This document shows, one piece after another, positions 1 through 64,000 of a stretch of 64,000 bases of DNA. Every line of letters starts with the position of its first letter. The stretch's first letter is position 1. The DNA is taken from contig JAWBBW010000001.1 of assembly GCA_038824035.1 (NCBI GenBank), positions 64,001 through 128,000 on the forward strand, given 5' to 3'. Both the position numbers and the translations under genes were made by a program. The notes beneath the pieces are model-generated. The model saw only the letters and a list, made by a program, of their open reading frames with translations. It ran no database searches and had not been told where the DNA came from. This stretch comes from Desulfurococcaceae archaeon (lineage in GTDB: Archaea > Thermoproteota > Thermoprotei_A > Sulfolobales > Desulfurococcaceae).

Positions 1-40
1 AGAGAATGCCGATTGGTCAAAGAGAATTGAAATACCCATT

Positions 41-1543
41 GTGAAATGGGAAAACACGTGCAGAGTTCTTGTGGATGAGTTTGAGAGGGAATGTAGGACA
101 TTGCCCTATAGCTTATCAGCCGAGATCGATGGTAAGCCTCGCGTAGTTAACGATATAAGGGAGCTCAGAGAAGAGCGAGATCTAAGCGACAAGATTGTGG
201 TAATGAGATATCCGGGCAGGTACATTGATTTGAGAAAAACGATCTACACGGTATTGGCGAAATCGCCGGGCGCGTTAATACTTGTCACGGATAAACAGGG
301 CTTGTTGAGAATAAACACGGTGTTATCAACTCCTGGATTCACATATCGGCCCTCGGTTCCAGTGCCTATCCCAGTGATATGTGTTGACAAAGCACTAGGT
401 GAAATGATAAAGAGAGCTAATCGAGTGGTGGTGGAGACAAAATCGTCGATCAACGATGGAGAAGGCATGGTAGTCGTGGCGGGAATCAATGGGAGTGGAG
501 AGGACGAGATACATGTGACTTCTCATCATGATCACTGGTTCAAGGGGGTGGGTGGTTCATACGTGGGCTTATCAGCCCTTTTGAAATTATCTGAGAGAAT
601 TAAGAAAGATGATGCCAGTGGTTTACACAACATTGTCTTGATCTCGTACACTGCAAGGGATATTGGTGATAAACTATTCACAGAATATCACTACACGTGG
701 GGTGAGAGATATCTCCTAAAGATATTGGATAATAAAAAGAAACTGGAAAATGTGAAATACGCCGTGGCTATAGGGCCCATTTACCATGATAGGATCAATG
801 CTATCGCTCATCCATGTTTCGAGAGAGACCTCCGTGAAATGCTCAGAACCGGGTTTATAGACAAGATCAGCCGTAATCACGTATTTCACGAAAGTTTACC
901 ATATATTGAGAAAGGCATACCGGCCATAACATTGACGACTATTGATGACATTGCATTTGAAATACATAATTCAAACATGGATAACGAAGAAATCATTAAT
1001 TATGAATATCTTGTTGACAGAGTTGTGGAAATCGTGACAAAGTTAATAAAACTCTCCATACCTGACAAAGGCCTTGTCGCCAATACCGTGGAATACGTTA
1101 AGAGTGAATTAGAGGAAATACCGTTAGAGGCTAAGATCAGCGTTTCAAAGCTAATGGATATATCCATGGAAAGCCCGAGACGTGGTTTACATGCATTGAC
1201 GAGGATTGGATATGGGCTATTTTACTCCACGTGCCTAGATCGCGATGGCCACGATTTTACGTATGCCGGGTTATTTCCATGGATAGAGTTATTACATGGC
1301 ACTGAATCGGTCAGGAAAACGAGTGAATGCGACGAGGTGATCTTAGGCGATGTTGAGGGCTACGGTATATACCTGGTCAAAGGTGCGATAAGGAGTTTAG
1401 CTGTAGATTATTTATTTAATAAACTGACTGAAAGATATATTCATGAACTGGGCAATAGGGTTAACAGGTTTATAATGCAATTTCTCTGTGAAAAGACAAT
1501 ATGTGGTGAAACAAGTGGCGTTGAAAAGCATAATGATAGATAA
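41..1543 (+). CDS. M28-family peptidase-like protein (PA domain + M28 fold), probably degenerate; may start upstream of the window
   Basis: HVTSHHDHW resembles the M28 xAHxD motif, but the GAxDN and EE motifs are replaced by GGSYVG and ARDIG. Confidence 0.55.
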   Translation: MKWENTCRVLVDEFERECRTLPYSLSAEIDGKPRVVNDIRELREERDLSDKIVVMRYPGRYIDLRKTIYTVLAKSPGALILVTDKQGLLRINTVLSTPGFTYRPSVPVPIPVICVDKALGEMIKRANRVVVETKSSINDGEGMVVVAGINGSGEDEIHVTSHHDHWFKGVGGSYVGLSALLKLSERIKKDDASGLHNIVLISYTARDIGDKLFTEYHYTWGERYLLKILDNKKKLENVKYAVAIGPIYHDRINAIAHPCFERDLREMLRTGFIDKISRNHVFHESLPYIEKGIPAITLTTIDDIAFEIHNSNMDNEEIINYEYLVDRVVEIVTKLIKLSIPDKGLVANTVEYVKSELEEIPLEAKISVSKLMDISMESPRRGLHALTRIGYGLFYSTCLDRDGHDFTYAGLFPWIELLHGTESVRKTSECDEVILGDVEGYGIYLVKGAIRSLAVDYLFNKLTERYIHELGNRVNRFIMQFLCEKTICGETSGVEKHNDR

Positions 1544-2948
1544 ATACGAGAATTTCCCGGAATGGTATCACAAAGTGTTGAAAGAAGCCGATATAGTCGA
1601 CATAAGATACCCGGTCAAAGGGATGATAGTGTGGAAGCCATATGGGCTTAAAGCACTGAGATTGATCCAAAGAGAGATGACGAATCTACTGGAAAAAACA
1701 GGTCACGAGGAGGCATATTTCCCAACATTGATCCCGGAATCCGTTTTCTCCAAAGAAAGGGATTTCTTACAGGGTTTTGGAGGCGAGACATTCGTAATAG
1801 AGGGCACGGCTACCAAGAAACTTGGAGAGAGGTTTTTCGTGAGGCCTACAAGCGAGACAGCGATGTATTACATGTGGAGCCTTTGGATAAAGGGACGCAA
1901 AGACCTGCCCTTGAAACTATACCAAGTCGTTAACGTATTCAGATATGAGACAAAGATGACTCATCCAATACTGAGAGTCAGGGAAATCATGGGGTTTATA
2001 GAGGGTCATACAGCCCATGCCACGGCGGAGGAGGCTGAGGCACAGATCAAGGAGGCAATAGACATCTATAAGCAGTTCTTTGACAGATTACTGATACCGT
2101 ATTTCATAGTTAAGACCCCGCCTTGGGACACCTTTGCCGGTGCCGAGTATAATTACGATTTCATAACGGCTATGCCGGATGGAAAAGGCCTCGAACTTGG
2201 AAGCGTAATAAATCTTGGGCAAAAGTTCGCGAAGGCCTTTGACATAAAGTTCATGGATATAGATGGAAAAGTCAAATATGTGTATCAAACTTGTTATGGA
2301 ATAAGCGAGCGTGTATTGGGAGCCGTGATAGCTATTCACGGCGATGAGACGGGTTTATTTTTCCCACCAAGAATAGCTCCTATACAAGTAGTAATTGTCC
2401 CCATAATGAAGCCAGGCGAAAACGATATAGTGGATTACGCTGTTAAAGTGAAAAACTTCCTGGACAGTAATGGGATCAGGGTTCACATAGATGACGATCT
2501 TGAGCGAACACCTGGATGGAAATACTACTACTGGGAGATGAAAGGCGTGCCAACCAGGATAGAAATAGGTAGAAAAGAGCTAGAGACCAACACTGTTACA
2601 ATAGCTAGGCGCGATAAAGGGCCTAAGATAACTGTTCAATTAGATGAATTACTAAACTCCATTGAAAAAACATGGAGAGAGATAGAGCACTCATTGAGAA
2701 ACAGAGCGCTAGAACACTTGAAGAAAATGACTTCTTTCTTCGAGAAAGACAAAAGCGATTACAAAGGGCTTGTGATAGCGCCTTGGGATGGTTCACGTGA
2801 ATGCGCGGAATTGCTTGAGAAAGATACCGGTAAACCGCTACTTGGCGAGATCGTGGAATCGCCAATAGACCTTGGCAATCCACGTAATAACTCAATTTGT
2901 TCAAGTGGTGAGGCGAACAAGTACGCTCTTCTCGGAGTTACATATTGA
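1488..2948 (+). CDS. proS: Proline--tRNA ligase, archaeal/eukaryotic type (true start probably 1515 or 1533)
   Basis: YPVKG, RPTSET, FRYETK, EGHTAH, QTCYGISER motifs, C-terminal Y. Confidence 0.97.
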   Translation: MKRQYVVKQVALKSIMIDKYENFPEWYHKVLKEADIVDIRYPVKGMIVWKPYGLKALRLIQREMTNLLEKTGHEEAYFPTLIPESVFSKERDFLQGFGGETFVIEGTATKKLGERFFVRPTSETAMYYMWSLWIKGRKDLPLKLYQVVNVFRYETKMTHPILRVREIMGFIEGHTAHATAEEAEAQIKEAIDIYKQFFDRLLIPYFIVKTPPWDTFAGAEYNYDFITAMPDGKGLELGSVINLGQKFAKAFDIKFMDIDGKVKYVYQTCYGISERVLGAVIAIHGDETGLFFPPRIAPIQVVIVPIMKPGENDIVDYAVKVKNFLDSNGIRVHIDDDLERTPGWKYYYWEMKGVPTRIEIGRKELETNTVTIARRDKGPKITVQLDELLNSIEKTWREIEHSLRNRALEHLKKMTSFFEKDKSDYKGLVIAPWDGSRECAELLEKDTGKPLLGEIVESPIDLGNPRNNSICSSGEANKYALLGVTY

Positions 2949-3012
2949 TCTTGATTCCCTGAATTAAGTTTTTAACAGGGATATGAAATTATCTATGTCA
3001 GTGGTTATCTAG

Positions 3013-3267
3013 GTGAACTATATGAGTGAATATATAAAGCAATTGAAAATACAATTAGCTAGCAAGATAGAGGGGATCAGGTTTCAAGATATCTCGGGGC
3101 TAGAAGTCAATTTGCTGAAAGAGGGATTCCCGCCGATCAGGGTGAGAGACGAAAAAGAGTATGTGATCATCGCAATAGGCAACAACACATATAGATATGA
3201 TAAGTGGTATACGAAACCAGAGCACTTAGCAGAAACTCTCAAAGTATTTTACCAGAAACAAGGGTGA
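3013..3267 (+). CDS. Small hypothetical protein
   Basis: 84-aa ORF filling the intergenic gap, with an upstream GGTG SD-like sequence. Confidence 0.6.
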   Translation: MNYMSEYIKQLKIQLASKIEGIRFQDISGLEVNLLKEGFPPIRVRDEKEYVIIAIGNNTYRYDKWYTKPEHLAETLKVFYQKQG

Positions 3268-3289
3268 CTACATCCTAGTAAGCACAATG

Positions 3290-3979
3290 TTATTCGCTTT
3301 TTTTTTCCACGTGGAAACACCTATGGATCTTATAATAGGCCTCGAATTCCGAAAGATATATCCTCTCGCCATCAATGCTGATCCTATATTTGAATAAGGG
3401 CGCGTCCAAGACCAATGACTCAGCCTCACCGCCATCCAATGAGACATTGAAGCCGTATTTCCTCGAAAGCTTGATCAAGAGCTCTACGTCGTTTTCATCG
3501 ATCTCCTTGCCCAGCAATGCGTGAGGTATGCCCATCGACGTTATGGATATCAATGTGAACTTTATACCATCTCTCAGTAAACTCCTCACATATTCCTCTT
3601 GATTCAAACCCCAAAGCGGGTTGTATGTATTTAGTCCAACCCTCTTGGCGATCTCTGTAAACACCTGTCTCTGGTAATTACTTATAACAGCGCCCGTTAC
3701 CACGATCTCAACGTCATATTTCTCCTTGACTCTTTTCAGAATGGTTTCAAGCGCTTTTGCCTCGTTCGAGGGATCACTCACTCCGATTGTTTCAAGTGGT
3801 AGTGAAAGGGATTGTGATTGTGCACTGAGCACGTGGAAAACTGGCTGGTGATATAGCATTGAGTACTTGTAGAGCGGTATCACTGTTGTCAACGTTGCTA
3901 TTTTAAACCCCTTTTCCACTGCTTTGTGAAGCGCGTAGACAGAGTCCTTGCCCCCTGTGAATAACACGGTTGCTTTCAA
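3290..3979 (-). CDS. Diphthine--ammonia ligase family ATP pyrophosphatase (Dph6-like)
   Basis: LFTGGKDS PP-loop, YNPLWG, GGEAESLVLDAPLF. Confidence 0.85.
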   Translation of the reverse strand: MKATVLFTGGKDSVYALHKAVEKGFKIATLTTVIPLYKYSMLYHQPVFHVLSAQSQSLSLPLETIGVSDPSNEAKALETILKRVKEKYDVEIVVTGAVISNYQRQVFTEIAKRVGLNTYNPLWGLNQEEYVRSLLRDGIKFTLISITSMGIPHALLGKEIDENDVELLIKLSRKYGFNVSLDGGEAESLVLDAPLFKYRISIDGERIYLSEFEAYYKIHRCFHVEKKSE

Positions 3980-4036
3980 GTCTTTGGCCCCCTGGGTAAT
4001 AAGTATTGAAAAGGCGATTTAAACACAGGGAAAGAT

Positions 4037-4741
4037 ATGAAAATAAAAGTGGTGATCGACGATAAATCGATGTCGAAAAAGCTGATCTCCAAGCACGCGC
4101 TCTCTCTTTTCGTGGAGAGCGCGGATATCTACCTATTGTTCGACTTAGGAGTAGATGCGGGTTCATTGGCCCATAACATCAGGGCACTGGACATCGATAT
4201 TGGCATGGTGGATTACGTGGTGATTTCGCATGAACATGCACCACATTATGGGGGATACTCATATCTAGCCGAAGAGATACCGTTAGCTAGGATCCACATA
4301 CCTTATGGATCGATGGAATCACTGGGCCGGTTACTCGAGAGAAACGGGCTAAGACCGGTTGAGATGAGGGGATGGCTCAAAGTAGGCGAGGACGTGTTCA
4401 TAGTTGGGCCTTTCTTCGGACCTCCATACGAGCATTTCCTCGTAGTAGATCACGATAAGGGCCTTATCGTGGTAAGTGGGTGTATGCATCCAGGTGTATC
4501 CGTTTTGGAAAAGATCTTGGAGAAAATGCCCAAAGATATATATATGCTCATAGGTGGATTACACTTATCCAACGCACCGGACGATATATTGGATAGTCGA
4601 ATAGACATGTTGATCAATAGATATGGAGTGAAATACGTGGTGCCACTTCACTGCAGTGGTGAGAGGTTTATAAATAAATTGAGAGAAAGATATCGGGATA
4701 GATTACTTGAGGCGACAGGTGGTTCCGTGATCACAGTTTAA
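4037..4741 (+). CDS. MBL-fold metallo-hydrolase
   Basis: LFDLG, SHEHAPHYGG, GCMHPG, GGLHL, PLHCSG. Confidence 0.85.
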   Translation: MKIKVVIDDKSMSKKLISKHALSLFVESADIYLLFDLGVDAGSLAHNIRALDIDIGMVDYVVISHEHAPHYGGYSYLAEEIPLARIHIPYGSMESLGRLLERNGLRPVEMRGWLKVGEDVFIVGPFFGPPYEHFLVVDHDKGLIVVSGCMHPGVSVLEKILEKMPKDIYMLIGGLHLSNAPDDILDSRIDMLINRYGVKYVVPLHCSGERFINKLRERYRDRLLEATGGSVITV

Positions 4742-4754
4742 CGACTTACAGTAT

Positions 4755-5114
4755 CTAACTAGAACGCTCTATAAGTTTCTCTAATTTGAACTCCAATGTG
4801 TTTTCCCCTCTATGAGCCCTGTAGAGGGCATATAACACCGGTTCATCAGATTTTTGCTCATAGATCCCGATTACTAGTAGTTCTTCGCAAAACCTCTCAT
4901 TGGGGAATAATTCACATCCCCTGTTCTCTAAGAAAGACGCTTCTAGGCCATATGGCTCAAGTGTCTCTGACAACATTATAGACAACCTTTCTTTTAACAT
5001 GTCGAGTAATAGGTCCATGAATTCTCTATAGGCCCATCCACTGCCCCCTTCAACCATGATCCTGATGTTCAACAATCTCCTAAGGACCGAAATGTCAATG
5101 CTCACCGCGCTCAC
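4755..5114 (-). CDS. Hypothetical protein
   Basis: 119-aa ORF overlapping the Nudix stop, operon-like. Confidence 0.65.
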   Translation of the reverse strand: MSAVSIDISVLRRLLNIRIMVEGGSGWAYREFMDLLLDMLKERLSIMLSETLEPYGLEASFLENRGCELFPNERFCEELLVIGIYEQKSDEPVLYALYRAHRGENTLEFKLEKLIERSS

Positions 5115-5640
5115 CGTGTTTGCTCAAGTATAGCAATATGAGGAGGGCTGTTTTCATATCGCGTATCTCGTTTTCGATCACCATTCGATATGCCTCCTTT
5201 ATGTTCACTTTGAACGTCCTTATTATCTCGTATTTCTCGGGCCTGGCCCCCTTGTACACTAAGTCCTTGGCATAGAAGAAATGCAATAACTCGGTGCTGT
5301 AACCTGGGGCCGGCGTGAACTCCCCTATTTTAACTAATTTACCTGGGTAATAACCTGTCTCCTCTAAGAGCTCTCGATACGCTGCCTCCTCTGGTGATTC
5401 ACCGCTATCTATGACTCCGGCTGGTGCCTCGATTATGAAGTCGTTTAATGGCGCCCTGAATTGCCTTATCAAGAGCACTTCTTCCTCACTTATAAACGGC
5501 AAGACCACGACTGCTTGTGGAAACACGACTATATCTCTTTCAAATATACCGTTATCCGCTTTTTCATATAATCTCCTGACCACGTTGAATCTCAACCCCT
5601 TGTACAGTGTCTTTTCCTCGATCAACCTAGGTGAATCCAA
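5095..5640 (-). CDS. NUDIX hydrolase (ADP-ribose pyrophosphatase-like)
   Basis: Nudix box GVIDSGESPEEAAYRELLEETGY; start reassigned to TTG 5640 after GAGGCGA because the longer ORF overlaps the endonuclease IV gene. Confidence 0.9.
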   Translation of the reverse strand: MDSPRLIEEKTLYKGLRFNVVRRLYEKADNGIFERDIVVFPQAVVVLPFISEEEVLLIRQFRAPLNDFIIEAPAGVIDSGESPEEAAYRELLEETGYYPGKLVKIGEFTPAPGYSTELLHFFYAKDLVYKGARPEKYEIIRTFKVNIKEAYRMVIENEIRDMKTALLILLYLSKHGERGEH

Positions 5641-5686
5641 GCTAATCGCCTCGCTAATAAATAGGAAAGTCCAAGTATAATAACTC

Positions 5687-6565
5687 ATGGTGAGGGCTTT
5701 GCCCAGGTTCTGGTTTGGGCCAGCTGGGAAGCCTATAACGATGAAAACAGGTGATATATTGAAAGCACCGGCTTTTCTCAGAGAACTTGGATTAAACGCC
5801 ATGGAGTATGAGGCGGTGAGAGGTGTGAATATAAAAGAGGACAAGGCTAGGGCATTTGGAGCAGAGGCCCGTGTAAACGGCATAAAGCTCAGTCTACACG
5901 CGCCTTATTTCATAAATATGGCAGGTAAAAAGGACGTCGTGGAGGGGAGTATTAAGAGGCTCAAGGACTCAGTAGATGCTGCCTATTGGATGGAGGCATA
6001 TGTGGTGGTTTTCCACCCGGGTTATTACAGGGATGCGCCATCCAAGAAAGATGCTGTTAAAAAAGTGATAGAAAACCTCAAACCTGTAATTGAGCATAGG
6101 GACCAGATCGGTGCAAGAAACGTGTGGCTCGGCCCGGAGACAACTGGTAAGACAAGCCAAGTCGGCAGTCTCGAAGAGGTGATTTTGATATCGAGTTCCC
6201 TTGAAAGGGTTAGACCTGTGATCGACTTTGCCCATCTCTACGCGAGAAGTGGGGGCAGGTTCATCACGAAACCCGGGGACGTGGGGTTGGTCATAGACAT
6301 GGTGGAAAAAGAGCTAGGGTCAGAGGTGTTGAAACCATTGCACATACACTTCTCCAAGATAGAGTATGGTAAAGGAGGTGAGAGAGAACACCATACACTG
6401 GGGGAGGAGGGTTTTGGACCCGATTTCAGAATTATATGCAGGGTTCTCTGCGAAAGAGGAGTGGACTCGGTTATAATTAGTGAGAGCCCTGTGTTAGAAC
6501 AGGATGCTATAGTTATGATGGGTTATTGCAAGGAAATATGTGGTGAGAATTGTATTGTTGAATAA
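5687..6565 (+). CDS. nfo: Endonuclease IV / AP endonuclease (TIM barrel)
   Basis: SLHAPYFIN, FHPG, PETTGK, IDFAH, HIHFS, GEREHH, ISESP. Confidence 0.9.
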   Translation: MVRALPRFWFGPAGKPITMKTGDILKAPAFLRELGLNAMEYEAVRGVNIKEDKARAFGAEARVNGIKLSLHAPYFINMAGKKDVVEGSIKRLKDSVDAAYWMEAYVVVFHPGYYRDAPSKKDAVKKVIENLKPVIEHRDQIGARNVWLGPETTGKTSQVGSLEEVILISSSLERVRPVIDFAHLYARSGGRFITKPGDVGLVIDMVEKELGSEVLKPLHIHFSKIEYGKGGEREHHTLGEEGFGPDFRIICRVLCERGVDSVIISESPVLEQDAIVMMGYCKEICGENCIVE

Positions 6566-7133
6566 GCTAAGGAATAAGCTAGATGCCTTCATGGGCAAAT
6601 TGGCGTTGAAAATTGCAGGGTCATGTATACCCGTAGATCCAAACGCGATCACCATTTCCTCGTTGATAATACTACTCGTGGGATTGGCTTTATTGCTCTT
6701 GACTGGTGCATCAGTTGTTTTCTCACTATTCATATTGATATCTGGATTCATGGATGTACTGGATGGGGCTATTGCGCGGGCAATGAACAAGGTGTCTATG
6801 AAAGGGGCTTTCCTAGACTCCACTATAGATAAGGTCAATGAGATTATAATAGCTATGGCACTCCTATACCTGGGATTTGACCCCATAGCGGTCTTGCTTT
6901 TCCTAGCACTATCACTGTTGATCAGCTATATACGGGCTAGGGCGGAGGCACTTAAACTCGTGATCAGCGGTATCGGGTTAATGGAGAGAGCTGAGAGGTT
7001 AATAGGGATCGTGGCGATACTGGTGATCAACACGTTTAATCACGATGTAGCTTCATTGATGCTTTATGTGCTCCTCGTGTTAATGGCCTTCACGGTCATA
7101 GAGAGAATGGTGTTTGTCCTTAAAAGGATCTAG
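6540..7133 (+). CDS. CDP-alcohol phosphatidyltransferase (likely archaetidylinositol phosphate synthase)
   Basis: DVLDGAIAR...GAFLDSTID signature, SYIRARAE, GLMERAER. Confidence 0.9.
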   Translation: MVRIVLLNKLRNKLDAFMGKLALKIAGSCIPVDPNAITISSLIILLVGLALLLLTGASVVFSLFILISGFMDVLDGAIARAMNKVSMKGAFLDSTIDKVNEIIIAMALLYLGFDPIAVLLFLALSLLISYIRARAEALKLVISGIGLMERAERLIGIVAILVINTFNHDVASLMLYVLLVLMAFTVIERMVFVLKRI

Positions 7134-9184
7134 CCAGTCAACGCTGACAAGTCGTAATGGCCTATAAGGGGTAATGGCGTCTTAAACGTGACATAGCCTA
7201 GTCTTAATACATGGCTTTTCATAACACCGACTCTATCACCAGCCCTTGTCACAAAATCCCTGTATTCACTTGGCAAATCCAGTTGTGCTAGATGCGTTTT
7301 ATCAGTTCTCAGAACTATCTTGGTGTTTGTCAATTGAAGTATTATGTCATGGACATCCTTTGGGCTATGTGTACTGAAAACCAATCCCAGTCTTCGAGAC
7401 CTGCCAAGCCTGGCTATTCTATCGATCATGCTGGACACATTCTCTATGTAATCCTCTATACCCGTTTTAGATGGGAAAAACCTATGTGCCTCATCTATGA
7501 ATATTATGACTGGTTGTGTCTCAAATCTAAGCCTACTCTGTAATAATTTCCACTCAAATATCTTGTTCAATACCCTGAACGCGACTATGCTAATGGTTTT
7601 CTCGGGATCGGCTTGAGAGTGTATTTGCAGATATTCAAGGTCAGCTATTATAGGGTAGCCATTGAATAGCTCGAAATGTCTTTCCAATATTCTATCCAAT
7701 GGTGGTTCATGGAGGTATTTATCCTCGCCATGCCCTTTTATGTACACATCGAATATGCCAGTATCTATTATCGCTGCGATCTGCCTGATCATGTTTTCCA
7801 AAGTGCTCTTATGAATTGCCATCTCCTTTATTATTTCAACTACGTATTCCTTGTTAGGGTCCAGTATCAGTCCTCTCGTTTTTTCGCGTTTATCTTCTAT
7901 CCTGGCCCTGGACTCTCTCAATGCCTCGTATAAGTCGTAGACAGTCTCTATGTATGCGTTTTTCTCCCTGAGCGCGTGTAGAAGCCTGAGTAAGGCGTCC
8001 TTGGCCTGCCTGGTGAAATAAGGATTCAACGAAATGAACTCCTTTGGCTTAAAATCAGTGAATCTGAGCGCGTATGGGACTATGTAATATGTGACCTCAT
8101 CCTCCACGTTATTGCCATAGTCTATCGAGACGACTATTTTGACGAATCTCAAAGGAGCATCAGGGGCTGGCTCCTCAACGACATCTATCTCTTTTAATTC
8201 ATATTTCCAGTTGAAACGGGACATTATTGGTGATAATACGGAGTCGAGGTAATTTACTGCTATTAATTTCAACAATTTAGCCCATGTACTACATGTCTCT
8301 ACATACTCCGATATGGCACTCCTCGTTATTGGAAGTATTATTACGACCCCTCTGACCCCCTTAGATTGATCCAAGGTCTTCATGGCCAGTTTGACTTCTT
8401 CCTCGTGAGCCGTGTTCTTCAAGAGCCATAGTGGTTTAAGTGGTAATGTCACGTAATCCTTGTTGGGGTCGATAGTTACTAATGAAATCCTTTTCTCCTC
8501 TACTCCATGACCAGATATCGCTGAATAAATCATGTTTTTCAACAAAGTCGTTTTCCCACTACCAGTAGTGCCTAGGACCAATACATGTTGATAAAAAGCC
8601 CTGAGAGGTAGGAAAAGCGGTGCATTGGCATCGAAAACCGGTATATCGCCGGTGGTGACATATCCTAGGAAAACACCTTTTTCAGGTAAACCCAGGACTT
8701 TTTGTATGACATTTGGATCCCTTAACTTTATAACAGGGCTTTGAGGCTCTATCACATAGTTCGCCGCTATTACTTCATCGGTGTTTAAATCATATGCTAA
8801 CAATGGCTTGGCCTTGATCCTAGTTTTTGTCAATAGACCAGAGACCTCTGATAATGGCAAGGACATGTACATATCAGGTAGGTTTAGTTCAGCCAAGATA
8901 TCTCTTCGCTCAACACTCACGACCTTGACGCTGACGAGGTTAAGGGTCTTTATATCTATGACACCAAGTATACTGCCCGACTGGGCCAGGTTCTGGAAAT
9001 TCGAGAAATAGATCACGGGGTCTATGTCGAATATTACGTAACCACCTTCCTCATCGATCAATGATGGACTGGTCCTAGATACAAAGCCAACTACTTCACC
9101 TAACTTATTCGCCAATTCCATTGATTTACTAGCCCTTTCTCTCAGGGATTTCAAGACATCGTTAGAGGACAAGTGTTCCACCAT
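7130..9184 (-). CDS. HerA/FtsK-family ATPase
   Basis: HVLVLGTTGSGKT Walker A, IFIDEAHRF Walker B, ARLGR arginine finger, N-terminal HAS-barrel-like region. Confidence 0.9.
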   Translation of the reverse strand: MVEHLSSNDVLKSLRERASKSMELANKLGEVVGFVSRTSPSLIDEEGGYVIFDIDPVIYFSNFQNLAQSGSILGVIDIKTLNLVSVKVVSVERRDILAELNLPDMYMSLPLSEVSGLLTKTRIKAKPLLAYDLNTDEVIAANYVIEPQSPVIKLRDPNVIQKVLGLPEKGVFLGYVTTGDIPVFDANAPLFLPLRAFYQHVLVLGTTGSGKTTLLKNMIYSAISGHGVEEKRISLVTIDPNKDYVTLPLKPLWLLKNTAHEEEVKLAMKTLDQSKGVRGVVIILPITRSAISEYVETCSTWAKLLKLIAVNYLDSVLSPIMSRFNWKYELKEIDVVEEPAPDAPLRFVKIVVSIDYGNNVEDEVTYYIVPYALRFTDFKPKEFISLNPYFTRQAKDALLRLLHALREKNAYIETVYDLYEALRESRARIEDKREKTRGLILDPNKEYVVEIIKEMAIHKSTLENMIRQIAAIIDTGIFDVYIKGHGEDKYLHEPPLDRILERHFELFNGYPIIADLEYLQIHSQADPEKTISIVAFRVLNKIFEWKLLQSRLRFETQPVIIFIDEAHRFFPSKTGIEDYIENVSSMIDRIARLGRSRRLGLVFSTHSPKDVHDIILQLTNTKIVLRTDKTHLAQLDLPSEYRDFVTRAGDRVGVMKSHVLRLGYVTFKTPLPLIGHYDLSALTG

Positions 9185-9213
9185 GTTGTTTTAATAGGGT
9201 ATTTAAAAGTTAT

Positions 9214-10386
9214 TTATGCAATGCTGATGTATTGCATCGTGGATTCGCGGGATAAGCCGGCGAGGTATAATATATACGTCATTATGGCATTTGTCAATTT
9301 CTTAACCCTTTGATCCACTGCTATTATGCTTAAGGGGAGCAATGTACCCGCGTTGACGCTATCATAAGCTATAACCCCTATTACAAAGTCCTCGTCTATT
9401 CCCTTGTCTAAAACCTCGATCCTGTAAAACACATAATTACCCATGTTCATTGCTGGGAACAGCCTTCTGGGCATAGCTATATACCAGATCACCCTATTCA
9501 CGCCATATTCATGCCTATGCTTTATCAAGAAAGGCCCTATCACCAATGGCTCATATCTGGCTTCATTTCTCTGCATTATATACGAGGCTATGTATGCCTC
9601 GTCGTTTATTCTGCCACTGGCTAATCCCATCGGATCTAGTGTAGACAACAAGTAGCTTCTATGAAGCCTCTTGACCACGCCGATCACTAGTACTCGGTTT
9701 TCATGTAGCTTGTCTATCAACATTGCTCTTTCCTTGTTCACTTTTCTAAGGCTATTCATGTACAAGTGTTGCTTTTCATAGTCAGAACCGGGGAATTCCA
9801 ATGGCAATGGATATATCAATGGACCATCAATCAATAGAACTGAGCTAGCTTCTCCTCTTTTCTCCAAAAATATTTTCAAAAGGCTATTCTCGATCATCAG
9901 GCGAAGTTCTGTGAGCAAGATATTCCTATTATAACTAGGCGTGTATACCACGCCTTCTGGGTTTGAGCAAATGACATGGCTCGTTTTCTCACGTAGTTTT
10001 GAAATATCATAGCCCTCCACTTCTGGTATGATCACAATATGTCCGTGAGGGGGCTCTTCTAGCCCTAGAATGGAATTTATGCTAGGGATATCCATGCTCG
10101 CCCCAGTGAAGCGATTAAGCACGCTACCGGCCCCTATGCCTATGAAAACATATGGTGTTTCAAGCACCCTTGAACTGCTATCAAGTGCGTATAATTGATC
10201 TGTGAAGATGTCGCTAAACTGTCTATTAATCGTCTTTACGTATTTCTCATCCATGATGTCCACTTGTTGCGGGTTTGTGTATTCGACGAGCTCTACGTTG
10301 ATATTCGCGGCCTCATCTCTCTTCAACCTATGTCCTTCGATCACTCTATTCCGGAGATCCTCCATGATCTCTGCTATTGTTTTCAA
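9214..10386 (-). CDS. NurA-family nuclease
   Basis: ALDSSS, ELRLMIEN, LIDGPL, IGVVKR and C-terminal PLSIIAVD motifs; directly upstream of herA. Confidence 0.8.
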   Translation of the reverse strand: MKTIAEIMEDLRNRVIEGHRLKRDEAANINVELVEYTNPQQVDIMDEKYVKTINRQFSDIFTDQLYALDSSSRVLETPYVFIGIGAGSVLNRFTGASMDIPSINSILGLEEPPHGHIVIIPEVEGYDISKLREKTSHVICSNPEGVVYTPSYNRNILLTELRLMIENSLLKIFLEKRGEASSVLLIDGPLIYPLPLEFPGSDYEKQHLYMNSLRKVNKERAMLIDKLHENRVLVIGVVKRLHRSYLLSTLDPMGLASGRINDEAYIASYIMQRNEARYEPLVIGPFLIKHRHEYGVNRVIWYIAMPRRLFPAMNMGNYVFYRIEVLDKGIDEDFVIGVIAYDSVNAGTLLPLSIIAVDQRVKKLTNAIMTYILYLAGLSRESTMQYISIA

Positions 10387-10461
10387 GATTAACCCCTATC
10401 CACTTAGACAACTCTTAATTAGCCTACTAAATCTCTATACAATTTCAGGGGTGCTTATAAC

Positions 10462-11490
10462 ATGTCTACAAATGAGAAAAAGGTGTTGAAGGTATTTGTA
10501 ACCGGTGATTGGGACGCAGATGGCGTGATCGCGACTGCGCTGATAGTGTATGGGCAGGAGAAAATGGGTAAATACCCTTTCGAAGCCAATGCAATCGTCA
10601 CCAAGGTGCCATTAGACCCTGATAGGACCAAGTACTTCTTATCCGATTTCAGCGGAGGTTATGATGTGGTCGTTTTCCTGGACATACCGTATAACGAAAT
10701 ATTGGGCAATATCATGAAGATGTTGAAAGAACACTTCGGTGTAAGTAAAATAGTGTTCATAGACCACCACATAACCAGTTTACAGAGGATAGATGAGGTC
10801 AAAACACACGCCGACGAGGTGCTAGTTGATTATAAAAAACCGACCTCCATGCTGGTATACGAAGAGTTGGTCAAAAGAGGTATCACTGTTCACCAGAGAT
10901 TGAGGAGCTTTGTCGAAGTGGTTAAATACATGGATATGGGTAAAAGGGTTCCTAAGGAATACATGAAGTTATTCGAGATAACGAAAATGTTCTCCAAGGT
11001 GCTCACGGCGATCAGAGATGTCGAATTATGGGTCAAGATTGTGGATTGGCTCGCCTCCCCGACGCCTTTGCCAGTACCATTAGACGACGCGGTGTGGAAT
11101 AGGGTTAAAAAAGTGATCGAGGAACGGGATAAGGAGGTGGCTGAAAAAGCCATGGAGCTCGCAATAGGGGCTGTGAGAATAGGTGATTTCAGGTTTGTGG
11201 ATGCCAGGAATGCGTGGAAAAAACGAGGCGTCACGGCATTGGCATCTAAGTTGTCGACCATATTGAAAGCACCCGTGGCATTATTGGCTGGTACAAACCG
11301 AGATTATTCGTTATTGATATTGAAGGCCTCTTATGGCAGGGCTTATAGGATAGCGAAATATCTAGTAGGAGAAGGTGTGGCCTTGGATATAGCCGGGCAC
11401 CCTAATCTAGCTATTGTGAGGCTTCCAAAGGATATAAATAGGCAAGAGCTAATAGAGCACTTGTACAAGGCTGTTTACTACACATCCTGA
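10462..11490 (+). CDS. DHH-family phosphoesterase
   Basis: DWDADG, FLD, IDHH, C-terminal AGHP (DHHA1-like). Confidence 0.85.
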   Translation: MSTNEKKVLKVFVTGDWDADGVIATALIVYGQEKMGKYPFEANAIVTKVPLDPDRTKYFLSDFSGGYDVVVFLDIPYNEILGNIMKMLKEHFGVSKIVFIDHHITSLQRIDEVKTHADEVLVDYKKPTSMLVYEELVKRGITVHQRLRSFVEVVKYMDMGKRVPKEYMKLFEITKMFSKVLTAIRDVELWVKIVDWLASPTPLPVPLDDAVWNRVKKVIEERDKEVAEKAMELAIGAVRIGDFRFVDARNAWKKRGVTALASKLSTILKAPVALLAGTNRDYSLLILKASYGRAYRIAKYLVGEGVALDIAGHPNLAIVRLPKDINRQELIEHLYKAVYYTS

Positions 11491-11505
11491 TAAACAACCA
11501 TATAA

Positions 11506-12582
11506 ATGTCCGAGGAGTGGGACATGGCCAAGATATTGCTTGTGGAGAAGGCCAGCGAAATGCATAAACCCATGGATAACCACCCAGAGAACCATAAACG
11601 CATTGCAAGGATCGTGAGTTTGCTCCGTGAAAGGGGGGTCAGTTATAGCAATGTGCCACTCGTTGACCTAGACCAGTCGTTGATGCTTGCATATGAAATA
11701 CACGCGAAGGGATATATGGATTATTTGCTAAATGTCTCGAAAAATGCGCCCGTCTTGATAGATGAGGACACATATATATCAGAGGATAGTGTTGTCCTGG
11801 CTCTGAGCACCTTATATGTATCATATGAAACAGCTACATATATAAATGACGTGGTATTCTTGATCTCGAGACCTCCTGGCCATCACGCTGGTAGAAATGG
11901 CAAAGCCATGAACGCCCCTACTCAGGGTTTCTGCCTGTTAAACAATGCTGCGGCGGCTGTGTATGGTTTTAGAGAAAGGGGGTTCAAGGACATAGCTATA
12001 TTGGATTTCGATGCTCACCATGGGAATGGTACAATGGAGTTTTTCTACAAAGAGAGGGTTCTCCAAGTGGATTTACACCAAGACCCTAACACTCTTTATC
12101 CATATACGGGGTTCCCACATGAGATCGGTGAGGGCGCGGGACACGGTTTCAAGGCGAACTTAATATTGTTCCCAGGCATAGGCGATGACGTGTTCACAAC
12201 GATATTACGTGACGTGATCGCGCTACTAAAGGAGTATTCACCAGATGCAGTGGTTGTATCAGCTGGTTTCGATGGATTTAGGAATGATGGGTTGGCTGAT
12301 TTATCGCTCACAGAGATATCTTATAACAAACTAGGATATTACCTGGCCAAGCTCGGCGCCCCAGTGTTCATAGTGTTAGAGGGGGGTTACGGTATAGGTC
12401 TTGAGAAAGGACTTTTATCTTTTATCAAAGGCCTTAACGGCGTGGAGGAGGCACATGGCGAATACATGTACTCGGCTAGGTCCATATATAGGGAGAATAT
12501 TAAAATAGCGGGGACTGTTTTGAGAAAAGTGTCGGAGAAGGTATTAGGATATGACATATATGGGCGTCGAGAAAGAGATTAA
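11506..12582 (+). CDS. Histone deacetylase-family protein
   Basis: HPE, RPPGHHA, GFCLLNN, DFDAHHGNGT, SAGFD, LEGGY. Confidence 0.95.
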   Translation: MSEEWDMAKILLVEKASEMHKPMDNHPENHKRIARIVSLLRERGVSYSNVPLVDLDQSLMLAYEIHAKGYMDYLLNVSKNAPVLIDEDTYISEDSVVLALSTLYVSYETATYINDVVFLISRPPGHHAGRNGKAMNAPTQGFCLLNNAAAAVYGFRERGFKDIAILDFDAHHGNGTMEFFYKERVLQVDLHQDPNTLYPYTGFPHEIGEGAGHGFKANLILFPGIGDDVFTTILRDVIALLKEYSPDAVVVSAGFDGFRNDGLADLSLTEISYNKLGYYLAKLGAPVFIVLEGGYGIGLEKGLLSFIKGLNGVEEAHGEYMYSARSIYRENIKIAGTVLRKVSEKVLGYDIYGRRERD

Positions 12583-13108
12583 ACTAGAGATCCCAGGTGA
12601 TCCTGGTCAAGTAGAGGAATTATTGAGGACCAATGGCTTTAAATACGTGGATGAGTGCTTAGAAGTGGATACATACCATATCCATCCATGCAGAGACCTA
12701 GCGACCTCTGATGAAGCCTTCAGATTTAGGAGACACAGGTGTAATGTGAGCGAGAAATACATGGTGACATATAAGGGCCCGCGTCTATCCAGAGATGATG
12801 TTAAATCAAGACCTGAATTAGAGGCAGAGATGGATGAGAAGACATGGTATGTGCTGAGGGCCATCATGGAGAGGTTGGGGTTCAAGCCCTTGATCAGCAT
12901 TACAAAGAGGAGAAAGATCTACGTTACCGAGGGCCTTAAAGCGTATTTGGACGAGTTAATCGGGGTCGGGTTTTTCCTCGAAATAGAGACCATTGGAGAT
13001 AGAGGTATTGATAAGCTTCGAGAACTCCTCGTATTGTTGAAGCCTTTGACCAGGATTATACATGATACCTACTTAGAGATATGTCTTAAAACCAATAAAT
13101 GTATATGA
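12551..13108 (+). CDS. CYTH-domain protein (class IV adenylate cyclase / triphosphate tunnel enzyme)
   Basis: EKEIK (ExExK), FRFR, TYKGP, SRPELE, KRR, FLEIE, TYLE. Confidence 0.9.
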   Translation: MTYMGVEKEIKLEIPGDPGQVEELLRTNGFKYVDECLEVDTYHIHPCRDLATSDEAFRFRRHRCNVSEKYMVTYKGPRLSRDDVKSRPELEAEMDEKTWYVLRAIMERLGFKPLISITKRRKIYVTEGLKAYLDELIGVGFFLEIETIGDRGIDKLRELLVLLKPLTRIIHDTYLEICLKTNKCI

Positions 13109-13759
13109 ATGACTCCACTGAATATTGAAAACATGGTGATAGCCCTGAGCCAGGGGGTAAAAATAGTTGAACTTATTTATAGAAAGCTTGTAGATGAGCA
13201 AATAAGTAGAATGGATGAGATCAGGGATCCACATATCGTGTATGTAACAGACCTTGTCACATGTACACATAAATTCCACCTACGTAAATCATACCCAGAG
13301 TTGACAATTATCTTTGAGCCATCAGCTGTCCTGGGAACTCTCTTACACAAGGGATTAGAGGCGTTTCTTAGCGAGAAAGGCTTCGAGAGCGAGGTCGACA
13401 TAGAGTCGAGGATCGTGGTTGATGGCAATGAGTACTTGTTGAAAGGGAGAGTCGATGCATTGAATAAGGGGGAGAGAGTTGTGGTTGAGATAAAGACAGC
13501 GAGAATTGCCAAAAATCTCCCGCGAGAACACCATATCAAGCAATTGAACATATATCTAAACATGATCGGCTATGACCGCGGGGTATTAATATATTTCACT
13601 CCTAATAGAATAGTTGAACACCCTGTGTCAAGGGAATTCGTGGATCTCGAGCACTTAGTGAGAGAAGTGGTGTATGATACCAGGCATCCTAGATATGAAT
13701 GGGAATGCAATTACTGTGTATTCAGAAAACTCTGCATATATGTAACCACATCGAAATGA
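13109..13759 (+). CDS. cas4: Stand-alone Cas4-family RecB-like exonuclease with Fe-S cluster
   Basis: N-terminal DLVTC, G..LH, GRVDAL..EIKT, QLNIY, C-terminal CNYCVFRKLC; no cas1/cas2 or array nearby. Confidence 0.85.
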   Translation: MTPLNIENMVIALSQGVKIVELIYRKLVDEQISRMDEIRDPHIVYVTDLVTCTHKFHLRKSYPELTIIFEPSAVLGTLLHKGLEAFLSEKGFESEVDIESRIVVDGNEYLLKGRVDALNKGERVVVEIKTARIAKNLPREHHIKQLNIYLNMIGYDRGVLIYFTPNRIVEHPVSREFVDLEHLVREVVYDTRHPRYEWECNYCVFRKLCIYVTTSK

Positions 13760-13822
13760 TCCGATAGCTTGATCTATTTAATCGTAGTTGTTAAATAACC
13801 CGGTATATATACATATATCCCA

Positions 13823-13878
13823 ACGATGATGAGCGCTCGGGTTGGCAGATCAGTGAAGATGGTTTTGAGTACTGATAA
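13823..13878 (+). ncRNA. Box C/D guide sRNA
   Basis: C ATGATGA 13826-32, D' CAGA 13846-49, C' GTGAAGA 13853-59, D CTGA 13872-75; 12-13 nt guides; intergenic. Confidence 0.75.
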
Positions 13879-13991
13879 CAGAGTTAGGTTACGTGTTCAA
13901 TATGTGGTCTCTTTGAAAAGTGGTTATAAGGGTGTTGTTTATCACAGATAACCATATTAAAAGAGGATACAAGCCAAGGTGATTAGTTTTT

Positions 13992-15356
13992 ATGCAGAGA
14001 TTTGTATTCGGCATAGAGGATCTCGACAAGTTATTGGGAACAGCACTGGTTGAAAACACATTGATGGTCATAGCCGGGCATCCAGGTTCTGGGAAAACCT
14101 CGTTGGCATCTACTATTTGCTACAACAATGCGTTGATGGGTGTAAAATGCCTTTACATATCCTCACAGGAGGATCGGGACAAGCTATATAGGAACATGAA
14201 AAAACTGGGAATAGATCTCGAGGAGATCGAGAAAAGGAATTGTTTTAAATTCATCAAACTACCGATCACAGTTACCGAGGAAGGCGTTGAAAAGATGTTC
14301 ATGGATGCTGTGAACAAGTATGTAATCGAATTTAAGCCACAGGTAATCGTAATAGATTCGGCAACGCCTTTTCTAAAGGCCATGGGAGCCGGGATCAAGG
14401 CCAGAGCTATATTGCAGAATTTCTTCACCGAGTTACCCAGGGTAGCGAATGGATTGGTGATATTGATAGCTGAAATACCGCTCTCGGAGAACAGAGTGGA
14501 ATTAGGTGATATAGAGTTCGTCGCCGATTTTGTGGTGATACTCAAACACAAGGTTGAAAGAGGCCTTATCACCCGGCTCATGGAGATCAGGAAAGTGAGG
14601 GGGTCTCCTTTAACTATGGCTGAAATACCATTCTCGATCAGGGAGAATGAGGGCATCTCGGTATTCATATCTCCTGTCCTCGGGGAGATACATGAGAGCT
14701 TGAAGCAATTGAAAATACCATGTGAAAAACTGGTGAAAGCTCTCAATTATCTGTATAAAGGAGATGTAATATATCTTGAATATCCGGCTCATCATAGGCA
14801 TCACCGAACGGCCATTCTAATACCATTGATATCGCTTGTGAACGACATGAAAATCCTCTTCATCAGTTACAAGTACTCACCTTTAATCCTTAGAACATTG
14901 TTTGAGAGCATTATTACCAATGCCGGTAACGTGGATTTAAAGAACAAGTTCCTAGGCAACGTTGTGTTCAAGGGCATAAATCCATTCGCGTACAGCGTGG
15001 TTGAGATCAATTCACTGGAGAATAAAATAGTTGAAGATGTTAAACCAGATATGGTGGTGTTTCACGGGGTTGAAATACCGATGAGTATTTACAAGCTGAG
15101 CACATATGTACCGCATTTGTATAATCAACTACTGATCTTCAAGAACAAGGGGATCTTGGCAGCTAGGTATGCGTCATTTATAAATAACGAGATATCGTCT
15201 ATAAATGCTTCACTCGCCGATGTTGTCTTCAAGGTAATAACGGAGCTCTCGGGGATGAGCCTGAAGACATATATCTATGCGTGGAGAAGGGGGTTTGACC
15301 CTGTTGTCCTGGCTCCAATGGATATCAAGGAGTGCATAGATCAGATCACCGGTTAG
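13992..15356 (+). CDS. KaiC/RAD55-like RecA-superfamily ATPase with duplicated domain
   Basis: GIEDLDKLL, GHPGSGKT, VIDS, ADFVVIL, EIRKVRG; second domain degenerate. Confidence 0.85.
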   Translation: MQRFVFGIEDLDKLLGTALVENTLMVIAGHPGSGKTSLASTICYNNALMGVKCLYISSQEDRDKLYRNMKKLGIDLEEIEKRNCFKFIKLPITVTEEGVEKMFMDAVNKYVIEFKPQVIVIDSATPFLKAMGAGIKARAILQNFFTELPRVANGLVILIAEIPLSENRVELGDIEFVADFVVILKHKVERGLITRLMEIRKVRGSPLTMAEIPFSIRENEGISVFISPVLGEIHESLKQLKIPCEKLVKALNYLYKGDVIYLEYPAHHRHHRTAILIPLISLVNDMKILFISYKYSPLILRTLFESIITNAGNVDLKNKFLGNVVFKGINPFAYSVVEINSLENKIVEDVKPDMVVFHGVEIPMSIYKLSTYVPHLYNQLLIFKNKGILAARYASFINNEISSINASLADVVFKVITELSGMSLKTYIYAWRRGFDPVVLAPMDIKECIDQITG

Positions 15357-16179
15357 TTCTCGCGTTTTTGTTTAAAGGCTGTCTACGAATAACTATTTCC
15401 TCCCCTTTCTCAACCATCAATCTACGTGCCGCATCTCCCATGTTTTCACCTATTTCTAGAAAACCCCATGAGTTTATATAACAGGCCAATGCCCCTTTCG
15501 GAACCATGCTGAAACTCCTCTCGAAGATACATATGTCTTCTGATCTACGCGTCTTAATGGCCAGTGGGGTATCATACGCTATGTTAAGCTCGTTCACTAA
15601 TTGCTCATCGATGTTTGTCATAATATTTCCATATACATCGATCAAAACGACCGTTCCACGTAATTCGTCGTCTTTCACACTGGGCTTCTCTATCTTGATC
15701 TTATTCACAATCGCATAATCAATCTCCACGCCTATCTCCTCTAGTGGAACATCCTTACTCACCCACGCCGCGACAGGTGCGAACAGGTCTCTCCCATGGA
15801 ATGTCGAGGACATTTTGCCAAGTCTATATCTAGTGTTCGAGATATCGAAAACGCGTTTAACTCTATCAGCCTCGGCCAGCAATGTTAGACAACCATTATC
15901 AGGTCCTATTAAGATGTAATTGGAGGTCTCGATCAATAGTGCCCTCCTCGCGCTACCCACGCCTGGGTCCACTACTACTACGAATATAGTCCCTCTTTGG
16001 AAATACTTGGCTGAAATAGCCAATGTCAACGCGGCTTCGAGGATATCGTGCCTGGTTATGCCATGTGTCAGGTCAATTATATCGACATCTGGGTTAATCG
16101 ACTTTATAACAGCCTTCATGACGCCGACATATGGGTCTTTGTACCCGAAATCGGTTATAAGGGCTATGAGCCTCTTCAT
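15346..16179 (-). CDS. SAM hydrolase / SAM-dependent halogenase family (DUF62)
   Basis: ITDFG, VVDPGVGS, GPDNG, STFHGRDLF, DVYGN, NSWGFLEIG. Confidence 0.93.
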   Translation of the reverse strand: MKRLIALITDFGYKDPYVGVMKAVIKSINPDVDIIDLTHGITRHDILEAALTLAISAKYFQRGTIFVVVVDPGVGSARRALLIETSNYILIGPDNGCLTLLAEADRVKRVFDISNTRYRLGKMSSTFHGRDLFAPVAAWVSKDVPLEEIGVEIDYAIVNKIKIEKPSVKDDELRGTVVLIDVYGNIMTNIDEQLVNELNIAYDTPLAIKTRRSEDICIFERSFSMVPKGALACYINSWGFLEIGENMGDAARRLMVEKGEEIVIRRQPLNKNARTNR

Positions 16180-16231
16180 GTGAAACCCCTGTTGTAAAGA
16201 TATAAATCGTCTCTAGGTCTTATTTTAAATC

Positions 16232-16294
16232 AGCCGGGGATGGGTACGACGGGCGGCCTGAGAAGTGATGACCCATTGTAGCCACTACCCGGCT
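16232..16294 (+). ncRNA. Box C/D-type guide sRNA with degenerate terminal boxes; predicted 16S targets
   Basis: Terminal stem AGCCGGG/CCCGGCT; D' CTGA 16258-61, C' GTGATGA 16265-71; guides GACGGGCGG and CCATTGTAGCC are complementary to conserved 16S CCGCCCGUC and GGCUACAAUGG. Confidence 0.75.
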
Positions 16295-16389
16295 ATATCT
16301 AATTCACCACAATTCACTGGCCTTTGCGACATCGATCACAGGTCTATAAACTTAAAACCACATATCTATATAGAGATACAAGGAATTGT

Positions 16390-16443
16390 GCCCGATGAAT
16401 TGCAGCGGATATACTGAAAACGTGATGACGTCTCTCAATGAGG
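16390..16443 (+). ncRNA. Candidate box C/D sRNA
   Basis: C-like CCGATGA 16392-98, D' CTGA 16414-17, C' GTGATGA 16422-28, D-like ATGA 16438-41; target not identified. Confidence 0.5.
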
Positions 16444-16452
16444 GGTTATGAA

Positions 16453-17346
16453 ATGGTAATCGAGCAGGTCAAGATATTATTCAACAACACGTGGTATCTA
16501 GAGCCAGGTGGTTTTAGAAAGGGATTTATATTTGTAGATGGCCTATTTGTCAAATCAACTGGGGCTGAGCCAGAGCCGGAATACGAGTTCTCCGAGTTGT
16601 CATATGATCTTGGTGGATATGGCGTTGTCGTACACGGCTATTCCATGATCATAGATACATTGGAGTATTTCCTCAAAGGATTCAGGGACTACTCTATTTT
16701 CACTAAACAAGAGTTAAAGAAAATCATGGAAGCATCCCTCCTTCGATCATATGTCAGCGGTGTCACATTGCCCATTGTGGAAACACCGTTTGTGGACTTG
16801 GTAATGGATATAGCGAGGGAATATTCGTTCAGGATAGGGGTGATTGTGAGACACGATGACCGCTATGATTTCATGGATAAGAACATCTTATTCATAGTGA
16901 AGAAAAATGACAACCTGTACAGCAATGACAAGGTGATTACACAGGCCAATAGCGTATGTAAACCCGAGGATGTCAGCCCTGATTGCAATATAATAGATGC
17001 CAGGGGGTATGGCGCCTTATTTACAGGGATAGAGATAGTCTTCAAGAGGTTGAGAAACCCATTGTTGGCGTACAGGTTGCTTACAAACCCCTATAGATTA
17101 CTCAGCGTAGACGATGGCTTCGTTCAATCAGGCGCTTTAGCTGATCTATTGGTATATGACTTGAAAGACCCGTTGAAATCACTGCCGCTTTCGGACCCTG
17201 AGCAATGCTATGAGGTGTTGTCTAGGACGAGTACACCCGATATAGTTGTCGTGAATGGTAATGTTGTTTACGAGCGCGGGGAAAACCTAGTATTCACGTT
17301 GAGCAAGTTACACGAGATCGTTGGAAAGGCGGTCAAGAGTAAGTAA
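16453..17346 (+). CDS. Amidohydrolase-superfamily-like protein, degenerate
   Basis: C-terminal G..ADLLVYD and VVVNGNVVY beta-sandwich motifs; HxH metal motif absent. Confidence 0.55.
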   Translation: MVIEQVKILFNNTWYLEPGGFRKGFIFVDGLFVKSTGAEPEPEYEFSELSYDLGGYGVVVHGYSMIIDTLEYFLKGFRDYSIFTKQELKKIMEASLLRSYVSGVTLPIVETPFVDLVMDIAREYSFRIGVIVRHDDRYDFMDKNILFIVKKNDNLYSNDKVITQANSVCKPEDVSPDCNIIDARGYGALFTGIEIVFKRLRNPLLAYRLLTNPYRLLSVDDGFVQSGALADLLVYDLKDPLKSLPLSDPEQCYEVLSRTSTPDIVVVNGNVVYERGENLVFTLSKLHEIVGKAVKSK

Positions 17347-17353
17347 CTGGTAA

Positions 17354-17444
17354 TGGGCCCGGGGGGATTCGAACCCCCGACCTCCCGGTCTCTGACCTTT
17401 ATCAGTTATCAGCCGGGCGCTCCACCAAGCTGAGCTACGGGCCC
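17354..17444 (-). tRNA. tRNA-Ile(GAT) with 17-nt canonical 37/38 intron (17390-17406)
   Basis: Cloverleaf GGGCCCG...CGGGCCCA, anticodon arm CCCGG-CTGATA^A-CCGGG, BHB helix CTGA/TCAG with TAA and AGA bulges. Confidence 0.95.
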
Positions 17445-17564
17445 ATGACCCATACCATAATAAATTATCCCAGCTTAAAAATATTCATCCGCTGATCAGC
17501 GTTTTTATTCGAATAGCTTTGCTTTTAATCTCAGCTCATCTATATCAATATATCGTGGTTACAT

Positions 17565-19391
17565 ATGCATGGATGGTGGGGCGAAGTCCTATATATAGAT
17601 CTATCGAGGAGGAAGGCCAGGCCTATAAGTATTGATCCGAAGATCTACTCGGAATACATAGGTGGCAGAGGCCTCGCGATTAGATTACTATGGGATTTAA
17701 ACCCGCGTGGCGTAGACCCGTTGTCCCCCTATAACCACCTAGTTATAGCCACTGGGCCTTTATCTGCCATGCCATTGCCAAGTAGCGGTAAACTGGTAGT
17801 GGCGTCTAAGAGTCCCTTAACAAATGGATATGGAGATGGCAATATAGGCTCTCTCGCCAGCTATCATATCAGGAGAACTGGTTTCGACGCGATTGTAATC
17901 GCGGGCAAGGCCAAGAAGCCGATATATCTCTATGTGGAGAACAATAAAGTGGAATTTAATGATGCGGATGATTTATGGGGGTTAGACACGTTCACACTCG
18001 ATGAGATCCTTGTTAAAAGACATGGTAGAAATGTGGGCATATTAAGCATTGGCCCGGCAGGAGAGAACCTGGTCAGATATGCCACTATTGTATCGCAGAG
18101 AGGTAGAAGTGGTGGAAGGCCTGGATTAGGCGCGGTAATGGGGAGTAAATACTTAAAGGCAATTGTCGTGAAGGGGACGCGTGAGCCAGTCATCGCTGAT
18201 AAGGACAAGTTACGGATTATCGCGGAGGAGGCATATAAGAAGATCCAGAGTAGCGATAGTTACGAGTTCTGGATAAGGCAGGGAACGATGGCTACAATAG
18301 CCTGGAGTCATCAAAACAGTTGTTTACCCACGATGAATTTCAGAGAAGGCGTGTGGGATTACTATGAAACCATAAGCGGAGATCTGATGGAGAAATTAAA
18401 GATCGCGAGAAGGGGCTGTCCATATTGTAACATGCAGTGTGGTAATGTAATACTAGACGACTCACTCGAGGAAAGCGAGCTCGATTATGAAAACGTTGCA
18501 ATGCTTGGTAGCAATATATTGTTGGAGGATCTGAGGAAAGTGGCTGAGATCAATAAATTGGCCGATAAACTAGGACTAGACACTATAAGCCTTGGAAACG
18601 TGCTCGGGTTCTTCATGGAGGCCTGTGAGAAAAAGCTTGTTGATGAAAGAGTTGAGTGGGGTGATTACAAGAGAGTGAGAGAACTAGTCAAAGACATTGC
18701 GTATAGAAGAGGCGTCGGCGATTTTCTAGCAGAGGGCGTGATGAGGATGAGCATGGGTCTTGGTAAAGAAGCCAGGGTTTTTGCAATGCATGTGAAAGGA
18801 CTAGAGATCTCCGCTTATGATTGCCATGTAGCCCCTGCAATGGCCCTCGCATATGGGACCTCGCCTATAGGGGCCCATCACAAGGATGCGTGGATTATCA
18901 GTTATGAAGTCAAGACCGATAGAATGGGCTACACGGTTGACAAGGTCGAGAAACTGGTGTTTCTACAGGACATGAGAGGGGGTATGTTCGAATCCCTCAC
19001 CACTTGTAGATTTCCATGGGTTGAGGTCGGCTTGGACCTGGATTATTATCCAAGAATGCTCACAGCCGTCACTGGTATTGACTGGAGCCTTGACGATATA
19101 AGAGTAGTCTCCAATAGGATATATACGTTGATCAGGGCTTTCTGGATACGCGAACACGGTGAATGGGACAGGGAGAAAGATATACCGCCACTCAGATGGT
19201 TTAAAGAGCCATTGACCAAAGGCCCTTATGCCGGCAAACACCTGGATCTCGGCAAATACAATGAAATGCTCAGTGCGTACTACGAGATGCGTGGATGGAG
19301 TGAAAATGGTATTCCAAGGAGAGAGACCCTGGATAAATTAAACCTGGGATTTGTAACAGGTGTATTAGAGGACCTAGTGGAACTTGGCTGA
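17565..19391 (+). CDS. Aldehyde:ferredoxin oxidoreductase family tungstoenzyme
   Basis: YIGGRGL, SKSPLT, IGPAGENLV, GLGAVMGSK, CxxCxxxC, GLDTIS, YYEMRGW. Confidence 0.95.
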   Translation: MHGWWGEVLYIDLSRRKARPISIDPKIYSEYIGGRGLAIRLLWDLNPRGVDPLSPYNHLVIATGPLSAMPLPSSGKLVVASKSPLTNGYGDGNIGSLASYHIRRTGFDAIVIAGKAKKPIYLYVENNKVEFNDADDLWGLDTFTLDEILVKRHGRNVGILSIGPAGENLVRYATIVSQRGRSGGRPGLGAVMGSKYLKAIVVKGTREPVIADKDKLRIIAEEAYKKIQSSDSYEFWIRQGTMATIAWSHQNSCLPTMNFREGVWDYYETISGDLMEKLKIARRGCPYCNMQCGNVILDDSLEESELDYENVAMLGSNILLEDLRKVAEINKLADKLGLDTISLGNVLGFFMEACEKKLVDERVEWGDYKRVRELVKDIAYRRGVGDFLAEGVMRMSMGLGKEARVFAMHVKGLEISAYDCHVAPAMALAYGTSPIGAHHKDAWIISYEVKTDRMGYTVDKVEKLVFLQDMRGGMFESLTTCRFPWVEVGLDLDYYPRMLTAVTGIDWSLDDIRVVSNRIYTLIRAFWIREHGEWDREKDIPPLRWFKEPLTKGPYAGKHLDLGKYNEMLSAYYEMRGWSENGIPRRETLDKLNLGFVTGVLEDLVELG

Positions 19392-19442
19392 ATTATTTTT
19401 TATCAAAGCCCTTTTTTCTAATCCCTAGTTTAGTGATTAGCC

Positions 19443-19814
19443 ATGATTATGGTTGGGAGAGTTGTGAGCGGGTTTGGAGAGGGTGGGAAATACGTTGAAA
19501 TATACATGGATGTAATAGAGAAAGTGCTCGGCATAAAGCCGTATCCGGGCACTCTGAACGTAGAGATATTGATAGGTAATCCCGAGATCCTTTATGGGAA
19601 ACTTAAACCAGTGATCATAAGCCCGCCTGGGCCTGGTTATGGAGAGGTCTATGCCTATAAGGCGAGGTTGAATGGTATTGCAGTGTTCTTAGTGAGACCG
19701 GCCAAGACAAGGCATGATATCAAAATAGTGGAGGTGATTTCGGACAAGTATATCAGGGGGTTATTGAAACTGAGAGACGGGGATCAAGTGATCATAGAGG
19801 TCGATGACCCATAA
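19443..19814 (+). CDS. ribK: CTP-dependent riboflavin kinase
   Basis: GRVVSGFGEG, PYPGTLN, EVIS..IR..L.L.DGD. Confidence 0.88.
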   Translation: MIMVGRVVSGFGEGGKYVEIYMDVIEKVLGIKPYPGTLNVEILIGNPEILYGKLKPVIISPPGPGYGEVYAYKARLNGIAVFLVRPAKTRHDIKIVEVISDKYIRGLLKLRDGDQVIIEVDDP

Positions 19815-20790
19815 ACCAGTGATTACTGAACTAGGTGATAGTGTTTTGAGGAGGAAAGCTGTCGAGATATTGAATTTCACCAAGAAATTCGGGGATTTCA
19901 CGGCCGTTGATAACCTTGTCCTCGACATCTACGAGGGCGAGATCTTCGGTTTACTGGGTCCAAATGGCTCTGGTAAAACAACCACGTTATTGACCATAGC
20001 CACTGTGTATAGGCCGACTAGCGGGGACATATACGTGTTCGGGCACAGCGTAACGAAGGAGGATTACATGGTGCGGAAATTCGTGGGCATAGCGTTCCAG
20101 GAGCCGAAAGCCATGTGGATGGATAAGCCATATGACATATTGCTATGGCATGCGAGGGTAGTTGGGTATTCCCATGAAGAGGCCAGGAAAGTTGTGAGAG
20201 ATGTCATGGATACTCTTGGCCTATGGGAGCATAGGAATAAGTATTTCTACCAGTTAAGCGGGGGTACTCGTAAGAAAGTGGAGCTTGCAAAAGTGCTGAT
20301 ACAGAGGCCTAAAGTAGCCATATTAGACGAGCCCACAGCACAGGTGGATGTGTTATCGAAACATGCCTTGTGGGATCAGATAAAGAACTTGCAAAAAGAG
20401 GGCTCGACCATAATAATAGCCACGAACGACATGTTCGAGGCCGAGAAAGTATGTGAGAGAGTAGGGATAATACATGCTGGAAAACTAAGAGCACTAGGTA
20501 CAATAGAGGAGTTGAAAGACATGATCCCCCGTGGAGATGTCCTCGAGATCCATGCACCTAGTCCAATACCAGTGGATCTCTTGAACGAGTTGAACACCGT
20601 TTATGGCAGAGCCAAGTCAAACGGGAGTAATGTCGTATTTATATACCTGGAACGCGGCGAGGAGAAGGTGCTAGAAATAGTGGATGTCTTTAGGAAATAT
20701 GGGGTCAAGATCTCCAAGATAATAATGAAAGAGCCATCACTGGATGACGTCTTCACGTATTTAACAGGTGCCAGGCTCAGGGAGGGGTAA
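19804..20790 (+). CDS. ABC transporter ATP-binding protein (DrrA-like)
   Basis: GPNGSGKTT, LSGG, ILDEPT, EPSLDDVF. Confidence 0.93.
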   Translation: MTHKPVITELGDSVLRRKAVEILNFTKKFGDFTAVDNLVLDIYEGEIFGLLGPNGSGKTTTLLTIATVYRPTSGDIYVFGHSVTKEDYMVRKFVGIAFQEPKAMWMDKPYDILLWHARVVGYSHEEARKVVRDVMDTLGLWEHRNKYFYQLSGGTRKKVELAKVLIQRPKVAILDEPTAQVDVLSKHALWDQIKNLQKEGSTIIIATNDMFEAEKVCERVGIIHAGKLRALGTIEELKDMIPRGDVLEIHAPSPIPVDLLNELNTVYGRAKSNGSNVVFIYLERGEEKVLEIVDVFRKYGVKISKIIMKEPSLDDVFTYLTGARLREG

Positions 20791-21601
20791 GTTGATTTCT
20801 CGAAAGGACCTTGAAGATTTCTTGCACATCATTGAATGGGATTTGATGAGGCTAACCCATGACAAGGCTTTCATAGCTATGCGTACGGCGTGGTTCCTGG
20901 TGCAGGTATTGGTATTTGCACGCGCGATCACGGCTATTGTTAGTGCGAATTTACGCGATGTGCTCGGCATGGATTATTACCACTTCTATTTAATGGGCAT
21001 ATATGTGTCATTGTTATACTCGATCAGCATATCAAGGGGCTATGTTATAGCGGATGAATTCGACGACGGCATTGTGGAATACCACTTATCCCTTCCTGTT
21101 AAAAGAGGTATATTGGTTTTTGGCAGGGTTTTCGGTAGTTCTCTCTCAGCCTTGTTGTTTTCACTGCCAATGATGACTATAACATACATCATTCTGGGGG
21201 TCAAGAACATGGTGTCTATCCTCGTATCAGTGTTAGCGGCTTTCATGTTTTCATGTGGAGTTGTCAGTTTCGTGATATTGATAGTTCTGAACATACGCTC
21301 CATAGACGCGACTGATATATTGATAGGAGCTATAGACGCATTCGCGATCAGGCTAAGTAGTATATTTTATCCATTACCAGTAATCGAGGCAATGGGGCTA
21401 ACACATTATTACTTGGCCGCGCTTGTCAATCCGTTAACTAATTTCGCGGATTTCCTCAGAACACTTGTATTCCCAGAATACACTTTGTACAAGCTATCGC
21501 CACTAGCCATGGCCCTATATGTCCTTGGACTAGTCATGGGGTTGGTGATATTGGCAATAGAGTACTATGAGAGAAAGCTCGAAGCCGGGGGGTGGAAATA
21601 A
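20768..21601 (+). CDS. ABC-2 type permease
   Basis: About 6 TM segments, SSIFYP, NPLT; operon with the ATPase. Confidence 0.85.
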   Translation: MPGSGRGKLISRKDLEDFLHIIEWDLMRLTHDKAFIAMRTAWFLVQVLVFARAITAIVSANLRDVLGMDYYHFYLMGIYVSLLYSISISRGYVIADEFDDGIVEYHLSLPVKRGILVFGRVFGSSLSALLFSLPMMTITYIILGVKNMVSILVSVLAAFMFSCGVVSFVILIVLNIRSIDATDILIGAIDAFAIRLSSIFYPLPVIEAMGLTHYYLAALVNPLTNFADFLRTLVFPEYTLYKLSPLAMALYVLGLVMGLVILAIEYYERKLEAGGWK

Positions 21602-22369
21602 GTGTGGAGAGTTGTTCTAGACATGTTACTAATTGCTCACAGGGATCTAACTAGGTTTTGGAGAAACAAGTACTGGCTAGCCGGGCAGGTCGCAATGAAC
21701 CTGGCAGACATAGTCGTATTTGGCCTTATATTCAGGGGGATAGTCAATCCTGATCTAATACCAGATTATGTCAGGTTTATAACCCCTGGAATACTGAGTC
21801 TCTCAATATTCATCTCCTCGTTTAGTATTGGAAGGGAAGTCGGTGTGGAGCTTCGTAGAGAGGTGACCCATTACCTTATCTCACTCCCCGTTAAGAGGAC
21901 AAGCCTTGTTATGGGTAGAATACTGGGTGGTGTTCTTAGAGGCCTGATTTACCAGTTCGGGTTCCTGGTGTTGGCGTCCATGATACTAAGTCTCCCAGGT
22001 CCATTTGAATGGGTGATCATAGTTCTAACCACGATGATGCTCTCCATCGTGATATCTTGTCTCTCAATATCCATATCAACTATTACACGGAATTTCAATT
22101 TGCAGGCAACTATAAGGTCCTTGACGTATTATATATTGTTTTTCATATCGAACATATTTTACCCAGAAGTGGCTATAAAGGCGAGGCTAGGCCCTCTGGC
22201 CCCTATTGTCTCGTATTCACCGTTGTCAATGGCGACTAATTTATATAGATGGGGCTTTAAATATAACCCCAATGTCGATATAGTCTTCAATCTCGCAGGG
22301 CTCTCGTTATGGGCCTTAGCGATATTGCCAATTGCCTATAGGGTTTACCTGAGAAATCTAATCAAGTGA
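21602..22369 (+). CDS. ABC-2 type permease
   Basis: YVRFITPG, SNIFYP, SPLS; hydrophobic. Confidence 0.85.
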   Translation: MWRVVLDMLLIAHRDLTRFWRNKYWLAGQVAMNLADIVVFGLIFRGIVNPDLIPDYVRFITPGILSLSIFISSFSIGREVGVELRREVTHYLISLPVKRTSLVMGRILGGVLRGLIYQFGFLVLASMILSLPGPFEWVIIVLTTMMLSIVISCLSISISTITRNFNLQATIRSLTYYILFFISNIFYPEVAIKARLGPLAPIVSYSPLSMATNLYRWGFKYNPNVDIVFNLAGLSLWALAILPIAYRVYLRNLIK

Positions 22370-22441
22370 GAAAACCTATCTAACTTTAAAAACCATATAT
22401 CATAAATTTAAGCTAGTATATGGGTGAATGAGGGGCTACAC

Positions 22442-22723
22442 ATGTCCACCCGTAGAAAGACAGATAAACCCATTAGTGAGGAAACAGGGCCTGATGTATC
22501 ATTGTACATGACTATAAAGGTAGAAGACATCTTGAAGAAGATACAGAGCGAGGTTTCGAGAAAAGCTGTTAAGTATTATACGCCCTATACACTTGCACAG
22601 GCCTATGGCATAAAGGTGAGTTTCGCTAAGCGCGTATTGAGAGAGGCGGTGAAAAGGGGGATCTTAGAGCTATATAGCCCAGGGAGAAGATCCCCAGTAT
22701 TTGTGCCACGTCAATCGAGATAG
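22442..22723 (+). CDS. rps25e: 30S ribosomal protein S25e
   Basis: YYTPYTLAQAYGIKVSFAKRVLRE motif, basic small protein. Confidence 0.85.
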   Translation: MSTRRKTDKPISEETGPDVSLYMTIKVEDILKKIQSEVSRKAVKYYTPYTLAQAYGIKVSFAKRVLREAVKRGILELYSPGRRSPVFVPRQSR

Positions 22724-22776
22724 AGGAAATCCACGACAACAAGGTTTTAACCCCACGTATCGTTATTATTTACGAG

Positions 22777-22852
22777 GCGGCGGTCGTCTAGCCTGGATCA
22801 GGACGCCGGCCCCCCAAGCCGGAGATCCCGGGTTCAAATCCCGGCCGCCGCA
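22777..22852 (+). tRNA. tRNA-Gly(CCC), with C at position 33
   Basis: GCGGCGG...CCGCCGCA acceptor, anticodon arm CCGGC-CCCCCAA-GCCGG, GGTTCAAATCC T-arm. Confidence 0.92.
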
Positions 22853-22982
22853 TTATCCTTCACATCGCTGATTATGGTGATGTAGTTAAAAATATGCCGA
22901 GTATTTTTAACGCGTCCACGTGTTGGGGACATGCCTAGTGATTTAAAAATACCACGGTACATTGCCTTGTTAAATTACGGGC

Positions 22983-23543
22983 TTAGAAATTCCTGGTTAA
23001 CAAGACTATGTAGATGTTGATTATCACGATACCGTAGATCTCTAGTAGAGCCACTGATGGCCACTTGACAATAAATGCCCCAATAGGCCCTGTGATAGCC
23101 AGTATTGCCAGTGACATTGCATGTGGTGTTTTACTCTCGGATGCCATGCCTATGGAGGTTGCCAACATGGCTAGCCATATCTGGATGAAAAACCACGTGG
23201 AGATAAACACATGTGGTCTTGTGCCACTCGGGAAAACGCCGATCAGCGATAGGAATATGCCCGCCACAAATATCAGTGCAGATGCGAAAACATGTACCTT
23301 GTTGATCGACCTGTAAGCCAGGTAAAGGGAATATATGCATGTCACAACCCCTGTCACGATCAAACCTGTGTTATATATCCATGGGTTATTGGCCATGCCG
23401 GGATCCCCGAGATCGCTCAGTGCATGTTTAAATAGGTCAAACCACGGGTTATAAGTTATAGATATCGCTATCACGATCCAGGCAAGGATAACAGCCAAGA
23501 CACCTGTAAACCTCCAGAGATTTAAAAACCACTTGGCTTGCAC
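22983..23543 (-). CDS. DUF998-like membrane protein
   Basis: NPWF....ALSDLG, IGVFP...PH; multi-TM. Confidence 0.75.
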   Translation of the reverse strand: MQAKWFLNLWRFTGVLAVILAWIVIAISITYNPWFDLFKHALSDLGDPGMANNPWIYNTGLIVTGVVTCIYSLYLAYRSINKVHVFASALIFVAGIFLSLIGVFPSGTRPHVFISTWFFIQIWLAMLATSIGMASESKTPHAMSLAILAITGPIGAFIVKWPSVALLEIYGIVIINIYIVLLTRNF

Positions 23544-23851
23544 ATCATGTCACCTCTACGGAAAGCATCATATATATCAATGCTGGGGGTGATTTAAATG
23601 TTCCTGGGAAACACTAGGGCGTGTAATATATTCATGTTCCCGACATGTTCGCGGAGATAGTTATGTAATCGTCTCACCTAACACTCTCTGTGAAAATCGG
23701 TCTAAATCCATGTGTGAACGATGTATCAACATGGTTGAATAGATGTCCATGATAACGACGATGCTGTTCACGGGGCTATACAAACCAGTGCCAGTGCTTA
23801 GGATACAAGGATTTAACTTCATGAACAGTATTAAAACTTGGTGAAAACAGC

Positions 23852-24610
23852 TTGATAGATTACGAGGCTCTGCATAACGACGTAATAATTGTTCTCAGGC
23901 CTAAGGGAGACCCCGTTGGTTATAAGTTGTTCACTGAGAGAATTGATGGATTACCGTATTTCAAGGGCAATCTAGCCCTGTGCCAGGTGATAAAACAAGT
24001 GGCTATACTCGGCAAGGTGCTCGCGGTGAATTCGGATAATGTCGATGCATGTGTGGTCGGGACTTATGTGCTCGGGTTCAAGGAATTGCCAGGAGATTTC
24101 ACTGAGAGATGGGTAACGGAGCGTGGAATGAGCGAAACAGTGGTTAAACAACTCATCACGAGGATTCACGTGCTTGAAATGGGCAAATACAAATCAGCTC
24201 TCTTCGCGCCTCTAAGGCATTATAAGAGGCTGAATATGGATCCAGATGGTGTAATACTAATTGTGAACTCGGCACAGGCATACATAGTCCTAGCCGGTTT
24301 CTTCGATAGCACAGGGGTAAAACCGCAATCAGATTCCAATGGACATGCTGCTTGTGAATTAGTGGTCCCTCCATTAAGGGGTAAGAGCCCGTGGTTGACA
24401 ATACCATGTGGTGGTGCTAGAGCCCTGGCAGAGGCGCAGGACGATGAGCTGTGGATCAGTATTAGGCCAGAGGACTTGAAGAAAACACTGGATAGATTGA
24501 AGGCAGTGGGGATGAGGTATCCACTAACAGTGTACCAAATGCTGATAACTCAGCCCAATCCGGCACATCCATTGACACGCCTGATCTCTAGAAGTAATGC
24601 GATCGATTAG
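23852..24610 (+). CDS. DUF169-family protein
   Basis: PVGYK, LCQ, AC..G, PDGV, AAC, PCGGAR, DEL. Confidence 0.8.
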   Translation: MIDYEALHNDVIIVLRPKGDPVGYKLFTERIDGLPYFKGNLALCQVIKQVAILGKVLAVNSDNVDACVVGTYVLGFKELPGDFTERWVTERGMSETVVKQLITRIHVLEMGKYKSALFAPLRHYKRLNMDPDGVILIVNSAQAYIVLAGFFDSTGVKPQSDSNGHAACELVVPPLRGKSPWLTIPCGGARALAEAQDDELWISIRPEDLKKTLDRLKAVGMRYPLTVYQMLITQPNPAHPLTRLISRSNAID

Positions 24611-24756
24611 AGCACCCTGGTCACCGGCCATTTAACCATTTTTCCACGTAATCCACATATCCCCACGATCTTCTCAGCTCCCAGGGAAACATGAATACGC
24701 ATAGTATTCTCATCGTTAGATTCTTAATACGAGGAATTTATATTACCTAAAGGTGC

Positions 24757-26301
24757 ATGATATTGCCCTTTGGCTCAGACCCCTTGATCACCATGTTCGA
24801 GAACATTAATACAGATCCCTATATCATCCTGAAATCCATCCCAGCCCCCTATAAAGGCCCATTTAAACCCTCTTGGAGCTCTCTGAGAAAATACAGGGCT
24901 CCTAAATGGTTCATGGACTCTAGGTTCGGCGTATTTATCCACTGGGGCGTTTACTCTGTCCCAGCCTTTGGCAACGAGTGGTATCCAAGACACATGTATA
25001 TACCCGATAGACCTGAATACCGATATCACTTAGAGAATTTCGGGCCCTTAACAATGTTCGGCTATAAGGACTTCATACAGATGTTCACAGCCGAGAACTG
25101 GGATCCCGATGAATGGGCAAGGCTATTTAGGAAAAGTGGAGCTAGGTTCGTTATCCTCGTTGCCGAACACCATGATGGTTTCTCGCTATGGGATTCCAGT
25201 TACACTAGATGGTGTGCGCCTAGAATAGGCCCTAAGAGAGATATCGTTGGAGAGCTCAGAGAGGCCGTTGAGAGACAGGGGCTCGTGTTTGGCATATCCT
25301 ATCACAGGGCTGAACACTGGTGGTTTTTCGAACCCGGTATGAGAATTGAATCGGATGTCAGAGATCCAAGGTATTTGGACTTATATGGTCCAGCCCAGCC
25401 AGCTTCACTAGACCCTAGGGCATCGCCTTCGAGAGACAATATCCCCCCGAGCAGGGAATTCTTAATGGATTGGCTATTGAGGCTAGTGGAGATCGTGGAG
25501 AAGTATCGTCCATGGGTGGTGTACTTTGACTGGTGGATTGCAAATCCATCTTTCCAACCCTATCTAAAGGCGTTTGCTGCATATTACTATAATAGATGTC
25601 ATAGATGGGGAATCGAGCCCGTCATAGTGTATAAACATGGAGCTTTCGAAGAGGGCACAGCCATACCGGATCTCGCGGAACGGGGCACGTTGAGGGACAT
25701 ATATCCCTCTATATGGCTCGCGGACACCTCAGTAGATCGTAAATCATGGGGTTTCATAAAGGATGCTGATTACAAATCCCCTGAAACACTGATAGCACAT
25801 ATGGCTGATGTTGTGAGTAAAAATGGGGTGTTTCTATTAAACATAGGGCCTAGGCCCGATGGCACTATACCCGAGGAGTCTATTAGAATACTTCTAGATA
25901 TAGGGGAGTGGTTTAAACTATATGGGGAAAGCATTTACGGATCAAGTCCGTGGAGAATATATGGCGAAGGGCCCATGGAGATGTCGAGAGAAGGGTTTTT
26001 CACAGAGAACGAACTCGTGTTCACCGGCAATGATGTTAGATATACCTTGAGAAATTACTATCCCGGTCATAGCTGCATATACGCAATGGTGCTTGGAAGA
26101 CCAGGGGAGGAGATAGTGTTGAGGGCTTTTACCGAGCACATGAAGTTGTCTGAAAATGAGATATTAGATGTGAGTATTCTGGGCATTGGGAAAAAACCTG
26201 AATGGAGCATTGACATGGATGGCTTAAGGTTAAAAATACCTGTAAACGAAATCAAGAGATATCCATGTGTTATAAGGATTATCACTAGGAAATCTCATTG
26301 A
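24757..26301 (+). CDS. fucA: Alpha-L-fucosidase (GH29)
   Basis: FGVFIHWGVYSVP, EWY, AEHHDGF, YFDWW, VSKNGVFLLNIGPRPDG. Confidence 0.93.
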   Translation: MILPFGSDPLITMFENINTDPYIILKSIPAPYKGPFKPSWSSLRKYRAPKWFMDSRFGVFIHWGVYSVPAFGNEWYPRHMYIPDRPEYRYHLENFGPLTMFGYKDFIQMFTAENWDPDEWARLFRKSGARFVILVAEHHDGFSLWDSSYTRWCAPRIGPKRDIVGELREAVERQGLVFGISYHRAEHWWFFEPGMRIESDVRDPRYLDLYGPAQPASLDPRASPSRDNIPPSREFLMDWLLRLVEIVEKYRPWVVYFDWWIANPSFQPYLKAFAAYYYNRCHRWGIEPVIVYKHGAFEEGTAIPDLAERGTLRDIYPSIWLADTSVDRKSWGFIKDADYKSPETLIAHMADVVSKNGVFLLNIGPRPDGTIPEESIRILLDIGEWFKLYGESIYGSSPWRIYGEGPMEMSREGFFTENELVFTGNDVRYTLRNYYPGHSCIYAMVLGRPGEEIVLRAFTEHMKLSENEILDVSILGIGKKPEWSIDMDGLRLKIPVNEIKRYPCVIRIITRKSH

Positions 26302-26378
26302 ATAGGAACACCATATTACCCAGTCACTCGGAGATCCCGGTTATTTGTTCAGTGGTTTTGCCGGGCCACGATGTAATC

Positions 26379-27491
26379 TCAGTAATCATTGCCCAGTAAG
26401 AAGACGTTTCCAACCCATGTATTTCTAAGCCCATTTTCACGAGCTATTTTCAACGCCTTTTCAACGTGTTTTCTACTAGTTCTCGGTAAGTCCACTAGGA
26501 GGTAATCCGGATGGAAACCTAGGAATATGTATGGTATCTCCGGGTTCAAGCTGGCTATGTACTTTGTCATCTGGTCTATTTCATACTCATCAATATATCC
26601 TGGAACAAGCAACGTGGATATAACCAGGAGTGGTGGTTTCTCCCTGAGCCCTATGTGAGAAGCAACTAGTTTTATGTTCTCGCGAATCACATGTACATGT
26701 CTTTCATCGATATCGCAGAGAGCCCTATACACCTCTGGACTCCACGCCTTGAAATCTATCTTGACTATGCCTCCACTCACTAGACTCAGTTCTATTGCTT
26801 TCTTAAATAGGAATGGGTTCCACAGGCCATTTGTCTCCCAGCATATCCTGAATACCCGTAAACCCAGCGACATAGCCCTATCCCGCATTCTTCTAGCGGC
26901 GATTAATGCGTGAGGCGCGTATGGCCCTGGATCGCCTCCAAAGAAACAAACACACGTTGTCTTCTCATTCACTGATTCCACGAGGTCATCTATATTTAGT
27001 TGTGGCCTTGCCTTGGACACCATTTCCCTATACTCCCAGTTCTGGCAATAAAGGCAATCCATGTTACATCCCCCGTAGAACACAGCGATGTTGTAATAGC
27101 CGCGTTCCCCTCTAGGGGATAACGCGTACTTTGGATAACCAATACCCATGGCGGCCGGGCACACGGGTGTCGCTACACAATTTGTTGGATGTGGATCGTA
27201 GTAATACATGCCAACGGCCTTGTTGAGATCACCTGTAATCGACACCACTTTGCCTTTTTCAAGAACTCTATAACCACAATACCCCTTGGTTGAAAACAAA
27301 CAATTTCTCCCACACACTTTGCACTGAGTCATTGAATCCTCGTGCACAATTACCCGTAGACCGAAGATTTCACGAGATGTGGAATGAAGCCCGCTTAGGT
27401 CGATCCTCTTCTCTCTAATACAATTAACACATGCGTTCAATACATTGCTTACTGTGATTGATTCTTTATTGCAATAAGCGCATTTGCCCAT
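26379..27491 (-). CDS. Radical SAM protein (PflA/AmmeMemoRadiSam-like)
   Basis: GCNMDCLYCQN CxxxCxxC, FFGGDP, WETNG, N-terminal Cys pairs. Confidence 0.88.
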   Translation of the reverse strand: MGKCAYCNKESITVSNVLNACVNCIREKRIDLSGLHSTSREIFGLRVIVHEDSMTQCKVCGRNCLFSTKGYCGYRVLEKGKVVSITGDLNKAVGMYYYDPHPTNCVATPVCPAAMGIGYPKYALSPRGERGYYNIAVFYGGCNMDCLYCQNWEYREMVSKARPQLNIDDLVESVNEKTTCVCFFGGDPGPYAPHALIAARRMRDRAMSLGLRVFRICWETNGLWNPFLFKKAIELSLVSGGIVKIDFKAWSPEVYRALCDIDERHVHVIRENIKLVASHIGLREKPPLLVISTLLVPGYIDEYEIDQMTKYIASLNPEIPYIFLGFHPDYLLVDLPRTSRKHVEKALKIARENGLRNTWVGNVFLLGNDY

Positions 27492-27600
27492 TTTTCCACA
27501 TCAATAATATCTCCTTGCCAAGGACTTGAAAAACGTTTGAATAATACGAGGGGTATTTAAGGCAATGCAATATATACAGAGGATCAAGAGGGGTGAAATA

Positions 27601-28107
27601 TTGCGAAATGAATACGAGAGACTAATGGAAATGTTGATCGAGAATCCACGTGTAAGCTTCAAAAAATTGGCAGAAGAAAGTGGCTTGAGCTATGCCTTGA
27701 TCAGAAAAAGGCTGAAAAGCCTAGTGAACAAGGGGCTATTGATGTTTAAACTATGTACTACACCAGCGTTCGCGGGAAGAGAGGTCGCGGTTATAAGGAT
27801 TAAGAGTAATGAAGTTGGGAAAATAATAGAACTAGCGGGTTCCTGTAACAGAGTTCTAACCAGCGCTAGGATAAATGAACATGAGGGCGTGTTATTAATG
27901 AGTGGTACCTCGAAGACATATATCGCGCTCAGAATAGACTCCCTGAAATCCTGTATCACAAGCCCAGTAGAGATCTCAATAGAATATGGTGTGTTACCAG
28001 AAAACCAGGTCATCGTGATAAAGAGACATAACCATGGATGCCACTTGAACTTGAGATGTGATGACTGTACGGCTAAATTCGCATCGAAGATCCTGGGTAA
28101 GCTATGA
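27601..28107 (+). CDS. Lrp/AsnC-family transcriptional regulator
   Basis: ENPRVSFKKLAEESGLSYALIRKRLKSL HTH; TTG start after GGGGTGA. Confidence 0.8.
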   Translation: MRNEYERLMEMLIENPRVSFKKLAEESGLSYALIRKRLKSLVNKGLLMFKLCTTPAFAGREVAVIRIKSNEVGKIIELAGSCNRVLTSARINEHEGVLLMSGTSKTYIALRIDSLKSCITSPVEISIEYGVLPENQVIVIKRHNHGCHLNLRCDDCTAKFASKILGKL

Positions 28108-28123
28108 AAAACAATGAATGAAG

Positions 28124-28378
28124 CTAACAATTATCTATGAACATGTCTTTCAATAATTTCTCAATGACCTCGTAACGGGGGTCTCTTCTAGCTCTATAGA
28201 TCCTCCTTCTATAATAGGGCTTGTTCTCCAAGATCGCATGGCTCAGTAGATTAAAGATCTTCCATCCCTCGCTGTTCAACACGTTGTTCGAGAAATAGAT
28301 GTCTATGTTTGATAACAACTCAGCTATGAGTTTACATAAAAAATCGTTACCATTTGTACGGCCATTGTCCAGGTTCAT
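28124..28378 (-). CDS. Small hypothetical protein
   Basis: ATGA overlap with the adk stop. Confidence 0.6.
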   Translation of the reverse strand: MNLDNGRTNGNDFLCKLIAELLSNIDIYFSNNVLNSEGWKIFNLLSHAILENKPYYRRRIYRARRDPRYEVIEKLLKDMFIDNC

Positions 28379-29040
28379 TGTTTACACGGCATTATCTTCA
28401 GAATACCTTTTCTAATCAACATTTCCTCGAGCAATGACAATGCCTCGTTTAATGGCCTTTCCCCGTTGATCTCCATTAGTTTCCGGTTATTTAGATAGTA
28501 TTCTATGACCGGGTTGAATGTTTCGTAGAATACCCTATATCTTTGTCTTACCACGTCTGGTTCATCATCTTTTCTCCTAGATAATTCGGCGCCATCGTAA
28601 TCACACTTCATATCGATCTTGGGCTTTGGCTCAAAGTATATGTTGTAGACCCTTCCACATACAGGGCATATAACCCTCCCACTCAATCTCTTAACAGCCG
28701 TTTCCTCGGAGACGGCTATGTGTATTGCGACATCTATATTCACTATCTCGTCTAGCGCCTTCGCCTGGGCTATTGTACGCGGAAACCCATCCAGTATAAA
28801 CCCCCTTGCCACATCTGGTTGCCCGAGTCTTTTTTTGACAACCTCTATGACGATTTCATCGGGCACTAACAGGCCTTTTTCCAGGTATGGTTTAACTCGT
28901 AGACCGAGATCAGTGCCTTTCGATATCTCTTCGCGGAAAATATCCCCCGTGCTTATATGTGGTATACAGTATTTCTCTCTGAAATATTGCGCATACACTC
29001 CTTTACCAGCTCCTGGTGGACCTATCAACACAGCCTTCAT
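28375..29040 (-). CDS. adk: Adenylate kinase (bacterial-type, Zn lid)
   Basis: GPPGAGKG, HISTGDIFR, LDGFPR, CPVC...CDYD lid. Confidence 0.96.
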   Translation of the reverse strand: MKAVLIGPPGAGKGVYAQYFREKYCIPHISTGDIFREEISKGTDLGLRVKPYLEKGLLVPDEIVIEVVKKRLGQPDVARGFILDGFPRTIAQAKALDEIVNIDVAIHIAVSEETAVKRLSGRVICPVCGRVYNIYFEPKPKIDMKCDYDGAELSRRKDDEPDVVRQRYRVFYETFNPVIEYYLNNRKLMEINGERPLNEALSLLEEMLIRKGILKIMPCKQ

Positions 29041-29085
29041 TTCAATACCCCTGTTATTTTTATTCTGAGTAGATGATGGTTTAAA

Positions 29086-30255
29086 TCACTTCTGTGTTGA
29101 GAACCTTGGGTCCTTTATGCCAAGCCAGGACAATAGGTTTGAAAACGCGCGGTATTTCGATATGGCCTTGCTACCCCGGGGACCAGGCCTTTTCATGTAG
29201 AACGCGTTTATCTCGTAGACAGTTCCATATGCTTCTCTCTCAATGGCTATTTTACCTAGCCTGACAAGGTCAACCAATAAACCAGCTAGTGCAGGGCTAT
29301 CATTGATCCTCATGACTAAGTAGATCTCGTCTACGAATTCACCGAAACTCATGTATTCGATGATCATTGCAACGAACTTCTTATCGCCAAGGGGCTCTAA
29401 GTAACCGGTTGGCCTAATGTAATTCGGCGCCTCATAGCCCAATATATCTTCCACCATGGCGCTCTTTGTCTTCTTCTTCATGATGTTTCTCTCGGGTAAG
29501 TTTAATGATAGGAAATCTGTGTTTCCACCTATATTGAACTGGGCTATATCCAACACCCTTCTATTTCTCTCATACATATGCTCCAGTAGATCGGCCGTTA
29601 TAGGAGTTGCACCTGTCGCACCGTCATCTCCAAATATGACGGATTTACTCTCCCTGTATAATTCCACAAAACCAGGGTCATTTGCCAGTGGTGATGGTAT
29701 GGCGTTTACAAATGCCACTGAGCCATACTTAGATGCATACAAAGCCCCCATGTATGCGTATGTCTGAGATGCTGTTAGGCCGTTTTTCTCAAATCTCCTA
29801 TGTATTTCCCCAGGATCGCCGATCGCCTCTACCGGCTCGGTTGTCATGATATTCACGATCACGTTAACTCCCAGTTCTCTCCACTCGTCTATGATCTCCT
29901 CAACAGCTTGTTTAAACCCCTTTTCCTCCTCTCTGCCATGGGCTTTAAAAGGCAAGCCCTTCAAGCTATCCAGGTGAATGCCACGCCTGACAATGATGTC
30001 TTTTAGAGAACCGGGGATCTCGTGAGAACTCTTGTAGTACTTCTTAGCTAGTTCGTACACCGTCTTACCGACCTTTGCTTCATCTACATCATAAGACGCC
30101 ACGATCTCTATATCGTTGTATCTGTATGGCAACCAGTCTCTTAATGGAACTCCGTATTCCGGTATCTCGTTGTTTTTCAATTTTTCAAGGCCCACTTCGA
30201 AGTGTAGTGCAACAAGTCCTTGCCCGATTATTGCTACCCGGATCAATTGTATCAC
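29086..30255 (-). CDS. ino1: myo-Inositol-1-phosphate synthase
   Basis: GQGLVA, GDDGATGAT, QFNIGGNTDF, GDKK, NDSPALAG, AFYMK. Confidence 0.93.
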   Translation of the reverse strand: MIQLIRVAIIGQGLVALHFEVGLEKLKNNEIPEYGVPLRDWLPYRYNDIEIVASYDVDEAKVGKTVYELAKKYYKSSHEIPGSLKDIIVRRGIHLDSLKGLPFKAHGREEEKGFKQAVEEIIDEWRELGVNVIVNIMTTEPVEAIGDPGEIHRRFEKNGLTASQTYAYMGALYASKYGSVAFVNAIPSPLANDPGFVELYRESKSVIFGDDGATGATPITADLLEHMYERNRRVLDIAQFNIGGNTDFLSLNLPERNIMKKKTKSAMVEDILGYEAPNYIRPTGYLEPLGDKKFVAMIIEYMSFGEFVDEIYLVMRINDSPALAGLLVDLVRLGKIAIEREAYGTVYEINAFYMKRPGPRGSKAISKYRAFSNLLSWLGIKDPRFSTQK

Positions 30256-30256
30256 C

Positions 30257-30586
30257 TCAGAGTTTCAGTTTCGAGAGGACCTCTTCTATGAATATAATAC
30301 CTCTCTTGAAAGCATCCAGACCTCTCTCTGTCACTGTGTAATAAGCGCCTTCCTCATCACTCTTCCTAGTTAATAACCCATCTCTACTCATTCTATAGAC
30401 AACCGTGTAGAGCGTTATTGCGGGTGGGTTTATGTCAAATCTCTCTCGTAGTTTTACTAATATATCATATGTCCTCAGAGGCCTGTTCTCATCACTCAGC
30501 ACCTTGATCACGTATAGCCATAAGTTCTCCACGGTCAGCTTTCTCCTAAGCCTGGTCAAAGCCCTTGGCTCACTCAAGAACGCCAC
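30257..30586 (-). CDS. PadR-family transcriptional regulator
   Basis: YDILVKL, TLYTVVYRM..DGLL, YYTVTERG wHTH. Confidence 0.88.
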   Translation of the reverse strand: MAFLSEPRALTRLRRKLTVENLWLYVIKVLSDENRPLRTYDILVKLRERFDINPPAITLYTVVYRMSRDGLLTRKSDEEGAYYTVTERGLDAFKRGIIFIEEVLSKLKL

Positions 30587-30593
30587 CTTATAC

Positions 30594-30617
30594 TTATATT
30601 TATGATCATAAATATAA
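30594..30617. promoter_or_regulatory. Perfect 24-bp palindrome, putative PadR operator over the padR-ino1 promoter
   Basis: TTATATTTATGATCATAAATATAA equals its own reverse complement; 8-31 nt upstream of the padR start. Confidence 0.7.
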
Positions 30618-30668
30618 ATGTTTACCGTGAATGTCCCAGGCGAAGATGTGAACTGGGTTTACAAGGGT

Positions 30669-31937
30669 TTATGGGACAATTCTAGTCCGGTCTCTGACAA
30701 ATAACACTGCCTCCCTTATGTTCTCCAGGCCCAGGATCTTCATCAACAATCTCTCAATACCCAGTCCGAACCCGCCATGTGGTGGTATACCGTATTTGAA
30801 TGCCTCTAGGTAGAACTCGAAATCAGCTGGGTCTAGGCCTTTATCCCTTATAGCCTCTATTAGTTTTTCATACCTATGTTCTCTCTGCCCACCACTCGCT
30901 ATTTCCAACCCTTTAAAATCAAGATCGAATTTCCTAGTATACACGCCGTCCTCCTCTCTCATGTAGTAAAACGCTGTTGAACTCCATGGAAAACCCACTA
31001 TGAAATATAGGACATGTCCCTTGCTCTCCATGATCTCCCCTAGTTTCCTCTCAGCTTGATCGCTGAGATCCTCGTTCTCGGGGACATCGATGCCCTCGTT
31101 CCTGAGTATATCTATTGCCTCCGTGAACTTGATTCTCTTGACAGGTGTAGTGATCTTAGGGGGCTCTACACCGAGTAATTCTAATTCCTCTTTGTAATTC
31201 CTAGCCACGTGGTCGATTATATATGCGATCAGGTTTTCCAAGGTATTCATGACATCCTCCACGCCATCTATAAACCCTTGTTCAACATCTATTCCCCATG
31301 ATTCATTCAAATGCCTGGGTGTATTGAATTTCTCGGCCCTGAAATAAGGGGTGATCTCATATACTTTCGTGAAACCATTGATCAACATTTGTTTATACAA
31401 TTGAGGGCTTTGGCTTAGAAAAGCATTTCTCTCGAAATACTCGACCTTGAACAGAGTTGCACCGCCCTCTGCCCCGGCAGCGACAATTTTCGGTGTCTGG
31501 ATCTCTGTGAACCCGTTTCTCTCAAGATATTCACGAGCGGCTTTGATAACTCCTGCCCTGATCCTGAATATAGCCTTTTCAACGGGGTTTCTCAATAACA
31601 ACCACCTATACTTGATCCGCGTATCCAGCAATGTGGGAACTTTTCCAACAGTGTCCACGGGCAATGGCTCCCTCGGAGTAGAGTATATCATTATCCTGGA
31701 TACCTGGTATTCAACCCCTCTCTTGCTTCTCTGTGTTTCTGAGACTTGTCCTTCAAAACACAAGGCTGTACCAATATCGATGTTTTTCGCCAAATTATAC
31801 AGCTCAGGGTCTCTGTCTTGTTTTAAAACCAATACATTTATTTTGACAGTGTCATCGGCTGTTTCCAAGATAAGTACCTTGCCCACGGCGACTTTCCTGA
31901 TTACCCAGCCACATTTTCTCTCCAAGTAGTTCACCAT
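30669..31937 (-). CDS. aspS: Aspartate--tRNA ligase (archaeal type)
   Basis: AEGGATLF, LSQSPQLYKQ, FRAE, EIASGGQR, PPHGGFGLGIER. Confidence 0.96.
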   Translation of the reverse strand: MVNYLERKCGWVIRKVAVGKVLILETADDTVKINVLVLKQDRDPELYNLAKNIDIGTALCFEGQVSETQRSKRGVEYQVSRIMIYSTPREPLPVDTVGKVPTLLDTRIKYRWLLLRNPVEKAIFRIRAGVIKAAREYLERNGFTEIQTPKIVAAGAEGGATLFKVEYFERNAFLSQSPQLYKQMLINGFTKVYEITPYFRAEKFNTPRHLNESWGIDVEQGFIDGVEDVMNTLENLIAYIIDHVARNYKEELELLGVEPPKITTPVKRIKFTEAIDILRNEGIDVPENEDLSDQAERKLGEIMESKGHVLYFIVGFPWSSTAFYYMREEDGVYTRKFDLDFKGLEIASGGQREHRYEKLIEAIRDKGLDPADFEFYLEAFKYGIPPHGGFGLGIERLLMKILGLENIREAVLFVRDRTRIVP

Positions 31938-32019
31938 GAATATTTGATGATATTGTTAATATTACAATACTGGCCTCTCAGTTTAAATTTTATAAGAAGC
32001 CTGGACAAATAATTAAAAT

Positions 32020-32159
32020 GGGCCAAACGTCCCCTCCCCATCTGCCAGGACCCGGTTTTAATGAAACGGTCACTGTCGAAGAACCGGGCATCCCTGGATG
32101 GGGGGAAACCGGGTACCCGAGGGATTAACCTGGCAGGATACCCGGGGGACGGGCTAGTC
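32020..32159 (+). ncRNA. Structured ncRNA: K-turn H/ACA-like hairpin plus second hairpin, enclosed by a BHB-like motif
   Basis: GC-rich island in an AT-rich intergenic region; almost every base assignable to a helix, K-turn or pocket; upstream TTTATAA and downstream pyrimidine tract. Confidence 0.75.
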
Positions 32160-32271
32160 TCTCGTTTCCTCTCTTCTATGAAATCGTTTCAATAATGATC
32201 TCTCGACGCTTAAAACCATATAATGACGATGAGGATAGAATGGCGGGGCCGGGGATACGACCCCGGTCTGA

Positions 32272-32372
32272 TAGCGGGGGGTGGATTTGAACCACCGACC
32301 TCGGGGTTATGAGCTTCGCGGGGCCTGTTTCAACGGCGCCTCCCGCGGGCTACCAGGCTGCCCTACCCCGCT
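32272..32372 (-). tRNA. Initiator tRNA-Met(CAT) with 27-nt non-canonical intron at 30/31 (32315-32341)
   Basis: A1-U72 acceptor AGCGGGG/CCCCGCT; G29G30G31:C39C40C41 restored after splicing; BHB helix CGCG/CGCG with GGA and AAG bulges; 74 nt mature. Confidence 0.92.
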
Positions 32373-32447
32373 ACTCAGCCCCGCCGTTTTTTAAATTATA
32401 GTAGAAAAGGGTGTTTTAAACCCTATGTCTTTGTCTAAGTTTCCGGT

Positions 32448-33212
32448 TTATTTTAACACACTTAAAGGGGTAAATACCTTAGCTGGGTAGAAGGGAAGTA
32501 TATGCCTAGTTGTCTTAGGAGGGAAGACATATCCTTCCTTGACCTTTGACACCACAATTTCTTTGGTCAATGCTCTGCGGATAAATATGTATGATAACTT
32601 GTTCTCTATGATATCACTTACAGCATCGTTTATTTCCCCGTAATATATGAGCGATAAAAGCTCATTAGAACACAGCTTATCCAGGATACGTGTGACTAGT
32701 TTTTGCCCTTCTAATCCACCATTGATTTCGAAACAACTATCTTTACTTATCGCTATAAAAGATATGTTTTCGCTGAAAATATTGCTCCCGGAGATTATGT
32801 CTCCTAGCCCATGTCCACATTTCTCGACATCAATGCCTTTCTTCGATAACTCCTCTATGATGTGATGCATATCCCCAGTGATGCCTGGATACCATGTTTT
32901 TAGCTCAATACTGGGATTGAAGTAATCAACTATGACCGAGGGTATTTTGGTTAAACCAAGGTTCTTGACAGCTGCCCATCTATGATGGCCATCTATGATC
33001 ATGTATTTGCCTTGGCTATTTATAGGAGATATCACTATTGGCATATCAACTGCTTTATCCTTTAAAAATCTCTTTATTAAGCCGTCCAGCCTTGACTCAA
33101 CGATTTCCTCGTGGATCACTAGTTTATCGATATCCATTAGCAATGGTTCAATTACAATGTATGGTATGTGTAGACTAGGGATCTTGATTGATATCTCACA
33201 ACGTGATCCCAA
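32448..33212 (-). CDS. serK: Free serine kinase SerK (ParB/Srx-like fold)
   Basis: IHEE, IIDGHHRW, WYP, FPPKTTRH; co-located with a serA-like gene and a class V aminotransferase. Confidence 0.8.
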   Translation of the reverse strand: MGSRCEISIKIPSLHIPYIVIEPLLMDIDKLVIHEEIVESRLDGLIKRFLKDKAVDMPIVISPINSQGKYMIIDGHHRWAAVKNLGLTKIPSVIVDYFNPSIELKTWYPGITGDMHHIIEELSKKGIDVEKCGHGLGDIISGSNIFSENISFIAISKDSCFEINGGLEGQKLVTRILDKLCSNELLSLIYYGEINDAVSDIIENKLSYIFIRRALTKEIVVSKVKEGYVFPPKTTRHILPFYPAKVFTPLSVLK

Positions 33213-33213
33213 G

Positions 33214-34143
33214 CTATTGGGTCACCTTTGCGAAGAAATCTATCAGTTTCTGCGCTATCTCTAATCCAGCTCTTTCCTGTGCCTCCCATGTATTAGCACC
33301 TATATGGGCTGTTAACACGACGTTGTCGAGCAATGTCAATGGATGATTTGGTGGCAATGGTTCTTCCTCGAAGACGTCTAGCCCGGCTCCAGCGATCCAG
33401 CCATTTTTCAACGCCTTGATGAGCGCGTCAGTGTCGACAACGCCTCCCCTGGACGTGTTTATCAATATCGCTGTCCTTTTCATCAATTTCAATCTCTCCT
33501 CATTGATCAAGTGCCTTGTCTCGGTGGTCAATGGCACGTGGATCGTGACTACATCGGCCTCTCTGAGCAAGCTCTCGAGATCCCTGTACTCAGCGCCCAC
33601 CTCTTTTTCTATATCCTCATGTCTTCTCCTACTGTGGTATAGGACCCTCATGTTGAATCCATATCTAGCTATCCTGGCCACGGCTGTTCCTATTCTCCCA
33701 GCCCCTATTATTCCAATGACTTTGCCATGGAGTTCAAAGCCCATGGCATGTTTTTTGGGCCATTCACCAGCTCTAATAGCCCTGTCACAGTAGGATATTT
33801 TCCTGAGAACATCAAGTATTAACCCAATGGTTAATTCGGCAACGCTTATCACGGAGGATTCTGGTGCGTTGAGCACTGTTATACCTCTTTTCTTGGCAGT
33901 CTCCACGTCTATGTTATCCAGGCCTATTCCAGCCCTCGCAATGACCTTTAATACATCTGCTGCCTCTATGACCTCCCTTGTCACACGTGGCTTGCTCCTA
34001 ACCACGATAGCGTCATATCCTTTGATCATCCTAACCAAATCCCTTTCACTCGGCTCATCCACCACGTCAACGTTAAACCCGTTCTTAACCAGGAGTTCTA
34101 TGGCCTTTTCATGGATTTTACTGGCAACTAGTACCTTGGCCAT
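33214..34143 (-). CDS. serA: D-3-phosphoglycerate / D-2-hydroxyacid dehydrogenase
   Basis: ARAGIGLDNID, GAGRIG, HVPLT, INTSRG, LDVFEEEP, AHIGA. Confidence 0.85.
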   Translation of the reverse strand: MAKVLVASKIHEKAIELLVKNGFNVDVVDEPSERDLVRMIKGYDAIVVRSKPRVTREVIEAADVLKVIARAGIGLDNIDVETAKKRGITVLNAPESSVISVAELTIGLILDVLRKISYCDRAIRAGEWPKKHAMGFELHGKVIGIIGAGRIGTAVARIARYGFNMRVLYHSRRRHEDIEKEVGAEYRDLESLLREADVVTIHVPLTTETRHLINEERLKLMKRTAILINTSRGGVVDTDALIKALKNGWIAGAGLDVFEEEPLPPNHPLTLLDNVVLTAHIGANTWEAQERAGLEIAQKLIDFFAKVTQ

Positions 34144-34181
34144 TGAATCACCTTCAATAAGTTTAGTCTCACAAGGGGTAT

Positions 34182-35333
34182 TTACTTGTTAAGTGGTTTA
34201 TACCCCAGGCTTGTCAATACATCTCTCAACGCGTTGAACAATGCTTCGATGTCTTCATTTGTGAGATAACCCATATGGCCTATTCTGAATGTGCTATCTC
34301 TGAGCGCTCCATAGCCCTTAGCTATCTCGATGCCACGTTTCCTCATCTCATCATATATAACAGTGCCTTTCACACCGGGGGGATTATACACTACAGTTAT
34401 CGTGGGGCTGTAGTAACCTGGCTCGGCGAATAGCTTTAACCCAAGTTCTAATACTCCTTTTCTAATCCTCTCAGCTCTCTCCTCGTACATTTTAAGCCAT
34501 TTTTCCTTACCGCCCATTCTCTCCACGATCCTCAACACTACGTTAAGCCCAGTTATCTGTGGGATCGGGGGTGTTGTAGGGGTTGACCACTGTTTCAGGA
34601 GATATTCACGTATTTCGAGTAAGTCAAAATACAAGCCTCTCTCCGATATTTTCTTCGCCCTTTCAAACACCTCTTCGCTAACGGCCGCCATGGCTAATCC
34701 AGGGGGTATGCCAAATGCTTTCTGACTACTCGAGAAAACCAGGTCTAATCCCCATTGATCAACCCTTATATCGGCCGCCCCCATGGCTGACACAGCGTCG
34801 ACGAACACCAGTTTACCATGTTCCTTAGCTACCTTGGCCAGTTCACGCAATGGGTTCAATACACCGGTGCTGGTTTCATTATGGGTTATAGTCACTGCCT
34901 CCACATCTGGGTTTTTCTTGAGGTATTCATCGAGTTCTTCCGGTAATACTGGTTTACCCAAGGGTTTTTCGAGAACTATTGGAACACGTCCATTTCTCTC
35001 AACGGCTTCTCTGTACCTATGGCCAAATTCGCCTATCACGGTCACTAAGACCTTTCCACGAGGTGATATAGCGTTCCTTATACTGGCCTCCATGAACCCT
35101 GTCCCACTAGACGGTATGAGGAGTACCGTGGATTTCTCGGCTTCGAGGAACTTAGCCAATCTCATAACAGTGTCCCGGTGTAATTCCTGGTACTCTTTTG
35201 AACGATGGCTAATCATTTGGATCTTCATTGCCTCCAAGACCTCGGGGAAACAAGCAACAGGCCCAGCAGTGAATAACCTCATAGGCCTTGGCCACAGGAT
35301 CTTTTCCACCTCTTTTACAACATCTATATACAT
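34182..35333 (-). CDS. Class V PLP aminotransferase (serine-pyruvate / phosphoserine aminotransferase-like)
   Basis: FTAGP, ISHRS, HNETSTG, VDAVS, SSQKAF, FRIGHMG. Confidence 0.9.
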   Translation of the reverse strand: MYIDVVKEVEKILWPRPMRLFTAGPVACFPEVLEAMKIQMISHRSKEYQELHRDTVMRLAKFLEAEKSTVLLIPSSGTGFMEASIRNAISPRGKVLVTVIGEFGHRYREAVERNGRVPIVLEKPLGKPVLPEELDEYLKKNPDVEAVTITHNETSTGVLNPLRELAKVAKEHGKLVFVDAVSAMGAADIRVDQWGLDLVFSSSQKAFGIPPGLAMAAVSEEVFERAKKISERGLYFDLLEIREYLLKQWSTPTTPPIPQITGLNVVLRIVERMGGKEKWLKMYEERAERIRKGVLELGLKLFAEPGYYSPTITVVYNPPGVKGTVIYDEMRKRGIEIAKGYGALRDSTFRIGHMGYLTNEDIEALFNALRDVLTSLGYKPLNK

Positions 35334-35547
35334 ATGTGTATCCCTATTGAAATCTATACCGATAAATATAATGCATACCATGGGATATTTAAAAATGTCG
35401 GAGAAAACCAAATGGTCCCAGTCGCTCCACCTACATCATTTCTCAGCACGTTCCTGCACGGTCATCCCATACAATTTTTAGCAAACACCCTTTATAGCTA
35501 TATTACCTTGTCAACTCCATGATTATGTACACTGGCTGACTCAGGGG

Positions 35548-35913
35548 GTGTTTGCAATGAAGATATACTTGAATCTACGCGGCAAAAAGTGGATCATTGT
35601 CGAGGACGTATTAGAACAAGTGGTTATATCAAAGGGTAGGAAAACCCTGAGATACGTGTTAGTTGGATCATCGGTGAATAGCCCGAACCTCCCCGTGAGT
35701 AAAAATACCGATGGAAATAAATCACTCTTAGTACCAGCTAAGATAGTAAACAAGTTGATAATGAAATTGCTCAATAGGAAGCCCAAAGACCTAGAAGTGG
35801 TCTTGGATTATCATGATAAAGAACACTACTTACTGAGGACTTTGAGAGGAGATCCCAGTATTATCCTCGAAATACTCGATGAACTAGAAGGGAAAGACAG
35901 TGTTTCTAAGTAA
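35548..35913 (+). CDS. Hypothetical protein
   Basis: 121-aa ORF with GGGGGTG SD-like sequence. Confidence 0.65.
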   Translation: MFAMKIYLNLRGKKWIIVEDVLEQVVISKGRKTLRYVLVGSSVNSPNLPVSKNTDGNKSLLVPAKIVNKLIMKLLNRKPKDLEVVLDYHDKEHYLLRTLRGDPSIILEILDELEGKDSVSK

Positions 35914-35928
35914 AAAGGTATGTCAAGC

Positions 35929-36138
35929 CTATGTCTTAGCCAGGATCACATGTCTCTTGATCAAAACCTTGTCATCGGCCTTCTGTATTTCTAATCTCTC
36001 AATGTCCTGTCTATAGTTGCAGACTGGGCACTTGTAATACAAATATGCCTTCACGATACCTGTTCCAAGTTTCTCGGATTCATACACTATGTTCAAAACG
36101 TTCCCGTCCCTAGGGCATTTAACGCCTTCATTGCTCAT
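35929..36138 (-). CDS. Small Zn-ribbon protein
   Basis: CPRDG...CPVC. Confidence 0.65.
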   Translation of the reverse strand: MSNEGVKCPRDGNVLNIVYESEKLGTGIVKAYLYYKCPVCNYRQDIERLEIQKADDKVLIKRHVILAKT

Positions 36139-36230
36139 ATCGATCATCTCTTTTAACATGAATCCTTTACTTGGATTTGAAAACAAGGATTAATATCGAT
36201 AACCCGGGTAATATATAGCCTGGTGTTCAC

Positions 36231-37331
36231 ATGTATGAGAAAATCGTGGAGATAAGTGAGAGAAAGAACATCAGCTCCATCTTGATAACGGCACCTGATA
36301 ACATAGAGTACTTTACGGGAGTGGACCTTGTGGGAGGTGCAAACGCTGTTCTACACTACGAGAAGGGCAAAGGTTTCAGGATATATGTGCCTTTACTAGA
36401 GTACTATAGATTCAGGGACAGGGTTCCAAGCGAAATAGAGGTAATAGCGTTGTCCAAGAGAGTTAAACCCAGTGATATCGTAGTTGCCGAGAAAGACTGG
36501 AAAGATATATTCATGGAAATAGGTAACTCCTCTGAAAAAATCGGCGTCGATATCTCCCATTCATCTGGCTTCAACAGATTGATCAAGGAGGTGTTCGGGG
36601 AGAAAACGATCGATATATCCGAGGATATTTGGAGGAAAAGGATGATTAAGGATGAAAAAGAGATAAGGGCATTGGAGAACGCTGTCAAAGCCACCTTGAG
36701 CGGTATCAGGGCCATTCATTTATACTTGGCAGAAAACGTGAAAGAGTGTGAATTAGCCGGTATGTTCCAATATACTGTTACAAAGCTTGGCGCGAATAGG
36801 ATGTGCTTTGACCCCATCGTGGCATTTAAACCAAATAACACATACCCCCATACATTGCCAGGTAACCTGGTCCTTGGAAAGCGGAACTTGGTCTTAGTTG
36901 ATGTCGGGGTCAAAGTCAGAGGTAGATGTAGTGATGTGACTAGGATGATCGTATGGGGTAAGCCCAGCAAGGAGGAGAGGAAACACCTAGAGGTCGTGGA
37001 AGAAGCACTTGACCAAGCAGTGGACAGCGTTCAACCAGGTTCTAGGATAAGCGAGATACATGAGGCCGCTGTTAAGGTTCTCGAGAGATATGGATTAGGG
37101 GAGAGATTTATCCATGGCCTTGGCCATGGAGTTGGGGTCCTTGTTCACGAGCCACCCTACATAAGGCCGGATGACTCCAATGTACTTGAACCAGGGATGG
37201 TTATCACAATAGAGCCAGGAGTGTACTTTAAGGGCAAATACGGCATTAGATTAGAGGACATGGTACTCGTTACCAAGAAAGGTGCCAGGATCTTATCGAG
37301 GAAACTGGAAAGAGTGTTAACACCTTATTGA
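36231..37331 (+). CDS. Xaa-Pro dipeptidase/aminopeptidase (M24B)
   Basis: VDVG..SDVTR, HGLGHGVG..HEPP, TIEPG, RLED. Confidence 0.93.
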   Translation: MYEKIVEISERKNISSILITAPDNIEYFTGVDLVGGANAVLHYEKGKGFRIYVPLLEYYRFRDRVPSEIEVIALSKRVKPSDIVVAEKDWKDIFMEIGNSSEKIGVDISHSSGFNRLIKEVFGEKTIDISEDIWRKRMIKDEKEIRALENAVKATLSGIRAIHLYLAENVKECELAGMFQYTVTKLGANRMCFDPIVAFKPNNTYPHTLPGNLVLGKRNLVLVDVGVKVRGRCSDVTRMIVWGKPSKEERKHLEVVEEALDQAVDSVQPGSRISEIHEAAVKVLERYGLGERFIHGLGHGVGVLVHEPPYIRPDDSNVLEPGMVITIEPGVYFKGKYGIRLEDMVLVTKKGARILSRKLERVLTPY

Positions 37332-38152
37332 ATAAATAGCCTAGGTAACAGGGATTTGTAAAAAGGGTCCAGGATAACTATTTTTTCAATTAACCCCAGT
37401 TCATCCACTTTGATCAGATCCAGAGATGGCCTGGAATAGCATAAAGGAGTTTTCATGCTCACCGCGATGGCGACGGCTACGGCTATGTCTATGTTTCTCA
37501 ATTTACCTGTTAAGTGTATAAAGCCGTTGATAAAGCCCAAGGCGGCGTAAATGGCCTCGAGCGATGCAGCCCCCATGATCCTTGTCTTAACCCTCATTCC
37601 TAGTTCTTTGAAATACCTATCGATAACATTGATCTCATCTATGTCCTCGGAGTAAATAGAGAACACGTGGTTATCCCTGTCCAGATAAGTATTGATCCTA
37701 ACTCCATTAACGAACACAGTTGCATTGAACACTTCGTAAATATCCCTGGTGAAAATGTTCTCGACCACGCCGTATATAGGCTTCGTATATGTAGCACGTG
37801 GATCGCCATTTACCCGGTAGATCGCCATGGATACAGCTGCAAAGGGGATTTGGGATACATAATTCGCACTGCCATCTAGTGGGTCTAATAACACTATGTA
37901 ATCTGGCTTTTCACATAGTTTATAGAGACCTCTTTCCTCGCTCACAACCCATGTCTTTAAACCGGTCTTATGTATGGCATCGATGGCGTAGTCCTCGGCT
38001 ATGATGTCTATTTTCCTCGTTAAATCGCCCATGACGTTCTCGCCTATAACCACACTGTATTGATCCAGTCCATAGTGATCCCTGAGAAGCCCTGCAATAT
38101 CACTTGCTATGTCCTTAATGACCCTTGGTAAATCGATATCAGTGCTCAACAC
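37325..38152 (-). CDS. Inositol monophosphatase / FBPase (FIG superfamily)
   Basis: SEE, LDPLDGSAN, RIMGAAS, DIA. Confidence 0.88.
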   Translation of the reverse strand: MLSTDIDLPRVIKDIASDIAGLLRDHYGLDQYSVVIGENVMGDLTRKIDIIAEDYAIDAIHKTGLKTWVVSEERGLYKLCEKPDYIVLLDPLDGSANYVSQIPFAAVSMAIYRVNGDPRATYTKPIYGVVENIFTRDIYEVFNATVFVNGVRINTYLDRDNHVFSIYSEDIDEINVIDRYFKELGMRVKTRIMGAASLEAIYAALGFINGFIHLTGKLRNIDIAVAVAIAVSMKTPLCYSRPSLDLIKVDELGLIEKIVILDPFYKSLLPRLFIQ

Positions 38153-38219
38153 ATCCCCCTGTTTCGAATAGGCTGTAATGTATTTTTAATCTTTCACGCA
38201 ATTTCTAAATAATGGCAAA

Positions 38220-38293
38220 GCCGCCGTAGCTCAGCCTGGTGGAGCGCTGCCCTGGTAAGGCAGAGGTCCCGGGTTCAAATCCCGGCGGCGGCT
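38220..38293 (+). tRNA. tRNA-Thr(GGT)
   Basis: GCCGCCG/CGGCGGC-T acceptor, CTGCC-CTGGTAA-GGCAG anticodon arm. Confidence 0.96.
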
Positions 38294-38311
38294 TTGCTCG
38301 TGAATAAGGGC

Positions 38312-38668
38312 TTATTCTGCCCTGAATCTACGTATCTTTACACCTTTTTCCTTGCAAAACTTGTAAACATCTTCTGGTAGCTCTACGCCCCCATATATAA
38401 CCAGTATTGGCTTGGCCCGGATTAGTTTGCTCTTCTCCAAGAACTTCTCAACACTTGATATGGATAGGTCCTTCTTTGAGTCAACAACCTCTATGGCTAA
38501 GACCTCCCCCTTATTCCCCCTAGCCAATATCTCAATGGCACCGTGTCTAGTTGGGTGATTCAACTCCACGCTATAGCCAGCTTTCACATATCTTGAAGCC
38601 ACTTTGCCTATTACACCATACCTGTCTTCGAGTATTTTAGCCAGATAAGCAAGCCTGGGTGTAGTCAT
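38312..38668 (-). CDS. PD-(D/E)XK restriction-endonuclease-like protein
   Basis: GYSVE...IEILA...LAIEV fold pattern; start trimmed to ATG 38668 because the longer ORF reads through tRNA-His. Confidence 0.6.
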   Translation of the reverse strand: MTTPRLAYLAKILEDRYGVIGKVASRYVKAGYSVELNHPTRHGAIEILARGNKGEVLAIEVVDSKKDLSISSVEKFLEKSKLIRAKPILVIYGGVELPEDVYKFCKEKGVKIRRFRAE

Positions 38669-38761
38669 ATCTGACCACCGGGAGAATATAGTTATATTGG
38701 ATAATGGTATAAAAGCTGTATAACCATGATCGCGGAAAGAAATTGTACAGCAATTGAAAAG

Positions 38762-38860
38762 GGCCCGGGCCGGGATTTGAACCCGGGACCTCCGGGTTTC
38801 CATCCCCCTCATATCGGGGTCCACAGCCCGGCGCTCTAACCAGGCTGAGCTACCCGGGCC
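38762..38860 (-). tRNA. tRNA-His(GTG) with genome-encoded G-1 and 23-nt 37/38 intron (38798-38820)
   Basis: G-GCCCGGG/CCCGGGC-C; CCGGG-CTGTGG^A-CCCGG; BHB-like CTGT/ATGG. Confidence 0.93.
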
Positions 38861-38872
38861 ACTTTTACATGG

Positions 38873-38940
38873 GAGTCGTGGCCCAAGTTCATCATCGCTT
38901 GATAGCTCCTTGTTCGGGCCCTTTTCCAGCCTCATTATAT
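38873..38940 (-). ncRNA. Candidate box C/D sRNA upstream of tRNA-His
   Basis: Minus strand: ATAATGA, CCGA, ATGATGA, ACGA in C-D'-C'-D order. Confidence 0.35.
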
Positions 38941-39035
38941 TAAATGTGATTTTATAGGAGTTTTAATATTTTACCCCTTTATCACAACAACTTGTTTTTA
39001 ACCAAAACATATTTGACATATATAAGGGGTGCATT

Positions 39036-39257
39036 ATGTCATCTAGCAAACCACGGGACATATATCTACCAATACACGCGTTGCCATCTTGCAGTGTTTC
39101 GAGTGATTGCCCCTTTTTACAGATAGTGGAGGTGAGTAGTGATAGCGATAAATACTGTGTTGCCTATTGCAAAGCCATAGGCAGATATCTCACCAGGTCA
39201 TTTATCAAGAAATGTGAATTATATTGGTCTTCATGCCCTCTTCTCAAATTCTCCTAA
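39036..39257 (+). CDS. Small Cys-rich hypothetical protein
   Basis: 73 aa with 6 Cys (CPFL, YC, C...W..CP). Confidence 0.6.
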   Translation: MSSSKPRDIYLPIHALPSCSVSSDCPFLQIVEVSSDSDKYCVAYCKAIGRYLTRSFIKKCELYWSSCPLLKFS

Positions 39258-39470
39258 ATGTTTCTTAGATATCCTGAACAGCCTCAATCTCCCGATCCTT
39301 CTCTCGATCACCACTCCTTTGCTCACCAGTTCTTCGAGTACTCCAACCAAGCTATAATAACTGAGCCCTGTCTCTCGTAGTAGTTTGTTGAAATTACATT
39401 CACCTAGCTCCACGAGAACACGTAACACCTTTTCCCGTGGATCAATACGCCTGGGTTTCTTAGATTCCAA
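39231..39470 (-). CDS. Small winged-helix DNA-binding protein (ArsR-like)
   Basis: NFNKLLRETGLSY..L..L...GVV.ERRIGR; overlaps the cdc6 stop. Confidence 0.75.
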   Translation of the reverse strand: MESKKPRRIDPREKVLRVLVELGECNFNKLLRETGLSYYSLVGVLEELVSKGVVIERRIGRLRLFRISKKHLGEFEKRA

Positions 39471-40692
39471 GCTCTTTCCTCTTCTTGATTATGTCCTCGA
39501 TGTATTTCTCAAGTACATCTAGAGGGCCATAGTGAATCGTGACAAGCGTTGTGCGTCCTCTATGCCCTTTACCACTTGGATACGCATGTATTATCCCAGT
39601 TCTAGCAAGGCTTTGTATGTATTCATATATCTGTGTATGTCTACGCGGATATTCATTATAGATATCGCATAGAACCCTGTACTCCTCTTCAATCTCCCCC
39701 ATTTTGACCTCTTTTACACCACTCCTCCTAAGTAGCTTGACGATGCTTAGGAGCACTAGTAATTCGTGTAATGGGCTATTGCGTATAGACTCACTTATGC
39801 TTACTATATCCCGTGATAAGCTCATAATAGCCTTTCTCACGTGTTCGAGTGTTATTTTACGAGAACCCTCTTTCTCAGCTATATCGCCTGACATCAACAA
39901 TATTTCCAGTGCATGCCTAGCGTTTCCACCACCACCCTTGTCCACGCCCTCGTATTCCGCTATGAATTTCAGGGTTTCCTCATCATACGTGTTCTCGAAA
40001 AACGATAACTCGGCTCTGTATTTCAATATGTCGTAGAGCTGGCTCGAAGTATAGGGCTCTAACTTAACCATGTGTCTGAGTAAATAGCCCTCTGTCACGG
40101 GGTCTAGGAATGCTAGTTTCGACATATCGGTTGCTATGAAGATGTAGTTCAGGTACTTAATACCCTCATGTGCATCATAGGTCCTGGCTATGAAATACAC
40201 AGAGTCCTTTCCAGCAATACTCGCGAAATAATGAAATTCGTCCAGGGCTGCGATGACATACATATCCGTCTCCTCGAGATATGTGAGGAGGGCGTCAAAC
40301 ATCTCTTTCACGGAGAGCCCACGTGATGGTATTGGTATGTTTAATTGGCTAGCTATATCGTAGATCACGTTGAATAATGTCCTGTTTCTATGGCAATTGA
40401 CATGTACATATGCAACTCTATAGCCCTTTTCACTTGCTAGGCGAACGAATGATCTCCCGAAGAGCCTTGTCAAAGCTGTTTTACCGGTCCCAACACCTCC
40501 TATCACTAATACACGTTGTGAAATTGAACCTGGGCTTGTGACAAGGTGTTTGAAATACGAAACCAGTTGCCTCAGTTCATTGTCCCTGTGTGGCAGGGAA
40601 TCCGGTATATACTCCGGCATCAAACTCTCTCTGCTCTTGAATATAGAGGGCCTGTTTAATTCCTCCTCTATGATTTTCCATGCATCGCTCAT
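39460..40692 (-). CDS. cdc6: Cdc6/Orc1 replication initiation protein
   Basis: YIPDSLPHRD, GGVGTGKT, VNC, LDE, PYT, GNARHA, C-terminal wH GRTT. Confidence 0.95.
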   Translation of the reverse strand: MSDAWKIIEEELNRPSIFKSRESLMPEYIPDSLPHRDNELRQLVSYFKHLVTSPGSISQRVLVIGGVGTGKTALTRLFGRSFVRLASEKGYRVAYVHVNCHRNRTLFNVIYDIASQLNIPIPSRGLSVKEMFDALLTYLEETDMYVIAALDEFHYFASIAGKDSVYFIARTYDAHEGIKYLNYIFIATDMSKLAFLDPVTEGYLLRHMVKLEPYTSSQLYDILKYRAELSFFENTYDEETLKFIAEYEGVDKGGGGNARHALEILLMSGDIAEKEGSRKITLEHVRKAIMSLSRDIVSISESIRNSPLHELLVLLSIVKLLRRSGVKEVKMGEIEEEYRVLCDIYNEYPRRHTQIYEYIQSLARTGIIHAYPSGKGHRGRTTLVTIHYGPLDVLEKYIEDIIKKRKELGI

Positions 40693-40729
40693 CCGTTAAC
40701 CACACCGAAACTTTCACTTCACTATATTT

Positions 40730-41215
40730 TTAACTATGCTTAAAAACCGGGTGGCAATAACCAAGGCCTATAAAAGTCTCTTCATCCACTATCTCCACGT
40801 ATAGGCAAGTGTTTGAACCAGGATCATGGCGTATACCACGAAGTAATAAGAGCTCCTTGATTTCTCTGAAAATGGATGTGCTAACACCGCGTATACCTCG
40901 CGCTTTTACCCTTATCTTAATATTACTGGTCTCGAACCTCAACTTATCAATACATTGCTCGAGTAATTCTTTCCCAGGTATCCCCTTGAAACTACATATA
41001 ACAGGCACTATGTTTTCCACGAATCCATATTCCCTCATAGAGGATGCTCTATAAGCCCTCAATGGATCCATATTGCTGAAAACCATCACTAAACCGGGGT
41101 ATTTCGATGGTTCAACCTTCACATAGGGATCTAACCTGAATAACACATTTCCAATTTCATGCATACAGAGAGTGGTATTGCCAGATCTACATGTAACAAG
41201 TAGTACCGGTTTCAC
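40730..41215 (-). CDS. THUMP-domain-like RNA-binding protein
   Basis: LLVTC..G, EIGNVL, KIRVKARG, LYVEIV; start trimmed to GTG 41215. Confidence 0.6.
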   Translation of the reverse strand: MKPVLLVTCRSGNTTLCMHEIGNVLFRLDPYVKVEPSKYPGLVMVFSNMDPLRAYRASSMREYGFVENIVPVICSFKGIPGKELLEQCIDKLRFETSNIKIRVKARGIRGVSTSIFREIKELLLLRGIRHDPGSNTCLYVEIVDEETFIGLGYCHPVFKHS

Positions 41216-41372
41216 AGCTCTCTCAGACACATAACACACCCATGTCATCACAATGAGTGTTGATGTCGCCTTCTTTAATATGTTGATTAATACATTGCCT
41301 TGAAATGCTTTTGAAAAATATTGTGAAAAGCCATTGTATGCCCTCGTTGACGTGGTTGACATGTGTCAAATC

Positions 41373-42676
41373 ATGGACTCTATGAAAAAGATACAGCTCA
41401 TTAAAGACCTTTTAAAGGAAATACACAGCAGCGTTGATCCAGTTAAATTGAGAGAAAGATTCAAAGAGATCTTGCAGAGAGTATCTCCATTCGAAATACC
41501 GCTCATAAAGCAAGAATTGATCAAGGAAGACATATCAATAAATTAGGTGCTAAGATTATGCGATCTACATGTCGAGTTTTTCAAAGAGATTTTGGTGGAC
41601 AGGGAGTTGAAAGAACTTACCAAGGACCATCCACTTGAATTATTAATGAGAGAAAATGAATGGATCCTCAGGAACACCGAGGTACTCGGCATATATGCAC
41701 AGGCCCTGTTAAACACAAATGATCCCGAGAGGATTAGGCAACATGTAGAGGTGATTACAAAGCTCTTAATGGATTTGAGAAAAATAAGACTGCGTTATAG
41801 GGAAATACAGATGTTAGTATTTCCCATATCTAAAGAGGGTGGATATAATAGCCGTGCCGCGCGTACTATGGGGGCGAGAAGACCAGGTCATTGTGAAGCT
41901 GAGATCACTGGTTTCAGGAATAAATATGATCGATGTATTTAACCGCGAGAAAATAACTGAATTGGTCAATAAACTCAGGGAAATGGTTCGAGAAATCACC
42001 GAGTTGGTGTTTTGTGGAAACAAAATCCTTTTCCCAGCTATACATATACTATTACCAGAGGGGCCTGGACAGTTATCAGTGAAATAGCCAGTGAAATAGG
42101 TCTATGTAATGGATATCGAGGGATCTGAGTGGAAACCAATAGCCAAGCCCGTATATTCCTATGAATTGGAACCAGCATTTACCTGGACAAATTTGAGAAA
42201 TTGCCGGGGGAGTTTAGATCACTGATATCGAGATCGCTACAAATGGATATATAGCGTAAAACACGAAGGAGACTTGGTGTTTAAAACAGGGTTCTTGACG
42301 CCAGAGGAGGTCAAGGGTATTTTCAGGCCATTATCAATTGAAATAACCTATGCCGATGTCAATGACAGGGTCAGGTTTCGCACCAATAGCAACTTGGTCA
42401 AAGGCTTGTCAAGACAAAGACAATACTTGGAAGAAGGCTGGCTTCATGTCATCCACCTTGGCTTGAGAACTACGTGATGTGCGATGTCGAGGCACTTAAA
42501 CGAGTGGGTTTGAATATAGAGAGTTCTGGACAAGGCTTAGTGACAAAGGTAATCGGGGTCATTATAGCCCCCTGTTAAAACCAGGGATAAATCACCAGGC
42601 ATAGCGGAGATGGTTGAAGATCTCACGGAAATCGTTGAAAAACTGATGAAGTCAAAAGAAAATAATTGTCTTGTAA
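41373..42676 (+). pseudogene. Disrupted DUF438/hemerythrin/PAS-type protein gene
   Basis: Contiguous fragments in changing frames (VSPFEIPLI, LCDLH, HPL..L..EN, VLWG, ILFP, TGFL, ITYAD, CHPP); internal TAG 41544-46 and several frameshifts. Confidence 0.8.
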
Positions 42677-42715
42677 CAAAGTTGGCACAGTGTTTTTAAA
42701 AAAAGTAGTGAAGGC

Positions 42716-44074
42716 TTATACCCTAGGTAGATACGAGAGATCTATTTCCCCGGGTTCATAATCACGTAGTCTACCCTCGTTGTGATCTAGATATCCCTGT
42801 AGATCTAGCAAACCATGGCCACTCATATTGAACAATATCACCTTTCTCTCATTTCTCTCCTTGGCCTTAAGTGCTAGGTCTATGACAGCCTTCACGGCGT
42901 GGGCTGATTCAGGCGCAGGCACTATGCCCTCAACTTGTGCGAACAACTTCGCTGCCTCGAAAACCTCTGTTTGATTATAGGCAATAGGCGTGACCACCTT
43001 GTTCTTGACAAGCAATGCGAGTGTTGGCGCCACTCCGTGATATCTCAAGCCACCTGCATGTATTGGTGGCGGTGTGTAACGATGGCCAATTGTATACATT
43101 TTCAATAATGGTGTTAGACCAGCTGTATCTCCGTGGTCATATGTATATACTCCTCTTGTCATCGAGGGCACAGATTTCGGCTCAACCGCTATGAACGATG
43201 TGTCCTTTTTCCTACCTCTGATAATGGATTCATAGTAGAATGGGTATGCTAATCCAGCGAAATTGCTGCCACCACCAACACATCCAACCACGTAATCCGG
43301 TAGATCCTCTCCTATGTATTCTAATTGCCCAAGGGCTTCCAAGCCTATGATCGTCTGATGGAGTAGCACGTGGTTTAGCACAGAGCCCAGGCTATATTTT
43401 GTGTTTGGATGCGTTAACGCATCTTCTATTGCCTCGCTAATGGCGATCCCCAGGGAACCGGGGTGATCCGGGTTATTGGCTAAGACGGCTTTACCGGAAT
43501 TTGTGTATTTGCTAGGACTCGGAACCACTTCTGCCCCGTATAATTGCATCAACACCCTCCTATACGGCTTTTGCTCGTAGCTAACTCTCACCATGTAAAC
43601 CCTCACCTTTAACCCGAACAAAGCCCCAGCCAGTGCCAGAGCAGATCCCCATTGACCTGCCCCAGTCTCCGTTGTCAATCTCTCAACACCCTCGGTCATG
43701 TTGAAATAGGCCTGTGCTGTTGCAGTATTGACCTTGTGTGACCCAGTCGGCATAACTCCTTCATATTTATAATAGATCCTGGCCGGGGTCCCAAGATATT
43801 CCTCGAGTCTTCTAGCCCTCAATAAAGGGGTTGGCCTACCCATCTCAGCGTAGAGCGTTCTCAGTTCTTCTGGAATCTCAATAAACCTCGATGTGGAGAA
43901 CTCTTGTTGTACGAGTGATTTGGGGAATATGGCCTCTAACTCACATGGTTGCACTATGCTACCATCGGGTTTCTTCATTGGAGGAAGGGGTTCTGGGAGA
44001 TCTGGCAGAATATTGTACCAGTATTTTGGTATAAGGTCTATTGTTTGAATAGATCTCAATTGCTTTAAATCCAT
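42716..44074 (-). CDS. trpB2: Tryptophan synthase beta chain 2 (TrpB2)
   Basis: [48 protein letters not shown]. Confidence 0.95.
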
Positions 44075-44243
44075 TGGCGCATTATCCCACCTGGCATTCA
44101 ATAAATAATACAAGTTGAGTATATAAATCTTCACAAAGTCCGATCCAAGCTTTATAATATCATAGGGTTTCACTGGGGTTATATATCCGTGGAGATATTA
44201 CATGGCGTTGAGTGGGTTTTTGGTCAATCACTGGTGATCGTCT

Positions 44244-44750
44244 TTGAAAGTGGCCATCGTGTATTACTCTAGGACTGGTAACACCGAGCGCGTTGTATAT
44301 GCGTTAAAGGATAGATTAACGGATTTGGGGATTTTGGTTGATGTTTACAGGGTTTTACCCATAACTGAATACGCGAAACCTCTTCACCTGAATCCACGCC
44401 TAATACGCGATACCCTTGTTAGAAGGGATACTGATATCGTGTTTAAGCCAGGTGAGCCGAGGTTACAGGAATACGACCTCATAGTAATGGCTTCACCAGT
44501 GTGGTATAACACCATTGCACCGCCAATCCAGGGGTTTCTCAGGAGGCATGTCGCTGGAAAACCATTAGTGGTGATCACGACGAGTGGCCTCAGTGTGGAT
44601 TACTCCGAGAAAATAAAAAGAGTCGTCAAAGAGCTCAGCGGGGTTGAACCGATTTTCTGTGTAAACATCGTGGCGAAGAACATTAACAGAAAAGCAGAAC
44701 TCGATGAAATTGTCAAAGGCATTGCCGAGAAGATTGTGAGACGTGGGTAA
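44244..44750 (+). CDS. Flavodoxin-like protein
   Basis: YYSRTGNT, YDLIVMASPVW. Confidence 0.85.
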   Translation: MKVAIVYYSRTGNTERVVYALKDRLTDLGILVDVYRVLPITEYAKPLHLNPRLIRDTLVRRDTDIVFKPGEPRLQEYDLIVMASPVWYNTIAPPIQGFLRRHVAGKPLVVITTSGLSVDYSEKIKRVVKELSGVEPIFCVNIVAKNINRKAELDEIVKGIAEKIVRRG

Positions 44751-44811
44751 GCCTTGTTAGGTAACAAGATCCCTAGGACATCCAAACCCATGATTTATGA
44801 GGACTAAGTTA

Positions 44812-45741
44812 TCAATTCCCCCGATCGATCAACATATAACCCTTCATAGAGTCAATAGTGTATCTAAGCCCTGTTTCCAGCGGTGTGAACACCATGTTTA
44901 TGGCTGAGATCAGTTTTCTATTATCGGCATAGCTATTCTTTATATCGCCCGGTCTCTCCGCTTCATATATTATGTCCACATCTCTATTTACCAGTCTTTT
45001 CACAAGCAATGCAAGCTCTTTTATGGATGTGGATACACCTGTTCCAACGTTATATACATCACCCGTGATCATATCTTTATTTATAAACCTATATATGACT
45101 TCAGCGACGTCCTTTACATACACGAAATCCCTTGTGTTATTTCCATCACCGTAGATCACCAGGGGTTTATTCCTCAAAGCCCTCTCAATGAATGCCCCTA
45201 CAACCCCTGCATAGGCACCGCTCTGACCAGGTCCATACACGTTGAAAAGCCTTAGAATAATGTGTTTCAAGTTGTATATTTTCTCGAAATGCTTGATCAC
45301 AAGTTCACCCAGGTACTTGCTCAGCCCATAAGGCGAAAGCGGGTTTATCGGGTGGTCCTCCGATATTGGCAATTTCACGGGATTGCCATAAACGGATGCC
45401 GAACTCGTGTAAATGAGCTTGCACTCGGCTTTGACACATCCATGAGCGATCCTCGCAACGCCGATGACGTTATTATCGAGGTATTCAACGGGCCTTTCCA
45501 TCGATTCAGCCACGTTAATGTATGCAGCAGCGTGGATGACTATGTTGAATCCCCCACAACACTCGAAGGACCTCACATCGGCTTTAACTATGGGTATGCC
45601 GTGGTTTTCCAGCAAACTAACGATATATTCATTACAACGCTCCAGGTTATCTATGACAACCACGTCGAAACCCTTCTCAGCCAGGTAAATGGCTATGTGA
45701 CCACCTATGAAACCTGCACCACCGGTCACAGCTATCCTCAT
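44812..45741 (-). CDS. NAD-dependent epimerase/dehydratase (GalE-like)
   Basis: VTGGAGFIG, SSASVYG, YGLSK, RLFNVYGP, RDFVYV. Confidence 0.92.
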   Translation of the reverse strand: MRIAVTGGAGFIGGHIAIYLAEKGFDVVVIDNLERCNEYIVSLLENHGIPIVKADVRSFECCGGFNIVIHAAAYINVAESMERPVEYLDNNVIGVARIAHGCVKAECKLIYTSSASVYGNPVKLPISEDHPINPLSPYGLSKYLGELVIKHFEKIYNLKHIILRLFNVYGPGQSGAYAGVVGAFIERALRNKPLVIYGDGNNTRDFVYVKDVAEVIYRFINKDMITGDVYNVGTGVSTSIKELALLVKRLVNRDVDIIYEAERPGDIKNSYADNRKLISAINMVFTPLETGLRYTIDSMKGYMLIDRGN

Positions 45742-46380
45742 GATAATCGCCGCTCGTGATTGAACCTCGTATTCCACATATCCTAGTATCCTAATTAATC
45801 AACTTGCATATCTGTTCTCACATTTCCATTAACATAGCTTCGGGCGTTGCGACTTGACATTTTTCGTTATCCCAGGATATACCTGGTATTAGCCATAAAA
45901 GGGTTGTATGCATCTGTTCCATATCACTATGATGTTGCTTAGTTAAAAACCCATTTACTTGTGGAAAGAGTGGGATTTTGAAAGTCCTTGACAACGCGTT
46001 GTCACTGTGAGAGAGAAAAATAGTAGAGAACTCGATGAGGGTTAAATCATGTTCTAAATCGCCGTGCACATTCATTAGGATTTCAATGTTATGGGAAAGA
46101 TCAGGCGAAATGGCTGAGATCATTTCATGCCTGAAAGAGAGATTCACGAGAACCAGTTACCTGCTTGACAATTTCTTACCTGGCAAGGGGCTTACCAACG
46201 AGTTCATTGTTCCATGTATGTTATTCAACTACGAGTTAGAGCAACACTTTGAGTCGACACCGATGTGCTTGACCTTCTCAGGGACGCTGGGTGAGACATT
46301 GATAACGCTGAGTTAGATAACGAGAAATAGTGATGGGGCAGCATCATAAACACCGCTCTTGTTGTATTCAAAGGCCCCTG

Positions 46381-46917
46381 TCATAGCATCTCGATAACCT
46401 CGTCTCTCAATGTCGTGAACCTATTCCTAGCCACATGAACTACGAAGCCAGCACCTAGATTAGGTTCGAAGTCCTTGAAGACGTCCTCCCTGTATTGATA
46501 AGCCAATACCTCGCCTATGTATAACACATGATCTCCGTAAACATGCCTACCAATGACCCTGCACTCTAGGTTTGCCAATGCGTTTTTCACAATGGGAACA
46601 CTCGTCTTTTCACCACGTGTTAGGATAAGCCTTGTTCTCGCCAGTTTACCGGGCCCATGCTCTGTTCCAGCGATCCACACATCTCTCAACATTCCCATAT
46701 GAGGCACGCTTATCACGAACTCTCCGTATTTCTCGATCAACTTACATGTATACCTTATCGGCGCTATTGAGACAGCTATTAAAAAGGGCTTGGCAGATAC
46801 AACTGTGACCCAGTCAGCTGCCATGACATTTACTTCATCGCCTCTACCAGCCACGACAAGGTATGTCCTGAGTGGATATAAGAGCCTATATGCCACTAAA
46901 AACCACCTGGAATACAT
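46381..46917 (-). CDS. Flavin reductase-like FMN-binding protein
   Basis: NVMAADW, EFVISVP, ANLEC, GDHVLYIGEV. Confidence 0.88.
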   Translation of the reverse strand: MYSRWFLVAYRLLYPLRTYLVVAGRGDEVNVMAADWVTVVSAKPFLIAVSIAPIRYTCKLIEKYGEFVISVPHMGMLRDVWIAGTEHGPGKLARTRLILTRGEKTSVPIVKNALANLECRVIGRHVYGDHVLYIGEVLAYQYREDVFKDFEPNLGAGFVVHVARNRFTTLRDEVIEML

Positions 46918-47012
46918 GTCTTGATTATTTTTTAAATAATATAATGGAGTAAACCCAATGTATTAAATCATTCATTTCCACTAATCGATATAGACAAGGG
47001 TTCATCACAACA

Positions 47013-47330
47013 TCATGTGTTGTTCTCGAAAAAACCCTGGATCTCTCTCAATATCTCTTCTTCTGTTTTATCAACCTCTATGAGTTGATACTCGGCATAC
47101 CCAGGTTTCCTCACTTCTTTATCGAGTTTCCTCTGGATATATTCAATGGCTTTTCTAGTAGGATGTGTAGCGATCTCTAAGTAAGCTCTAGCTATAGCAG
47201 CTATGCTTGCTTCTTGTAAAACTATGACCTGGTCTTTTAAGAAGATAGCGAGTCTCATATGCCTATGTCCAGGCGGTATGAAGGCGACGATCTTTAGGAC
47301 ATCGCTATTGCTGTAAACCCTGATATTCAT
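47013..47330 (-). CDS. Hypothetical protein
   Basis: 105-aa ORF, PPGH.H.R, LQEA, HPT, KPGYA..QL. Confidence 0.7.
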   Translation of the reverse strand: MNIRVYSNSDVLKIVAFIPPGHRHMRLAIFLKDQVIVLQEASIAAIARAYLEIATHPTRKAIEYIQRKLDKEVRKPGYAEYQLIEVDKTEEEILREIQGFFENNT

Positions 47331-47433
47331 TCTCCCACTATTAATAGCTGAGAATACATAAGGGGTATATTAAGAACACTACTCATCGTAGAAGTGTTTA
47401 AGTATTTCGATGACAGCTCATTGATCGCTGAAT

Positions 47434-47490
47434 TGATCTGGGAGGGGGCCATACATCATCCATCAGAGGGACAGCATTACTCTTCATCCA
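47434..47490 (-). ncRNA. Box C/D guide sRNA; predicted 16S target
   Basis: Minus strand: C ATGAAGA, D' CTGA, C' ATGATGT, D CAGA; D guide TGGCCCCCTCC complements crenarchaeal 16S GGAGGGGGCCA. Confidence 0.75.
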
Positions 47491-47582
47491 GACCGATCGT
47501 TCTTAATAAAATCGGGGGGTTTTATACCACGTGACGAGTGGATCGGGAGAAACAAATGCTTGTGAACTAGCATATATCGGTT

Positions 47583-48365
47583 TCAAGTCGATTTCATGAA
47601 TTGGCTTAGAAATAATTCAGCCCCCTTAACTAGATACCTAATGTCATGCGATAATGAGATGAAATTATAGCCCATTTCAGCGAATTCCCTTGCCGTTTCA
47701 GGCGAATTGGCCATTATACCGATGATCTTACCATATGGCTTAGCCCTCTTCACTATTTCAAATAGTATTTCCTTGAACTCCTCTGTATTTTGCATTCCAT
47801 ACATGCCTAATGAAGCGGAGAGATCTGAGGGGCCCACAAAGATCCCGGATAACCCTTCAACCGATATTATCTCCTCGAGGTTTTCAAGTCCTTTTTTAGT
47901 CTCTAACTGGGCTATCACTATTGCATTTTGATTCCATTCATTGAAATACTTCGCTGAATCCCAAAACCCATACATCACACATCTCCTAGGCCCCACACCT
48001 CTTATGCCAGTTGGTGGATATTTAGCGGCCTCCACGGCTTTTTCAGCTTCTTCTTTCGTGTTCACCCATGGTACAATGACCCCGGCAACTCCTAGGTCAA
48101 GCGCTCTTTTTATGACGACGGGGTCATTCCACGGCGGCCTGATCAAAGGTATTAACTCGGGGTTTCTAATAGCCATTAACAACAACTCGGCTTTCTCAAT
48201 ATCTATTGGGGCGTGTTCCATGTCTATCAAAACCCAGTCAAAAGCCATATTACTGAGTATCTCCACTACCTCTGGATGTGGCATTGTCACCCAAGTGCCG
48301 AGTAACGGCTTACCTGATCCAAGTTTCTCTGAGACTCTTTTACGCCAGTAACCATATTGTGACAT
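47583..48365 (-). CDS. HpcH/HpaI aldolase family protein
   Basis: FDWVLIDMEH, KRALDLG, YPPTGIRG, QLET, FVGPSDL. Confidence 0.92.
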   Translation of the reverse strand: MSQYGYWRKRVSEKLGSGKPLLGTWVTMPHPEVVEILSNMAFDWVLIDMEHAPIDIEKAELLLMAIRNPELIPLIRPPWNDPVVIKRALDLGVAGVIVPWVNTKEEAEKAVEAAKYPPTGIRGVGPRRCVMYGFWDSAKYFNEWNQNAIVIAQLETKKGLENLEEIISVEGLSGIFVGPSDLSASLGMYGMQNTEEFKEILFEIVKRAKPYGKIIGIMANSPETAREFAEMGYNFISLSHDIRYLVKGAELFLSQFMKST

Positions 48366-48410
48366 GTGGACACCGTGTCGATTAATAGTTTCCATAAGTA
48401 ATAAACACCC

Positions 48411-48460
48411 CGGTGATGATCAAGGTGTATTTCCAGATGTAGGGGCTCAATTAGCTGATA
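48411..48460 (+). ncRNA. Candidate box C/D sRNA
   Basis: C GTGATGA 48413-19, D' CAGA 48434-37, D CTGA 48455-58; C' degenerate. Confidence 0.5.
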
Positions 48461-48535
48461 CAATAAAACCAGCTATTTATAAACCCCTCTCTCTATTCTG
48501 TTGAAAAGAAGGGGCCAGTAATTATGAGTTAACTA

Positions 48536-49405
48536 ATGGATAACGTGGAACAAGCCATTGTAAGGATAGCCAGGTCGAGCGACCTTTGTTCGATCTCAAG
48601 GATCTATGCCAGATCCATGAGGGAATTGGGTAAAGAAAGTTTTGAGTGGCTCAGGGCTGTTTTGAGGACTAGGTCAAAAAGAATTGTGACACTGGTTTGT
48701 GAATTGAATGGCGAAGTGACTGGGTTTACAATAGCGTACAAGAAAAGGAATGCAGCATATATAGAGAGCATAGCAGTGGATGAGAGCGCTAGAGGAAAAG
48801 GCATAGGTAGTATGCTTCTCAGTGAATTGGAGAAAACCCTAGCCAAGAAAGGAGTGGAGAAGGTATATCTAAGCGTTAAGAGCTGGAATATAGCCGCGCT
48901 CAACTTCTACCTTGGCAAGGGATATGGATTGAAAGGCGTGGTTTTTATAATGACAGGTGACCCAGACTACATGACCACTAGATATATCCCAGGCTACACG
49001 GTGATGGAGATAGCGGCCAGCAGGCTGAAAAAATACAGGATAAGGCCAACGACGTGGTGGAGTAACCTGGTCGAAGACATCGACTTATCTATTTACAAGA
49101 AGTTCTACAAGGAAGAAAGAGCGATTATTGTGAAAAAAGACAACAGGGTAAAAGCGGTCACTACTTATAGCGTTAACGATGAACTAGTGGTTGATAATAT
49201 ATCATTGTCATCTTATAATGCTATCGAGGCACTAGAAGCAACTATAATGGCGCTCAGGAACATCGCCGTTGCCAGTGGATCCAGGCTGATCGAGATACCA
49301 GTAGATGCGTCTAAGAGACAACTTGTTAAGTTGATCAAGGAATACGGTTTCAAGGTGAGAGATTCCGAGTACTTGTTAATGAAAGATCTCTCGACAAACC
49401 ACTAG
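48536..49405 (+). CDS. GNAT acetyltransferase with second GNAT-like domain
   Basis: IAVDESARGKGIG, N.AALNFY..GY. Confidence 0.85.
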   Translation: MDNVEQAIVRIARSSDLCSISRIYARSMRELGKESFEWLRAVLRTRSKRIVTLVCELNGEVTGFTIAYKKRNAAYIESIAVDESARGKGIGSMLLSELEKTLAKKGVEKVYLSVKSWNIAALNFYLGKGYGLKGVVFIMTGDPDYMTTRYIPGYTVMEIAASRLKKYRIRPTTWWSNLVEDIDLSIYKKFYKEERAIIVKKDNRVKAVTTYSVNDELVVDNISLSSYNAIEALEATIMALRNIAVASGSRLIEIPVDASKRQLVKLIKEYGFKVRDSEYLLMKDLSTNH

Positions 49406-49485
49406 TTATGGTTAAAATGCTGTGGCAACGTACCTAAGAAGTATATGAGGGCCTTCACACTTTTGCCGAGATGAGAGTGATCTAG

Positions 49486-51000
49486 GTGAGCGTAGACATA
49501 GCTGAGAGAATAGCTAGTGGTAGTTTCATATTAACAGTTGGGCAAACCCTATCACTGATCATAGGTACTATTTTCAGCTTCGTAATAGCTAGGCTTCTTG
49601 GACCCGATAATTACGGATTACTCAGCATCTCGTTGACCTATCCATTAATGGTATCGAACCTAATGGATCTTGGTCTAGGTGGGGTTATAGCCAGGTATGT
49701 GGCCGAGCCTGGTAAGGATAGGCCTATATATGCGTGGACAGGGGTATTGATAAGGCTTTCCTCGAGCATTGTCGGCGGCTTAGCGGTGTATTTGTTATCG
49801 GATTTCTTCGCAAGCCTGCTCGCAAGACCGGATATAGCCATTTTCATAAGGGTTTTATCTATATACTCGTGTTGCACATCGATACTAAGCCCTTTGATAG
49901 CGGTTTTCAATGGGCTCGGTAAATACAAGCTAGCGGCATCTGTGAACATCGTGCAGTATTGTGTAAGGGGTCCATTGACTATAGCCCTGGTATTAATGGG
50001 AACGGGTGTTAATGGGGCTGTCATCGCGTATTCAGCGTCATATCTACTCGTCTCATTAATATACATGGCAATATACACTAATATCGTGAAGCCCGTAGCC
50101 TTCTCAACGAGGATTTTAAAAGAAATGATATACCTTGCACTACCGCTTTATGCCTCATCTATCAGCGATATCGCGTTAAAGCCGGTAGTGGATTCAATAC
50201 TGGCACGCCATGTCTCTAATTACGAGCTCGGTAATTATGCTGTCGCGCTCAATTCCCTTATGCCTCTTGGCGCGCTTCTGGGCGCTATTTCCACGGCAGT
50301 GTTGACATCTTTCCCGTTGATCAGTGGTGATCAAGCGTTACTGAGAGAGAACGCCAGGAACATCGCGGTATATTCATCTGCCGTTTTCACGGCGATCGGC
50401 ATGTGTTATTTATCCGTGATAACGCCATTGGTACACATTCTCTACGGTAAATCATATGCAGATGCACCTGTCTACGCGCTCTTATATTCCGCTAGCCAAG
50501 TGATCCCAGTGATCCTGGGCTCGCTGGTCATAGGCAATTACTTGCTGACAATTAAGGCGACATTGTTAGGCGGCATTATCGGTGTAATTAGAAGCGTGTC
50601 CATAGCTATCTTCACATATTTATGGGTCCCATTCCACGGTGTGGTAGGAGCCGCCTTGGCTGCCTTGATTGGCTCTACGCTCTCCTCTTTGATAGGGCTG
50701 ATCCTGGTTTACAAGGCCACAGGGCTCTTGATTAATGTGGTCGACTCGGTCAGGATATCTCTTCCATCTATGATATCGTTCACGGTAGCTTACATGATCT
50801 CAGCCCAGTTCACGAGGCTATCGATCTCCTTTCTAACCGGGCTAATAACGTACATGACCTTGTACCTTATCATATCGCCGTTTTTCGTAAAGAAACCAGT
50901 AATAAGGAAGATTGCTGAATTAGCGTGCAAGCTGGAATACATAGGATGGATTATAAAGCCGATCACACGTATTTACTTGAAATTAGTTCTCCGCGAATAG
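49486..51000 (+). CDS. Oligosaccharide flippase (Wzx/MOP family)
   Basis: ARLLGPDNYG, DLGL, 12-14 TM segments. Confidence 0.85.
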   Translation: MSVDIAERIASGSFILTVGQTLSLIIGTIFSFVIARLLGPDNYGLLSISLTYPLMVSNLMDLGLGGVIARYVAEPGKDRPIYAWTGVLIRLSSSIVGGLAVYLLSDFFASLLARPDIAIFIRVLSIYSCCTSILSPLIAVFNGLGKYKLAASVNIVQYCVRGPLTIALVLMGTGVNGAVIAYSASYLLVSLIYMAIYTNIVKPVAFSTRILKEMIYLALPLYASSISDIALKPVVDSILARHVSNYELGNYAVALNSLMPLGALLGAISTAVLTSFPLISGDQALLRENARNIAVYSSAVFTAIGMCYLSVITPLVHILYGKSYADAPVYALLYSASQVIPVILGSLVIGNYLLTIKATLLGGIIGVIRSVSIAIFTYLWVPFHGVVGAALAALIGSTLSSLIGLILVYKATGLLINVVDSVRISLPSMISFTVAYMISAQFTRLSISFLTGLITYMTLYLIISPFFVKKPVIRKIAELACKLEYIGWIIKPITRIYLKLVLRE

Positions 51001-51045
51001 CTCTGAATAGGTGTTTTTAAAGCCATTGCTATTTAAGTATTTCCG

Positions 51046-52443
51046 GTGTACGCCTTGGATATTCAAAAACTAGAGAAGTTTATCCTAGACAAGATGTCTA
51101 AAAACAAAATGCCTGGTCTCTCCATCGCTATTTACCGGGATGGAGAAATCGTATATGCAAATGGATTTGGATTTAAGGACATAGAATCGTCACAACCCCC
51201 TACGCCTAGGACTAATTACTGCATAGGGTCTATTACAAAGGCGTTCACAGCCACAGCTATTATGCAATTATATGAAAAAGGGCTCTTAGATATCGAGGAT
51301 CCAGTTAACAAGTATATCGATGTCCTAAAATCCGGTGATATAAAAATACATCACTTGTTAACACACACTTCTGGTATACCTGCACTGGGATATGCCGAGG
51401 CGTTGATTGACAGCTATTATGAACTTGGTGGGCCATGGTTACCAGCTTCAAAGCCCGATGATGTGCTTATCTACATGGGTGATTATGATTCCTGGATATT
51501 GTTCAAGCCCGGCGAGAGATGGCTGTATTTGAACGAGGGCTATGTCTTACTGGGCAAGATCATTGAGAAGGTGACAAATACGGGTTACGAGGAATATGTT
51601 AAGCGGCATATACTGGACAAACTAGGCATGGATAAGAGCTATTTCAGTAGAGAGGATTATTTAAAAGACCCTGATAAAGCAACACCCTATAGAATAGGGC
51701 AGGACCAAAAGCTGATCAAATCTGAGCCATTGTTCGGTATAACAGCCGATGGCGGCTTATTCAGCAACGCGATCGATCTATTGAAATTCGCCGAAATGAT
51801 GATCAACAGGGGTGTTTACAAAGATACCATTTTACTCAACAAGGAAACAGTGGAGTTAATGGAGAAGCCGCATGTGAAATTACCGTATGAAACACCCACA
51901 AGCCGCTACTATGGTTATGGATTAATAATACACGATGATTTCCACGGCAGAAAATTAATAGGGCACAGTGGATCCGTATATGTGTACACGGCTTACATGG
52001 GCTATATCCCAGATGACAAGATCGCTATAACAGTGTTCGCCAATTCAACCGGGTATCCATTATCCCTCATAGGTGCATATGCCTTGACACTGGCCCTTGG
52101 ATTAAACCCGGAGAAAACGCTTAACCCCATTAAATATGAGCAAATACTTAGCAATATAGAGGGGTTTTACACTGGTTACAGGGATTCTGTCCAAATAAGG
52201 GTTAAGGCCAATGGCGCGGCGTTGATATTCGAGGATCAATGGAGAAAGACGCAGACACCGGCTTTCCCGGAGAAATTGGAGGAGAACTATGCATTGTTCT
52301 ATATATACAATATCGCTGGCAAAATACCAGTGGAGTTTTTCATTAACAAGGACAAGGTCATAATGATATATGAGAGATATGTATTAGTCAAGGAGGTCCA
52401 TAGAATTGAGACATCAACGAGTCTTGTACAACAGGGTTTATGA
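51046..52443 (+). CDS. Serine hydrolase, beta-lactamase/peptidase S12 family
   Basis: SITK (SxxK), LLTHTSG, YLN, GHSG. Confidence 0.9.
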   Translation: MYALDIQKLEKFILDKMSKNKMPGLSIAIYRDGEIVYANGFGFKDIESSQPPTPRTNYCIGSITKAFTATAIMQLYEKGLLDIEDPVNKYIDVLKSGDIKIHHLLTHTSGIPALGYAEALIDSYYELGGPWLPASKPDDVLIYMGDYDSWILFKPGERWLYLNEGYVLLGKIIEKVTNTGYEEYVKRHILDKLGMDKSYFSREDYLKDPDKATPYRIGQDQKLIKSEPLFGITADGGLFSNAIDLLKFAEMMINRGVYKDTILLNKETVELMEKPHVKLPYETPTSRYYGYGLIIHDDFHGRKLIGHSGSVYVYTAYMGYIPDDKIAITVFANSTGYPLSLIGAYALTLALGLNPEKTLNPIKYEQILSNIEGFYTGYRDSVQIRVKANGAALIFEDQWRKTQTPAFPEKLEENYALFYIYNIAGKIPVEFFINKDKVIMIYERYVLVKEVHRIETSTSLVQQGL

Positions 52444-52484
52444 TCAACGAGTTTGATTAGGTCTCTTTATGTGAGGCATTGTGT

Positions 52485-53420
52485 ATGGCTAAGTCCAAGG
52501 TTTTATTCGCAAAGGCGAAATTAGAGAAACTTGAAAGAGAACGTAGTTTGCCATTTAAGTTCGCGAAACTGCTAGATCAGAGCCCATTACGCGAGATCGT
52601 AATAGAGGGCAACATAGTTGCGATAAAAATACACGTGGGCGATATGCATCACGGCGGTTATAGGACTATAAGGCCGATTTTCGTCAGGATCCTTGTTGAC
52701 TATGTCAAGAAGCTAGGTGGTATTCCATTCATAACGGATACATGGGGGTTAAAACACATGATCATCGGTGTCGAGAACGGCTATAATTACGAGACAATTG
52801 GCGCGATACCCGTGCCTGTATCGGGGATAAAGGAGACAGATGTGGTGAAAATAAGCGTTCCCAACCCACTCAGAATATCAGAGGTCGACGTGGGATCAGC
52901 CGTTTTCCATGCCGATGTATTGATCAATTTTGCACACAGCAAGGGACATCCATCCCCAGGTTATGGTGGGGCTATAAAGAACATCGCAATGGGGTGTATT
53001 GGGCCGAACACAAGATCAGCTATACACAACTTGGAACGAGACGATCCAACTGGCAGGGCTTTTCAAGAAGGCTTAGTGGATGCCGTGCACGCCGTTTTGT
53101 TGAACAAGCCGAGAAAGGCGTTTCACATAAATTACGTGATGGATGTTCAACCAACTTGTGATTGTGCACCGTGGTCAGATATACCGATAGTGCCGGATAT
53201 AGGTATCCTAGCATCGGACGACATAGTGGCACTTGAAAAGGCCACGTTAGACCTGATAAACCAGGCACCCGTAATACCAGGGTCTATTGGCGAGAAAGCA
53301 GGGCTTAAACCAGGTGATAACAAGTTCCTAGTGATCCATGGTAAAGACCCCTATATACAGGTTGAGGCTGGTTTCAAAAAGGGGTTAGGGCAATTGGATT
53401 ACGAGATCGTGGAGGTGTAG
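52485..53420 (+). CDS. DUF362 Fe-S protein
   Basis: AIKIHVG, HSKGH, GGAIKNIAMGC, CDC, DIGILASDD.VA. Confidence 0.85.
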   Translation: MAKSKVLFAKAKLEKLERERSLPFKFAKLLDQSPLREIVIEGNIVAIKIHVGDMHHGGYRTIRPIFVRILVDYVKKLGGIPFITDTWGLKHMIIGVENGYNYETIGAIPVPVSGIKETDVVKISVPNPLRISEVDVGSAVFHADVLINFAHSKGHPSPGYGGAIKNIAMGCIGPNTRSAIHNLERDDPTGRAFQEGLVDAVHAVLLNKPRKAFHINYVMDVQPTCDCAPWSDIPIVPDIGILASDDIVALEKATLDLINQAPVIPGSIGEKAGLKPGDNKFLVIHGKDPYIQVEAGFKKGLGQLDYEIVEV

Positions 53421-53422
53421 AG

Positions 53423-53650
53423 ATGGGTCAACAACACAGTGTAGTAGTTGATGTAGACAAGTGCATTGGATGTGCACAGTGTTATGTAACCTGTCCAAAC
53501 AAGGTCTTTGTGATATTCAATAGGAAATCAATACCAAAGTACCAAGAAAGATGTGTTGGCTGTAGAGCATGTGTTGTTAAATGCCCTGTTAACGCTATAT
53601 CAGTCACGCCAAGGGATCTCCGAGCCCCGTTCGCCAGGTTTTATGAATAG
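53423..53650 (+). CDS. 2[4Fe-4S] ferredoxin
   Basis: CIGCAQCYVTCP and CVGCRACVVKCP. Confidence 0.92.
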   Translation: MGQQHSVVVDVDKCIGCAQCYVTCPNKVFVIFNRKSIPKYQERCVGCRACVVKCPVNAISVTPRDLRAPFARFYE

Positions 53651-53684
53651 TTTACATAATCACCGAACCCCTTGGTCAATTTTC

Positions 53685-55031
53685 TTAAACAACTTTTCTA
53701 GCTAGTTTATTGAAATACCTCTGGAACACGGTGATCAATATTATCCCCCTGGCATACACATCTATGAACATTGAAAGCCATGGACCTATAACCCCTAGAT
53801 GGTTTGCCAATAATATAGATGGTATAACCCTGAACACTATTAGCGAGGAAGTGTTAATCACAAGGGGGATCTTAGTATCACCAGCGCCCCTTATAGCGCC
53901 ACTAGTTATCATTGATAAACCAAGCCCCAGTTCACTGAACCCGGCAAAAGCCAGGTATATTGATGCAAGTCTCCTAATCTCCTCGTTTGGCGCAAAAGGC
54001 ATGGTTATGTAATATCCCGTGAAACCAACTACTATCCCTATAACCGTCATTATCGATGTGCCAAGCATTATTGTCTTGAATCCAATGCTTTTACCGCCAT
54101 TGATATCCCCTCTGCCTATTCTTTGTCCAACCAATGTCGAGGCAGTCATCATGAAAGCGAATCCAGGCATATATATGATGCTCTCTATTCTCAAGCCAAT
54201 ATTATGCGCAGCCATGGCCGTGCTACCGAGCCTGGAGATCACGCCAGCGTAGATATTGTTGCCAAGCGCGAAAAAGGCCCTCTCAATGAAAGCTGGCCAT
54301 CCTATTTCCAAGATCCTCTTTAAGCCCACTTCATTACGGAATAATGGTATAAGCCCCATGTTCCTCAAAAACCTCAGTTGCAATGGCATGACTAATAAAG
54401 ATGCAGTGATTGTTGCATAAGCGGCCCCGGCTACGCCCAGTCTCGGAAAACCGAATAAACCATAGATCATGAGCGGGTCTAGGACTATGTTGGCCAAGAG
54501 CCCAGTTGCATTGGCCATGAGGGAGAACATTGTTCTGCCCGTAGCTATGATCAAGATATCTAGAGAACTAGTTATGAACATGACTATGAGCCCCGAAACC
54601 CTGATCTTGAAATAGACTAAAGTGTATTCATATGTTAACCCGGTAGCACCTGATTGCATCATCACTAACGGCCCTGATAGGAGAAACGCGATCAAGCTGA
54701 TGAACAACGTGAACAGAGAACCCTTTAGAATTATCTCTCCTCCAATCCTCCTGGCCTTATCGAAATCGCCAGCCCCAATGCTCTGTGATGCCATTATCAC
54801 CAATGGCGTGGAGAATAAAGCCATGAAAACGAGTATCAGATTCAGTAAATATCCGGCAATACCTAGAGCGGCTAACGCCTCTTCACCCAGGTCTTTGACG
54901 AAATACGTATCTGTGAGCGAATAGAGAGTCCCCACTAACTGGATGAATACAAGAGGCAGAGAGACCTTCAACGATGCCAATATCTCTCCATCCCTAAGAA
55001 TATCTAGCAAATTGTAGACTCGTCTCAACAT
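53685..55031 (-). CDS. MATE family efflux transporter
   Basis: TDT..V..LG..ALAA, NIVLDP, GAAYAT, GAGDT. Confidence 0.92.
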   Translation of the reverse strand: MLRRVYNLLDILRDGEILASLKVSLPLVFIQLVGTLYSLTDTYFVKDLGEEALAALGIAGYLLNLILVFMALFSTPLVIMASQSIGAGDFDKARRIGGEIILKGSLFTLFISLIAFLLSGPLVMMQSGATGLTYEYTLVYFKIRVSGLIVMFITSSLDILIIATGRTMFSLMANATGLLANIVLDPLMIYGLFGFPRLGVAGAAYATITASLLVMPLQLRFLRNMGLIPLFRNEVGLKRILEIGWPAFIERAFFALGNNIYAGVISRLGSTAMAAHNIGLRIESIIYMPGFAFMMTASTLVGQRIGRGDINGGKSIGFKTIMLGTSIMTVIGIVVGFTGYYITMPFAPNEEIRRLASIYLAFAGFSELGLGLSMITSGAIRGAGDTKIPLVINTSSLIVFRVIPSILLANHLGVIGPWLSMFIDVYARGIILITVFQRYFNKLARKVV

Positions 55032-55108
55032 ATATCACTTGGCCAGGCTTCTAGATAACAATGATTGATTGGGGAAAAACTATGAAGGGGTTGAATATAT
55101 GTTGGCGA

Positions 55109-55990
55109 TTATGACTGGTTCGCTTGCTTGATCAAGTACCTGTACAAGGTGCCCCATATGTATTCGTCATTTCTTAGCTTATTCTCGAAGTTATTTATAT
55201 TCGCCCAGTCTATGAAAGCTCTCTCGGTCTCATCGTTCCATGTACCGGTTATCTCGCCTTTGTAATAGCCCAGTTTACGCAATGCTTCTTGAACGCTTCT
55301 AGCCACGTCCTGTTTCTTGACAATATCGCTTGGTCTCTCCCTTGTCAGCAATGTGAGCTCCCAGATCTCGAATAATCTCCGCAACTCCTTGACAGGTTCC
55401 GGATGATCATCAACTCTTAGGTCAACGTACTTGTCTATAAGGCCGAGATAGCCGCCTTTTTCGCGTAGAACTATGATGGCGGCTGATTGCTTACCTCTCC
55501 TATCACCGCCTGCTTTGTCGCCAGCCTCTAACGCGCTCAGCAATTTATCCACAAGCTCGCCTCCAGTGGTTTCAAATGCCCTGGCCATGGATTCCAAGAC
55601 CTCTGGCCCGATCAATATATTGCCCTGGACAGCGAATCCATCACCCACTATATGGCCAGCATATGGATAACACTCCTTGCCGGTGAACGCGGCCGCATCG
55701 CCTTTCGCATCCACTATCCCGATCTGCCTGTGATCTCTCATAGGGTCTTCACTTGTCAATATTTCGACAACTCTCCTAGCACTATATCCTTTCTCCAGTA
55801 GTTCCAATCCACGTGGGCCGTACATGGGGTTGGCCAATGCCTGTGTTGCAATTGCGCCAACCTTTGTCTTAACCCATGGCACGATCGAGCCAACGGCTAT
55901 GAACTTCGATGCAACAGCCACTCCTAGGTCTCCCCTATCCCTGTCAAAGCCCACGATCGAATATGTGGCCACAATCAATCTCTCTTTCAA
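55109..55990 (-). CDS. DUF1028 Ntn-hydrolase-like protein with C-terminal PG-binding-like domain
   Basis: TYSIV, GAIATQA, QGNIL, GGDRRG.QSA, DLRVDD, LGYY.G. Confidence 0.85.
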   Translation of the reverse strand: MKERLIVATYSIVGFDRDRGDLGVAVASKFIAVGSIVPWVKTKVGAIATQALANPMYGPRGLELLEKGYSARRVVEILTSEDPMRDHRQIGIVDAKGDAAAFTGKECYPYAGHIVGDGFAVQGNILIGPEVLESMARAFETTGGELVDKLLSALEAGDKAGGDRRGKQSAAIIVLREKGGYLGLIDKYVDLRVDDHPEPVKELRRLFEIWELTLLTRERPSDIVKKQDVARSVQEALRKLGYYKGEITGTWNDETERAFIDWANINNFENKLRNDEYIWGTLYRYLIKQANQS

Positions 55991-56050
55991 GCACAGCACC
56001 CCATAGTATGAAAAGCACGTGGCGTTAATAAACATGGTGTTAACGAGGTA

Positions 56051-57277
56051 TTGTTTCGTGGAGTAATGCTTAAAGCCTTTGACATGTTTTCAAAATCCGG
56101 TGATATAGCTTTGGCCGGGCTCTCTACAAGGGCCATTCATGGTCATGAACACGCGGACTCTTTGGGTTCACATATACCACCAATATACCTGAGTGCTATA
56201 TACGAGTACGTGGACTACGAACTGGGCGAAGCGGTGTTTGTGGATAGAGGTAATTATCTAAGATATGGCAGAGAAGAGAACCCGACAACGAGGGCGTTGG
56301 AAAGGGTCATCGCCAAATTAGAGAGAGCACAGGATTCCCTCGCGTTTAACAGCGGTATGTCATCCATTTCCACGGTTTTCTTATGGGGGCTTAAACCGGG
56401 CGATAAAGTCGTTATCCCAATGGAGGTCTACAGCTCCACCCTTGCATTGCTGAACAACATAGCCCCTAAACTATGTGTGAAAGTGGAGAGGGTTTGGCCA
56501 AGTGCCGAGGCAGTGGTAGAGTCCATTGACAATAAGACATCAATGGTGTTCTTAGAGGTCATGACAAATCCGACTAACAAGGTCATAGACCTCGATTACA
56601 TATATAAGAACATGGATATCGATAGAGTGATGCTAGTAGTCGACAACACGTTTACAACCCCTGTTATATTGAAACCGATTAAGTATGGGGCTAGATTAGT
56701 AATACATAGCATGACTAAGTATTTCGGCGGCCACAACGATGTTGTGGGCGGTGCTGTGGCCGGTCATTCAGGCGATATTAAATCATTATGGGAGTGGAGG
56801 AGAATGCTGGGAGGGATATTACAGCCATTTGAATCATACATGGTGCTGAGAGGGGTTAAAACACTTGAAATAAGGTTTGAGAAACACTCCAGTAATGCAA
56901 AGGCGGTTGCAGAGTACCTGAGGGATCATAGCAAAGTCGAAGAAGTGATGTATCCCGGGTTAAGCGATAACCCATATCACGGGATAGCTAGGAAAATATT
57001 TGAGAAACCACTATATGGTGGAGTAGTGAGTTTCAAGATAAAAGGGTCGTACACCGATGTCGTGAGTTTCATGAAGAGATTGAAATTAATTAAGAGATGT
57101 CCAAGCCTAGGCGGCACAGAGTCCATGGCCGTGATACCGATCAAGGCTGGAGCCATGTTCATAGACCCAGAGCACAGGGCTAAACTAGGTATAACTGAAA
57201 ACCTCGTCAGGCTTTCAATTGGGTTGGAAAATATCGAGGATATAATAGAGGATTTATCCCAGGCACTGAATTTCTAG
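56051..57277 (+). CDS. Cys/Met metabolism PLP enzyme (cystathionine gamma-synthase/lyase family)
   Basis: YGREENPT, FNSGM, VDNTF, HSMTKY.GGH.D, SLGG.ES, RLSIGLE. Confidence 0.92.
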   Translation: MFRGVMLKAFDMFSKSGDIALAGLSTRAIHGHEHADSLGSHIPPIYLSAIYEYVDYELGEAVFVDRGNYLRYGREENPTTRALERVIAKLERAQDSLAFNSGMSSISTVFLWGLKPGDKVVIPMEVYSSTLALLNNIAPKLCVKVERVWPSAEAVVESIDNKTSMVFLEVMTNPTNKVIDLDYIYKNMDIDRVMLVVDNTFTTPVILKPIKYGARLVIHSMTKYFGGHNDVVGGAVAGHSGDIKSLWEWRRMLGGILQPFESYMVLRGVKTLEIRFEKHSSNAKAVAEYLRDHSKVEEVMYPGLSDNPYHGIARKIFEKPLYGGVVSFKIKGSYTDVVSFMKRLKLIKRCPSLGGTESMAVIPIKAGAMFIDPEHRAKLGITENLVRLSIGLENIEDIIEDLSQALNF

Positions 57278-57283
57278 GCCCAT

Positions 57284-58045
57284 TCACTCGATATCATAGA
57301 TCAGCTTAAACTTATCCTTGAGGTCCACAACCCTTTTGATCACCACTTTGCCAACCTCTCCTGTGTACTTGACATGTGTACCTGTACATGGTATGGCATT
57401 GATACCTTCTATGACGACGACTCTATAATTACTCGCCACTGGCAATCTACGTAGATTGGGGGCGTTGAAAACAACGGCATCTAGTTCATCCCTATTCACA
57501 TTTACTATTTTAACGGGGATATTCGATGAAACCACGTTATTGGCTATGCCCTCGATCTCCTTGACGAGATCTGGGCTAGGAGCCTCAGCATCATATACGA
57601 TATACGGTTCTGGAGGGCTATGATAGGCCTCGATGGTCTCAACTACTCTTCCATAAACTGTTTTAACAGCGTAGTCCAGTATATGTCCAGCTGTGTGTAA
57701 TCTCATGTTCCTATATCTCTTTCCCCAGTCCAATACCAACCTAACTCTCATCCCCTGCAATAGCTCGCCTTTTAGGAGTTTGCCATAATGTACGATTACA
57801 TCCCCGATTTGCAACACTTTCTCGACTTTGAATAACAGTGAATCGTTATCGATGAATCCAGTATCATTTGATTGACCTCCTGCCTTGGGATGAAAGATCG
57901 TGCCATGTAGTACCAGGTAATACTTATTTCCCCTTTCACGTAGAACGCCCTGTATATTTGTATATAGCTCTTTCACATATGAATCCTCTAAGTAAACTCT
58001 ATGAGTGGGCCCAAACTCGGAGACCCATTTCCTCATATCCACCAT
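57284..58045 (-). CDS. alaX: Alanyl-tRNA editing protein AlaX
   Basis: TIFHP..GGQ..DTG, HTAGH, CTGTHV. Confidence 0.9.
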   Translation of the reverse strand: MVDMRKWVSEFGPTHRVYLEDSYVKELYTNIQGVLRERGNKYYLVLHGTIFHPKAGGQSNDTGFIDNDSLLFKVEKVLQIGDVIVHYGKLLKGELLQGMRVRLVLDWGKRYRNMRLHTAGHILDYAVKTVYGRVVETIEAYHSPPEPYIVYDAEAPSPDLVKEIEGIANNVVSSNIPVKIVNVNRDELDAVVFNAPNLRRLPVASNYRVVVIEGINAIPCTGTHVKYTGEVGKVVIKRVVDLKDKFKLIYDIE

Positions 58046-59673
58046 TCAGAACACCGCGAAATCGTTTTTGGTTTTAGAACAAGGTGGGAGATAAATAGCA
58101 TTATGATCAATTTCAGGGATGAGAAAACAATGGTGATTATCAGTGGATTCAAAGCCACAGGATATATCGACAAGGATATGTAGATCGCCCATGGCAACGA
58201 GTTCATGAAAAGAGAAACAATCATGAGCGGTATTAGCTTACCGAGCTTGGAGTAAATATTACCCGAATACATATCGACACCGAATAATCTCAACCCGATC
58301 ACAGAGTAGAATAAACATGTGGCCGGATTAGATATAAGCGTGAAAGACATGTTGATGAGCTCTAATAGCCTCCACGGTGCAAACAGTGATGTGAGTATTA
58401 GTAGAACAATATACATCAAGGCGTAGATGATTGATGCAAGTAATACCTTTGCATACACGAGATCCCTTTCATCTAGTGGCAGTGTTTTCAAGTATATATA
58501 AGAATATTGCTCTATGAAGAACAAGACAGGGGTATAGAACAGTGTTATCCATATGGATATCAGGAATATCAATAAATGTGACACCCCTTGTATTACCCAG
58601 TATACCACTGTGAACCCTATTGGCATGGTCAATACTAGGAACACACCTGGGTTTCTCAAACCAAGTCTAAGGTCCTTTAAAATCAGCGCGATATACGTGC
58701 TCCGTGGTTTCAACCCTTGCATATAACCTGGTCCACGATACTCGATGGGCGGGATATGTCTCATCAAGAGGCCTTTGATCCACGTATTAATCCATCGAAT
58801 TATGTAAATCGACATCGAGACATAGATAACGAGCCCGATCACGGCGAAGAGGGCTTTCTCCGGATTTGGCGACATTCCAAGGGTTAAATGAGCAATCAAC
58901 TCCGTGAATGGGAAAGGATATATGATCAGCATTAAGGGATTGCTCGATATGTTCATAGAGCATTGTTCTAAGAACATGTAAAACCTAGGCAATACGCTGT
59001 AGAGAAAATAGATCATGTAATATGGCATGATCCACATAATCAAGAGCAATAATCTCTTGAAAACAGATCTCTCGCCGAAAACTATTTTCGAGAATAAAAC
59101 CCCCATGTATAGTGATATTGAGAGAGCCAGTATTATCGATGAAAACACCGTAACCAGGTAAAGAGGTAGCCCAAGCATCGACCCAGGGATCAATATATAC
59201 ATGGCTATGGATGACGCGGTGTAAACAAATACAGGGATATCATATGCCCTCATGATTGCCAGGAACACTAGAGCAGAGGCGTCTCTAACTGTAATGGGGT
59301 TTGATAATAGGAAATCAGCGAACTTGATCCTACCTATCGATGAGAATTCCTGGATACCGGCGAAAAGAAACAAGATCACAGCGACCAACACTGTAGATGA
59401 CATTCTCATGGAGAGTGATTGAGGGGTTATGGAGGCATTATCATTCAGGAGATCTAGGTATGGCAAGGCGGATGCCAATACCAGGGCTATTGAATACATG
59501 ACCTTACTAGCGAACACGTTCACCATTGCGTTATTAACCAGTTTACTTGCCTTGGTATTTGAGGATCTATTGCTCAATGATTGTAGAACTGGATGTGTTG
59601 ATTGAAACACTAATTCTTTATACAACATGCCGCTGAGTCTCCAATACTGCTTCATGGTATTCAAGATACCCAT
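58033..59673 (-). CDS. Large ABC-2-type membrane permease
   Basis: Many TM segments, LILKDLRL..RNP, LKTLPL; adjacent ATPase. Confidence 0.75.
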   Translation of the reverse strand: MGILNTMKQYWRLSGMLYKELVFQSTHPVLQSLSNRSSNTKASKLVNNAMVNVFASKVMYSIALVLASALPYLDLLNDNASITPQSLSMRMSSTVLVAVILFLFAGIQEFSSIGRIKFADFLLSNPITVRDASALVFLAIMRAYDIPVFVYTASSIAMYILIPGSMLGLPLYLVTVFSSIILALSISLYMGVLFSKIVFGERSVFKRLLLLIMWIMPYYMIYFLYSVLPRFYMFLEQCSMNISSNPLMLIIYPFPFTELIAHLTLGMSPNPEKALFAVIGLVIYVSMSIYIIRWINTWIKGLLMRHIPPIEYRGPGYMQGLKPRSTYIALILKDLRLGLRNPGVFLVLTMPIGFTVVYWVIQGVSHLLIFLISIWITLFYTPVLFFIEQYSYIYLKTLPLDERDLVYAKVLLASIIYALMYIVLLILTSLFAPWRLLELINMSFTLISNPATCLFYSVIGLRLFGVDMYSGNIYSKLGKLIPLMIVSLFMNSLPWAIYISLSIYPVALNPLIITIVFSSLKLIIMLFISHLVLKPKTISRCSEWWI

Positions 59674-59679
59674 GTCAAA

Positions 59680-60480
59680 TCATTCCTCGAGCACCTTAGC
59701 GATCTCGCGAACCCATTCATCACGCTTCGTGAGCCTGAGGAAGAGATCTTCTAGGCTTCCTCGCGATTTCGACATCTCGGCCAATTCATTGATCCCGCCC
59801 TCGGCTATTAGAACGCCTCGATCAATTATGCCGATCCGATCGCAGATTTTCTCGGCTATCTCCATTATATGAGTTGAGAGGAGAATGGCGTTGTTTTTTG
59901 AAACATGGTGTTTCAGATACTCCTTTAAAACCCTTGCTGAGAACGTGTCTAGGCCCGTGAAAGGCTCATCCAATACAAGTAGCTTTGGATCGTGAAGCAA
60001 CGCTAACATGATCAATAGTTTTTGCTTATTACCCCTAGATAGCGCGAAAACAGGTGTTTCGAGGCACTCTTCAAATGAAAACGAGTTAATCAATTTGCCT
60101 AGCTTGTTGTTCAAACTAGCCTTGTCAATGCCTCTAATAGATGAGGTGAACTCTATTATCTCCCTTGGGGTAAGCGCTTCAGGCACTATTGGCTCCTCAG
60201 GTACATATCCTATTAGGTTTTTAACGTGTTTGTCATCTCTTGGGGATCTCCCGTAGATCAATACTTCGCCCTCATACCTGTCTATGATGCCCACGACAGC
60301 TTTCAGCGTGCTCGACTTTCCAGCGCCATTTGGCCCCAGGAGACAATACATTTCCCCCATATCGACTTTGAACGAGACTTTGTTTACAGCTATTTTATCG
60401 CCATAACTTATAACAAGGTCTTTGACGATTAACGGAGTACTTCGCAAGATATGTGGCACCCGCCGTGGTGATGATCGCAC
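59680..60480 (-). CDS. ABC transporter ATP-binding protein (true start probably slightly downstream)
   Basis: GPNGAGKS, LSRG, LDEP, STH. Confidence 0.92.
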   Translation of the reverse strand: MRSSPRRVPHILRSTPLIVKDLVISYGDKIAVNKVSFKVDMGEMYCLLGPNGAGKSSTLKAVVGIIDRYEGEVLIYGRSPRDDKHVKNLIGYVPEEPIVPEALTPREIIEFTSSIRGIDKASLNNKLGKLINSFSFEECLETPVFALSRGNKQKLLIMLALLHDPKLLVLDEPFTGLDTFSARVLKEYLKHHVSKNNAILLSTHIMEIAEKICDRIGIIDRGVLIAEGGINELAEMSKSRGSLEDLFLRLTKRDEWVREIAKVLEE

Positions 60481-60541
60481 AAGTGCTTAATAAAAGCAAT
60501 CGGCCTGAATTATGAATAACTTGTTTCAAACACAAAATATT

Positions 60542-62830
60542 TTATATGAACTGCGTGATGGCTGTGAAATAGTGTCTCCTCTCATATACAACGGTTCTCT
60601 CCCCCACGACCTCAAACGAGCTCTCCAATACTATATCTTCAGCGTTCTTTCCAATCATGACCTTGTAAACACCTGGTTCGATCACCAGTTTGAAGTCCGC
60701 GTCATAGTATGCTAGTGATTCGATTGGAACCCTGAACACTATCTTCTTCTTCTCGCCTGGATTTAAATAGATCTTGCAGAACCCTTTCAATTCCCTCAAA
60801 GGCCTGGTCACGCTTGAGTAATCCCTTGAGATATATAATTGCACCACTTCTTTACCAGGGTATTTACCAGTGTTCTCTACCGTGACCCCTATCTCCACGA
60901 ACCCGAATACAGTGGTTTGCTTCGGCTTCACAATAAGATCGTTGTATTCGAACTCTGTATAACTGAGTCCATAGCCAAATGGGAACAAAGGCTTTGAATC
61001 CATATCTATGTAGCTCCTAAAGGAGGAGGGTTTTCTCGAGTAATATACTGGTATTTGACCAATGTCCTTTGGTATGGAGATTGGTAACCTGCCAGAGGGG
61101 TTCACATCACCGAAGATCACATCGGCTATCGCGTTGCCACCCTCTTCTCCGGGAAACCAGGCTTCTATGACAGCGTCTACGTATTGTAATATGTTCGTCA
61201 CGGCCAATGGCCTTCCATTGATCAACACGAGGACTATGGGTTTACCGGTCTTACTGAGCTCTTTTATCAACTCCTCCTGTATGCCTGGCAATCTCAGTGA
61301 TGCCCTGTCAACTCCTTCTCCCGATGTGTGTTGAGCGATCTCCTTGTTTAAGCCAAACCAAGCTGGATCTAAACCACTTTTCTCACCCATAACGGCCACT
61401 ACGACATCAGCGTTCATAGCGACCTCAATCGCTTCTTTGAAACCACTCCTATCCTGTGAATCTATATCACAGCCCTTGGCATACAATACCCTTGTCCTAC
61501 CGGAGACCTTGTTCTTAATCCCCTCCAGCACGGTGATCACTTTAACCGATATCCCCTCTCCTGGAACATGGGCATCGTAATGGTAGTCGCCAAGCATATT
61601 TCTAGGCGACGCCGCATTAGGCCCTATTACAGCTATTGATCCTATGTCTTTCGGCAACGGTAGAATGCCGTTATTCTTAAGCAACACTATGGATTCTCTC
61701 GCCGCTTCTAATGCCAACCTCCTATGAACCTCGTTGTCAAGGGTTTCGGGGACATTTAACTCATCGATAAATGGGTTTTCAAATAAACCAAGCATATGTT
61801 TCAATCTCAACACACGCTCAACTGCCCGGTCAATTATTGATTGCGATATCAGGCCATCTCTAACAGCATCCACGAGCTGGTCAAAACACTCTATGTCGAG
61901 GAAATTGAGGTCGACTCCTGCTTCAAGTGCTAGCTTAAAGGCCGTGGTACAGTCCTTCGCAATCTTGTGTATACTGTGTAATTGCAATATGCCGTTGTAA
62001 TCTGATACCACTATTCCTCTAAATCCCCATTCACGCCTTAACACATCTGTCAATAGCCATTTATTTGCATGACAAGGTATACCGTCTATTTCGTGGTAGG
62101 CGGGCATAATTGCTAGTAAACCCCCTAGTTTCACAGCGACCTCGAATGGGTATAGATGTTGCTCCATGAACTCCCTTAACCCCAGATGTACCTGGGCGAT
62201 GTTTCTCCCACCTTCGGGGAATCCATGCCCGGCGAAATGCTTACCTGTCGCAACCACTCCTTTCGAGATATCCTCGGTTTGCAACCCAGTTATGTATTTC
62301 AAGCCCATTGATGCAACCAGGTATGGATCCTCGCCATATGTTTCCTCACATCTACCCCACCTAGGATCTCTACATAGGTCTAGGACGGGGGATAGGCAAT
62401 GACGTGAGCCGATCAACATGGCTTGCTCCCTGATAGCTGAGGCGATCCTCTCAATTAGTTCAGGGTTCCATGTCGATGCAAGCCCTATCGCCTGTGGGAA
62501 AACCGTTGCAGTGGGGGCCATTAATCCCGCTAAACACTCCTCATGTATAATGGCTGGTATTCCAAGCCTTGTTTTCTCCTTTAAAAACCTCTGCACGGCA
62601 TTCGCTATCTTAGCTGCCTCTCTTGGTTTAAGCCTCAACCTGGAACCACCTATCCTGGTGATTTGCCCTATACCATGTGCCAAGTATTCCTTGGCCTTGG
62701 CTTCGCTGAATTCTTTGCCATCTAGGAGCTTGTCAACGGGGATTGACTGTAATTGCGCGATCTTTTCCTCAATGCTCATTTTACCCAGGAGCTCGTCTAC
62801 TAGGTGGGCATTGGTCAAACCATTGATCAC
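60542..62830 (-). CDS. GH3 beta-glucosidase/beta-xylosidase
   Basis: DPRWGR.EETYGEDP, KHFAGH, VSDY, EGVDR, FPFGYGLSY, Fn3-like C-terminus. Confidence 0.95.
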   Translation of the reverse strand: MINGLTNAHLVDELLGKMSIEEKIAQLQSIPVDKLLDGKEFSEAKAKEYLAHGIGQITRIGGSRLRLKPREAAKIANAVQRFLKEKTRLGIPAIIHEECLAGLMAPTATVFPQAIGLASTWNPELIERIASAIREQAMLIGSRHCLSPVLDLCRDPRWGRCEETYGEDPYLVASMGLKYITGLQTEDISKGVVATGKHFAGHGFPEGGRNIAQVHLGLREFMEQHLYPFEVAVKLGGLLAIMPAYHEIDGIPCHANKWLLTDVLRREWGFRGIVVSDYNGILQLHSIHKIAKDCTTAFKLALEAGVDLNFLDIECFDQLVDAVRDGLISQSIIDRAVERVLRLKHMLGLFENPFIDELNVPETLDNEVHRRLALEAARESIVLLKNNGILPLPKDIGSIAVIGPNAASPRNMLGDYHYDAHVPGEGISVKVITVLEGIKNKVSGRTRVLYAKGCDIDSQDRSGFKEAIEVAMNADVVVAVMGEKSGLDPAWFGLNKEIAQHTSGEGVDRASLRLPGIQEELIKELSKTGKPIVLVLINGRPLAVTNILQYVDAVIEAWFPGEEGGNAIADVIFGDVNPSGRLPISIPKDIGQIPVYYSRKPSSFRSYIDMDSKPLFPFGYGLSYTEFEYNDLIVKPKQTTVFGFVEIGVTVENTGKYPGKEVVQLYISRDYSSVTRPLRELKGFCKIYLNPGEKKKIVFRVPIESLAYYDADFKLVIEPGVYKVMIGKNAEDIVLESSFEVVGERTVVYERRHYFTAITQFI

Positions 62831-62947
62831 CAGGATCCATCTTATATATGTGTATATGTAAGGTTTTAAAAAGTGATTTAACCAGTTAATATCCGGTAAC
62901 GCGATGCCATGAACAGGTAGGTCAGTAATATAGGTGATGTATCGATA

Positions 62948-64000
62948 TCACTGCCTATTTCCACGTTGCTTCTTGGAGTAAATAGTGCTGTATATCAGGG
63001 TGGTCAACATCGTAAACAATAACGTAACTATTGTGGATCCCAGTGATGAGCCTATCTGTGTGAACACCGGTATCTCAAGCCCCGGTATAAGACTCGAGCC
63101 AGCTAGGGATATGTACATGGCGAATCCGATCAGCCACACTGCCACGTTGAGTTTCCTAAACCCAGGTATTGATCCATCTCTCCACTCCATGTATTCATTT
63201 CTCGAAACCACGTAATCACCGATCATCACTCCTATTAAACTAGTAAAAGCACCTCCTATCATTAGCAGGAACCACTCGTATTTCTCAACTGGGAAGAACA
63301 CGCCGAGCAATATGCCGGCGATCCCCGCGTAGATTATTTGTCTCCTCGCATCGATGTCTACGAGGATGTTCTTGACACTAATGCCCGCGCTGTATACATC
63401 TAGAAATGTCGTGGTCGTCGTGAATAGTATTATCAATAACATGGCCGGTATCCCGAGACCGTACGTAGCTATAATGCTCACAGGATCCATTAAATTGGCC
63501 ATGGCATTGGACAACGCGCCTAAGACGTAAAACAACGTGCTTGAGATAAAATACCCCACATAACTTCCCCAGAAAGCGTCTCGAGGTCTCTTGGCGAACC
63601 TGGTGTAATCAGCTATTAATGGCGCCCATGAAACAGGCATTGCGATGACAAGGTCCAATCCAAGCCAAAACCTGTGGTCTAGTATCAATGGCTCTTTGAA
63701 AAGCCCTATGATATCGTGGTTCATAAACATGAGTATTGTCAACCAGGCGACAACGATGGCCAATGCGATCACCGATATTTTCTCGATCAATCTCCATCTC
63801 TCAGGCCCTATAATACTCCACCAGATCACGGCTAACCCGATGACCACTATGAATAGCCATTTGAGGTCAACGGGGTTATTTGATAACTCGCTCACTACAT
63901 GGTTGGATGCCAATGCAGCAACGATCAACATTACAGCTGTCCAACCTATTAATTGAATGTAATTCATCGCGGAGGCCATGTAAGAGCCTTTTCGACCAAG
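62948..64000 (-). CDS. Nucleobase:cation symporter-1 permease (CytX-like), N-terminus beyond the window
   Basis: NYIQLIGW, AMPVSWAPLIADYTR, TTTTFLDVYS. Confidence 0.85.
   Translation of the reverse strand, partial: LGRKGSYMASAMNYIQLIGWTAVMLIVAALASNHVVSELSNNPVDLKWLFIVVIGLAVIWWSIIGPERWRLIEKISVIALAIVVAWLTILMFMNHDIIGLFKEPLILDHRFWLGLDLVIAMPVSWAPLIADYTRFAKRPRDAFWGSYVGYFISSTLFYVLGALSNAMANLMDPVSIIATYGLGIPAMLLIILFTTTTTFLDVYSAGISVKNILVDIDARRQIIYAGIAGILLGVFFPVEKYEWFLLMIGGAFTSLIGVMIGDYVVSRNEYMEWRDGSIPGFRKLNVAVWLIGFAMYISLAGSSLIPGLEIPVFTQIGSSLGSTIVTLLFTMLTTLIYSTIYSKKQRGNRQ

What the first reader, a model, noticed from the sequence alone, without database searches (positions are those of the whole stretch)
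32020..32159. Self-targeting H/ACA-like RNA enclosed by a bulge-helix-bulge: candidate circular 'guide plus own substrate' RNA
Seen by manual pairing on the + strand. P1 CGTCCC(32028-33)/GGGACG(32146-51) closes a three-way junction. Arm 1 has lower stem CTCCCCATC(32034-42)/GATGGGGGG(32097-105) followed by AAA(32106-08), an internal pocket TGCCAGG(32043-49) and ATCCCT(32090-95), upper stem CCCGGTTTT/AGAACCGGG, then a canonical K-turn (AAT bulge, GA 32063-64/GA 32078-79, ACGG/CTGT). Arm 2 is CCGGGTACCC(32109-18)/GGATACCCGG(32136-45), and its loop AGGGAT-TAA-CCTGGCA is the exact complement of both pocket strands, leaving U32126 unpaired where an H/ACA target U sits. The ends form GGCC(32021-24)/GGCT(32152-55) with 3-nt bulges AAA and AGT 3' of the helix, the same geometry as the tRNA-intron BHBs in this window. 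TTTATAA lies upstream (~31989-95) and a pyrimidine tract downstream. Established: archaeal H/ACA guides are stem-pocket-stem-K-turn plus ANA box, bound by L7Ae and Cbf5; EndA cuts BHBs and excised pieces can be circularised. Inference: a ~131-nt circle (32027-32157) that modifies or auto-inhibits itself, or acts as a Cbf5/L7Ae decoy or switch. I do not recognise it as a known family. The outer BHB helix is only one G-C pair, so circularisation is the weaker part of the model.
Basis: partly seen in the sequence, partly recalled or inferred. Interest (0 to 1): 0.9.

Follow-up and report, generated by a model that had tools for sequence, protein, structure and literature searches.

The report
Splice-motif-bounded RNA that binds itself
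This is a previously undescribed small non-coding RNA of one family of heat-loving archaea: its ends form the motif that the tRNA-splicing enzyme cuts, and one of its loops plugs into its own guide-like pocket, so it looks like a guide RNA carrying a built-in mock target.

Summary
Window 32021-32159 (+) is one member of a conserved, single-copy non-coding RNA family. I collected 41 distinct sequences. A covariance model found one copy each in 26 of 40 genomes of the window's GTDB family, and none in 36 genomes of the 12 other families of the order. No Rfam family matches.

Three features are supported by covariation:
- **Nested helices.** 95% of cells are paired, and 30 of 36 pairs show double changes.
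- **Two-part pairing of the arm-2 loop with both strands of the arm-1 internal loop.** Mean energy is -21 kcal/mol with a sequence's own loop, against -13 with loops of other members.
- **A terminal bulge-helix-bulge.** The central helix is 4 bp, and both bulges are exactly 3 nt. A short outer helix appears only at the 3-nt offset.

The box H/ACA label is only partly right:
- The kink-turn is canonical only in the window.
- Helix 2 is 9 bp, not 5-6 bp.
- The ANA box is not conserved.
- The "target" base is U in a minority of members.
- No rRNA target was found.

Most likely this is a stand-alone RNA excised by the splicing endonuclease EndA, probably as a 131-nt circle (32027-32157), and locked by guide:substrate-like pairing within the molecule. 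Its function, its expression and its circularity remain untested.

The parts
31989..31995 (+). TATA-like box TTTATAA, about 26-27 nt upstream of the inferred start at 32018-32020
   Evidence: Sequence. A/T-rich boxes sit at a similar distance in relatives. The transcription start itself is inferred, not shown.
32018..32020 (+). Inferred short leader. G32020 pairs with C32159, giving an outer helix h of only 1 bp in this member
   Evidence: leader/tail pairing occurs specifically at a 3-nt bulge offset across the family. The window itself has 1 bp.
32021..32024 (+). 5' strand (GGCC) of the central 4-bp helix H of the bulge-helix-bulge; pairs with 32152-32155
   Evidence: H is 4 bp in 17 of 17 sequences; 100% of cells paired, with pair types G-U, G-C and A-U at position 1.
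32025..32027 (+). 3-nt bulge 1 (AAA). Predicted EndA cut between 32026 and 32027
   Evidence: bulge 1 is always 3 nt and reads A-R-N in 40 of 41 sequences. The cut position is inferred from the canonical rule (PMC4090602, passages).
32028..32033 (+). P1 5' strand (inner helix h'); pairs with 32146-32151
   Evidence: 6 of 6 pairs show changes on both sides; 99% of cells paired.
32034..32042 (+). Arm 1 lower stem, 5' strand; pairs with 32097-32105
   Evidence: helices 3 and 4; all pairs co-vary.
32043..32050 (+). 5' strand of the internal loop ('pocket'). 32043-32049 pairs with loop bases 32129-32135
32051..32059 (+). Arm 1 upper stem, 5' strand (9 bp); pairs with 32080-32088
   Evidence: helix 5: 9 of 9 pairs co-vary.
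32060..32079 (+). Kink-turn: AAU bulge 32060-62, GA 32063-64 opposite GA 32078-79, and a 4-bp cap hairpin 32066-69/32073-76
   Evidence: strict consensus scan. Canonical in the window only (1 of 17); near-consensus with a 5-nt bulge in L045 and L059.
32080..32088 (+). Arm 1 upper stem, 3' strand
32089..32096 (+). 3' strand of the internal loop. 32090-32095 pairs with loop bases 32120-32125
32097..32105 (+). Arm 1 lower stem, 3' strand
32106..32108 (+). Junction AAA.
   Evidence: Sequences: members with a middle hairpin have no A-rich junction here.
32109..32118 (+). Arm 2 stem, 5' strand; pairs with 32136-32145. 32116-32120 with 32137-32138 can alternatively form a K-loop-like CCC-GA/GA motif
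   Evidence: second motif hit in win, L042, L085; helices 6 and 7.
32119..32135 (+). Arm 2 loop: 32120-25 pairs with the 3' pocket strand, 32126-28 (UAA) is unpaired, 32129-35 pairs with the 5' pocket strand
32136..32145 (+). Arm 2 stem, 3' strand
32146..32151 (+). P1 3' strand
32152..32155 (+). 3' strand (GGCT) of the central helix H
32156..32158 (+). 3-nt bulge 2 (AGT). Predicted EndA cut between 32157 and 32158
   Evidence: the first base is A in 41 of 41 sequences, and the outer helix is seen only at a 3-nt offset.
32159..32180 (+). Pyrimidine/T-rich trailer, the likely terminator region
   Evidence: Sequence. T-runs follow the RNA in relatives. Termination is inferred.

Best explanation
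Window 32021-32159 (+) encodes a member of a conserved, single-copy, stand-alone non-coding RNA family restricted, as far as searched, to one GTDB family of Desulfurococcales.

**Shown by comparative analysis**
1. The ends form a bulge-helix-bulge: a short outer helix, a 3-nt bulge, a 4-bp helix GGCY/GGCY, a 3-nt bulge, and inner helix P1.
2. P1 closes a three-way junction. In longer members it is a four-way junction.
3. Arm 1 is a long hairpin with a large internal loop.
4. The hairpin loop of the last arm pairs with both strands of that internal loop. Its 5' half pairs with the 3' strand and its 3' half with the 5' strand, and 1-4 bases stay free next to the upper stem. This is the topology of an H/ACA guide bound to its substrate, but within one molecule.

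**Inferred**
- The primary transcript starts 1-6 nt before the 4-bp helix.
- The splicing endonuclease EndA cuts after the second base of each bulge (window 32026|32027 and 32157|32158).
- An RtcB-type ligase closes the 131-nt piece into a circle, whose P1 is then capped by a 7-nt loop carrying the conserved GGCY-A.
- The loop-in-pocket pairing locks the two arms side by side into a compact fold that resists exonucleases and heat.
- In the window species a canonical kink-turn should recruit L7Ae.

The RNA is not a canonical trans-acting H/ACA guide. I think it most likely acts as a structural or protein-binding particle, possibly derived from an H/ACA RNA, whose pocket is permanently filled by a built-in mock substrate.
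For: **Family**
- 14 of 26 genome loci with 500 nt or more upstream of aspS carry it.
- A descriptor finds it in 19 of 30 metagenome loci with adequate flank.
- Model R2 finds exactly one hit in each of 26 of 40 genomes (17 of 22 genera) of the family. It finds 0 of 36 genomes in the 12 other families under lax filters and 0 of 132 under strict filters.
- There is no paralogue in the own genome.

**Nested structure**
- On 36 sequences, 95.1% of cells are paired and 30 of 36 pairs change on both sides. 0 of 500 shuffles reach this, and slid controls give 30-54% paired.

**Pairing within the molecule**
- Mean duplex energy of a pocket with its own loop is -21.4 kcal/mol, against -12.7 with loops of other members. 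The own loop ranks 1st or 2nd of 13 in 12 of 13 sequences. 0 of 300 shuffles match it in 9 of 13.
- The new clade gives 0-3 of 300.
- A search with automatically defined arms and loops finds the geometry in 26 of 41 sequences.
- Compensatory swaps between close relatives are visible. L053 against L057: CCCCGG/CCGGGG becomes CCCCGA/UCGGGG. L043 against L056: CCUCGCA becomes CCCCGCA, with GCGAGG becoming GCGGGG. L058 against L098: CCAGAU/AUCUGG becomes CCAGAC/GUCUGG.
- The lower stem and the arm-2 stem differ by 2 bp or less in 13 of 15 sequences, as side-by-side packing requires.

**Bulge-helix-bulge**
- H is 4 bp and the 5' bulge is 3 nt in 17 of 17 sequences.
- The outer helix sums to 73 bp across 41 sequences at a 3-nt offset, with 31 of 41 having 1 bp or more and 23 of 41 having 2 bp or more. 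Offsets 0-2 and 4-7 give 11-29 bp and 3-6 of 41. Five types of first pair occur.
- The genome has two EndA-domain genes and RtcB.
- A tRNA intron in the same window uses the same geometry (read).
Against: - **No expression data.** Three metatranscriptome runs were listed, but 0 reads lay on 31900-32450, which is no test.
- **Weak outer helix here.** It is only 1 bp in the window and 0 bp in 10 of 41 members. Cutting would then need the relaxed substrate range of crenarchaeal EndA.
- **Biased definitions.** Pockets and loops were defined by hand, with the complementarity already in view.
- **Misses of the automated search.** It missed 15 of 41 sequences. Eight are short-loop members (Thermogladius type: L046, L048, L050, L102, L103, L105, L106, L156) that have no conserved complementarity. 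Seven are failures of the automatic arm or loop definition.
- **An alternative fold exists.** The same complementarity can be drawn as a nested fold, and RNAfold prefers that fold for L084 and L085. A conformational switch is therefore not excluded.
- **Fitted alignments.** A5 and A8 were fitted to the model's structure, which inflates the paired percentages.
- **Patchy occurrence.** The RNA was not found in the other genomes of the window's own genus: 0 of 16 with model R1, of which 3 were also searched with R2 (0 of 3). It is therefore dispensable or turns over quickly.
- **No function shown.**
Confidence: 0.6

Rival explanations
1. It is an ordinary trans-acting box H/ACA guide RNA. The pocket guides pseudouridylation of an rRNA or tRNA uridine through Cbf5-Nop10-Gar1-L7Ae, and arm 2 is an incidental second hairpin or a regulatory mimic of the true target.
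For: - The layout is hairpin, pocket, hairpin, with a canonical kink-turn in the window and AAA after the lower stem.
- Cbf5 is encoded in the genome.
- The own assembly lacks 23S rRNA and holds only 16S positions 4-857, so a trans target cannot be fully excluded in this organism.
- Crenarchaeal H/ACA RNAs can be atypical (PMC11077068: abstract and sections 19 and 22 read).
Against: - Pocket and loop sequences differ widely between genera yet stay complementary to each other. A conserved rRNA site could not co-vary like that.
- The best genome-wide match to the pocket is the RNA's own loop.
- In two relatives with complete 16S-23S operons there is no site with 0 mismatches. With 1 mismatch or fewer there are 0 sites in one and 1 in the other, and that one has a lone G as the unpaired base.
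- Helix 2 is 9 bp against the 5-6 bp rule. The AAA is about 17 nt from the upper stem against 14 nt (PMC2651775, passages).
- The ANA box and kink-turn are not conserved.
Confidence: 0.05
2. It is a self-modifying RNA. Cbf5 converts U32126 of the RNA's own loop to pseudouridine, and this modification is the purpose of the pairing within the molecule.
For: - U32126 is the first unpaired base 3' of the duplex with the 3' pocket strand, where an H/ACA target U sits.
Against: - The equivalent base is U in only 8 of the 26 sequences with an automatically found pairing (win, L045, L059, L126, L144, L148, L047, L152). It is A, C or G in the others.
- The window has three unpaired bases, not two.
- The geometric H/ACA rules are not met (see the membership table).
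Confidence: 0.1
3. It is a linear small RNA. The conserved terminal helix with its 3-nt bulge is only a stabilising or protein-binding terminal stem, and no EndA cutting or circularisation takes place.
For: - The transcript probably starts only 1-6 nt before the helix. The outer helix is therefore very short: 1 bp in the window and 0 bp in 10 of 41 members.
- The GGCY sequence of the helix is conserved, which a purely structural EndA substrate does not need.
- No read data exist.
Against: - The geometry is exact: a 4-bp helix and a 3-nt bulge in all 17 sequences checked.
- Leader-trailer pairing appears only at a 3-nt offset and has five pair types at its first position. A plain terminal stem gives no reason for that.
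Confidence: 0.3
4. It is a conformational switch. The pocket-loop complementarity encodes an alternative nested fold that competes with the lower stem and the arm-2 stem, for example before and after processing or with temperature, and does not form together with them as a pseudoknot.
For: - RNAfold's minimum-energy structures for L084 and L085 pair the 5' pocket strand with the loop in a nested fold.
- In L051 and L045 part of the pocket is closed by competing pairs in the minimum-energy fold.
Against: - The lower stem and the arm-2 stem both co-vary strongly, so they form.
- Their similar lengths, within 2 bp in 13 of 15 sequences, fit simultaneous side-by-side docking.
- Each duplex is 3-8 bp, shorter than a helical turn, as in H/ACA guide-substrate complexes (the comparison to solved complexes is recalled, not read).
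Confidence: 0.12

Closest known systems
Archaeal box H/ACA guide sRNA bound to its substrate (Cbf5-Nop10-Gar1-L7Ae particle)
   Same: - A hairpin with a lower stem, a large internal loop and an upper stem.
- Two-part pairing of a target with both loop strands in the same polarity. Duplexes are 3-8 bp each, and 1-4 bases stay unpaired next to the upper stem.
- A canonical kink-turn above the pocket in the window member.
   Different: - The 'substrate' is a hairpin loop of the same molecule and co-evolves with the pocket.
- Helix 2 is 9 bp here and 7-13 bp in relatives, not 5-6 bp.
- There is no conserved ANA box at 14 nt.
- The target base is mostly not U.
- The kink-turn is absent from most relatives.
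- The ends are a bulge-helix-bulge rather than a free ACA tail.
Atypical H/ACA RNAs and sR666 of Sulfolobus islandicus (Li, Wu and Ye 2024, PMC11077068)
   Same: - Crenarchaeal Cbf5-associated RNAs that break the classical rules. Some lack the lower stem and ACA.
- sR563 and sR109 are modified within their own 5' guide.
- sR666 binds L7Ae and Cbf5-Nop10 but has no free guide strands.
   Different: - Those RNAs have no dedicated arm that pairs with both pocket strands, and no bulge-helix-bulge is reported.
- Model R2 found nothing outside the window's own GTDB family in the order searched. Sulfolobales genomes were not specifically searched.
Circular RNAs excised at a bulge-helix-bulge in archaea: tRNA and rRNA introns, pre-rRNA circles, permuted SRP RNA of Thermoproteus (PMC4731332, search listing only)
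   Same: - A 3-nt bulge, a 4-bp helix and a 3-nt bulge, with flanking helices.
- EndA and RtcB are present in the genome.
- The predicted product is a circle.
   Different: - There is no host gene. The 'exons' are a leader of a few nucleotides and a trailer, so the excised piece is the only plausible product.
- The RNA is not a permuted form of SRP RNA, RNase P RNA or 5S rRNA, which are all found elsewhere in the genome.

Membership tests
Archaeal box H/ACA guide sRNA | Hairpin with a lower stem, a large internal loop (pseudouridylation pocket) and an upper stem | tested here: met
   Helices 3-5 co-vary.
Archaeal box H/ACA guide sRNA | Kink-turn or K-loop in the upper part of the hairpin (the L7Ae site) | tested here: inconclusive
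   Strict consensus is met in the window. It is met at this site in only 1 of 17 family members, with near-consensus (5-nt bulge) in L045 and L059. L042, L085 and L047 show no GA/GA motif.
Archaeal box H/ACA guide sRNA | Helix 2 of 5 or 6 bp between the pocket and the kink-turn (rule quoted in PMC2651775, passage read) | tested here: not met
   The window has 9 bp (32051-59 with 32080-88). Relatives have 7-13 bp.
Archaeal box H/ACA guide sRNA | ACA/ANA box directly 3' of the lower stem, 14 nt from the target U (PMC2651775, passage read) | tested here: not met
   In the window, AAA at 32106-08 lies 17 nt after the last upper-stem pair (counted). Members with a middle hairpin (L045, L051, L052, L053, L058) have no A-rich box after the lower stem.
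Archaeal box H/ACA guide sRNA | Two-part complementarity to an rRNA or tRNA site that leaves a U and its 3' neighbour unpaired | tested here: not met
   Only the RNA's own loop matches. There is no 0-mismatch site in the rRNA operons of two relatives. The own genome lacks 23S and about half of 16S, so the test is incomplete for the window organism. The base at the target position of the own loop is U in 8 of 26 sequences.
Archaeal box H/ACA guide sRNA | Bound by Cbf5-Nop10-Gar1 and L7Ae | not testable with these tools
   The Cbf5 gene is present. No binding data exist.
Bulge-helix-bulge (hBHBh') substrate of the archaeal splicing endonuclease | Central helix of exactly 4 bp | tested here: met
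   17 of 17 sequences. All 41 show GGCY, AGCC or AGCU opposite GGCY. 100% of cells are paired.
Bulge-helix-bulge (hBHBh') substrate of the archaeal splicing endonuclease | Two 3-nt bulges on opposite strands, each 3' of its strand of the central helix | tested here: met
   Bulge 1 is 3 nt in all 17 sequences checked. Bulge 2 is fixed at 3 nt by the offset test: 73 bp of outer pairing at offset 3 against 11-29 bp at other offsets.
Bulge-helix-bulge (hBHBh') substrate of the archaeal splicing endonuclease | Flanking helices h and h' (relaxed forms hBH or HBh' are accepted by crenarchaeal enzymes; PMC4090602, passages read) | tested here: inconclusive
   h' (P1) is 3-8 bp in 17 of 17. h is 2 bp or more in 23 of 41 sequences, 1 bp in 8 (the window included) and 0 bp in 10.
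Bulge-helix-bulge (hBHBh') substrate of the archaeal splicing endonuclease | Actual cutting in both bulges and ligation of the excised piece | not testable with these tools
   0 reads were laid from 3 metatranscriptome runs. Two EndA-domain genes and RtcB are present.
Any Rfam family (release 15) | Score at or above the gathering threshold | tested here: not met
   Nothing in the window at gathering thresholds. Only noise in the region (E of 0.72 or more). Only tRNAs in the loci of 8 relatives at E up to 0.05.

The most novel reading that the evidence does not exclude
This is a dedicated gene whose only product is an EndA-excised, RtcB-closed circular RNA. It assembles with L7Ae and Cbf5-Nop10 as an H/ACA-type particle whose pocket is permanently occupied by a built-in, mostly unmodifiable mock substrate. 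It would be a catalytically idle particle that buffers or stores the pseudouridylation and L7Ae machinery, or has a new function borrowed from it. It would be the first guide RNA fused to its own substrate, and the first stand-alone bulge-helix-bulge circle gene.
Probability: 0.2. Interest if true: 0.9.

Novelty: new variant of a known kind. Interest (0 to 1): 0.8.

Why it matters
If confirmed, this adds a new structured RNA family to the Archaea, built from two known modules used in an unknown way.

- **A splicing motif without a host gene.** A tRNA-splicing motif would serve as the maturation signal of an RNA that has no host gene.
- **Guide:substrate pairing turned inward.** The geometry of an H/ACA guide bound to its substrate would be used within one molecule.

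It would enlarge the known substrate set of the archaeal splicing endonuclease and ligase. It would give a natural example of a small circular RNA that is stable at high temperature. It would also offer a handle on how guide RNPs can be taken over for tasks other than modification.

The family is well suited to experiment. It is single-copy and 120-190 nt long. It occurs in cultured Thermogladius isolates and in several single-contig genomes. Natural variants with and without the internal pairing exist for comparison.

Tried and rejected
**Searches that found nothing**
- BLAST of the 151-nt region in 41 relatives found only the window itself. The family is invisible to sequence search.
- The single-sequence model R1 found 3 of 151, 3 of 40 and 1 of 17 genomes. 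It was replaced by R2.
- Rfam gave no family.
- RNase P RNA, SRP RNA and 5S rRNA are elsewhere in the genome, so it is not one of these. I did not scan a circularly permuted version against Rfam, because that needs a joined sequence.
- A descriptor scan of the own genome gave 15 hits. The other 14 had a shorter P1 (5-6 bp). I folded four of them and none resembled this RNA.

**Weak or failed tests**
- The first unconstrained and maximal-duplex searches for complementarity were too permissive or too strict and were discarded. The cross-species score matrix was not discriminating; the energy matrix was.
- Lower-stem and arm-2 stem lengths do not correlate significantly (Spearman 0.32, p = 0.24). 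They are only similar in length.
- The pattern search in G056 and G041 gave an uninformative list of hundreds of hits. It was replaced by fetching the rRNA operons.
- Neighbouring genes give no functional hint. They are a class II aaRS of the D/K/N type, SerK, a 2-hydroxyacid dehydrogenase, PadR and inositol-1-phosphate synthase. The ORF downstream in relatives has no Pfam family.

**Expression**
- No RNA holder was listed for the window. The three metatranscriptome runs offered from the same study gave 0 laid reads, which is no test.

**Literature**
- Six searches found no description of such an RNA. 'H/ACA' cannot be used as a search term. The library holds only open-access papers, and supplements are closed. 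The sR666 structure and the sRNA tables of PMC11077068, which may bear on this, were therefore not seen.
Full report
**1. The observation**

RNAfold returns the same architecture:
- an outer 4-bp helix, 32021-24 with 32152-55;
- P1, 32028-33 with 32146-51;
- arm 1, made of a lower stem 32034-42/32097-105, an internal loop, and an upper stem 32051-59/32080-88;
- arm 2, 32109-18/32136-45.

The energy is -68.4 kcal/mol, z = -3.0, and 2 of 200 shuffles fold as well. The opposite strand folds less well. A strict consensus scan confirms the kink-turn: 9-bp C stem, AAU bulge, tandem GA/GA, 4-bp NC stem.

The loop 32120-32135 is complementary to both pocket strands. None of 300 or 200 shuffled loops pairs as well. 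It is also the best two-part match to the pocket in the whole 1.33-Mb assembly. No ORF of 60 aa or more overlaps the interval. No Rfam family matches it at gathering or relaxed thresholds.

**2. It is a conserved gene**

BLAST finds nothing in 41 relatives, but synteny does.

- *Genome loci.* The gene to the left (30669-31937, minus strand) is a class II aminoacyl-tRNA synthetase of the Asp/Lys/Asn type. I fetched its relatives' loci (records named Desulfurococcaceae, Desulfurococcus, Staphylothermus and Thermogladius). In 14 of the 26 loci with 500 nt or more of upstream flank, a divergently oriented RNA of 121-191 nt lies at the same place. It has nearly invariant ends, 5' (G/A)GCY-ARN-P1 and 3' P1'-GGCY-A. 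The other 12 loci have the initiator tRNA or other genes there instead.
- *Metagenome loci.* A descriptor finds the RNA in 19 of 30 loci with adequate flank. These include a new clade: L098, L104, L107 and L108.
- *Covariance models.* A model built from the window alone (R1) recovers 7 of 14 relatives with exact ends. A model from ten sequences (R2) finds exactly one hit in each of 26 of 40 genomes (17 of 22 genera) of the window's GTDB family. It finds none in 36 genomes of the 12 other families of the order under lax filters and none in 132 under strict filters.
- *Own genus.* The RNA was not found in the other genomes of the window's genus: 0 of 16 with R1, of which 3 were also searched with R2 (0 of 3).
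- *Own genome.* There is no paralogue.

In all I hold 41 distinct sequences. Rfam matches none of the 8 relatives tested. RNase P RNA, SRP RNA and 5S rRNA lie elsewhere in the genome.

**3. Nested structure**

On the model-fitted alignment of 36 sequences:
- 95.1% of 1104 cells form standard pairs;
- 30 of 36 pairs show changes on both sides;
- no shuffle of 500 reaches any observed measure;
- sliding the 3' partner by 1-3 columns drops pairing to 30-54% (the same picture with 10 sequences).

The alignment is fitted to the structure, so the percentages lean towards it. Even so, the number of pair types per position (up to six) is not an artefact of fitting.

Longer members insert a third hairpin between arm 1 and the last arm.

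**4. Loop-in-pocket pairing**

In every lineage except the short-loop one, the hairpin loop of the last arm pairs with the internal loop of arm 1. Its 5' half pairs with the 3' strand and its 3' half with the 5' strand. The sequences differ between lineages. Each entry gives loop 5' half - unpaired bases - loop 3' half, then 5' pocket strand / 3' pocket strand:

| Sequence | Loop | Pocket strands |
|---|---|---|
| window | AGGGAU-UAA-CCUGGCA | UGCCAGG / AUCCCU |
| L045 | GUGGAGU-U-GCCUGGG | CCCGGGC / ACUCCAC |
| L043 | GGGU-A-UGCGAGG | CCUCGCA / ACCC |
| L058 | GGGCC-GA-AUCUGG | CCAGAU / GGCCC |
| L053 | GUGG-CA-CCGGGG | CCCCGG / CCAC |

The evidence:
- *Compensatory swaps.* Close relatives differ by compensatory swaps: L053 and L057, L043 and L056, L084 and L085, L058 and L098, L052 and L154.
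- *Energy test.* With hand-defined pockets and loops, the mean two-part duplex energy is -21.4 kcal/mol for a sequence's own loop and -12.7 for loops of other members. The own loop ranks first or second of 13 in 12 of 13 cases, and the second places are to sister sequences.
- *Automated search.* A search with automatically defined arms and loops finds the geometry in 26 of 41 sequences. Eight of the misses are the Thermogladius-type members. Their last arm is a 6-7-bp hairpin with a 4-5-nt loop, and they show no conserved complementarity. The other seven are failures of the automatic arm or loop definition. Six of them were found by hand (L042, L084, L085, L098, L104, and L137, whose loop is the same).
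- *Stem lengths.* The lower stem and the last arm's stem are within 2 bp of each other in 13 of 15 sequences. That is what a loop reaching back to the pocket needs. The lengths do not correlate significantly.

The same complementarity can also be drawn as an alternative nested fold, and RNAfold prefers that fold for L084 and L085. A switch remains a rival.

**5. The ends are a bulge-helix-bulge**

- In all 17 sequences checked, the outer helix is exactly 4 bp. It is followed on the 5' strand by exactly 3 nt and then directly by P1. The base after the 3' strand is A. Across the 41 distinct sequences the 5' bulge reads A-R-N in 40.
- I tested whether the few leader bases pair with the trailer. 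With 41 sequences, consecutive pairing starting after a 3-nt 3' bulge sums to 73 bp. 31 sequences have 1 bp or more and 23 have 2 bp or more. Bulge lengths 0-2 and 4-7 give 11-29 bp, and 3-6 sequences with 2 bp or more (earlier subsets).
- The first outer pair occurs as G-C, C-G, U-A, A-U and U-G. The nearly identical L102 and L103 differ by U-A against C-G.

This is the canonical arrangement of helix, 3-nt bulge, 4-bp helix, 3-nt bulge, helix. Each bulge lies 3' of its strand of the central helix, as in tRNA introns (PMC4090602, passages). The initiator-tRNA intron 150 nt away in this window shows the same arrangement, read: helix CGCG/CGCG, bulges GG|A and AA|G.

The window's own outer helix is a single G-C pair (32020 with 32159), so it is a relaxed form. 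Crenarchaeal endonucleases accept such forms (PMC4090602, passages). The genome has two EndA-domain genes and RtcB.

Applying the canonical cut, after the second bulge base, gives 32027-32157.

The TATA-like box at 31989-95 puts the start at about 32018-32020. In L084 a box 26-27 nt upstream of a 5-6-nt leader fits its 5-bp outer helix. The start sites are inferred.

**6. Is it a box H/ACA RNA?**

It works like a guide-substrate complex in topology, but it fails the membership tests.
- Published rules for archaeal H/ACA motifs ask for a 5- or 6-bp helix between the pocket and the kink-turn, and 14 nt from the target U to ACA (PMC2651775, passages). The window has 9 bp and about 17 nt.
- The A-rich box after the lower stem is missing in members with a middle hairpin.
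- The strict kink-turn is found at this site in 1 of 17 members.
- The base at the target position is U in 8 of 26 sequences, and A, C or G in the rest.
- No rRNA site fits the pockets of two relatives whose complete 16S-23S operons I fetched. There is none with 0 mismatches, and 0 and 1 with 1 mismatch or fewer.
- The window's own assembly lacks 23S and about half of 16S, so the trans-target test is incomplete there.

Cbf5 is encoded in the genome. In S. islandicus, Cbf5 binds atypical RNAs, modifies some within their own guide, and binds a hairpin (sR666) that has no free guide (PMC11077068, abstract and sections 19, 20 and 22). A Cbf5 link therefore remains possible, but it is not shown.

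**7. Mechanism I commit to**

The RNA is a stand-alone gene. Its short-leadered transcript is cut by EndA at both bulges, and the body is ligated to a circle. I put cutting at about 0.6 and a circle at about 0.5. The body folds into a junction whose two long arms are tied together by the loop-in-pocket pairing (about 0.85 that this pairing is real and under selection). This gives a compact, exonuclease-resistant particle. In the window species L7Ae probably binds the kink-turn (about 0.7). Cbf5 binding is about 0.3, and self-pseudouridylation at U32126 about 0.1. The function is unknown. A structural or protein-buffering role fits the mostly non-U mock substrate best.

**8. Limits**

- There is no expression evidence. 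Three metatranscriptome runs gave 0 reads on 31900-32450, which is no test.
- Pocket and loop definitions were made by hand.
- The alignments were fitted to the model.
- Kin are not independent.
- Six literature searches found no description. The library holds only open-access papers, and supplements were closed.

Noticed in passing
window 32272-32373 (-): An initiator-type tRNA (anticodon CAU) carries a 27-nt intron at a non-canonical position inside the anticodon stem (30/31), with a bulge-helix-bulge: helix CGCG/CGCG, bulges GG|A and AA|G. ARAGORN misses it. Rfam reports it only below threshold, as tRNA-Sec at 28.7 bits.
   Followed up: partly
window 32242-32249 and 32378-32385: An 8-nt inverted repeat, GGCGGGGC and GCCCCGCC, flanks the initiator tRNA gene, so its leader and trailer can pair. 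Similar flanking repeats occur around the same tRNA in relatives (for example L034, L035, L039). This may be a processing stem.
   Followed up: no
window 32224-32273 (+): A weak match (13.7 bits, E = 0.72) to a box C/D sRNA model (sR43). It has C-box-like GAUGAG and D-box-like CUGA motifs and abuts the 3' end of the initiator tRNA on the other strand. It is probably noise.
   Followed up: no
window 32109-32145 (+): Arm 2 of the RNA can form a second, K-loop-like motif: a 7-bp stem, a CCC bulge, and GA 32119-20 opposite GA 32137-38. The motif is shared with L042 and L085 only. If real, the window RNA has two L7Ae sites.
   Followed up: partly
whole assembly G000: The assembly (99.7% complete by marker genes) has no detectable 23S rRNA and only 16S positions 4-857, at a contig end (C2:104-977). 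Targets of rRNA modification cannot be assessed in this genome.
   Followed up: yes
L046, L048, L050, L102, L103, L105, L106, L156: A short subgroup of 117-121 nt (named records: Thermogladius). It keeps the bulge-helix-bulge, P1 and arm 1. Its internal loop is only about 4 + 4 nt, and its last arm is a conserved GCCACC-loop-GGUGGC hairpin with no conserved complementarity to the loop. It is a natural 'no docking' variant.
   Followed up: partly
L043, L046-L048, L050, L051, L056, L058 (downstream of the RNA): In many relatives the RNA is followed on the same strand by a conserved ORF of about 216 aa starting MVK(H/R/N)..., with no Pfam family. In the window the initiator tRNA lies there instead.
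   Followed up: partly
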